Source: Basidiobolus ranarum (taxonomy: Eukaryota). Taken from it: a stretch of 38,210 nt of DNA. Shown here one piece after another: positions 1 through 38,210 of the stretch (position 1 is the first letter of the stretch; the number at the start of each line of letters is the position of its first letter). The translations under genes were made by a program, and so were the position numbers. Under the pieces are notes generated by a model. It searched no databases. It saw only the letters and a list, made by a program, of their open reading frames with translations, and had not been told where the DNA came from. Location of the stretch: contig JASJQH010006924.1 in the NCBI GenBank assembly GCA_040143965.1, positions 1-38,210 of the forward strand, written 5' to 3'.

Positions 1-496
1 TGACTTAACTTTTCTGCTTTGCAACATTCATACAAATACTCCAGATCTCCATACATTAGTTAAGAAACTACAAAAGTAGTTATGGCTTCTTTGTTTTGTT
101 TGAAATAAAGATTTCACCTTTTGGTGACTGTCTCCCCTAACCCTAAATAGTACACACTAAGTAGTATACACCTTTCTGTATGTTTATAGTATCAAACCTT
201 GATTAAATGTAACTTTCTCTTGTTGGATCAAACGGATTTGAATCGCCTATAATTGATTCATTTTTTCACATGAGATTTTTCAAAGTACAATATCTCTCCA
301 TGTGCAGGACAAGCAGCTTTAAACTTTGGTTTATTTGCATTCAATAAAACTGTATGCACAAAATGCATCGATTTGGGGCGATAGTGTATATTCGTTGCTA
401 CATCAATAATTTATTGCAAGTATTAGCACAGAAAGCTGAAGACAAGTTAAGCCATAAAAAGTTGAAATACAAGCTAGGTAGCACTTAAAGTGGAAA

Positions 497-1810
497 TCAA
501 ACCGGGTGGCCTCTTAAGGTAAGTTTCCAATGGCCATCATGACCATCGGTGTAGTCCATTTCAGGATAGAAATAGGCTGTCTTATAAGCGCCCACGGCAT
601 AAAGTAGGGCCACTAACAAGGGAGGAACACCTGGATTAAGTTCACATAACTTGGTAACAGTATCTTCAGCGTTACTATTGGCAACAGTAATCACTTTCCG
701 TAAGCGATCCAACTCATTTCCAGGAATCATGATTTTATGAGTACCACCAAAGTCATCATTGTTGGTCAAGAAATTCTTGATCGCCAAAGCACAAACTAGA
801 AATACAGCATACCATACTGGAGGAACGCCCACACCAGTAATCTCCTCTATGATTGTTTGAACCATATCTCCCCAAGAGTCAATAGTCAATTGATCAAGGA
901 GGATTTCAATGATTTTGTCCAGAATCTGATTTTCTCTGTCGTACTGGTCACCTGCATCTTGCTCCCAGGAATCGATGGTGATGGACATTCCACCTTGGAC
1001 TACGTTACGATAGAGAGTGTTTTTGGAGAAAGGTTCTACATCTCCTGGAGAAATAGCTCCAAAGACGTTGGAACGCCATTTAGTTGCAGTAGTCCCATCT
1101 GTGCATGCAAACCCAAAGAATGGCTCATCTCGTGTGGATTCTCCGGTGTCATCGATGCATTCCATCTCCACTGCCCAAAAGTCCCATGTACCGGAATTAG
1201 TTGATTTGACTTCGGAAAAGTTATTTGCTCTGCCAGCCACTTGTGCGGACCAACCAAGTTCGGCACTTGCCTTGGTATATTTAGGGCTCTGTTTTTTTGG
1301 TAAAAGGGCATCAAGTTCTTTCTCCAAAGTTGCCGCATTCACATCTTTTGTGGTTTTTAAATGCTCCTTGGCTTTAGCAATGATTTCTTTAGTGATGAAA
1401 ACTCGGTCAGTATTGATCAAACCAAGGTTTTGACTATTTTCAATAGCCTCTTTTCCGACTAGCGGGAGATCTTTGCGTAAATCCTCAAAGGTATAATCAT
1501 TGTCAGTGGTCAATTGAGCAAACTTCCCGGGTAAAATGGATGATCTCATGGTGGTAGATGCTTCGCGGTAAGATTTGCTGATGCTTGCAAGATCTTGGTC
1601 CGAGAAATCCGATTCTAGAAAGCAATTGACTAGCTTTTCTTCGAAAGTGGTCAGCTTCTTTCCCTCGGAATGCTTAGCAAATGAATGGAGAATTAGCCCG
1701 GTGAATTGATTGTAGGCCTTGTTTTTTTGGAGTTTTGTAGTAGCGTTGGTGGACGACCCGCTAAAGGCTTGATCCATGCGGCTGGCAATGCTCTGCTTAG
1801 TATTTGACAT
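497..1810 (-). CDS. Intronless 437-aa protein of unknown function (copy 1 of a tandem pair), with an acidic beta-rich C-terminal half containing two hydrophobic segments
   Basis: Long ATG-initiated ORF, conserved with many synonymous changes in the paralogue at 2645-3939. Motifs: CIDDTGESTRDEPFFGF, ITIDSWEQDAG, NNDDFGG, GHWKLTLR. Confidence 0.9.
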   Translation of the reverse strand: MSNTKQSIASRMDQAFSGSSTNATTKLQKNKAYNQFTGLILHSFAKHSEGKKLTTFEEKLVNCFLESDFSDQDLASISKSYREASTTMRSSILPGKFAQLTTDNDYTFEDLRKDLPLVGKEAIENSQNLGLINTDRVFITKEIIAKAKEHLKTTKDVNAATLEKELDALLPKKQSPKYTKASAELGWSAQVAGRANNFSEVKSTNSGTWDFWAVEMECIDDTGESTRDEPFFGFACTDGTTATKWRSNVFGAISPGDVEPFSKNTLYRNVVQGGMSITIDSWEQDAGDQYDRENQILDKIIEILLDQLTIDSWGDMVQTIIEEITGVGVPPVWYAVFLVCALAIKNFLTNNDDFGGTHKIMIPGNELDRLRKVITVANSNAEDTVTKLCELNPGVPPLLVALLYAVGAYKTAYFYPEMDYTDGHDGHWKLTLRGHPV

Positions 1811-2644
1811 GACTCAAGGTATGTAGGTTCTGGAGTAATAATTGTGTAGTAAACAACGATTTTATAGGCATTGCAAGCAACACGTAATCTAGTTGAGGAT
1901 TACATAGCTTGGGCCACCAATCTACCCTTTATTAAGTAACTAAGCCACCCTTTTACAGTGCTGATGTCTTTCAATACCTGGTCAGTGCAGAATTGAGTGG
2001 ATGATTAAAAGTATGTACATAAATACATGAAGCAAACAGGTTTCATTACTCCTATATTGAATTGCCTAATTGTATAACACATAAATGGTAGTTGGTACTA
2101 CAAAATCATACGTAAAAGCGTACAGTAAGACGGGGTAACATTTTGTAAGAGGGCGGACCAAGTAATGAGTGGTTTGAACCTGAATAGTTAGTATTGATTC
2201 AATAAAAGCAGAATAAAAGCAGAATTGTTGGATATGTTTAGCAGGTGTCGTGTAATGTTTTTGTCCTAAGCTTATACACTGTTCAGACACGATTTCTAGT
2301 ATCAGGATATTGCCAGCAGTCATGGAGCTGTGTAGCAATATTTGGAATGAAGATATATGGGAGACAATATAAACACTTTGGCAGTAGAATCCTACCATTA
2401 CGGCGCATTTAGGTTCAGCAAATTGAACTCAATAGTGGAGTAACATCTTTTCAATGAAGACAAAATTTATTGACCAACTATTTCTAAAATTAAGTTCGAA
2501 ATCTGGCGGTAGTTAGTGGTAACATTTAACCTCATAGCAAACTAAGTTTTATCACAAAGGGAGAAAACATGTTCACTTGTTTCAATTACTCAATCATTGA
2601 TTAGGAGATAATTAGGGTTAGGGAGACTAACAGAAAGGAGCAAT

Positions 2645-3939
2645 TTAAACGGGGTTAGCTCTTATAGTGAGTTTCCAATGACCATCAGTATAGTCCATTT
2701 CAGGGTAAATATGATAGGTTTTGAAAGCACCAATTGCGTAAAACAATGTTACCAGCATTGGTGACCAGCTGGGATGGAGTTCGCACAACTTAGCAAGAGC
2801 GTCGTCAGCATTACTATCTGCGACAGCAACAACTTTTCTTATGCGATCAAGCTCATTTCCGGGAATTATGATTTTATGTGTACCGCCAAAGTCATCATTG
2901 TTGGTCAAGAAATCCTTGATCGCCATAGCAATGATTAGAAATATGGCATAAACTACTGGAGGAACTCCTACACCTGTAATCTCTTCGACGACTATTTGAA
3001 CCATATCTGCCCAAGAGTCAATACTCAACTGATCAAGGAGGACTTCAATAATTTTGTCAAGAATCAGGTTCTCTCTGCCATATTGGTCACCTGCATCTTG
3101 CTCTCAAGAATCTATTGTGATCGACATTCCTCCTTTAACCACGTCGCGGAAGAGTGTATTTTTCGCGAAAGGCTCCACATCTCCTGGAGAAATAGCTCCA
3201 AAGACCTGAGAACGCCACTTAGTAGCAGTATTCCCATCACTGCATCCAAACCCAAAGAATGGCTCGTCACGTAGCCTAACCCTAAGCATTCCATCTCAAC
3301 AGCCCAGAAATCCCAGGTACCGGAATTAGTTGATGCGACATCAGAAAAGTTATTTGCTCTGCCAGCAATTTGTGCAGACCAACCAAGTTCTGCACTTGCC
3401 TGAGCATAGCTCTTTCTTTCTTTTTTTGGTAAAAGGGCATCAAGTTCTTTCTCTAAAACTGCTGCATTCGCATCTTTTGTGGCTCTCAAATGCTCCTTGG
3501 CTTTAGGAATGATATCTTTGGTGATGAAAGCTCGGTCAGTATTGATCAAACCAAGATTTTGACTATTTTTAATGGCTTCGTTTCCGATAAGTGGGAGATC
3601 CTTGCATAAATCCTCAAAGGAATAATGATTATTGGTGGTCAATTGAGCAAATTTGCCAGGTAGCATAGATGATCGAGTGGTGGTAGACGCCTCGCGGTAA
3701 GATTTGCTGATACCTGCAAGGTCTTGGTCAGAGTAATCCGATTCTAGGAAGCAGTTGACGAGCTTTTCTTCCAAATTGGTAAGTTTCTTTCCCTCGGATT
3801 GCTTAGCAAACGAATGGAGAATTAACCCGGTGAATTGATTATACGGCTTATTTTTTTGGAGCCTGGTATTACTGTTGATAGAGGACCCGCTAAAGGCTAG
3901 ATCCATGCGGCTGGCGATGCTCTGCTTAGTATTCGACAT
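2645..3939 (-). pseudogene. Disrupted paralogue (copy 2) of the 437-aa gene
   Basis: Colinear with copy 1 from the ATG at 3939 to the stop at 2645. Net -10 bp frameshift at 3273-3285 (13 bp replace 23 bp), a TGG>TGA nonsense change at 3104-3106, and a 9-bp in-frame difference near the C-terminus (DGHDGH vs DGH). Confidence 0.9.
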
Positions 3940-4330
3940 GATTCCAAATATGTAGAATACTAATGCAGGAAACAGCGACTTTATAAGCACTGCAAGATAC
4001 ACGTTATGTGGCTTCTTAGTCTGTGTTACTTCGACTCCAATTCCTTACGATCTACCCTTCATTAAGTAACTAAGCCACCTTGTGGAAGTTTTACAGCGAT
4101 TGCAGCTGCTAGCAAGTACAGCATTGGGTGGATGATTGAAGATATCCTTATAAATGCATAATAGAGTATATCTTGGATCTTAAAAACACAATAGAGTGTA
4201 TCTTGGCAAGTGCTTCTCTAGGAGGGTTTCATTACCCCTACATCCAATTGCCTAATATTATAGCACTTAAGCGGTAGGTGGTACTACCAAGCCACGCTTA
4301 AAGTTGTACAGCAAGTAGGCGAGCCGAGCT
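3940..4330 (-). promoter_or_regulatory. Upstream region duplicated together with the gene pair (homologous to about 1811-2180)
   Basis: Shared blocks: tctacccttYattaagtaactaagccacc (1921 / 4051) and gggtttcattac..aattgcctaat (about 2039 / 4224). Confidence 0.65.
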
Positions 4331-4738
4331 ATGAGCGGTTTGAGCCACCATCCACACGGATTTTCATAATTGAAATATTGATCAGATAAAAGCAGTATAT
4401 ATAAGAACACAAAGCCAATTATATTTGAGCCTCCATATCGTGAGTATCCATGATAGTGGTTAGGGTCAAGTGATCGCAAATTGATGGATCATTTAAATGG
4501 AATTCAGTACGTTGGAGCACTCTTCCAGTGAATTGTATTTCAATTAAATATTGTCTAGCAGGAATGTCTTATTTAGAATGAATATCTTTTCACTGGATAA
4601 TTTATTTGATTACCACAATGAAGCATGGCAAGTCGCTGCATTCAAATTTAGAGTTGAAATCAATTCCCTATATTGGTCATCGATGCTAGTGATAAAATTA
4701 TATCTAAACAAAGAATCGAAGCAGTACCATCCAGATAT

Positions 4739-4857
4739 TACTGTCCTAACCCTAAATCCTAATACTACTGTCCTAACCCTAAATCCTAATACTACTGTCC
4801 TAACCCTAAATCCTAATACTACTGTCCTAACCCTAAATCCCAATACTACTGTCCTAA
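4739..4857 (+). repeat. 27-bp minisatellite, about 4.4 copies, each containing CCTAACCCTAA
   Basis: Unit tactgtcctaaccctaaatcctaatac, nearly perfect. Confidence 0.95.
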
Positions 4858-5080
4858 TATTAGTATTGATGAATAATTTGATAGCTTTGCGATCCATTAG
4901 CTGGCCGTGATGTATCCACATGGTATGACATACACCGACATAGTGTTCATATTATCCTAGACAACAATCACTAATTACCGTACATACCAACCTTTTCTTG
5001 ATGAAATCCTTTATATGAGTGCAATACAACTTCAACATAGTTAAATAGTTTTGCAATATTAGAAGAGCATATAGCGAAGC

Positions 5081-5692
5081 CTACTGGTTAGAGCTGAAGA
5101 CTAAAAGATTGGGGGTGATACCCTTCTATCTTATGATCACATTCTTGGTGACTATGGACACAAGTGCAGTGTATACTTGAGCGGGTGTGCTCAAACCGTC
5201 TTGGGATAAGTACAATGCGGCAACACCAGCAAGATGAGGTCCAGCAATACTGGTACCCGAGATCTTTTTGCTGGCTGAGGTGATGTATTGGTCAGGTTCT
5301 GAGACTTTGACACATTTGCCGTAGTTACTGAAGCCGGCAGCACTAGTACTGGTGGTGGCTCTAACTGCGAATGCTCATCCATCATTCCACGCACCAGTGG
5401 TGACAATGTAAGTGACTCCAGCTTTGACTACGGCATCAACTGCCTGCGTCAAGGCCTCACTGCGGTTACCACCAAGTAACATATTGGGAACACTCTCGTA
5501 ACCACTGGTCGTGGCTTGCTGAGTAACCCAGTTGACTCTTAAGGTGACACTTGAGGAGGTACCACTGCCACAGAGTACCTTGATTCCAATGAGCTTGGCC
5601 TTCTCGGCTACACCATAACTGGTTCCTCCGACCGTTCTAGAGACGTGAGTGCCGTGACCTTTGAGATCCTCAATGGCCTCACTGCTGATGAC
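5081..5692 (-). pseudogene. Subtilisin (S8, proteinase K-like) protease pseudogene, 5'-truncated
   Basis: Manual translation in one frame: EDLKGHGTHVSRTVGGTSYGVAEKAKLIGIKVL...NMLLGG...G*AF...GFSNYGKCV...ISGTSIAGPHLAGVAALYL...TPNLLVF. The catalytic His and Ser motifs are present. There are internal stops (e.g. 5375-5377) and deletions, and no Asp motif or prodomain. Confidence 0.92.
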
Positions 5693-6175
5693 TCACGTGG
5701 CATAATTTAAATAGTAATTTTACCTGTTTCGTAAGCATACTCTTATCTTTGGATGTTAAAAGTCCTATCTCGTATCAAATAGGGAGGCACAAAGCACATA
5801 TAGCTCTGTATTTGTCTCACGAGTGACTAATAGCACCTGAATAAAATTGTCGGAACTGGATGAGCTTGAACTTAGTATGAAGGACTTGTACTCGGAATTC
5901 CATGTGATGAGGTGAGGTGTAGTGTCATTTACACTCCACGATATTAAGATGTATGAGGCACAACTACAACCTGAACTGAGCACTTAGTATATTTTCTGAT
6001 CTATATGATTGTTTTAGCCCTACTTACCTGGTGATAATTAGGGATAAAAAACATGCGTCTTTAGAAAATATTCTACATCAAATTTGATATAGAATACAAC
6101 TAGGGGTCTTGCACTGCAAGTTTGAAACTATCCTTGAAAAACCTCCACAGAATGTGTCTAAAACAACAAAAATGT

Positions 6176-6247
6176 ATATAATACTGGGAATTGAACCCGA
6201 GAACTCCACGGCCCGAACGAGGAATTATACGGCTAGACCATGAAGCC
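6176..6247 (-). pseudogene. Degenerate tRNA-Pro(CGG)
   Basis: Reverse complement reads GGCTTCATGGTCTAGCCGTATAATTCCTCGTTCGGGCCGTGGAGTTCTCGGGTTCAATTCCCAG. It has an A box, anticodon loop TTCGGGC and a B box. The stems have mismatches and the 3' acceptor strand (expected TGAAGCC) is missing. Confidence 0.75.
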
Positions 6248-7120
6248 TTTGTTGTCAAATTCAACTCAACTCTTTTCTTCACTATAATCAGTTAGGTTAG
6301 TTCGGTTTAATCATGTTCTTTAGGTGAATGTGTTTGCTACTGAGTGTTCAAGTGTAAACAACAAGAAATATATTTAGTAATAAGGCCGTATTTATGAATA
6401 GTTATCTCTCATTTTCACTAGCTATTACGCTCAGAGCCGCTTTAAACAACAGCGATTTAGGACTTCGCAGAGTGAGAATCAGTTAGAATTTTGTAAATCC
6501 ATAACATACTTCCGAAAAACATCATCAAAGCTGTTATACGCGAATAAGCGAACTAGTTCTACAACAAGAAAGTAATGCATTGACTAAAAATCGGACTGAA
6601 TTATTCGAGCTAAAGTAAAATCATGCGCTTCTTGGTTGAATGTTCCTGAGGTGGCAAGTACAGCGAACACTTCATAACCTGCCTAATGGTTGAAAGTGCT
6701 ATAAATGTAAGACAAATATCCGTTACAATATCAGTCATGAACACATATTTTTCCTCATCTCTTTGAGCGCATTAATCACCTGATTATCCCATCTTTATGA
6801 GGTACATATGTAGCATTTTTAAGAAAACTTACAACTTCCAGTAGCAAGGGTAAATTACTAATATTACAATATTACAATATTTTTGCCGAGTCCGAGACTT
6901 GATAATTGCTATATTCGGGGCAAATTCGAGCCTTTTATAAGCTCTAACGTAAAGGCGGTTTCCCCTTCGTTAAACTGAAATGTGTAGTATTTTCATCAAC
7001 AATGAACACATTTGAGGCTCTCACAGATAACCACCGGAGAATGTTGCTAAATCTCACTTTTGATATATCCAAGGTCCTTCAAGGGTGATTGAAAGTTATG
7101 GCACACACAAAATAGCTAGA

Positions 7121-7222
7121 ATCGTTAATAGCGACCACTTCAATACCATCATGTTCAAAGGAGTCACCAACGATGAGACGACCAAAATCATTAATATAGC
7201 ATGCTACTTTTATGAGGGACAT
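7121..7222 (-). pseudogene. N-terminal fragment of GAPDH
   Basis: Manual translation MSLIKVACYINDFGRLIVGDSFEHDGIEVVAIND resembles the GAPDH start KVGINGFGRIGRLV....IEVVAINDP. Similarity ends after AIND. Confidence 0.7.
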
Positions 7223-7912
7223 ACGTATGATGGATTGAACGTTAAAGCGCTATTACTTAAAAAGAATCATTCATGGAGATATTGGTATCATACTTGAGAT
7301 TTCGAAAAGTATATAAGCCTTTCAGCATAAATATAATCATCTTGAGTTAAAAGATCCCCATTTGGCGCAGTCCTGTTCTCCATTACCTTTTCTACCCTTT
7401 CCAGAACCATAACTAATTTTATAATCACTATTACATAACAGCCTACTACTAAGGCATCTCATTAACAAATATTTAGATAATGTTGAAGTAGTTGACCCCA
7501 TGTGATCTACGATAAATATTTTAGTTACGTTCTTTATCGCACTGTAGTTGGTATTCATAGTAATGTATCCTAGGCATTGATTTGCAGAGGATCCACCACC
7601 ATTACCACCAACTCCATTACCAGGGCCATATGCTCCTCCACCATGGAAAGACTACTCTTGAATAGCACACTAAGTATGGTTTGTACCATGGCTATTGTAT
7701 CAAATGAGCAACTCTACCTACTGTCTGTAATATCTAACTATCTTCTTTATTTAGTCATTTAATTACTCGAGGACATCGTTCATTCGACAAGAGTCATTTA
7801 GAGGTCTATTGCAATGAATATCATTTATTTTGTTAACAGTCAGTTGCAATCAACATCATTTATTTCGTGCTGCTTTTACACAAATCGTCATGCCATCTCA
7901 AAACAAAGGAAT

Positions 7913-8179
7913 TCAATATTCGCAATCAATGGAAGTAGCGTATCCCAACTTCTTCACACATCTTCTAAAGAGACCTTCCTTTTCGGTTGGAAGAGTGCAA
8001 ATCAAGTGTTTGTCCTTGAAATCAGATCCACCAACATTGCGGAGACAACACTCATTGATTTTCGAGTAGCTAACCTTGAATCCGATGACCGAACATACCG
8101 AATTGACATCGTCACCCTTTACCTGGGCCACCAAAAGTAAGGCTGAAAGGCAGAGAATGCGTAGGCTTGGGATCATCAT
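7913..8179 (-). CDS. Small secreted cysteine-rich protein (88 aa)
   Basis: Signal peptide (MMIPSLRILCLSALLLVAQVKG|DD) and six Cys in the mature part (C-CC-C-C-C). Confidence 0.75.
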   Translation of the reverse strand: MMIPSLRILCLSALLLVAQVKGDDVNSVCSVIGFKVSYSKINECCLRNVGGSDFKDKHLICTLPTEKEGLFRRCVKKLGYATSIDCEY

Positions 8180-8800
8180 TGTATAATTCCTACAGCAATC
8201 GATTTAATGATAAGTAATAGGAAAAAATGTACTTCTGAGTTGTAACTTACGACTTTAATGTTCTGAATTTGTTGGTAAATATCTCAAATCATACGATACT
8301 TTTTATACTAGAACTTCATGACGAGCGATTCCGCGGGCCACTACCGTGACTGGCTTGCTGAAGTCGTCGGCGTCTTTGGCGGACTTGGTGTTACGTGTGA
8401 GCAAGAGTGACATTGGAGGAAGCTGAAAAGCAATTTTGTTGAGTAAAGGATGTGCACTCTCGGTCAGAGTAACTGATACAAGCACACAGATGTCATTGAT
8501 CTGAGTCACTAATGTCAGACAGGAGCTGAGTACACACAGCGCCATACAAAGTAACGAAAGAATGGTAAAGGATATCCTCAATACAAGTGCTGTTTCAACG
8601 ACACCTTTCTTGTTGTCGCATCGTATTCACTTTGAATTATTGTCACACTCTTAACATTTAAATATTGGAGTATCCGGTGCTGATCTCATTCCATATCAAA
8701 GTGACAGTTATCGAAAAAACCAGTTACACAGAATGAAAGTGTGGGAATAATGATCCCTGGAAATTGAGTAAGAATGACCTGATTCGTCGAGCATTTCTAC

Positions 8801-8987
8801 CATAGTCAGATCAGGCTGTACATAGTCAGATCAGGATGTAGGTACCAACCTATGAAGTACTTACCTACCTCTAAGAAACCACACAAGTACGGTAATCAGA
8901 CTTCAATAATTATTTTGTATGCATGATATATTAGCCTTGGATTATTGCCATTGGTTATATAGTAGCCTTGGATTATTGCCATTGGTT
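8801..8987. repeat. Two short tandem duplications (20 bp x2 at 8801-8840; 31-bp period x2 at 8932-8987)
   Basis: catagtcagatcaggMtgta twice; tagccttggattattgccattggtt twice. Confidence 0.9.
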
Positions 8988-9291
8988 TAGTACAAGTTTA
9001 TATTGGCACTTGGGGGCTACCGAAAAAGGGTGCTTGTGCATAGAGCCAGCATCTTTTGATGGTTTCTTAGCAACAGACAAATGCTTACATCATTTACGCT
9101 CACGACACGAACTTTCACTTGCAGAGCAGTAACAAAATATCAATTAGGATGTGGGTATAACACTCAAAAATTGCATCACTAGTCAATTTATGCATTCAAA
9201 ATACAATAAATGTCACTGAATATTTATTGAAATGCGAATTACGGAATAATATCATCTATTTACTTTTGATTAAATTCTAGATAGCCAATCC

Positions 9292-11099
9292 CTAGATAGC
9301 CTTACTGAACCCACTGTATTTAGTTGTCCTAAGAGTGGGATCGAATAGTTTGCATACATTTCTCAAGAAGATCGTCCCCAAACGATCAGTAAGTTCCACA
9401 ACTTCCCCTTCTAGTAAAAGAATGCCATCCCTGGTAACTGGAGCTCCGGATAGTACAACTATTCCTTCGCTTTGCATCTCCTTTAGCTCCACATAAAACT
9501 CATCGGGTAGTAACTGGGCCAACTCTGTGGTAAGCACAACCTTTGATTTACATGCAACGTCTAGAATAGCTTTTTTGATGATCAAATCTTCATTGGACAT
9601 TTCATGGCCCTTAATGAGAGGAAGCTCGCCCATGTCAACCTTCTTCGTATATTCCCTGATATTCTTTTCGTTTTGAGCGTAGCCATATTTGGCATCACTA
9701 ATAGCGGACATACCTAAACCAATAAGCAAGTGGGTTTGCTTGGCAACATAACCCATGAAGTTTCTGTGCAAAGTACCATTTTGCTTGCCAATAAAAAGCT
9801 GATCCGTAGGTAGAGCAAAATGATCCATTCCGACATCTCTATACCCCATTGAGGCGAACAACTTTTTACCGAGTTCATATAGGGAGCGTTTGTCAGTTTT
9901 AGAAGGCAAATGATGCTCAGTAAAGTTTCTTTGTTGTGGATTCACCCAGGGAACGTGAGCGTAACTGTAGTAAGCAATACGATCTGGACCTAGCTCACCC
10001 ACCATTGCGATGGTATTTTGGGTGGTTTCTAAAGTTTGATTTGGAAGGCCATAAATCAAATCTAAGGAGGGAATGAGTTAGAGTTCTCGATTAGAGTATT
10101 GAGACAATCCAATAATTACCAAAACAGATTGAAGTGTATCCAATTTTTCTAGCCAGATGCATAACTTGTTCGACAGTTTCGTATGTCTGTACTCTATTGA
10201 CAATCCGTTGCACATCAGGGTCAAAATCTTGAATCCCCAAACTGAGTTTTCTAAAGCCAAGATCATACAAGGTCTTTAAGTGCTCTTCACCAGTACTGTT
10301 TGGATGCGCCTCAAAACTAAACTCATGTGAGGGATGAAGATCACAGCCTTCCAACAATCCCTTGATCAATCGTTTCAAATTGCTTGGAGAGAAGAAGGTT
10401 GGTGTGCCTCCACCCAAGTAAATCTCACATATCTTAGGTTTTCCTGAGGTAGAGGTCAGATAGGATCGGTAGATCTCCCATTCTTTAAGTACAGCATCGA
10501 TATATGGATCCTCCACTTTATCATGGTATTTTGTGATGACTTTAGTACAAGCACAGTAATGGCACAACCTATTAACCGAGGAAGAGTGATTAGTATGATA
10601 TTTTGTCTATGGATTTTGTAACCCATCATACTTACTGCTCGCAGTATGGCAAATGAACATAGAGAGTCATGCCAAACTCATTGTTTGTCTCGTCAAAGCA
10701 TTTCTTTACTATGTTTAACCAACCCTCTTGTGTTGGTGGGACTTCAGTTTTATTCCAGAATGGTACCGGTGGATAACTTGTATATCTAGGAGCGGGAACA
10801 TCGTATTTACAGACAAGATCCTCAATATCTGCCAAACTATCCAGAACGGTATTCCTAAGCTCTTTTTCCTGCTCAAGTGATCTCACAGGTCTATGCTTTT
10901 TGATCTGTCTACTAGCGGTGGTATTCGTCGTTTTTTCACTTTTTTCCTCGACAGAGTCCTCAGCAGGCAATGGTTTTCCCGGGCTCTTCTCCGCCTTCGA
11001 GGCAAATAGACGTGGGATCAGAACTGAGAATAGTACTGTAGCGAGTAACAGGTATAGGGATAAGCTGAGCTTGGATGTTGTAGCAGCTTCTTCGCCCAT
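9292..11099 (-). CDS. hemN: Oxygen-independent coproporphyrinogen III oxidase (radical SAM HemN), 3 exons, 560 aa, with an N-terminal hydrophobic anchor
   Basis: Exons 11099-10636, 10568-10120 and 10061-9292 are joined by 67-bp and 58-bp GT-AG introns. Splicing restores LYVHLPYCEQLCHYCAC and SICFDLIYGLP. Other motifs: PRYTSYP, GGGTPT, SLGIQDFD, YAHVPW, GMDHFA, LHRNFMGY, C-terminal FSKAI. Confidence 0.93.
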
Positions 11100-12038
11100 G
11101 ATCGTTTGCAGAACTTTGGATTGAAAGTGAAAGAGTGTGGGGAGCTGGTTTTATTCACACCTCAGTATCTATTTAATTGATTTCCGATCGTAATAGGTAG
11201 AATTACTTTTACATTGAGATGTACCCGAAGGAATCACCAACTGCTGGAAATTCGAAATCTAGAGCCGAATATCAATTCCAGGCCATCAAAATTACTAAAT
11301 TCCCTCATACGACTTCACACAAGCCAATAAGTCATGGCCATAGTGTTGTCTCGACCTCAACTTAGTCATCTCTATACATGGCGCTAGTAATTCATCGGGG
11401 CTCCCATTTTCTCTCTTTTTCCCTAATTCAGGTATTTACTTCCGAATTCCTTGATTTAGAATTTACCTCCGATCCCAACTAGCCGGGGTTTTTTTACTAA
11501 AGTTAGGGTTGGGGTTAGGGTTATGCTCGTGTCGTTATACTTCTATATGGAAATTATTATTGATATGCATTCATGCATAAATAGTGAAGTAAGGCTAAGG
11601 TTAGAGTTAAAGCAGGAATAATTTAAGATTTATTTTTAAACGAATGTTATCCGATGTTTAGTGAGTATTTTTCAAGGATATATAAGCATCTTCGTACCGC
11701 CTATTACATTACATTTAAGCAGGTTTTTTCTGTTGATTCGAAATCCAACTTAGAAATCGATGTTCTTGGTATATTCTTTAAATGTATAGGTAACAGTAAT
11801 TGGCTTTAAGGATAAAATGACTTCATAAAAAAAGAAGATTCGAGTATTTGCATTTGTATCACCTGGAAGTAGATTAATTATGGCTCACAACAGAAGATAT
11901 AACAATAGAGTAAATACCAAGTAGGCTTTTCATTTATCATGTATTCCAACTCTTACGAACAATAAGCTTCTTTAACCTTTTCAAACTTTACGCAACGGAC
12001 CCTTCTTTCTAATAACTAAACAACCAGTCTACTTAAAC

Positions 12039-12248
12039 ATGATTGGCATTATATTTCTTTGCCTAATCCCCATTGTCGGAATGCTTTCCGTATTACTTGT
12101 ACAATTCTCACTGGCTCAATCTCATCACTCCACAACGGTAAAAGAGGAGCAAGGACAATCAAAACAAATCTCTGACCATCCGTTAGTATGGTGTAATCAA
12201 GACCGACCAACTGCTTGGCTTAAGCGACGTAAATCTTGGAAAGCTTGA
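12039..12248 (+). CDS. Possible small single-pass membrane or secreted protein (69 aa)
   Basis: ATG in AAACATG context and a hydrophobic N-terminal 25 aa. No recognisable family. Confidence 0.35.
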   Translation: MIGIIFLCLIPIVGMLSVLLVQFSLAQSHHSTTVKEEQGQSKQISDHPLVWCNQDRPTAWLKRRKSWKA

Positions 12249-12644
12249 CTCTCCGACTCAACGAACAAGCATTACTATTGTAAATTTTTAATGAGGTAAA
12301 CTTTTGACCAAGTTCTAATCGTCATATTGTGACAAATGATTCCCCAAGAAATCCCTATTTACCAGTGGAGTTTAACTTGTAAATAACATATAAAGGAATT
12401 TTTTTATCCATTTTTACTATAAAATTGTGTTCATTCCATGACAACAGAAACCAGTTTCAATGAGGTTTGTTAGTGGCGTTGTGTGAATATCTTACCATTG
12501 GTGAGAGATTCGGAGACTGTCTAGACTCTGTCTACTACGGGTTGATACGTCATTCATACTAATTATATCCTCCGAATCAAGACATATAAAATACTAGTTT
12601 TCTCGATATCTGAGATTCATAGTACTTGACTTTGATTCTGTGAC

Positions 12645-13517
12645 ATGACTATGGAGAATCAAACCACAGCCACCTCTAAATCGGAAATCACTATCCCAGT
12701 CGATGGTACGAATTCCATTTCAGAAAAGGTACATCAAGTAGCCGCAAAAGGTTTTGAGTTAGACACTGATGCGTATGAAAATGCACGACCAAGTTATCCT
12801 ACTGAGGCAATAGTACTTCTCCAAGAGAAGCTAAACCTGGTACCCGGGGAATCCTATGTTTTAGACTTGGCAGCAGGGACCGGGATATTTACTCGTCTAT
12901 TGCTTCCTTTTAAATATCACTTGACAGCAGTGGAACCAGCTGCTAATATGAGAGCTAAGTTCTCTCAAGTGCTCCCTGGTGTTCCTATACTAGATGGTAC
13001 AGCATGGAAAATACCCTTAGAAGACAATTCCCTTGATGTAGTTTTTGTTGCCCAAGCATTCCACTGGTTTAGTGATGTAGCTGCCATCAAGGAAATTTCC
13101 AGAGTATTAAAACCAGAAGGTCATTTGGCTTTAATATGGAATCTTGAAGACAGATCTCGAGCAAAGTGGGTTGGTCAAATCAGAGATATTTACGAAAAAC
13201 ATGAGAAAAGTTCACCACAATACCGCTTAGGTTTATGGAAGAAAGTATTTGAAACAGAGGAGTATCACCACTTATTTAACCCACTGAACGAGGTTCATTT
13301 ACAACGTGAAGTACTATCGGATAAACAAACCATATGGACTCGTGTATCTAGTAAAAGTTATGTAGCATCTTTGGATGCGGAAGAAAAAGAAACTTTGAAG
13401 AAACAAATATTGGAGACACTTGACAAGGCTCAAGATATTGAGGTGGATGAGGCAACTGGACATGTCAAATTCCCATATGTTACTGATATAATCTGGTGTC
13501 AAAAACGTACTCATTAA
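12645..13517 (+). CDS. Class I SAM-dependent methyltransferase (Methyltransf_11-like), intronless
   Basis: Motifs YENARPSYP, VLDLAAGTGIFT, AVEP, AQAFHWF, RVLKPEG. TATAAA at about 12586. Confidence 0.92.
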   Translation: MTMENQTTATSKSEITIPVDGTNSISEKVHQVAAKGFELDTDAYENARPSYPTEAIVLLQEKLNLVPGESYVLDLAAGTGIFTRLLLPFKYHLTAVEPAANMRAKFSQVLPGVPILDGTAWKIPLEDNSLDVVFVAQAFHWFSDVAAIKEISRVLKPEGHLALIWNLEDRSRAKWVGQIRDIYEKHEKSSPQYRLGLWKKVFETEEYHHLFNPLNEVHLQREVLSDKQTIWTRVSSKSYVASLDAEEKETLKKQILETLDKAQDIEVDEATGHVKFPYVTDIIWCQKRTH

Positions 13518-13610
13518 ATTAAATAAAATTGGATTTATTACTCTACAGTCAGATTATGAAATTCTCGGATTATTTACAAGTAGAATGATGATGGCAATAG
13601 CCCTAAGATT

Positions 13611-13853
13611 TTACCACCAACTATATTCACCCATCTTGGGGGAAGGAGTATACATGGATCGACTGGGCTTTGCAGGATAGCTGGCTTGTACAGCAGGAGT
13701 AGATTGATATCTGGTTGCGTATTCTTGATTGGTGATGCTAGTGAGAAAATATGCTACTCCTATGGCAGTTACACCAGTAATCGCCGTCAACGGTACGATT
13801 ATTTGAGAGTTTAAAGACCTGGTTAAGGGGCTGCGGATGATGATTGCGGACAT
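13611..13853 (-). CDS. Small protein (80 aa) with one transmembrane segment
   Basis: ATG at 13853 (MSAIIIRSPLTRSL), a TATAAA about 40 bp upstream, and the hydrophobic stretch IIVPLTAITGVTAIGVAYFL. Convergent with the methyltransferase. Confidence 0.55.
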   Translation of the reverse strand: MSAIIIRSPLTRSLNSQIIVPLTAITGVTAIGVAYFLTSITNQEYATRYQSTPAVQASYPAKPSRSMYTPSPKMGEYSWW

Positions 13854-15321
13854 GTTGATTTTTGAAAAATCTCTTGGACTTGACAAAACTATTTATATGA
13901 CTACACGCATTAAAGAGTCAGGCTAGATTTTGGAGTCTAGGTTAGTTGAAGGAAATTCAAGTAGTCAGATCTGAAAAGTAAAAGCCTAGACCACATGAGA
14001 TAAGATAATGAAAACACGACTCCCTCACTGATATTCATACTATCGATTTCTATTCGCCACCCGATTTGCTATCCTTGATTTTTATCGATAAGTAGCTCAA
14101 CCTAGATCATGCTGAAATATTATGACTATTGAAGTCAAGCCTAACTGAATAGTATAACGAATGCAAGCAATTCTTTTCGACATTATTTATGCATGCAACT
14201 ATTTATAAAGAAAACCATTTTCACAATTATTGAAGTTCAAGGGTTTCATATTATTTATATTCGATATTTGTTTAAGAAAGATTTTGTCCTCAATATTTAT
14301 GAAATATATGTAATCTCTAGTACTTTACTTTTATTTTCTGTAGTATAAACAAATCCTTTTTTCTCATTACAATGCTTTTTTCTGATTTTTCATGTAACGT
14401 ATCCAATATCTGCTACAATATATATATACCTGTTCAGAGAACTTCTTTTCCTCAATTTTGTGGTCTCTTAATATCTTCAAAACGTTTATTTCCTCATCAG
14501 TATTAATACCATAGACACAAATAGTTGATGGTATTATTGTAAGTACTTGTGATGAGTCAGTTGTATATATTGATCAATAGTGATTTGGACTTTTGCATTT
14601 TGAAATCCAAAGTACTCTATATTGTGATATAAAATGAAAATTGTAACAGCAGCAATATGCTTTTCAGGTGCTAAACATGCTGGCGAATGCGTACATTAGG
14701 GGTGTTTTGAACAGGTTTGAAAATTTGTCTTTTTTCAACATGTCTGAGTTACATCCAAGATAGATGTTACATATAGATGTCACAATATTTACATGTAAGT
14801 TACTCAGGAAATAGGTATTAGTTATAGGAACAATATATATATTTCCGTAGTTACTTTTAACATTTCAACAACCCTTATTCATTTCTAGTATATATACGTA
14901 CTTAATTTCAATGCTTCCAAATATTGCTTCTAATTTTCACAATTACTCATCCCAAATGCTGATGATATCACATTGTGAGAACATATTTGAGATTCATGGA
15001 TTGATACTGTGAAGATATCTAAGATACGTACATGCTATATGTTTAAAGTGTTACACGGCCTAACAACTTCAGCGAAACTCAATATTTAACATTAATTATC
15101 CTAGTCTAGCTAACTCCGTATCGTACACTGTATTTGAAAATGCAAGCTTAACAAGACTTGAGAAGAAAAAAAGTCAACATTAATCTGGCTTCAAACTGGA
15201 AGCATATTTCGAGGAATGCCACGATATAATAGCCAATGATGACAAGTTATATCACTGCTTAGATCAGCCTCATTGGGAACATTTACGGATATTGGAATAT
15301 TTTCCAGAATGGTTACTTTGG

Positions 15322-15430
15322 GGATATGAATGAACTTGGTGACATATAGGGTATAAATGAACTTGTTGGTAATATATAGGATAAGAGCGAGCTTGGCGAT
15401 ATATAGGATATGAATAAACTTGGTAACGTA
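15322..15430. repeat. Degenerate 27-30 bp tandem repeat, 4 copies
   Basis: ggatatgaatgaacttggtgacatata-like units. Confidence 0.8.
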
Positions 15431-15968
15431 GCCTTTACGCAAGTCCCTCTTCCAAGAACAAACATCGTTTATACGAATTTAGAAGTCGGTGGGCCTAAAA
15501 TGGTAACTAATTAGCATCGGAACACAATCCACGTGTAATCGAATAACATATGGAGTTGACGATCGAATAAGGGAAGTCATTTACCAAGAATAAATGAAAC
15601 TCAAACAAATGTCGACCAAGAAAGTAACCACCTTACCTCTACTGCTCAATCCACCAATATTTCCACATCCCGGCAATGGACTATTTACGGGAATGGATAA
15701 TTAGGTATGAGCCTTAACCGAGCTGGCATTTACCGAATATTGACTTGCCGAGATCATTGAACACAGTTGGGGATCAGTTCTGATATGGACTTGATATTTA
15801 TTAGTGGACTTATTCTAGGATAATAATAGTGCAAGAGTGAAAATAACGTCTAGAATGGACGTATAATTATTACAATACCGAAACTTACAGTCAACGACCG
15901 TCGTTTCGAAAAAAAGATTACAGGGTGTGATAATATGTAGGGTTAGGGTTAATCACCATGCTGGCAAT

Positions 15969-17198
15969 TTAAATGATTAAAGACTTGAACCAGCTATCCT
16001 CAAACACCTCATTGATGGTGATACGAGTATCTGGATTGGGATCCAGCATCTTGCGAATCAGTGGGAATGCGGCCCCGGGGATTCTTGTGAAAGATTTACC
16101 TTCCTTGCGGAACTCCAAATACATCGCAAAGTTCTTTTCGGTGTCTTTAGCCATATCCCATGGGAATTTTTTGAGAACCATACACAGATAAATGATGGCA
16201 GCTGACCAGATATCAGCCTTGGCTGCATCATAGGGTCGACCATCAAAGACCTCTGGTGCAATGTATGGATCGGAACCAGTGATTTCACATGCCTTAGCCC
16301 GATTTTCCTCACTCAAAGGGTCCAGGAAGATGAAGGCACATCCAAAATCAATAATTTTCAATGTTCCGTTCTCATCTACGCACAAGTTCTCCAATTTAAG
16401 ATCTCTGTGAGCCACACCACGGTGATGAAGGTAAGCGAGGCCACGCATCAATTGACCGAAGTAACTGTCAATTTCTTGTTGAGTCAATTGGTTCTCTTTG
16501 ATAACGGTGAACATATCTTGAGGACAGTATTGCATCACTTCGTGGATTTGGTTATCCTCCATGATGACATCGAGGGTTTGAATAACGTTCTCATGGACTA
16601 GAGAAGCGGAGATGTAGACTTCGTTACTGATCCATTCGTAATAGCGATGTTCGTCTTCTTCAGGTTTCTTAGTACGGAAGCTTTTAACGGCATACTTTCT
16701 ACCGGTGCGTGGGCAGTAAGTTTGTCTTACACCACCACCAGCACCACTACAGATATCGTTAGTGAAGCCACCATAGAGCTGATTGAGTGATGGAGCATCT
16801 CTTTTTCTTAATGCATCCAATAATGGCATGTAGTCCTTGGAGGCAGATTTGGCGTTGGATTCATGTTGGGACTTCAAATGTTTCTTACGTAAGTTCAAGA
16901 AACCGAAACGCTTATGATTTGTGGATTTACGTTCCTTCTTATTATCTCTAAATACAAATCTACTTGGAACCTTGTAGAGCGAGGACATTCCAGCTGTGAA
17001 GCAATCATCAGACGAACTACTTATCGTCACACCTGATTCAAGCTTGGTAGTGCTGTCGTTGAATCCAGTGGAGTATTGACTGGATAGACTCTCTTGTGAA
17101 TGGTAGGGAATGTGAATTCCTTTGTTTGGAGCTTGATGGTATAGATGTAAATGAGGGATCATTTGGTAAGTAGTCACTGGAGCTTTGGTAACCGCCAT
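15969..17198 (-). CDS. Ser/Thr protein kinase, HAL/NPR (Hal4/Sat4/Hrk1)-like, intronless. Likely start 17198; the ORF is open to 17279
   Basis: Motifs YAVK, HRDLKLENL, DFG, GSDPYIAPE, KADIWS, FPW. Start chosen by length comparison with the paralogue. Confidence 0.93.
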   Translation of the reverse strand: MAVTKAPVTTYQMIPHLHLYHQAPNKGIHIPYHSQESLSSQYSTGFNDSTTKLESGVTISSSSDDCFTAGMSSLYKVPSRFVFRDNKKERKSTNHKRFGFLNLRKKHLKSQHESNAKSASKDYMPLLDALRKRDAPSLNQLYGGFTNDICSGAGGGVRQTYCPRTGRKYAVKSFRTKKPEEDEHRYYEWISNEVYISASLVHENVIQTLDVIMEDNQIHEVMQYCPQDMFTVIKENQLTQQEIDSYFGQLMRGLAYLHHRGVAHRDLKLENLCVDENGTLKIIDFGCAFIFLDPLSEENRAKACEITGSDPYIAPEVFDGRPYDAAKADIWSAAIIYLCMVLKKFPWDMAKDTEKNFAMYLEFRKEGKSFTRIPGAAFPLIRKMLDPNPDTRITINEVFEDSWFKSLII

Positions 17199-18015
17199 TT
17201 TGATTAGTTCTTTAGGGATAGGAACGTAAAGATACTTTTGAAGGAGTGACATTTGCTCAGTATTTATAATACTGCACATCGCTTAGTAACCCGATAGTAT
17301 CAACCAATCAAAATCATTCAATCTTAGTTTATCACCAAACTCGGATCGGATGAGTTATTCGGCACGGGATGGAACTATTGATATGGTTAGATCCGCCTCA
17401 TGTCTGTAATAACCTCGCCGCTAGTTGTGATTGGATTTAGGTGATGAATTGAAGCACCTTCGTTATACTCATGCTCGCGTAACTGAAGTGATTAGTCAAC
17501 TTCCAAGCACTTTTACCTTTTGATTAGGTTCGTCAACGATGAATGATGGCATGCATATCACGTTGTTTGATGATTGGGAATATAATATGAAAGATGGGTC
17601 AAGTGAATTTTACCGAAAACCCAGTCACATCTGAAGTGTTGCACGAGATTTCCAAAATGATGTGATGCTCGTTCCATCTGCTCCGGGATTGAGATTGTTT
17701 GCTTAATCTATTTTTAGCTGTTTATGATATGATAATAAAGTGGCAAGATTTGTTGATAAAATGTGCTAATAAAAGCGTCTATAGATGTGCCGATAAAGGA
17801 GTTAACAACATGTGCTAATAAAGAGTGGATTACTGAAGGTATCTTTGTCACAACACTTGCACCCAACACTCAGCAGTTACGCCCTAGCATATAGAAAGAT
17901 GAGAAAGTGAGTACTGTTCAAAACCCCCTCTTGGGGTTTCTTCTTCTTACCAATAAAGGCTATTACAGTCTCGTGAATATGGTTGTGTATCAAGTCATTG
18001 TGAGTCCATATTAGT

Positions 18016-18052
18016 ATAGCGTACATGATAGCGTACATGATAGCGTACATGA
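18016..18052. repeat. 12-bp tandem repeat x3
   Basis: atagcgtacatg three times. Confidence 0.9.
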
Positions 18053-18391
18053 AATTCAGTTATTTGGGATTACGAACCATGCAACTTACAATTATATCCA
18101 AATGGGATCAAACGGTTACACTTACTGTAATGATGATTCAGTTTCCTTACTTGTTAACCGAATGACTGATTGTGGGAAGAGATTAGAAATGGAAGAATTC
18201 GATTACTTGTGTATGTCAACCTTGTATCGATCATGAAAATCTCTTTAAGCACACACACTTCCATTTGCTAGAAGAGATACGCAATCTGAAGATATTACTA
18301 TGTCATTGATTTTCCAAAATGATGGGCTTTGGGTGTCTTGAGTTTCTTTACAATTATTTGCAGCCAGTGACGCTCTATCGCAATGTAATAT

Positions 18392-18490
18392 AGAATAAAC
18401 ACAGCAATGGTAGTGATAGCAGTAGTGATCGCAATAGAATAAACATAGCAATGGTAGTGATAGCAATAGAATAAACATAGCAATGGTAGC
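18392..18490. repeat. Imperfect tandem repeat of about 32 bp
   Basis: Recurrent atagaataaacatagcaatggtagtgatagc units. Confidence 0.85.
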
Positions 18491-18954
18491 GGTGTTTTCA
18501 TGAACATTATATGAACCTCACTTCCGATACGTTTCTCTTTCCTTAGATTAGCAGCATACTTCACCACTGGCCAGTATAATTATTTATCAATGTTTAAGTA
18601 CTTGGCTATAGCTAATCGGCGCATAGTCCCACCAAAGAGATATACATACTTTTACTTAATATGAGATGTTATCCAAGAATTGCTATTAAGTTCGCGCATA
18701 AAAAAACAAATACAATGTAACAGTAACCTGTGCTTTATTAAAAGTCTCACAAGTGGTGCTGGCTCATACAACTACTAGGTGTTCTGATCAGATCAAGAAT
18801 TATGATATGCGTTGACTTATTTCCTTATTCAAATATCTAATTTTTCCTAGCGCATTCACCATTGTTTGGCTACTATCGCACTCATGATATTCTCTCAATA
18901 GAGTGTTTCATACTTCGTTGCTCTTTAATTTGAATATGGAACTTTGGCTTTGTC

Positions 18955-19014
18955 TAACTAAGTACTAAGCTATATATGACCATATAGGTGTTTGGGCAGT
19001 GCTAATTTCAACAG
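18955..19014 (+). repeat. Dispersed repeat family, copy A (core only)
   Basis: taactaagtactaagctatatatgaccatataggtgtttgggcagtgctaatttcaacag matches 20383-20441 and 38004-38063. Confidence 0.85.
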
Positions 19015-20249
19015 TTATGTACCACAAGGAAGAACTCATTGTATATGATATCAGTGCTTGGAAAGTAATAATTACTCTTCGAATTATGGTGGCTATACAA
19101 CAGATGACATGGTAGAACTCACTTATGTTGCCATGTATTTCTCTTTGTTGGATAATTACTCTTTATTCAACATCTTAGTTAACTTTAGTTATGAGACATA
19201 TATCAGAGACAGAAAGCAATGTATCTATAGCCCCTATATTCTAGATAGGAATATCTCTATATCTATATAACAAGTATGTCTTATTACCCCCACTTATCTA
19301 TTATATCTTATTATACAAACTCCTGAATATCTCAAACAATTGATTTACTTTTCTACTATATAAGTCACCATATACTCTTAAGAATAAACTAACTAAAACA
19401 CACTATCATAAGTTGCTTCTAATACCCTAAGTCTACCCCCATTATGTCAAGATCCTCCAACACTCTTGACTTTCCACAAGTATCAAACGTATTTGTCTAG
19501 GCATCAAAAACTTACATATTTATCCAAAATTTGCAAATACTAATGAAAATAAAATTAGAATTTACCTGATAATATTTAACCATCCAGATATTGGCACTTA
19601 AGTATATGCTGCTATTAACTTTCCTTACATGTGCACACAGAATTGCTTGCACCATGAGCAATTGTTCTATAGAACTTAGTATAATGGATGAATTTTATGA
19701 AGGTATTCAAATCAAAGATATAGAATCTTAACTATTGCACAAAACTTTACAAGTGCTTTGAAAATTCCCAATATTTACATGCACCATCTATATTATTAAA
19801 TGTTTAAGGCAACCAAAAAATACTTCCTGCACATCTACAGATGTTATGTATGAGAGAATATAATAGCAGGGTTTCATATGTTTAGATATTGAGGGATAGC
19901 GCATCCAAGTAAGTCTCAGCATGATTACATACTAGAGTATAGGAACCATTAGTTTAATAGTTAGATCAGCTTACTAGAGTGGAGGTGGCCTCTGGATCAA
20001 TTGTCGTCCAGATCAATATTTCTTCATTACTGTCGACAGAACTTTAGTTCAAACCCAGTGAACGGATGGAAATAAGTCAAATTAGTGACTACGCAAGCTT
20101 ATAGATATATGTTGTTGAAGTATTTTGGGAGCCTGTTGGAAGTGGCTTGGAGAACTAGAAGAATTGATAGCTTCTCTTATTGATAAGTTGATTAGAAAGT
20201 TGACATCTACAGTTTTGTCAAGATGTAAACAAACAAACTAATGGAATGC

Positions 20250-20441
20250 GTTAAGGAAGGTCCCAGAAGCATGTGTGCAAAGTATGGGGCTTTTAGCACA
20301 AGTTCTCAAAATCTATATATCTTCAAGCTTCTAAGTAAATTCCTCTTGAGGACAGTGGGTGATATCTTAGTTCAATATGGAATAACTAAATACTAAGCTA
20401 TATATGACTATATAGGTGTTTAGTCTATGCGAACTTCAACA
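20250..20441 (+). repeat. Dispersed repeat family, copy B
   Basis: Aligns by eye over about 190-210 bp with 37852-38063. Confidence 0.85.
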
Positions 20442-21975
20442 CATGAAACATATTCCATAGCTTTGATTATTAAGATCTTCTATTATTAGTCAGATTGCTT
20501 TATACAATATTGAATATATGAGAGTGCATGCTTCGCTAGACAGAACAAGTTTAATGGCAATATAATTGAAGTAAGCATACCTCTTGCTACATTGCTCCTG
20601 AACGTTGAGGAGATATTTCTAACGTAATGAAAAAAGAAATAGTGCCAATGTTAGGCACTATTAATAGAAATTCGAGAATACTTCCTGAATTAAAATTCCT
20701 ACTGTTTAACTTCCCAAAGATTTTGTCATATAATACATGACGCAATGCACAAGATGAAGTACTATTCCACCACAAATATCTATTCTGTCTACACTATGTA
20801 CAGGTAGCGTATATGTGAGATTGCTAACTAAGCCTATGTGCATTTATATCCCATTTATATCCCATTTTTATAGAATGTTGACGAAACTTGTGCTATTCTG
20901 CATTGGATACAATTAGCCTTCCCAGACCCTGACATTCGATCAATCGTCTAGTTGATATGAAGCGATTAATTGATCACGGCCATGGCAATCTATCACACCC
21001 CAAGTAACAGGTTTTTTGCTCTTAACGGGCAGCTCATCCGAAACTAACATCCTGAATCCTAACTGCATTTGCTTAGACTTTAGTATTAGCGACTATACCT
21101 CTTTAACTCACTTTTATGGCATAATCAAATTGATAAGCAAATTGAATGAGTTCTACATCCTGGTAGCGCTACAGGAATTTATTGACACTCACCCTAAGAT
21201 CAAAATGTAGTGTTTAAGGGGGATTTCGTATACATGAACGAGCAGCAGTAAATCCTATGAAAGCATTAAAAATCAACAATTGGGATTTTGTATAATCCAA
21301 ACAATCTGCCCAGATTCCCAGACCCAGATTCCCAGAGATTGACCGCCTATACTAAGTAGGTATCCAAAATGATCGTTATTCTCCTGTATAGGTTAGTTTT
21401 TTTTCAAAACAAAATTTGGAATACGAAACTCTTATCACACTGGCAAATGGATTATCAGAGTTTGATAGTGTGTGCAGTATATCCATGAATTCGTTAATCC
21501 AGATCTTTGACTGCTGAACGACTGCCTCATTTCTTAATTTGGTCATATAGATCATGGATACAGTTACTTGCGTTAACACTACAAATAGATCACTTGTAAA
21601 TATTTTTAACCGCTCTTATCTCTCAATCAACCACGAAGTAAAACATACTCAGAGCCCAAAGAAGGCGGAGCAAAACCTAGATTGAGAATTAGGTATAGAT
21701 AACATGTGATCGGATTATTGTCAAGCCGATCAGAGCGTGATAAGTGGTGGCTAACTGATATATGTAAGTGGTGCTTGAAAGCTATGCAGAGTATTTTGCT
21801 TAAAGTGATTTTATGTAACAAAAAAATTAACATGAAAATTAGTCTATTGTTTAAACTATGAAATGGCTACCTGATGATACAAATGTTACAAGTGTAGAAG
21901 GGGAAAATATTACAGTGCGGATTAACCCGAAGTGTGGAGTAAGAATAGGTGAATATAGGGATAAGATAATTGAAC

Positions 21976-23229
21976 TTATACAATCAGTGATTTGAACCAA
22001 CTGTCTTCGAAAACCTCATTAATTGTAATACGAGTGTCGGGATTGGGGTCCAACATCTTACGAATTAAGGGGAACGATTTTTTGGGAATATGGACAAAGA
22101 AATCTTCATTGTCTCTATATTGCAAGTACAATGAATAGTTGCTCTCGGATGGCTTGGCTACATCCCAAGGGAACTTCTTCAACACCATGCAGAGATAGAC
22201 GATAGCAGCGGACCAGATATCAGCCTTAGCTGCATCATACAATTCCCCACTGAAGATTTCTGGTGCAATGTATGGGTCAGAGCCGGTAAGCTCACATGCC
22301 TTGGCATGACCCTCTTCGTTAACTGGGTCCAGGAAGATGAAGGCACATCCGAAATCAACTATCTTTAAGTTACCCTTCTCGTCAACGCAAAGATTCTCAA
22401 GCTTGAGGTCGCGATGAGCTACACCACGATAATGTAAGTAGGCAATGCCGCGCATCATTTGGACAAAGTATTGATTGATTTCTTGCATTGTTGCTTGGTC
22501 ATTTTTGATGACATTGAATAGATCTTGTGGACAGTATTCCATTACTGTATGGATTTGTTCGTTCTCCATAACCACATCAACCGTTTGGATTACATTTTCA
22601 TGGACAAGTGATGCAGCGATGTACACTTCATTACTGATCCATTCGTAATAGCGCTTCTCGTTCTCCCCTCTTCTCATTTTACGGAAACTCTTGACGGCAT
22701 ACTTCTTGCCAGTTTGAGGGCAAGTGGTTTTTCTTACTCCTCCCATGGGACCACAGAAGATAGAATCGGTGTATTCACCGTATAATTGATTTAGAGATGG
22801 GGCAACCCGTTTTCTTAACGCCTCCAACAATGGAGTATACTGTTGAACTGCTTGTTTTGGTAGAGATTTTTCCACTGGTTTGGTGGACTTGAAACTGGAA
22901 AAGAAGTTGAAATGTTTGGATGTAGAGGATTTACGATCTTTCTTGGTGTCTCTAAAAATGAATCTGCTAGGAACTTTGCACAGGGAAGACATACTAATGG
23001 TGAAATGATCATTGAGGTCAGTGGATGTGCTGGGATCCGAAGAAGCTATGCTGGAGTATCCAGATTTGATAGAGCAGTTATCAAATTTGGCGGAGCAGTG
23101 AGAAAAGAGACTTTCTTGAGAATGATAAGGAATATGTATCCCTTTGTTTGGAGAGTTTACACTCATGTGGTGAATGTTATCGACCCCACGATGATTGTAG
23201 GGGATCATTATAGGCTTAGTGGTAGACAT
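21976..23229 (-). CDS. Ser/Thr protein kinase, HAL/NPR-like, paralogue of 15969-17198
   Basis: Same catalytic motifs, shared N-terminal NKGIHIPYHSQESL, near-identical C-terminus. Confidence 0.94.
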   Translation of the reverse strand: MSTTKPIMIPYNHRGVDNIHHMSVNSPNKGIHIPYHSQESLFSHCSAKFDNCSIKSGYSSIASSDPSTSTDLNDHFTISMSSLCKVPSRFIFRDTKKDRKSSTSKHFNFFSSFKSTKPVEKSLPKQAVQQYTPLLEALRKRVAPSLNQLYGEYTDSIFCGPMGGVRKTTCPQTGKKYAVKSFRKMRRGENEKRYYEWISNEVYIAASLVHENVIQTVDVVMENEQIHTVMEYCPQDLFNVIKNDQATMQEINQYFVQMMRGIAYLHYRGVAHRDLKLENLCVDEKGNLKIVDFGCAFIFLDPVNEEGHAKACELTGSDPYIAPEIFSGELYDAAKADIWSAAIVYLCMVLKKFPWDVAKPSESNYSLYLQYRDNEDFFVHIPKKSFPLIRKMLDPNPDTRITINEVFEDSWFKSLIV

Positions 23230-24257
23230 TAGAATGTGAAGTTATTACTAGAACGCACTAGTATTTAAGTTATATGGTACACGATGCAGATTGAAAGCCT
23301 GCCACTCCGCTTATATAGAAAATCACTCAGGAAATCGCCCGGGAAATCATATCACCCACTATCTTCATCATCAATGTGAAATCCAATCGTATAATCCAAT
23401 CACGGAATATGCACACAATTGCCACCGCATAGCAAGGATTGATAGCAAGGTATATATATATATATACATTAATATTATTAGATTAAGCATTTATTGACTG
23501 CATTGAGTGAAACTGACATCATCCCTTTAAACTACCAAACTGCTAGAGGGATTACAACTTTGTCAAATCATGTATCTACTTTGCAGCTAACAGGTGAATT
23601 CAGTCCACACTGTCGCCCTTCGCAGATGGAATAATAGGATAGATTGGCATTCATTATTAGATAGAGACAATGTGTCAATCCACTAGAAGCAGGTAAAGAA
23701 TCCGATCGTCATTTGCTTTATGGTTCATTCACTACGCTGAGATCAATATGATGATAAGATCTGAAGTTAGGGTTGGTCTAAATTGGCATGCCAATAGCCA
23801 ATATTGGAAATAGAACGGAACCAACATTAACATTAGGAGCCACATTAAAACTGATTGAAAAACAAACAATATTTGCCTGGGTATTTTCATTCCCGATCTT
23901 ACTAATGGATCCGAGTTTCATGATGTAACTCGCCAAATATATCCAGCTTATCATAAATCACGATAAATAATCGACATCGCCGAAATAATGGTTATTATAT
24001 TATATAAGATTGTCATATGTTGGCTTAACATATTTTCCATACGAAAATGGTTTAACATTCACCCGTGCGGGAAACTGTATTTCCAAGTCACTAAAACTTG
24101 CCCCAAATATATTCAGTTAATCATGGGAGCTACGGGACTAAATACTACTACTTAATTTCCTTTTATGGTGTGCCAACCTACCCTTCTGTTTATCAAGAGG
24201 GTTTCTGGTTAAGGTGACTTAACCTCCATATCGTAGAGACCTCTGATAGGCAATTGA

Positions 24258-24314
24258 ATTCCTCTATTTTGCATTCCTCTATTTTACATTCCTCTATTTT
24301 GCATTCCTCTATTT
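24258..24314. repeat. 15-bp tandem repeat, about 4 copies
   Basis: attcctctattttRc repeated. Confidence 0.9.
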
Positions 24315-25087
24315 ACTCGAGATGAAGTGAGGGAGTAGTTTTGAGATGGGCTGAATACCCACTTATCATCCACTGCCTAATGTATTGCTACTTATTGTAA
24401 GTCACAAGACATCTTCAACAATGGTCAATTCCAACCATATGGTAGGTAGAATTGTGTTTGTAATTACAAGCCTGCTTACAGCCGGATACTCCATTATCCC
24501 GCTCTAACAAAAAAAATCCAATTCTGCTTCGAGTCATATCCAGGTGTGGTTTAATATTCAACCTCCCATCTGACAACTAGTTTATCAACACGATCGTAAT
24601 AGAGGCCTTATTTTTTAACTTCCTTATCTGAGGATTATATTCAATGCAAAGAATAAGCTCATTAGGGGTGTAATAGCTTTTCCATTGAACGTGTTCTCAC
24701 CGATATAGTACTTGGTATCCCCTTTTAAGGAGTTGAACAATCCAAACGTTTACCCGGCACTAACAAGGAAAAATCATTACCATTAGCACTAGACGTGAGA
24801 AGGCGTGAAGGGGCTAAAAATATCCAGGATGGAGATCTATGGATAGAGTTAGGTGAAGCGCTTCTAGTTTAAGCAAAGATATAAAGATTTTGACTTGCCA
24901 TAACATAAAGAGCGCAACAATGTTCTTCCGAAGACTTGATCAATGCTACTTTTCCTCGTGATCTTGGATATTTTATACTTTGTTGAGGTGAATCGAGATA
25001 ACGAGTGTCTTTTATCTGATGGCAAAATTTAATATAGTCAGCATATAGATTTAGGGTTAGCATCATCAAGATAGCTAGTGTTATTGG

Positions 25088-27643
25088 CTATGGTTTATTC
25101 TTTATGGAAATTAGCGATAGGCCGATTCTCTTTCGATTAATATCTATATTTTCTACACACACCTGGCATACCTGACCAGTTTGCAGTGTTTGATTACTCA
25201 TCTTAGAGATGTGGACCAATCCATTATCATGGATTCCTATATCAACAAACGCTCCAAATTGAGTGATGTTACTTACGGTTCCTTCCAGCTTCATCCCGAC
25301 TTTCAAGTCCCGGATATCTTGCACATCAGGGTCTAACTCCGCTACAACAAATGCTGACCGAGGATCTCTTCCGGGTTTTTCCAACTCGGCGATTATATCT
25401 TGGATGGTTATTACGCCGAAACCAGACTCAGGGTCAGTAAATTCCTTTGGATCAAGGCTACATAATGACCCCGGTCTAATCTTCTTGGTATCCTTAATTC
25501 CAAGTTTTTGAAGGATTTTACGTGCGATATGATATGACTCAGGGTGAATACCTGTACCATCTAACGGATCAACCTGCCCTTTTTTATCACTAATTGCGGT
25601 GGTCGGGATGCGCAAGAAACCTGCACACTGCTGAAATGTCTTTTTACCTAAACGAGGGACTTCGAGGAGTTGCCTTCGGTTTGTAAATGATCCATGTGTA
25701 TCTCGGTATTTTACTATCTCAGTTGCTGCTTTTTCTCCTAATCCAGAAACGTAGGTTAAAAGTTGCGCTGAAGCAGTGTTCAGCTGAACGCCAACTAGAT
25801 TAACACAATCCTCTACGGTACTTTCTAATGATTTCCCAAGTTTTGAAGGGTTGATGTCGTGTTGATATTGTCCAACCCCGAGTGACTTAGGATCTATTTT
25901 CACCAATTCCGCTAAAGGGTCTTGAAGTCGCCTAGCAATTGAGATAGCTCCTCTAATGGTCACATCCAGGTTAGGGAATTCTTTTATTGCCAGTGCCGAG
26001 GCCGAATATACGGAGGCCCCAGCTTCAGAGACAATAACTTTAGTTGGTTTGGCGATGTTTGTTTTGGCCTTACTTTGTCGTTCTTTGAAAGAGTCAAGAA
26101 GCTCTTGCACTAGCTTTGAGGTTTCTCTTGTGGCAGTTCCATTACCGATGGCTATTAGCCCTACCTTGTGCTTGATGCATAGATCCCAAAGGGCTTCTTG
26201 AGCCTCAGCCCATCGGCGTTGGGGTTGATGTGGATAGATAACAGTATGATCTAATAGTGCACCAGTGTCATCGATAACGGCTACCTTGACGCCTGTTCGA
26301 AATCCAGGATCGAGACCAATGCTTGGCTTTCGACCGGCGGGTGGTGATAACAAAATATCTCGGAGATTCGATGCAAAGATCTGGATTGCTTTGTCTTCAG
26401 CTTGCATCTTCAATTCTTTCATGATCTCTGCCTCAATCCTCTTGGCCATTTTGGTTGTCCATGCTTGCTTCACTATATCTTTCATAAAATGTTGATCGAA
26501 ATGGATTTCAAAATGACGAGCGATAAGTCTTAGATATTCTTCTGCATTTTTAATGGCAACCATGTCGTCACTATGCTTTTGCACGTTCGCCTCTTCCCTT
26601 TTCCTCTTTGTTGTGGTGTTTGGTGGTGATTTTGTTCTGATGGCTACTTGACATGTTAGAAAGCCCTCATTTTGACCACGTAAAATGGCCATTAACTGAT
26701 GGGATGCGATTCTACGAATACTTTCTTCTCGGTAGAAATAATCTCGATAGATGTCAGCGCCACGTTTACCTTCGATGTTCTTTTCCACGGTTTTAGAGGT
26801 TTTCCCCTTCTCATTTAATTTGGGTTTTTTACTGCTTTCACTTTTTGAAATCCCTTTTTTCGGTGTTACCATCAGATAACCGTATTTATTGATATTTTCT
26901 CTGATTTCTTGGGTCAAGTTAGGATCATCGGTGATCATATCCATTATAAGGGCTATAGTGCCCTCAAGAGCGAGTTGCTCGTCCTTCCTATATTCTAAAG
27001 CCTCGGGGGTGATATTTGAATCAAAACGGGTATTTTTTAAGAAATCTCTAGTAGCTGCCAATGCAATAGACCTCTTTTTTGGATGACTAGTGAAAAAATT
27101 CTTCGCCAAAGGTTGGAATCCAGCCTCCAAAGCCAATTTAGCTTTTGTGCCTTTTCTTTTAGGTTTAAAGGGTAGATAAATATCTTCCAAGTCGATCTTT
27201 TTGTAGGTAGTATTGATAAGTTTGGTTAAGGTTTCGTTTAAACAACCTTCTTTTTTTAAAGTTTTCAAGATAACTTGCTTTCTAGCTTCCAAGTCCAACA
27301 TATATTCTAAACGTTCTTCTAAACTTCGTAGTTTTATATCGGTCATATTTCCCGTTAACTCTTTACGGTATCTAGCGATAAAAGGAACAGTCATTTCTTC
27401 TCGTTTTAAAAGTCTTTGAACTGTATGGATTTGACTTGAAGTGACTTCGAATTCTTTTGCCAGAAAGTCTATTGTGTTTGTTGGAAGAGAAGTGATATTA
27501 TTGGTACTTTTTGTTAACCCAGAGTCGGATTCTGAATCGGAATCCACAAGTGCGTTCTTTGAAGTCATTATCGGGGGTATTATTCTAGAGTAAGGTCTTA
27601 GTCCAAGTATGTAAAGAGAAGGGGTGAATATCTTAGTTAGCAT
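25088..27643 (-). CDS. tex: Tex/YhgF family RNA-binding transcription accessory protein (Tex_N, YqgF, HhH and S1 domains), intronless
   Basis: Motifs TVPFIARYRKELTG, LEDIYLPFKPKR, GLDPGFRTGVK, IAIGNGTATRET, VSEAGASVYSAS, RRLQDPLAELVKIDPKSLGVGQYQHD, KPGRDPR, FGAFVDIG. Alternative start at 27568. Confidence 0.95.
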   Translation of the reverse strand: MLTKIFTPSLYILGLRPYSRIIPPIMTSKNALVDSDSESDSGLTKSTNNITSLPTNTIDFLAKEFEVTSSQIHTVQRLLKREEMTVPFIARYRKELTGNMTDIKLRSLEERLEYMLDLEARKQVILKTLKKEGCLNETLTKLINTTYKKIDLEDIYLPFKPKRKGTKAKLALEAGFQPLAKNFFTSHPKKRSIALAATRDFLKNTRFDSNITPEALEYRKDEQLALEGTIALIMDMITDDPNLTQEIRENINKYGYLMVTPKKGISKSESSKKPKLNEKGKTSKTVEKNIEGKRGADIYRDYFYREESIRRIASHQLMAILRGQNEGFLTCQVAIRTKSPPNTTTKRKREEANVQKHSDDMVAIKNAEEYLRLIARHFEIHFDQHFMKDIVKQAWTTKMAKRIEAEIMKELKMQAEDKAIQIFASNLRDILLSPPAGRKPSIGLDPGFRTGVKVAVIDDTGALLDHTVIYPHQPQRRWAEAQEALWDLCIKHKVGLIAIGNGTATRETSKLVQELLDSFKERQSKAKTNIAKPTKVIVSEAGASVYSASALAIKEFPNLDVTIRGAISIARRLQDPLAELVKIDPKSLGVGQYQHDINPSKLGKSLESTVEDCVNLVGVQLNTASAQLLTYVSGLGEKAATEIVKYRDTHGSFTNRRQLLEVPRLGKKTFQQCAGFLRIPTTAISDKKGQVDPLDGTGIHPESYHIARKILQKLGIKDTKKIRPGSLCSLDPKEFTDPESGFGVITIQDIIAELEKPGRDPRSAFVVAELDPDVQDIRDLKVGMKLEGTVSNITQFGAFVDIGIHDNGLVHISKMSNQTLQTGQVCQVCVENIDINRKRIGLSLISIKNKP

Positions 27644-27844
27644 AATGCGATATGAGTTGTTATGAGTAGGCTAGATAATGTTTAGATTTTTTTTGATTAT
27701 TATTGATTTCCTTTGTTTAGTGTTAACCAATCAATGATTCCTATCAAAAATAATTTCTTTGTCACTATATATTGAGTTTTCTTGTCCCATGATTTCTCAG
27801 ATCGAATAAATACCCCCGCTCTTTCCTGTGGAGAAATTATCAAT

Positions 27845-27988
27845 AAGGCCCTATCGAAGCTCTGATGCTTAGTTTCTCCATATGCTTACAGAGTCAATGT
27901 GTGGCCCATATGGTAAAAGTCCCAATAATGGCATATGGCGGTGCTCAATAAATTGTTGCCCGACTAAAGAAACCATATTGGTACATAA
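27845..27988 (+). ncRNA. Box H/ACA snoRNA, SNORA16/snR46-like, copy 1
   Basis: Hairpin 1: GGCC..CTCTG/CAGAG..GGCC, with pocket strands ATCGAAG and TCAA complementary to conserved LSU rRNA UUGA-UN-CUUCGAU. H-like box ATATGG. Hairpin 2: CCAATaATGG/CCATATTGG. ACA at 27983-27985. Confidence 0.8.
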
Positions 27989-28473
27989 TTCTTAATCCAA
28001 TTTCAAATTACATTACTTAACTTAATCAATGATTCCATTCATCTGGATTGTACTTCCAGTATACTACTGCGAACTTATTATTCGATTTCTAATGTTGTTA
28101 CGAAAGAGAACGTATCAGGACAACGATTAAATATTTTACGATTAAAATATTTGTTTGACAGAATCTCTGGGTTTTGAGAGGTATGATTGGCATTATTGGT
28201 CACTATGATTAGCTAGTACTGTATCTTATATTATGATGCATAAAAGTGAGCAAAGGAAGGTAAAACTTTCGAGTCAGTGAGATACTCGTTGAGCAATGAG
28301 AGAGAATAATTATGGAGTACATAAAACTGCGAAATTAGAGAAGAATTTTAAGGGATCCAAATCGAGATAAAAATTAAGCTAAAGTTAAAATCCCACTAAA
28401 AGATAACTGAGCGTTCCATGATTTCCCAGAATAAATAAATACTTCAACTCCAACCCAAAGTAAAATTATCAAT

Positions 28474-28616
28474 AAGGCCCTATCGAAGCTCTGATGCGTT
28501 GTTTCTCCATACGCTTACAGAGTCAATGTGTGGCCCAGATGGTAAAAGTCCTAACAATGGTATATGGCATGCTCAATAAAAAGTTGCTCGACTAATTAAA
28601 CCATGTTGGTACATAC
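28474..28616 (+). ncRNA. Box H/ACA snoRNA, SNORA16/snR46-like, copy 2
   Basis: Same guide pocket, H-like box AGATGG, a compensatory T-A to C-G change in the hairpin 2 stem (CTAACaATGG/CCATGTTGG), and ACA at 28611-28613. Confidence 0.8.
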
Positions 28617-29386
28617 ACTCTAAACATCAAAATTCCAATCAAAAACCAAAATATCAATCCACCCCACAACCGTACTTATTTTAAAGGTATATAACTAAAC
28701 GTACACCTCCACATCATCCTATAATGCATTGTGTGTTATATATATGGAGAAGTGCTATGAGCTAGTATTAATGGCAATTGTTTTATTAGCCTGATAATAA
28801 GAATACTACTAACGAACATACTTGAATTCTAATTATTGCTACTCCATCATTTCACCTTATCAGGATAATGATTGTCGGATTGACTAAGCAGTATATCAAA
28901 AGTTCCATGTCACCACTAAGAGATAGTAAAGCCCAAGTAAAAGCGATCTTTAAAGCAGAACCAAAGTAGGAGAATACACTCAGACACCCAGACACTCCAG
29001 CATGGTGCATCTTGAAAGGAGTAACTTGGAGAATGAGTGGGATAGCTTGGAGAGCTCGACCCCTGGTTATCTCCTTTGATTTATGTCACATACTATTACT
29101 AATCCTATTACATACATACTACTACTAACTCTATTATGCTGCGACTATGAAGCTCCTTAATGGATGGAGTTATTTCGGCATTTCGAGTAGGATGATCAAA
29201 GTTATTAAAGCACAGATCATACCTAATAAAGATTAATGCCAGAGCTGGTTGCAGATCTAGTGTATGCTTACAGTCACAATCTTTGATATAATTAGGTTGA
29301 TGTATATAAACGTACCAGAGCGAACCAGAAACAACATCCTTCGCACTTCTCACACATCTAATTACGCGACGTCTCTTACGGTCAAG

Positions 29387-29731
29387 ATGTTTTCTTTCTC
29401 ATATGATGATTGCCCAATTGATCTACTTCGGCATTTACTAAGCTCCCAAAAAGAAAAGAAACCTTCCATGGCTCCATTATTACAAAAAAGACTACGAGAG
29501 ATAACTGACCTAGTGTTCCTAGGCAGTGAAAAATCTACAACCGACTCTACTGAGAAAATCCCCCCAAGCTTGGATTATTCTGATGATTTGGAGCGCGTGC
29601 GCATCAAGTTGAGAGAAGTTCTGTTTGCTGACGCGATTGCCATGGGATTTACTGGTGATGCCAATGATACAAAGTTTGAGACTTTGAAGTTCACCCTAAC
29701 CCCAAAGGTAGCTCGCAATTGGAGTTCCTAG
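29387..29731 (+). CDS. Hypothetical protein, about 114 aa, ending in TLKFTLTP
   Basis: TATATAAA at about 29303 precedes the ATG at 29387; the composition is protein-like. The ORF track start (29264) lies upstream of the TATA box. Confidence 0.65.
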   Translation: MFSFSYDDCPIDLLRHLLSSQKEKKPSMAPLLQKRLREITDLVFLGSEKSTTDSTEKIPPSLDYSDDLERVRIKLREVLFADAIAMGFTGDANDTKFETLKFTLTPKVARNWSS

Positions 29732-29825
29732 TATCAACACGGTTATATCGCAATTGGAGTTCCTAGTAACACCTAGTCAACACGGGTATATCGCAATTGG
29801 AGTACCTGGTATCGACACGAGTATA
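29713..29825 (+). repeat. Triplication (35-43 bp period) spanning the stop codon of the preceding gene
   Basis: tcgcaattggagtWcctRgta at 29713, 29748 and 29791. Confidence 0.9.
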
Positions 29826-30291
29826 AACACAGGCTGTAAATAATATCTCATATTTTGATTCCACACCTCCGCACCTCCGCTAATCTCGCATCACACCATT
29901 AATTCTATCTAATTATTATTGCTCCGTCTACTTAATCTTCCCTCCAATCCATATTCTAATCTAATTAATTGTTTCTTTAATCCGTGATGAGTTGATTCAA
30001 AGTTCTGCCACGTGTTAAGATAGTTCATCAGTCTGATGCCTTTATTAGGTTAAAAGGATGACCTTCGAAGGTTGATGAAAGAAGCCTCTCAAACAATCGA
30101 GATTTTTCCATCAAACCTCCACCAATCAAATGTCATTGAGTGTCAAGTGCCGCAGACCTAACTAAAGTTCTACGTGGAGTAAAATGGAGTATCCAACGAC
30201 GTGTGTGCAGTTGTGTGGGTGGATGTAGTATATAAGCAACAATTTACCACCCACCTTCTGACACACAACGAATACTTCTGAAGCAATCAAC

Positions 30292-30747
30292 ATGAAATTC
30301 ATCAGCTCTGGTTCTATCCTTACCTGCCTTCTTGCCGCCCAACTTTCTGAGGGGTTTTTACTTCCAACGATGGGAAATTTCCCGACGTTCAACGAGTTAG
30401 AATCCCATTTCAACCAGATAAGAAGTGACATGACTAGTTTCACACCCACAGTTCGCAGTCGTACATATCCTGAGGAATATGTCATCCAAATGGAAGTCCC
30501 GGGATTCTCCTCCAACGAGTTAAATCTATCGTTCAAGAATTTCAACCTTTTAGTCGAAGGTGAACACAAATGTGACGACGAAAAAGACCGTGACTGTCTA
30601 TCGAAGTCCATCAGCCAAGCGTTTTATCTGCCACGGGATGTCAATCCCGATAAAATCGAATCTACTTTGGAGAATGGGATACTTACCATACGAAGTGGCA
30701 GGAACGAGACACCCGAGAAGAAAATAAGTGTCCATTCAAATAACTGA
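30292..30747 (+). CDS. Small heat-shock protein (HSP20/alpha-crystallin domain) with an N-terminal signal peptide
   Basis: EYVIQMEVPGF..ELNLSF, FYLPRDVNPDKIESTLENGILTI, C-terminal ISV motif, MKF-type leader. TATAA at about 30231. Confidence 0.9.
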   Translation: MKFISSGSILTCLLAAQLSEGFLLPTMGNFPTFNELESHFNQIRSDMTSFTPTVRSRTYPEEYVIQMEVPGFSSNELNLSFKNFNLLVEGEHKCDDEKDRDCLSKSISQAFYLPRDVNPDKIESTLENGILTIRSGRNETPEKKISVHSNN

Positions 30748-31074
30748 TTCACGTAAATAAATAAAATGCGATCTTTTCATCTGACCAATGAATGTTTCCC
30801 ATTGCTGTATCCTAATAGAGGAATCTGGGGTGGCTTAGTGACGGGTCATAATGACCTAAGAGTTATCGGTAATTTAAAGGTGAAACCAGTAATAGTTTAT
30901 GAGTTATTTGAAACTCTATTGTATCTGGAATTTGAAACGCAAATCCTTCAATCATTGTCTACTAAAGAACTTTCTCCCCTCAAGTTTTCCAATTGAATGA
31001 TAACTTCATTGAATTGATTTCTCCCCCTCCTCATGCACTGGTGAATTCTTCCAACTAACCCTAATTTCCTTTGT

Positions 31075-31665
31075 ATGGTCCAAAATTCAACATTTAACAA
31101 GTTGGGCTTATATCCTAAGGCTTGGGCAGCCAAGTACAGGACATCCCTACGCGACACATCAGATACTAACTTAAACCCCATTAATCATCTCCTAACTAGC
31201 CATTTAACCCACTCCACTAATCACCAGTCTTCTCACACTAATCAAGAGAAATCAGTTCTGATTACGCCTAAGATACATTGTGAGATTGACAGGCTTCCCA
31301 ACGAGATTCTGTGGGAAATATTCCACCATGTAGATGGTTCGGAGTTGTTAAAACTTGAATTGGTATGCAAGAGATGGAAATTCTTGGGAGAATCGGAGAT
31401 TCTATGGTATAGGAAGTGTACACATGAGTTCCCATTCCTCTGTTTACCAGTTGGATGTCATCCGGTGATATTAGACTTGAGGGAGGAGAATCAAGAAAGC
31501 ATTCCATCTTCTTCCATTGTGACTTACGTCAATCCTGAAAGTGATGGTCACATGTATAAACGACATTTTTCCATTCCATTTTTACCTTCTTCCCCTACAA
31601 TAAAGATCAACGGACATTGGAGTTACCGTAGCATTTATTGGGAACTAAATAGAATATGGTATTGA
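31075..31665 (+). CDS. F-box protein (196 aa)
   Basis: IDRLPNEILWEIFHHVDGSELLKLELVCKRWKFL...LWYRKC. Confidence 0.85.
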   Translation: MVQNSTFNKLGLYPKAWAAKYRTSLRDTSDTNLNPINHLLTSHLTHSTNHQSSHTNQEKSVLITPKIHCEIDRLPNEILWEIFHHVDGSELLKLELVCKRWKFLGESEILWYRKCTHEFPFLCLPVGCHPVILDLREENQESIPSSSIVTYVNPESDGHMYKRHFSIPFLPSSPTIKINGHWSYRSIYWELNRIWY

Positions 31666-31866
31666 TAGATTTAACGGCAACTAATTCATGTATAACTAAC
31701 TAAACCTTAAAGTGATCTTCATTAACCATTAACCCTAACATAAAGCTTGGTAAATAAAAGAGAGGGGCGAGTTTTTTTTGGGAGATAATTGACGAAAGGT
31801 TGGAAGAAAAGGTAGTTCAAGTTATACATCAATATGCAATATGTGACATGGAATTTACACATTTTT

Positions 31867-33522
31867 TTACACTGATTCCTCTTGGAGGGTACAAAGCAAT
31901 CTAAGAACATCAGTTAAGGAGACAACACCAACCGGGTGTCCGTTGGAATCTGCTACCCAGATACGATGGGATTTAGTAGCTAACATCTTGGCTACGGTAT
32001 GATGAAGAGTGGCTTCAGGTGGGACATCATAGATAGGTGCATGATCCTATAGATATTCAAGAAATCAATCAGTTCTGACTTGTACAATTCAACGAAACAT
32101 TGGGATACATACCGCCCCATGTTCAAGTCCTTGATCCATCCGAATTTGGGAGACAAATTGAATACAACTACCATGAAGCACCGATTGACGATAGTTCTTT
32201 TGGATATATTGCTGCAAGATGGCCAGAATGAGTATCTTAATATGATGCATAAAAGTGGGAATATTGTGGAACTTACTTTTACATCCGATAAAGATATATT
32301 GCCTAGTACGTGGTCTGATTGATCAATAACAGCTATAGATGAGAGTCCTGAACGAACTGTGATAAGAGTACCCAACAAAAAGTAAATATCAAGTATAGTG
32401 GAAAGTTAATGTACATGAATGTCTCTTACTCAATAAAGCCATGGCGTCAACAACTGGTCGATCCATGTTAATTGATACCACTTCAGATTTTCCGATTTTT
32501 AGTTCCGGTAGCTTAGAGTAGTAATACGTGAATACACATCAATAGGCTTCGAAGGATTAGAGAGACTTACTTTTTTGCTAAATAGACTTTTCAAGTCTGG
32601 ATAACTTTCGAGCTTGGAAGGAACAAGGAGTGAATGATACATTAAGATGATCCATCAAAAAAAGAGATGCACATACCTTCTTGAAGATATACTCTACGAC
32701 GAGGGATTGTGAAAGAATACCCTAAAAGTAACAAAGTCAATGATCATGTAACCAATTGAACCACCTTTTGGAAACACGTACCCGGATATCTCCAGCATTG
32801 TTAACAACGACAGCTATCCAATCAATCGGATTAAAACACGTAGAATATCAACTAGAATATCAATGATATTTACCTCTGTGGACAGATGTGCTTAGTAAGT
32901 CCAAAATCTGTATCAATGATGTATCTTCGGTGATAGAGTAGAATGGGTTTCTCTGAGATAGGTCTGAATGAATGTTAGTTTCAATACTATCAACTTTGTC
33001 GAAGTTACTTAGTGATTACCAGAAGCAAGCTTGACAGGAATACTCTCGGCATTGGAGGCTTTTTTGATGAGGTCAACAATTTCTTGCGATGTCTCGCTAT
33101 GGAGAATACTACCGCGTTCTTTGACGGCCAATACATAAGTCAACATATCACGATAGTCGAACATACCAACAAAAGCCTGGGCTTCTCTATCGTAAATAGG
33201 CGCTGAGCTAACTCCATTTTGAATCAAGGTCTATTTAGTGGAGAATTTGGTTAGGGTAATAGGAAAGAAACAGTCGATACTCATAAAATAAAAACAATAC
33301 CTGTACAGCACTTTCCAAGGTAGATTCACCGTCACTAGTTTAACCACTTGCAATTTAGTAACTCCACTTTCGAACCACTTTACTGTTGAATAAAAGCATA
33401 CTCGTTACTTACATTACTATAACCTCTTGAACTTTGAGAAGTTCTTTGGCTTTAATCATGCCCCAGTCATTCTGAAATTCAGAAAGACCAGCGCGATGAG
33501 CAGAATAATTATTTAAACTCAT
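31867..33522 (-). CDS. CBS-domain protein, Sds23/Sds24-like, about 11 exons
   Basis: Exons 33522-33413, 33334-33301, 33230-33020 and further short exons give DWGMIKAKEL, SSAPIYD..FVGMFDYRD, DLSQRNPFY, GILSQSLV, LSSIAVID..LGNISLSDVK, AKMLATKSHRIWV..PVGVVSLTDVL. Stop at 31867-31869. Confidence 0.88.
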
Positions 33523-34013
33523 GTGGGAAACGAAGTAAGGACTGGACTGGATTAGGATAAAGTTTTGGTATATCGACGTAACAATTTTAAAAGTTATTTA
33601 TTGAATTGTTGGAAAATGAACAGTCTTCAGTGTCGCTTCTAGACTCATTTATTGGTCACGGGTTACCACCACCGATTGAACCAGAGGAATCTCTCTTACA
33701 AATTAGTGGATCATTTGACGTCTTTGGCTCACAATAGCACATCTGGCTAAAAATCACCCAACTGAATTGGGTGAATTCAACTAGTATAGGGTTCATATGA
33801 AATCATCGAAAACTCCAGTGATTAATCCAAAATAATCAGTTAAGTGAATGAATCTAATCACCTTATACTTTGGTACTTAGATGAATCTCACGTCAAATAA
33901 AAGATTGATTGAAAAATAGAAACTGAGTTAACTATTGAATAGATGGAAAGTAAAATTCCCTCGTATTTTGTAGATACACTAGAAACACAGTTGACCTATT
34001 CACAACTTACAAT

Positions 34014-35551
34014 ATGACTGAAAAAAACTCCAAAACCGCCCTCTTCGTAGGTAAGTTAGATCCTCCTTTGTTTTAGAAAAGTCAAACTTAGAATATTCTC
34101 GTGTTAACCCATTATTCTTGCTGAAACCTACAGGTGGCCTCGATGAGTTGGTTAATGAAGAGATCTTATATGCGGCATTTTTACCTTTTGGCGATCTTGT
34201 AGAGGCTCAGATCCCCAACAATCCCAGTTCTCGTAAGAGCATATATTTTATAAAAGTGGATGAATACGATACGATACGATACGATATAGTTGTTAATCAT
34301 ATTATCTTGATTGAAATTCAGGTGAACAACATCGTGGTTTCGGTTTTGTAGAGTTTGAAAATGCTGAGGATGCACAAGCGGCTATCGACAATATGCATAA
34401 TTCGGAACTTTATGGAAAAGTGATCAAAGTAAATATCGCGAAACCTGGTTCTAGAAGGGAGAACCCCACACGTGCTGGTAGGTTCTATATACGTTGCATT
34501 TCATAATAGATCCTCGCGTACTAAAACTATCTTCATAGTATGGTCTGAGGATTCATGGCTCAAGGAGAATACTGTTCAAGAGACTGATGGTCAAGCCACC
34601 TCTGAACCTGCCACTAAAAAATCCAAAGTGGAGGAGGATACAGACGCACCCGTTGAAACAGGCTACACTAGCAATCCAAAGTAAGAGACCTACATATGTA
34701 TGGGTTTTCTAATCATATCATATATTTAAACGATTTATCACCAATTTCCAGGGTTTTCTTCGATATTGAAATTGGAGGAGCTAAAGCAGGTCGTATTGTT
34801 ATGGAGTTGAGAGCTGACGTTGTTCCTCGCACAGTTGCGTAAGTATTCTGAATGAGCAATTTCATAAACCCAAATATTAACGTATATATACTTTGCTATA
34901 GAAATTTCCGTGCTTTGTATGTACTTTTATGAACAAAGTAGCTTTGATCGACTTTTATATCAGTAAGCATCTAATTAATCCTTCAAATCACAGATGCACC
35001 CATGAGAAAGGTTACGGATATAAAGGCTCCTCGTTCCATCGTGTAAGATACTTCTACTTCAATAGGAATACAACATGAATTATTCAGTTAACATTAAGTC
35101 CTTTAGATTATCCCCGAGTTCATGTGTCAAGGAGGTAATTTATGCTGAAAGAAATATCGTTTTCTCATGATCGGATGCTTATACTGTTTTCAAGGGGACT
35201 TCACAAACCATAATGGTACCGGTGGTAAATCCATTTACGGAGGTAAATTTGCTGATGAGAACTTCGTTCTGAAGCATACCGGACCTGGTATAATGTCAAT
35301 GGCTAATGCTGGCCCTAATACCAACGGATCTCAATTCTTCATCTGTACCGAGAAGACTGAATGGTAAGAAGAATCTCTTTTCATTTGCAGACTCACTTGC
35401 TAACCCTTATTCTTCAAGGCTTGATGATAAACATGTTGTATTCGGTCAAGTGGTATCCGGACTCGATGTTGTACGTAAAATGGAGAAGATGGGTTCTAGT
35501 TCTGGAAAACCATCCAAGAAAGTTGTCATTAAGGATTGTGGGCAATTGTAA
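34014..35551 (+). CDS. PPIE: Cyclophilin E (RRM plus cyclophilin PPIase, Cyp33-like), about 10 exons
   Basis: Spliced product: [116 protein letters not shown]. Confidence 0.95.
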
Positions 35552-35841
35552 TCCGTGTGATAATAACACCCAAATCCCTTGGCACTTTTAGACTACCACT
35601 ATACATATATTTGAAATTAATAAACTAAGCCCTTTGAGACTATTCTTCATTAAGTGGCATCACATCGGCCATTGGTTAGAACATCCAAAAGCATCCTGAG
35701 AATACGCCTCATGATGTTTAATTAAGTTGACCATTCCATTCCCACACTTGTAAGAATAGAAATCAATACATGTATAATATTTACATAGTTCACACGAGCC
35801 TTAGTAGTCACATACGCCTGAGCGGTGACGATGGCAATGTT

Positions 35842-36786
35842 CTATGCCAAAGCTTCAAATTGTCTGAACCGCTTGTTCAGAGTTAGGCATAGTTCTAGGA
35901 AGACCTTTCTTTGACGCAAATGTTGAAAGACCTTCATGTTCCGGATCAAAGTGCATCCTTTTACCTCCAATACAGATAGATGAACACATTGTGATATCCG
36001 TGTTAGTGAGTGGTCGGTGATCATTGAGCAATTGTTCAAAGAAACGCGTTCTAGTGCACCTCTTCGTTGTTCAATCAATGTTATTAGTCCCAGATCAGAG
36101 ATATTGCAACCACTTGCACCAATGGTCAGAATGTTGGTATTCTGAGCGATTTCTATGAACGATGTATCAGTTATCCGCTCTGCTTCACTGGTGCGACCGA
36201 TGTTTAAAAAACTCAGTTTACGACAGCTTCTCGCGATAGCAGTAATCCCATGATCGGTCACTTTTGAACAAGCACGAAGATCAAGATGCTCTAAGTTTGG
36301 ACAATATGTCGCTAATAAAAGTAAAATATTATCATCCACTTGAACGCAACCAGGAAACTTAACCTGACTTAAATTAGGGTTTAACTTAATTAAAGTATGA
36401 ATGATTTCTAACTCAAGGTTATGACAAATAAAGAACTCTATACTTTCAAGACGAGTAAAGAATTTTTCAATAGGTAAGTGGAGTAGGGGAGTGGTGGTTT
36501 TTAATTGAGATAAACGAAAACTACGCGTGTATTTTGAAAAGGCATTGGTAGTCACTTCCGAAGTGGTCGGTAAACTTTGTATGAAACTTTCCAACTTGGT
36601 TTCGTTAGAGAAAGTCAGATTCATCCATAGAATTCTAGAAGCTATCTGGTTCCAGAATCTACTCACTGAAAGGCACGGATGGAGAGAATTCTCAGTGGCA
36701 AGAAACTTGAACACCACCGTCAGTAAATCCGGAAGTTCCAAAGCTTGTGACGAACACTCAGTGGCAAGTGTGGATGCTAGAGCCAT
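35842..36786 (-). CDS. F-box/LRR (cysteine-containing LRR, AMN1/FBXL-like) protein
   Basis: F-box LPDLLTVVFKFL..CLSVSRFW and LRRs such as CPNLEHLDLRACSKVTDHGI. First ATG at 36786. Confidence 0.9.
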   Translation of the reverse strand: MALASTLATECSSQALELPDLLTVVFKFLATENSLHPCLSVSRFWNQIASRILWMNLTFSNETKLESFIQSLPTTSEVTTNAFSKYTRSFRLSQLKTTTPLLHLPIEKFFTRLESIEFFICHNLELEIIHTLIKLNPNLSQVKFPGCVQVDDNILLLLATYCPNLEHLDLRACSKVTDHGITAIARSCRKLSFLNIGRTSEAERITDTSFIEIAQNTNILTIGASGCNISDLGLITLIEQRRGALERVSLNNCSMITDHSLTRISQCVHLSVLEVKGCTLIRNMKVFQHLRQRKVFLELCLTLNKRFRQFEALA

Positions 36787-37851
36787 TGGAAATAAGGTAG
36801 AATTCAATGAAAATAATAACAATCAAATAGTGCTCGGCGTGACTGTTGACAAGAAGGTAACTGCTCAGAGCCTCTATGGTTAATGGGCTATATATATGCA
36901 TCGTCGATCCGTAAAAATCAATGACACAAAGACGAAACGGTGAATGGGGTGAATCGAAACATTGTCCGTACAAGTCATCAAACCAAATGGATCCTAAGTG
37001 GCTCATATATGTTGCTATCCTCGTTACTAGTTAAAATGAGCGTTTTGGTCTGCAACATCAGCGTTAATCTGTTATGGTTATTTATTGTTATGATGATTGC
37101 TTTATGACAGGCCAATACGTTAGCGGTCTCGAAGCATTCAGGTTAGCACCGGTTAGTGCCAATCCAAGGCTTTTAATGTCAAAATTTCTCCTTTCCTGTA
37201 GGCATCTTGCATTGGAGACAATGGTTGGTGAAAAGCGATGGCCATAAGTCTGTTTATAGAAAGACACAAGTCAATTATAAATTGCCCATTTTTAGCTCGT
37301 TTGATGGCCGAGTGTCTAGAACATGAGCTAATATTGTATTCATATTCATCAAACCTGCTGGTATCAGTTGTAGAGTTAAAAGGGTGTGCAAATATCATGC
37401 CTGAAGTCAAAAAGATGTGCAAATTCCCAGCATATCCTGCTTAACACCGACCATTTTAATATCAAGTTCACAGCTCTTTCATCCCTTTTCGTGCCTGTTT
37501 CTCTCACTAAATTCACAGGGGTTCTACTATTTGCCACGTTTCATTAACTTAGCTAGGTACATTTCAGCTCTGCATTCATTTCGCACAGGGTTTCATTTCG
37601 AGGTCTAGGGTTAGGGTTGCCTGTACCTATTTGCACTCATTCGCCACTATCTGCGCCCTAGATACTTAGGGTTATACGTATATTTCTATCATTTTCTGAG
37701 GTGACGCTGAACAGAGGTGACGCAAGGTTATCCAGATATTGTAATTACTGAGCTGCCTATTTCCACTTGGATGGTCAAATTGTTACTTAAATCATATTTA
37801 CACCACAGAATCAAAGCTATTGCCACTCAGATACATGCCCATTCAAGATAT

Positions 37852-38063
37852 GTTAAGAAAGGTCCCAGGAACTTGTGTGTAGAGTTTGGGGCTTCTAGCA
37901 CAAGTTTGAAAAATCTATAGATCTGTGAACCCCTAAGTAGGTAAAAATTTTCCAAGTAATTTCCATTTGAGAATAATGGATAATATCTTAGTGAATTATA
38001 ATATAACTAAGTACTAAGCTATATACAAATATATAGGTGCTTAGGCAATGCTAATTTCAACAG
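37852..38063 (+). repeat. Dispersed repeat family, copy C
   Basis: Homologous to 20250-20441 and 18955-19014. Confidence 0.85.
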
Positions 38064-38210
38064 GAAGACACTTACCAAACATGTTCTGCTGCCAGCAAGA
38101 TGTTTCTCAGAAGACAATTCTTTGACTTAAAGATGAGGCCATGAGAAGACATTGACTCACTAATGAATAGAGTCACTATTTTAGTGGATGAAATGAAATG
38201 CATTGGAGTA

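Follow-up and report, generated by a model that had tools for sequence, protein, structure and literature searches.

A telomere-phase filler at a colinear coding junction in Basidiobolus ranarum, in a contig rich in similar tracts

We find that a broken gene of the early-diverging fungus Basidiobolus ranarum carries a new telomere-phase insertion that came with the loss of coding sequence. The gene is the second of two tandem paralogues on a contig of 38,210 nt (JASJQH010006924.1), the whole of which was analysed and is referred to here as the window. Where copy 1 has 23 nt (1134..1156, minus strand), copy 2 has 13 nt (3273..3285, minus strand), consisting of an exact 11-nt run in TTAGGG phase (3275-3285), which reads TTAGGGTTAGG on the coding strand, and two non-telomeric bases that follow it (3273-3274). 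On balance, we favour the view that this filler is the scar of a rejoined double-strand break in copy 2 and that it was made by telomerase. Other telomere-phase tracts of 9-14 nt are found throughout the window; some are probably older scars of the same kind, and some are probably telo-box cis-elements.

The gene pair and the filled site

Copy 1 (497..1810, minus strand) is an intact, intronless gene of 437 aa that belongs to an unnamed, mostly actinobacterial family. We found no Pfam family for it, and the second half of the protein gives a weak lead to a C2-like fold. A representative search returned 116 proteins; among ten of these that we looked up, the named ones were from Archangium and Streptomyces. 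The nearest Atlas clusters of the family are mostly actinobacterial, and no other fungal member of this mostly actinobacterial and myxobacterial family appeared among the named matches. The pair probably originated by horizontal transfer, followed by tandem duplication. Copy 2 (2645..3939, minus strand) is broken by a frameshift and by one nonsense change, a TGG to TGA premature stop at codon 282 (3104..3106, minus strand) that lies downstream of the frameshift. Since dS is ~0.7 with a dN/dS of 0.15, selection must have maintained both copies for most of the time. Copy 2 thus experienced long purifying selection and a recent death, and a recent death fits the perfect state of the tract. Either of the two lesions may be the earlier one, and the insertion may therefore have entered a gene that was already dead.

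A sequence-only reading of this DNA had described the two sites, their colinear flanks and the resulting frameshift. The letters and coordinates that it gave, 23 nt at 1134-1156 and 13 nt at 3273-3285, are those of the contig, and the paralogue alignment bears out the rest: copy 1 and copy 2 are colinear on both sides of the filler, and copy 2, being 10 nt shorter here, goes out of frame past residue 220. The stored product of copy 2 (P0002) matches copy 1 over residues 1-220, diverges from that point and stops at 275 aa.

The further claim that the tract arose de novo, with loss of sequence, can be upheld independently of the paralogue, since bacterial homologues keep the lost codons. The 23 nt of copy 1 cover codons 219-226, in a motif that is conserved in these homologues. 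We counted conservation around the lost stretch over 116 aligned proteins (copy 1 and 115 matches), and found the cysteine of the motif in 89 of the 116 rows, the aspartate in 84 and the glutamate in 101. Over the lost stretch and its flanks, a Streptomyces homologue agrees with copy 1 at 11 of 12 residues. We conclude that the state of copy 1 is ancestral, because bacterial homologues keep these residues, the cysteine and the Asp-Glu pair; the same conservation rules out the reversed polarity, with copy 2 as the ancestral form. When proteins of similar or shorter length were searched, this contig's own products were the only matches, with no allele or orthologue of copy 2, and a gapped pattern covering both the empty and the filled state of the site had no match in the metagenome collection.

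Several simple sources of the filler can be set aside. The chance that an 11-nt run of this kind occurs in a random 13-mer of the window's composition is at most 6.5e-6, an upper bound that excludes a chance origin. Fusion of chromosomes, or an internalised telomere, is ruled out by the colinear flanks. As for a local template near the break, the only exact match to the junction region within 600 nt is a single 8-mer of the flank, at 3763. The 11-mer of the filler is present at three further separate places within the first 5 kb of the window, with identical copies 650 nt away (inverted) and 1.5 kb away (direct); matches that cover the tract consist of the bare repeat itself. On the priming side, as judged from copy 1 and the Streptomyces homologue, nothing matches the register of the repeat, which weighs against telomerase: the retained sequence ends in C at a position where the phase calls for G, and the lost codon that follows is Ile in both copy 1 and the Streptomyces homologue.

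Telomere-phase tracts along the window

The window is strongly enriched in exact telomere-phase runs, which range in length from 9 to 14 nt. There are 19 runs of at least 9 nt, 14 of at least 10, 10 of at least 11 and 5 of at least 12. Order-1 Markov controls (60 replicates) predict 0.97, 0.33, 0.07 and 0.03 runs at these thresholds, and across the order-1 and order-3 controls the expectation for runs of at least 9 nt is 0.97-1.3, as compared with the 19 seen. The excess is smaller against order-5 controls, in which hexamer counts are kept and which give 6.8, 2.7, 1.1 and 0.45 (60 replicates); their maxima are 13 runs of at least 9 nt and 5 of at least 11 nt, against 19 and 10 in the window, three of each being extra copies within a tandem array. 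Among 350 hexamer classes, that of TTAGGG comes first at 9, 10 and 11 nt. The five runs of at least 12 nt, which exclude the focal tract, correspond to 131 per Mb, with 0.015 expected in the window. This density is ~47 times that of Pyricularia (~2.8 per Mb), in a comparison of one unplaced 38-kb contig with whole genomes that were searched by another method.

Four of the 19 runs lie in one 27-bp tandem array, and collapsing these leaves 16 runs; joining two adjacent runs gives 15 distinct tracts. The array (4735..4857, minus strand) has 4.6 copies, four of its units contain the 11-mer of the filler, and it was counted as one tract. Each unit comprises a unique 9-mer and a telomere-like stretch. 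On the G strand the array starts at a bare TTAGG, and it looks like the product of a seeded insertion, accompanied by a short duplication, that was later amplified four times. Near the start of the window, a 12-nt tract (135..146, minus strand) touches a tandem duplication with a period of 14 nt, and another 12-nt tract lies 22 nt past the stop of copy 2 (2612..2623, plus strand). An interrupted tract of 22 nt (11502..11523, plus strand), made of 9-nt and 12-nt runs, is situated 403 nt upstream of a HemN-like gene. Two further plus-strand tracts lie past stop codons, one of 14 nt (15938..15951) 18 nt past the stop of kinase 1 and one of 10 nt (25051..25060) 28 nt past the stop of a Tex-like gene. 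An F-box-like ORF is accompanied by two 10-nt tracts on the minus strand, one immediately upstream (31055..31064) and one 65 nt past its stop (31730..31739). Lastly, two intergenic tracts of 13 nt (37606-37618) and 9 nt (37666-37674) lie close together on the plus strand (37606..37674).

The window's two kinases (15969-17195 and 21976-23229) are paralogous and intronless, and are 71% identical in DNA. The Tex-like gene (25088-27640) is intronless and encodes an 850-aa Tex-family protein with Tex_N, YqgF, HHH and S1 domains. Upstream of it stand two 228-nt non-coding copies (27784-28008 and 28413-28639), 82% identical and 630 nt apart, which are possibly a pair of small RNA genes; a search of Rfam over the window, including these copies, gave no match. 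A methyltransferase in the window has its best outside match in Basidiobolus meristosporus, at 75% identity, in agreement with a Basidiobolus host.

We asked whether the tracts share anything beyond the repeat. Among the flanks of the 15 distinct tracts, the best shared scores, 13.5 and 10, compare with a median of 10 in the null set of random pairs, and the bases that follow the tract differ from one tract to the next. Since the flanks share nothing above random pairs, the tracts are not the end of one element, and a shared element end was rejected as their source. Along the contig the 15 tracts are of mixed orientation (6 C, 9 G). Ten of the 16 runs contain TTAGGGTTA. On the G strand, 7 of the 16 runs start at TTA (p=0.02, post hoc); when two runs inside other reading frames are dropped and the double tract is counted once, 7 of the 13 non-coding-plus-focal tracts start exactly at TTA, where 0.19 is expected (p=0.006, post hoc). 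Of three models for the start phase, a mixture fits best (logL -17.8), ahead of a uniform start (-22.2) and a start always at TTA (-24.4). The TTAGGGTTA core is also a binding site of the Myb/telobox type; hence, the phase bias does not single out telomerase.

The sequence-only reading had gone further, proposing that the organism routinely patches internal breaks with about one template length of telomeric sequence. Part of this stands, in that the window is strongly enriched in tracts whose size, 9-14 nt, is close to that of one fungal template; routine use would be a step beyond this. Paralogues within the window offer a direct count, and it went against the claim: in 15 indel blocks from five paralogue pairs, tallied with 8 nt of padding, one block contains a telomere-phase run of at least 9 nt, and this block is the focal one, with two others reaching 6 nt. 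No run of at least 9 nt is present in a broken subtilisin-like gene (5126-5692), a subtilase (Peptidase_S8) pseudogene that has apparently suffered deletions and contains an in-frame stop. A dispersed repeat in three decayed copies (18919-19014, 20250-20441 and 37852-38210), which by eye we take to resemble the Copia gag region, is also present; in one of the copies an 18-nt indel includes a telomere-phase run of 6 nt, and a pattern for this repeat had no match in the metagenome and viral collections. By eye, the tracts at 135, 2612, 4745 and 31730 appeared to be linked to small tandem duplications, an association that a fixed rule did not sustain (2 of 15 vs 22 of 600, p=0.10). Short two-copy tandem duplications are numerous window-wide (32 Tandem Repeats Finder rows) and may reflect frequent fill-in repair.

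An alternative for the window as a whole is that most tracts are selected telo-box cis-elements, bound by a Tbf1/Myb-type factor or acting in RNA, and that the focal insertion is a rare one-off. We consider this a serious contender that falls just short of an even chance, on a scale separate from that used for the mechanisms of the focal event, since it bears on how routine such insertions are and not on the focal junction. CCCTAA lies on the sense strand of the nearest gene for 12 of the 15 tracts (p=0.035), and 4 of 12 non-coding tracts fall within 100 nt past a stop codon, as compared with 7.7% of non-coding bases (p=0.01). The focal tract is among the three of opposite orientation. Both biases would fit telo-boxes, and both are post hoc and use rough gene bounds in one window; moreover, the window's genes are mostly on one strand, so that the 15 tracts are not independent trials. 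The tracts 18-65 nt past the stop in four genes (2612, 15938, 25051 and 31730) all have CCCTAA on the sense strand and constitute a candidate 3'-end cis-element. Kinase 2 has a degenerate look-alike at the place of the 14-nt tract of kinase 1, as a conserved element might, whereas the 3' region of copy 1, where the alignment is poor, has no run like the 2612..2623 tract of copy 2. The idea has a precedent in yeast, where Tbf1 is described as binding TTAGGG at promoters and serving as an insulator (PMC6410037). However, it gives no account of a tract that replaces conserved codons. The bias in strand and position of the other tracts near genes would fit cis-elements as well as scars, and both classes may be present in the window.

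Origin of the focal filler

We propose that the filler arose in the following way. A break would have opened in the coding region of copy 2, and the ~23 nt now missing would have been lost from its ends. With no telomeric seed to start from, telomerase would then have acted on the coding strand's 3' end and added roughly one template length, beginning from TTAGGG, the start of a fungal-type template 5'-UAACCCUAA-3', a course suggested by the letters of the tract. No new telomere would have been set up; instead, the extended end would have been rejoined to its own partner by end-joining, as the colinear flanks suggest, with the two untemplated or otherwise unexplained bases added at rejoining. 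Ciliate telomerases reportedly have a default start register on non-telomeric ends.

The dimensions of the tract are consistent with fungal enzymes. The telomerase of Ustilago has the template 5'-UAACCCUAA-3', a full copy of which is TTAGGGTTA (PMC9564094), and that of Neurospora is described as having a 9-nt template of 1.5 repeats (PMC3592445). A TTAGGG telomere repeat is reported for Rhizophagus, which belongs to a different phylum from Basidiobolus. For Basidiobolus itself we found no statement of the telomere repeat in the literature searched; the main text of TeloBase does not include the genus, and its database and supplements may carry the motif. B. ranarum is reported to have a haploid genome of ~350 Mb in ~60 to many hundreds of small chromosomes (PMC3281927), and the demand for telomerase may be high in this species because its small chromosomes are so many.

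Among alternatives for the focal event, the one that survives best, and that we nevertheless regard as unlikely, is independent of telomerase: end-joining would have captured a free piece of telomeric DNA, or the 11 nt would have been copied by a repair polymerase from a true telomere or one of the many internal tracts. Identical 11-mers lie at the distances given above, many small chromosomes amount to much telomeric DNA, no in-register seed would be necessary, and capture is a named alternative in mammalian work (PMC2246262). However, the filler carries no flank of any tract in the window, and captured pieces would be expected to show random phase and a wider spread of lengths than the 9-14 nt found here, with their lean towards one start.

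Less probable again, in our view, is an origin from a LINE whose RNA carries a telomere-repeat stub at its end. The filler would then be a copy with extreme 5' truncation, for which the LINE reverse transcriptase would have used the broken end as primer, read through the stub and two further bases, and gone no further. With a fixed RNA 3' end, the G-strand start would also be fixed and the two extra bases could be accounted for, and truncated MoTeR relics with telomere stubs are described at internal sites in Pyricularia (PMC7367193, PMC8381367). Against this, none of the 15 tracts shares a flank beyond the level of random pairs, so no longer truncations stand beside the stubs; the bases after the tract vary; and the site shows a deletion rather than a target-site duplication. 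An artefact of assembly or library construction is very improbable: although database records of the two proteins come from a single contig and the junction pattern has no match in the metagenome collection, the flanks on either side are colinear and belong specifically to copy 2, similar perfect tracts occur elsewhere along the contig, and an 11-nt repeat is far shorter than the usual assembly words.

The proposed telomerase scar can be extended to a broader proposal, which we hold to be doubtful. In Basidiobolus, with its many small chromosomes, telomerase would be an everyday filler polymerase of end-joining, adding about one template length to unseeded breaks that are then rejoined, and so leaving a scar every few kb of non-coding DNA, knocking out genes and creating new telo-box sites.

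Comparison with known systems and significance

Insertion of telomere repeats at repaired breaks is established by comparison in vertebrates (PMC8537989, PMC6410037), and in primates, rodents and horses short interstitial telomeric sequences (s-ITS) are described as having entered at sites of double-strand breaks (Nergadze et al. 2007, PMC2246262; Sola et al. 2021, PMC8537989). The focal filler resembles these in appearing in one step at an unrelated site, with an empty homologous site that gives polarity; in showing changes of the end-joining type, here 23 nt lost and 2 non-telomeric nt added; in its colinear flanks; and in its perfect repeat, a trait of young insertions. Loss of target sequence is named as the commonest accompaniment of mammalian insertions, at 50-52% of loci (PMC2246262), and among TERC-ITS loci deletion with extra bases is the commonest class (12 of 29; PMC8537989).

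The differences concern length, seed and setting. Whereas s-ITS are described as having 2-25 copies (PMC6410037), with one survey counting four or more units (PMC2246262), the focal tract has 11 nt, or 1.8 units, and so falls short of two. At least one in-register base is reported at 67-80% of species-specific mammalian loci (PMC2246262), a feature that is common rather than universal; the focal break has none. In addition, the empty site comes from a paralogue and not an orthologue, the host is an early-diverging fungus, the insertion is in a coding region, and short tracts are dense nearby. From these sequence features the filler would appear to be a variant of s-ITS rather than a member, shorter than the defined class and lacking an in-register seed. 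In TERC-ITS, a piece copied from telomerase RNA outside the template lies beside the tract; the focal site has two extra nt, and the neighbours of the tracts share no sequence. The filler does not resemble the relic of a telomere-tailed retrotransposon, in which a shared element 3' end adjoins the stub, as no flank is common to the 15 tracts.

The closest fungal parallel is Pyricularia oryzae, whose genome also has internal two-repeat TTAGGG motifs above chance, on average ~119 per 43-Mb genome, or ~2.8 per Mb (PMC8381367). These have been interpreted as one-time telomeres that became internal, or as relics of MoTeR elements (Rahnama et al. 2020, PMC7367193; 2021, PMC8381367), and are described there as mostly subterminal and often associated with a rearrangement or a retrotransposon end. 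In contrast, the Basidiobolus filler lies between colinear flanks with no element, in a window that has 131 runs of at least 12 nt per Mb. Telo-box or Tbf1-type TTAGGG sites (as described in PMC6410037) are also short motifs near gene starts and ends; however, these are selected binding sites, whereas the focal tract destroys coding sequence and is oriented, relative to the nearest gene, opposite to most tracts in the window. In the titles and abstract openings that our literature search covered, with subscription journals thinly represented, we found no telomeric fillers of less than two repeats at colinear fungal junctions.

The scar is thus of a known kind, in a new lineage, at the short extreme and amid a striking excess of similar tracts. 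If most of these tracts are telo-boxes, one tidy scar of a known kind remains. Telomerase insertion at internal breaks is still indirect, because it is inferred from vertebrate comparisons, and in one test that covered over 35,000 induced junctions, none is stated to have carried a telomerase insertion (PMC8537989). A culturable fungus with a tract density tens of times that of another TTAGGG fungus, together with a polarised coding insertion, could make the question testable. The tracts would also yield a telomere motif and a template register for the Basidiobolus lineage, neither of which we found in the literature searched. If telomerase does serve as an everyday filler in Basidiobolus, telomerase-assisted end-joining would be common enough in this organism for direct observation.

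Follow-up and report, generated by a model that had tools for sequence, protein, structure and literature searches.

According to the usual teaching, eukaryotes need oxygen for the coproporphyrinogen step of heme synthesis. The eukaryotic enzyme of this step, Hem13/CPOX, belongs to the HemF type and uses O2 as the oxidant. HemN (CgdH) performs the identical step of the pathway but is unrelated to Hem13 in both fold and chemistry. A 2026 review describes CgdH as unique to Gram-negative prokaryotes, and another review presents the HemN-like proteins of eukaryotes as RSAD1 chaperones (PMC10114718). In the related HemW the N-terminus is truncated and the fourth cysteine is missing (PMC11442138); an HNxxYW motif also counts among the HemW features (PMC11442138, PMC10114718).

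The gene described here lies in a 38,210-nucleotide window of the Basidiobolus ranarum genome (assembly GCA_040143965.1, contig JASJQH010006924.1, positions 1 to 38,210 of the forward strand). The enzyme itself is known, but a fungus is not where it would be expected. The gene probably encodes a bona fide HemN/CgdH radical-SAM coproporphyrinogen III dehydrogenase of bacterial origin, with Bacteroidota near Marinifilaceae as the most likely source, which would have been acquired by an ancestor of Basidiobolus and is now an ordinary nuclear gene. Judged from the sequence, an intact true HemN with introns, conserved in both B. ranarum and B. meristosporus, clearly departs from both review statements and, if the reading is true, makes a eukaryotic exception to the confinement of CgdH to Gram-negative prokaryotes.

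Gene structure and genomic context

The hemN gene is transcribed from the minus strand and consists of three exons. The coordinates of its parts and of the adjacent gene in the window are as follows:

9292-11099, minus strand: hemN gene, three exons; ATG at 11099-11097, stop codon TAG at 9294-9292
10636..11099, minus strand: exon 1, residues 1-154 and 2 nt of codon 155; matches TIGR00538 positions 6-60
10569..10635, minus strand: intron 1, 67 nt, GTAAGT...TAG, phase 2, GC 0.33
10120..10568, minus strand: exon 2; matches TIGR00538 positions 61-206; PF04055 with E 5.8e-15
10062..10119, minus strand: intron 2, 58 nt, GTAATT...TAG, phase 1, immediately 5' of DLIYGLP
9292..10061, minus strand: exon 3, including the stop codon TAG; matches TIGR00538 positions 206-454, 215.9 bits
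12645..13517, plus strand: intronless class-I SAM methyltransferase gene (Methyltransf_11), adjacent to hemN and divergent

The spliced translation (561 codons including the stop) coincides letter for letter with the deposited 560-aa B. ranarum protein P0001. The exon translations match TIGR00538 contiguously (6-60, 61-206, 206-454), which shows that the splice junctions are placed exactly. Neither intron has a length divisible by three, and 35 stops appear if the gene is read unspliced. Branch-point-like sites are present in both introns: ACTAAT close to the 3' end of intron 1 and CTCTAAC in intron 2.

Exon 1 codes for the N-terminal extension, the PRYTSYP region and C153, the first cysteine of the Fe-S motif. 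The other cysteines of the motif (C157, C160 and C162), GGGTPT and the radical-SAM core are encoded by exon 2, while exon 3 contains DLIYGLP, YAHVPW, GMDHFA, RNFMGY and the C-terminal domain, in which the fungal proteins carry an insertion of 14 residues at about 523-536 in alignment columns relative to bacterial HemN. Intron 1 is located within the Q155 codon, with C153 on one side and C157 on the other, and thus interrupts the CX3C part of the motif.

The first-pass annotation had proposed a nuclear fungal gene with two spliceosomal introns, one of them splitting the Fe-S motif. Both introns are indeed of the GT-AG type, the first one has the proposed position, and the surroundings of the gene are fungal. 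The methyltransferase gene, 1.5 kb apart from hemN, has relatives in Mucoromycota, chytrids and bryophytes, i.e., an ordinary eukaryotic or fungal ancestry; two protein kinase (Pkinase) genes, two F-box genes and HSP20 are found elsewhere on the contig. The GC3 value of hemN (0.411) falls within the range of host genes (0.365-0.484), and its GC content is likewise host-like.

An ortholog is present in Basidiobolus meristosporus, a species which was sequenced independently. The two species share 85% identity in the HemN core, compared with 75% for the neighbouring methyltransferase and 73% for a neighbouring Tex-like gene, which is indirect evidence that the core may be under selection. The locus is probably syntenic in the two species, the one basis for this being that the three B. 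meristosporus orthologs each lie on a 54785-base contig.

Relationship to HemN and its sister families

Two further claims of the first-pass annotation, that the protein is a true HemN and not of the HemW/RSAD1 type and that it carries the complete set of HemN motifs, are borne out by profile, structure and tree comparisons. P0001 scores 406.8 bits (E = 1.2e-121) with the NCBI equivalog model TIGR00538 (hemN) at a cut-off of 324.95; the B. meristosporus protein and Pontibacter HemN score 388.2 and 415.3, respectively. The models of the sister families all remain below their cut-offs (given in brackets): 153.8 for TIGR00539 HemW (205.4), 133.3 for HemZ (321.4) and 154.2 for ChuW/HutW (400). E. 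coli HemN (1OLT) is the best sequence match of P0001 (E 4.5e-82, residues 95-557) and also the top Foldseek match of its AF2 model (E 3.6e-30, TM 0.79 on target), with the runner-up at E 1.6e-08. The model (pLDDT 73.5, pTM 0.71) has the HemN fold, a partial TIM barrel followed by a C-terminal domain. A tree of 111 rows with 4 HemW paralogs as the root places the two fungal proteins within the HemN clade, which is parted from HemW by a branch of length 2.55 with a support of 100.

All the listed motifs occur in P0001: PRYTSYP at residues 104-110, SYPPVPFW at 108-115, YAHVPW at 338-343, GMDHFA at 382-387 and RNFMGY at 404-409. The Fe-S motif CX3CX2CXC reads C153-x3-C157-x2-C160-x-C162 and retains the fourth cysteine; its residues align with C62, C66, C69 and C71 of E. 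coli HemN. Residues 95-143, which comprise the N-terminal PRYTSYP segment absent in HemW, align with residues 12-52 of 1OLT, and P104-P110, invariant across 105 bacterial HemN sequences, are kept. No HNxxYW motif was found in P0001. The Basidiobolus protein thus shares the HemN-like superfamily and the radical-SAM core with HemW and eukaryotic RSAD1, but differs from them in having the N-terminal region and the fourth cysteine and in missing the HemW cut-off.

The likeness to E. coli HemN/CgdH covers the curated family, sequence and predicted fold as well as CX3CX2CXC, GGGTPT, PRYTSYP and the RNFxGY region, although identity is only about 32% in the fold alignment. By manual count on the 1OLT alignment, E. 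coli Y56, H58, G111-113, E145, R184, F310 and I329 correspond to the conserved Y147, H149, G207-209, E241, R280, F406 and I425 of P0001, and the SAM-binding GGGTPT is kept as well (G207-T212). Y56, H58, E145, R184, F310, Q311 and I329 of the E. coli enzyme are presumably the contacts of the two SAMs in 1OLT. Where E. coli has Q311 (RNFQGY), P0001 has M407, and methionine also stands at this position in at least 90% of 80 Bacteroidota-type rows. The protein is predicted to hold a [4Fe-4S] cluster via C153, C157 and C160 and to bind two SAM molecules.

Near-invariant positions were defined as the columns at least 95% identical among the 105 bacterial HemN sequences. Both fungal proteins keep 85 of these 91 columns, and individual bacterial rows keep 82-91. 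The six positions altered in both fungal proteins are T111P, S145T/A, H205Y, R262K, A396G and L459M. Two of these positions, H205 (two residues ahead of GGGTPT) and R262, do not vary among the 105 bacterial rows.

N-terminal extension

Among the differences of the Basidiobolus protein from E. coli HemN are small insertions, the two introns and an N-terminal extension of 93 residues, which includes a hydrophobic helix:

10821-11099, minus strand: N-terminal extension, residues 1-93, fungus-specific
11001..11069, minus strand: hydrophobic helix, approximately residues 11-33 (Kyte-Doolittle and AF2)

Over 19-residue spans the Kyte-Doolittle value peaks at 2.21 (residues 11-29); the corresponding peak in B. 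meristosporus is 1.89. AF2 predicts a helix at residues 3-36 followed by a low-confidence linker at 35-73. The hydrophobic helix is common to both Basidiobolus species. In the HemN alignment no bacterial sequence was found to align over most of the extension, and none of the 150 representatives, of which the best is 53% identical, covers it. Since the first ATG after M1 is the one of M144, beyond the start of the essential N-terminal region near residue 95, the extension must be translated. The helix is preceded by acidic residues and followed by R30, K35 and K38. More speculatively, these flanking charges suggest a signal anchor in the ER membrane or the outer membrane of mitochondria, which would leave the catalytic domain in the cytosol.

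Long fused HemN forms (655-809 aa) also occur among the representatives matched.

Bacterial origin and putative donor

A Bacteroidetes-like affinity of the gene, noticed initially from its motifs, is upheld by database matches, signature columns and trees. Two of the best 120 database matches are from Basidiobolus, and no other eukaryotic names occur among these 120; the other 24 rows named by organism all belong to genera which we take to be Bacteroidota. Among the best 80 genome loci, 71 are labelled as Bacteroidota. Eighteen alignment columns separate Bacteroidota-type from proteobacterial HemN, and the fungal residues are of the Bacteroidota type in 15 of them, including M407 (RNFMGY) and W115 (PFW).

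In the LG+C20 PMSF tree, computed from 66 rows, the two Basidiobolus proteins group with 10 Marinifilaceae-type rows (99/97). Support for the next larger group, which comprises 29 rows, is 96/94, and the separation from proteobacterial HemN has 100/100. The Marinifilaceae-type grouping was also obtained in the quick tree of 111 rows (98) and in a 32-row tree (99/98). The enclosing clade is mostly Bacteroidota, with rows of Sulfurovum, Akkermansia, Balneolaceae and Ectothiorhodospiraceae nested among the Bacteroidota-type HemN. The AU test (32 rows, LG+G4; delta lnL 18.4, p 0.137) did not reject a tree in which the fungi fall outside every one of the 26 Bacteroidota-type rows, so the donor assignment rests on bootstrap support and the signature columns.

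The nearest relatives of the fungal pair are thus Bacteroidota HemN, especially those of Marinifilaceae (Labilibaculum, Ancylomarina, Marinifilum), which are 50-58% identical to it and sister in the trees. Unlike the fungal proteins, Bacteroidota HemN are 451-488 aa long and have neither a membrane anchor nor introns. The fungal pair, in turn, is set apart by its six changes at near-invariant positions and by a long stem branch (0.91 changes per column in the 66-row tree). A search of 97 Marinifilaceae genomes, 38 of which matched at E <= 1e-60, found nothing above 58% identity.

Codon usage was also considered as a means of discriminating between host and donor and was rejected, as Marinifilaceae are likewise AT-rich: fungal hemN correlates with host genes at r 0.66, and host genes correlate with Marinifilaceae hemN at 0.62-0.75.

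The proposed transfer would have brought hemN from a bacterium, most likely of a Bacteroidota lineage near Marinifilaceae, into an ancestor of Basidiobolus before the split of B. ranarum and B. meristosporus. Domestication would have followed, with the gain of two spliceosomal introns, a host-like base composition and about 93 N-terminal residues with one hydrophobic helix. Tabima et al. (2020; PMC7466969) describe Basidiobolus as a gut symbiont of amphibians and reptiles with 2-5% of genes being candidates for horizontal transfer, count Bacteroidetes among the frequent donors and propose the gut as the arena of transfer. The recipient genus of those transfers is identical to that of hemN; the main text concerns secondary-metabolite genes and has no mention of heme, HemN or radical SAM, and the gene may stand in the supplementary HGT tables (PMC7466969).

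Alternative explanations

Bacterial contamination or a chimeric assembly would agree with the close homologs being all bacterial. This possibility is practically negligible: the two GT-AG introns break the frame, so that a bacterium could not express the gene, its GC and GC3 agree with those of host genes, a methyltransferase of fungal ancestry is found at 1.5 kb with kinase and F-box genes on the same contig, and the 85%-identical B. meristosporus ortholog lies on a 54785-base contig, as do the orthologs of the two neighbouring genes. A HemW/RSAD1-type heme chaperone wrongly labelled as HemN would be the more usual finding, RSAD1 being the customary HemN-like protein of eukaryotes including fungi (PMC10114718). 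It is hardly credible for a protein which fails the HemW model TIGR00539 whereas it passes the hemN model, which possesses the PRYTSYP region and the fourth cysteine, and which sits in a clade separated from HemW by the branch of 2.55.

The two remaining alternatives accept a transferred bacterial HemN. One assumes a donor other than a Marinifilaceae-like member of Bacteroidota, namely a lineage missing from the present sampling, either basal in the Bacteroidota-type clade or outside it. The AU result (p 0.137), the top identity of 58% in 97 genomes of the candidate family and the movement of Bacteroidota-type HemN itself across phyla, as seen from the nested Sulfurovum, Akkermansia, Balneolaceae and Ectothiorhodospiraceae rows, all leave room for it. 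We nevertheless consider it quite unlikely, given the Marinifilaceae-type grouping in three trees, the 15 of 18 signature columns and the local motifs PYCE-LC-YCACTKVIT and RIAYYSYAHVPW, which the fungi have in common with the Marinifilaceae type. The other alternative is that activity was changed or lost after the transfer and that the protein serves in heme binding or trafficking, or in other radical-SAM chemistry at the membrane, instead of working as a coproporphyrinogen dehydrogenase. Altered or reduced activity is possible because of the six shared substitutions at near-invariant positions, including R262K and H205Y near GGGTPT, and the stem branch of 0.91; moreover, the membrane anchor and the C-terminal insertion are new, and many annotated HemN proteins do other things, as stressed in a review (PMC10114718). 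Such a change seems unlikely when set against the score over the equivalog cut-off, which is near that of a genuine Bacteroidota HemN (406.8 vs 415.3), the 85 of 91 near-invariant positions kept, within the bacterial range, and a core better conserved between species than the neighbouring genes. The fourth cysteine and the N-terminal region, which have no counterpart in HemW according to PMC11442138, also argue against it.

Possible role in Basidiobolus

HemN is oxygen-labile and requires a reductant, and Basidiobolus grows in air; both points count against the reading of the gene as a working HemN. With this reading, Basidiobolus could be the first fungus shown to have an O2-free coproporphyrinogen step, which would be carried out by a membrane-anchored, intron-bearing CgdH that came from a Bacteroidota-like bacterium and was retained throughout the genus. 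The catalytic domain, cytosolic on the mitochondrial outer membrane or ER, could then hand protoporphyrinogen to the mitochondrion. We regard this fuller picture as slightly short of an even chance. Hem13 is the enzyme that Basidiobolus hemN would bypass or supplement. Unless an O2-independent protoporphyrinogen oxidase (HemG/HemJ) is present, the following step of the pathway would still prevent heme synthesis in complete anoxia.

If true, this would adapt a respiring fungus in a concrete way to hypoxia in the vertebrate gut; the first-pass annotation, too, had offered heme synthesis in hypoxic niches such as an animal gut as a possibility. Basidiobolus hemN offers a directly testable case of how such a fungus might sustain heme production in that low-oxygen environment. 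It may also display how a bacterial Fe-S enzyme becomes adapted, step by step, to a eukaryotic cell: introns are gained, base composition comes to resemble that of the host and a membrane anchor is added. Our literature search found no paper on Basidiobolus together with coproporphyrinogen or with heme biosynthesis; in public records, P0001 already carries the HemN label.

Gene structure and fungal location of hemN

hemN is read from the minus strand and consists of three exons separated by two short introns.

11099-10636, minus strand: hemN exon 1
10635-10569, minus strand: hemN intron 1 (67 nt, GTAAGT...TAG, ACTAAT site near the 3' end)
10568-10120, minus strand: hemN exon 2
10119-10062, minus strand: hemN intron 2 (58 nt, GTAATT...TAG, CTCTAAC site)
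10061-9292, minus strand: hemN exon 3, stop codon TAG at 9294-9292
12645-13517, plus strand: intronless class-I SAM methyltransferase, 1.5 kb upstream of hemN

Neither intron length is divisible by three, and the unspliced reading contains 35 stops. The spliced product (560 residues) is identical to the database entry 'hypothetical protein K7432_001954 [Basidiobolus ranarum]'. Exon translations match contiguous positions 6-60, 61-206 and 206-454 of the HemN equivalog model TIGR00538, so the splice junctions are exact. Intron 1 interrupts the Q155 codon, between C153 and C157, and thus splits the Fe-S motif as the first-pass annotation had proposed. Its view of hemN as a genuinely nuclear fungal gene is likewise borne out, since the introns alone exclude a bacterial gene.

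GC content (0.423) and GC3 (0.411) of hemN are within the range of host genes (host GC3 0.365-0.484). Relatives of the adjoining methyltransferase are found in Mucoromycota, chytrids, bryophytes (40-58% identity) and other eukaryotes, and this gene is of ordinary eukaryotic ancestry. Further ORFs in the window encode two protein kinases, two F-box proteins and one HSP20.

The B. meristosporus ortholog has 565 residues and is 85% identical in the core and 44% in the N-terminal extension. The identical sequence appears as two accessions, each on a different contig; the assembly thus carries two identical hemN copies. hemN, the methyltransferase and a Tex-like gene all have B. meristosporus orthologs whose longest reported contig is 54785 bases; this shared figure, rather than coordinates, suggests that the three genes are syntenic there. 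A preprint (10.1101/2025.03.31.646025) describes two major Basidiobolus clades, with B. ranarum in one and B. meristosporus in the other; hemN, present in both, is therefore older than their split. The HemN core is more conserved between the species (85%) than the neighbouring methyltransferase (75%) and Tex-like (73%) products, which, at the sequence level, speaks for selection.

A true HemN with a fungal extension

The whole B. ranarum protein scores 406.8 bits on the NCBI model TIGR00538 (cut-off 324.95; Pontibacter HemN scores 415.3) and stays below the cut-offs of the sister models for HemW (153.8/205.4), HemZ (133.3/321.4) and ChuW/HutW (154.2/400). Its closest solved relative is E. coli HemN (1OLT; E 4.5e-82, residues 95-557), which is also the top Foldseek match of the AlphaFold model (pLDDT 73.5) with E 3.6e-30 and a TM score of 0.79 on the target, the second match having E 1.6e-08. 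The heme chaperone HemW is described as N-terminally truncated and devoid of the fourth Cys of CX3CX2CXC (PMC11442138); unlike HemW, the Basidiobolus protein has both the N-terminal region and this Cys. In a 111-row tree rooted on four HemW paralogs it falls inside the HemN clade, and it contains every HemN motif named in the first-pass annotation, which had rightly set it apart from the HemW type.

An alignment of 105 bacterial HemN (80 Bacteroidota-type and 25 proteobacterial rows) has 91 columns with an identity of 95% or more; 85 of these are preserved in both Basidiobolus proteins and 82-91 in the bacterial rows. Six substitutions are common to both species (T111P, S145T/A, H205Y, R262K, A396G, L459M), with H205 and R262 invariant in 105/105 bacterial rows.

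The N-terminal extension of the two fungal proteins is about 93 residues long. It includes a hydrophobic helix (Kyte-Doolittle 19-residue maximum 2.21 at residues 11-29 in B. ranarum, 1.89 in B. meristosporus; 13/24 positions identical), a poorly conserved, low-confidence linker (7/38 identical, pLDDT about 31-51) and a conserved helix preceding the core (19/27 identical). The conserved HemN N-terminal region begins near residue 95, and after M1 the next ATG is that of M144; translation therefore has to include the anchor. Since the hydrophobic helix has acidic residues before it and R30, K35 and K38 after it, we infer that the extension may be a signal anchor, which would put the catalytic domain on the cytosolic face of the ER or mitochondrial outer membrane. 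Small insertions and one of 14 residues in the C-terminal domain are also fungal.

Public records already annotate the B. meristosporus protein as HemN. In the literature we found no discussion of the protein and none joining Basidiobolus with coproporphyrinogen or heme biosynthesis; heme and HemN are absent from the main texts of the two HGT surveys searched, one of them Tabima et al. 2020 (PMC7466969). Eukaryotic 'HemN' entries of earlier surveys appear not to be told apart from HemW (PMC4870792). Here a known enzyme turns up in a host where it was not expected, and carries a putative anchor of eukaryotic style.

Probable bacterial origin

Two of the best 120 of 6130 significant matches are Basidiobolus. 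The other organism-named rows among these (24/24) belong to Pontibacter, Rufibacter, Adhaeribacter, Labilibaculum, Marinifilum, Marinifilaceae, Fulvivirga and Rhodocytophaga, all of them Bacteroidota; for genome loci the phylum comes from record titles. The best 80 loci comprise 71 Bacteroidota, 5 Campylobacterota, 2 Balneolota, 1 Verrucomicrobiota and 1 Pseudomonadota. HMMER, run exhaustively against 1.84 billion representatives, produced 25363 matches; of the best 150, the top one has 53% identity and none spans the N-terminal extension.

A 66-row LG+C20 PMSF tree joins the fungal pair to 10 Marinifilaceae-type rows (support 99/97), the next enclosing set has 29 rows (96/94), and this clade is split from proteobacterial HemN with support 100/100. 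The Marinifilaceae-type grouping recurs in the quick 111-row tree (98) and in a 32-row tree (99/98). Of 18 type-distinguishing columns, 15 are of Bacteroidota type, 1 proteobacterial and 2 neither; M407 of RNFMGY and W115 are among the Bacteroidota-type signature columns, in agreement with the Bacteroidetes-like look noted at first pass.

A firm donor call is another matter. Placing the fungi outside all 26 Bacteroidota-type rows is not rejected by the AU test (32 rows, LG+G4; delta lnL 18.4, p 0.137), and the fungal stem branch is long (0.91). Within the GTDB family of the Marinifilaceae locus, 38/97 genomes match fungal HemN at E <= 1e-60, 35 with a close type (50-58% identity) and 3 with a distant one (33-35%); the 59 genomes without such a match are mostly smaller. 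HemN is thus patchy in the candidate donor family, and with identities of 50-58% at most the fungi are sister to the sampled family, not nested in it. The AU result, the long stem and the lack of a closer family member all speak against naming a donor firmly. The named HemN-bearing genera are known as marine sediment bacteria, so no case is made for a gut-resident donor.

Bacteroidota-type HemN was also seen in Sulfurovum/Campylobacterota (L038, L040, L042, L047, L077; a 5-row clade nested beside Flavobacteriaceae, support 100) and in single Akkermansia, Ectothiorhodospiraceae and Balneolaceae bins (L073, L028, L055, L067). Such a phylum-crossing distribution means either that this HemN type was transferred among bacterial phyla or that some of the bins are mixtures.

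Proposed role

By homology, C153, C157 and C160 would hold the [4Fe-4S] cluster, and two SAM molecules would be bound via GGGTPT, E241, R280, F406 and I425, positions mapped from the 1OLT alignment, in which the matching E. coli residues contact SAM. Without using O2, the enzyme would decarboxylate two propionates of coproporphyrinogen III, the reaction described for CgdH (PMC10114771). Basidiobolus is reported from amphibian and reptile guts (PMC7466969); in a gut-dwelling fungus HemN would relieve the step of Hem13, the O2-requiring coproporphyrinogen oxidase. A working O2-independent enzyme is the most likely reading.

Other features of the window

4735-4857: 27-bp tandem repeat, 4.6 copies, containing a CCCTAA-like stretch
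8801-8840 and 8926-8987: 2-copy tandem duplications (20 and 31 bp), downstream of hemN
11503-11522: short TTAGGG-like run, 400 bp upstream of hemN
15969-17282, minus strand: Ser/Thr protein-kinase ORF (Pkinase match)
21976-23241, minus strand: Ser/Thr protein-kinase ORF (Pkinase match)
25088-27643, minus strand: intronless Tex-family gene, 851 aa (Tex_N, YqgF-like, HHH and S1 domains)
31045-31665, plus strand: F-box ORF
35842-36822, minus strand: F-box ORF

No tRNA genes were found in the window (38,210 nt). The two similar kinase ORFs (Pkinase E 7.7e-54 and 3e-52) and the two F-box ORFs are probably local paralog pairs. The Tex-family protein has about 60 extra N-terminal residues and a 73% identical B. 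meristosporus ortholog, after which all organism names among the 118 other matches listed are bacterial (42-46% identity), from Actinomycetota and Pseudomonadota. Relatives of the SRBD1 type occur in eukaryotes; on the matches listed, this gene, located 14 kb from hemN, is possibly a second bacterial acquisition.
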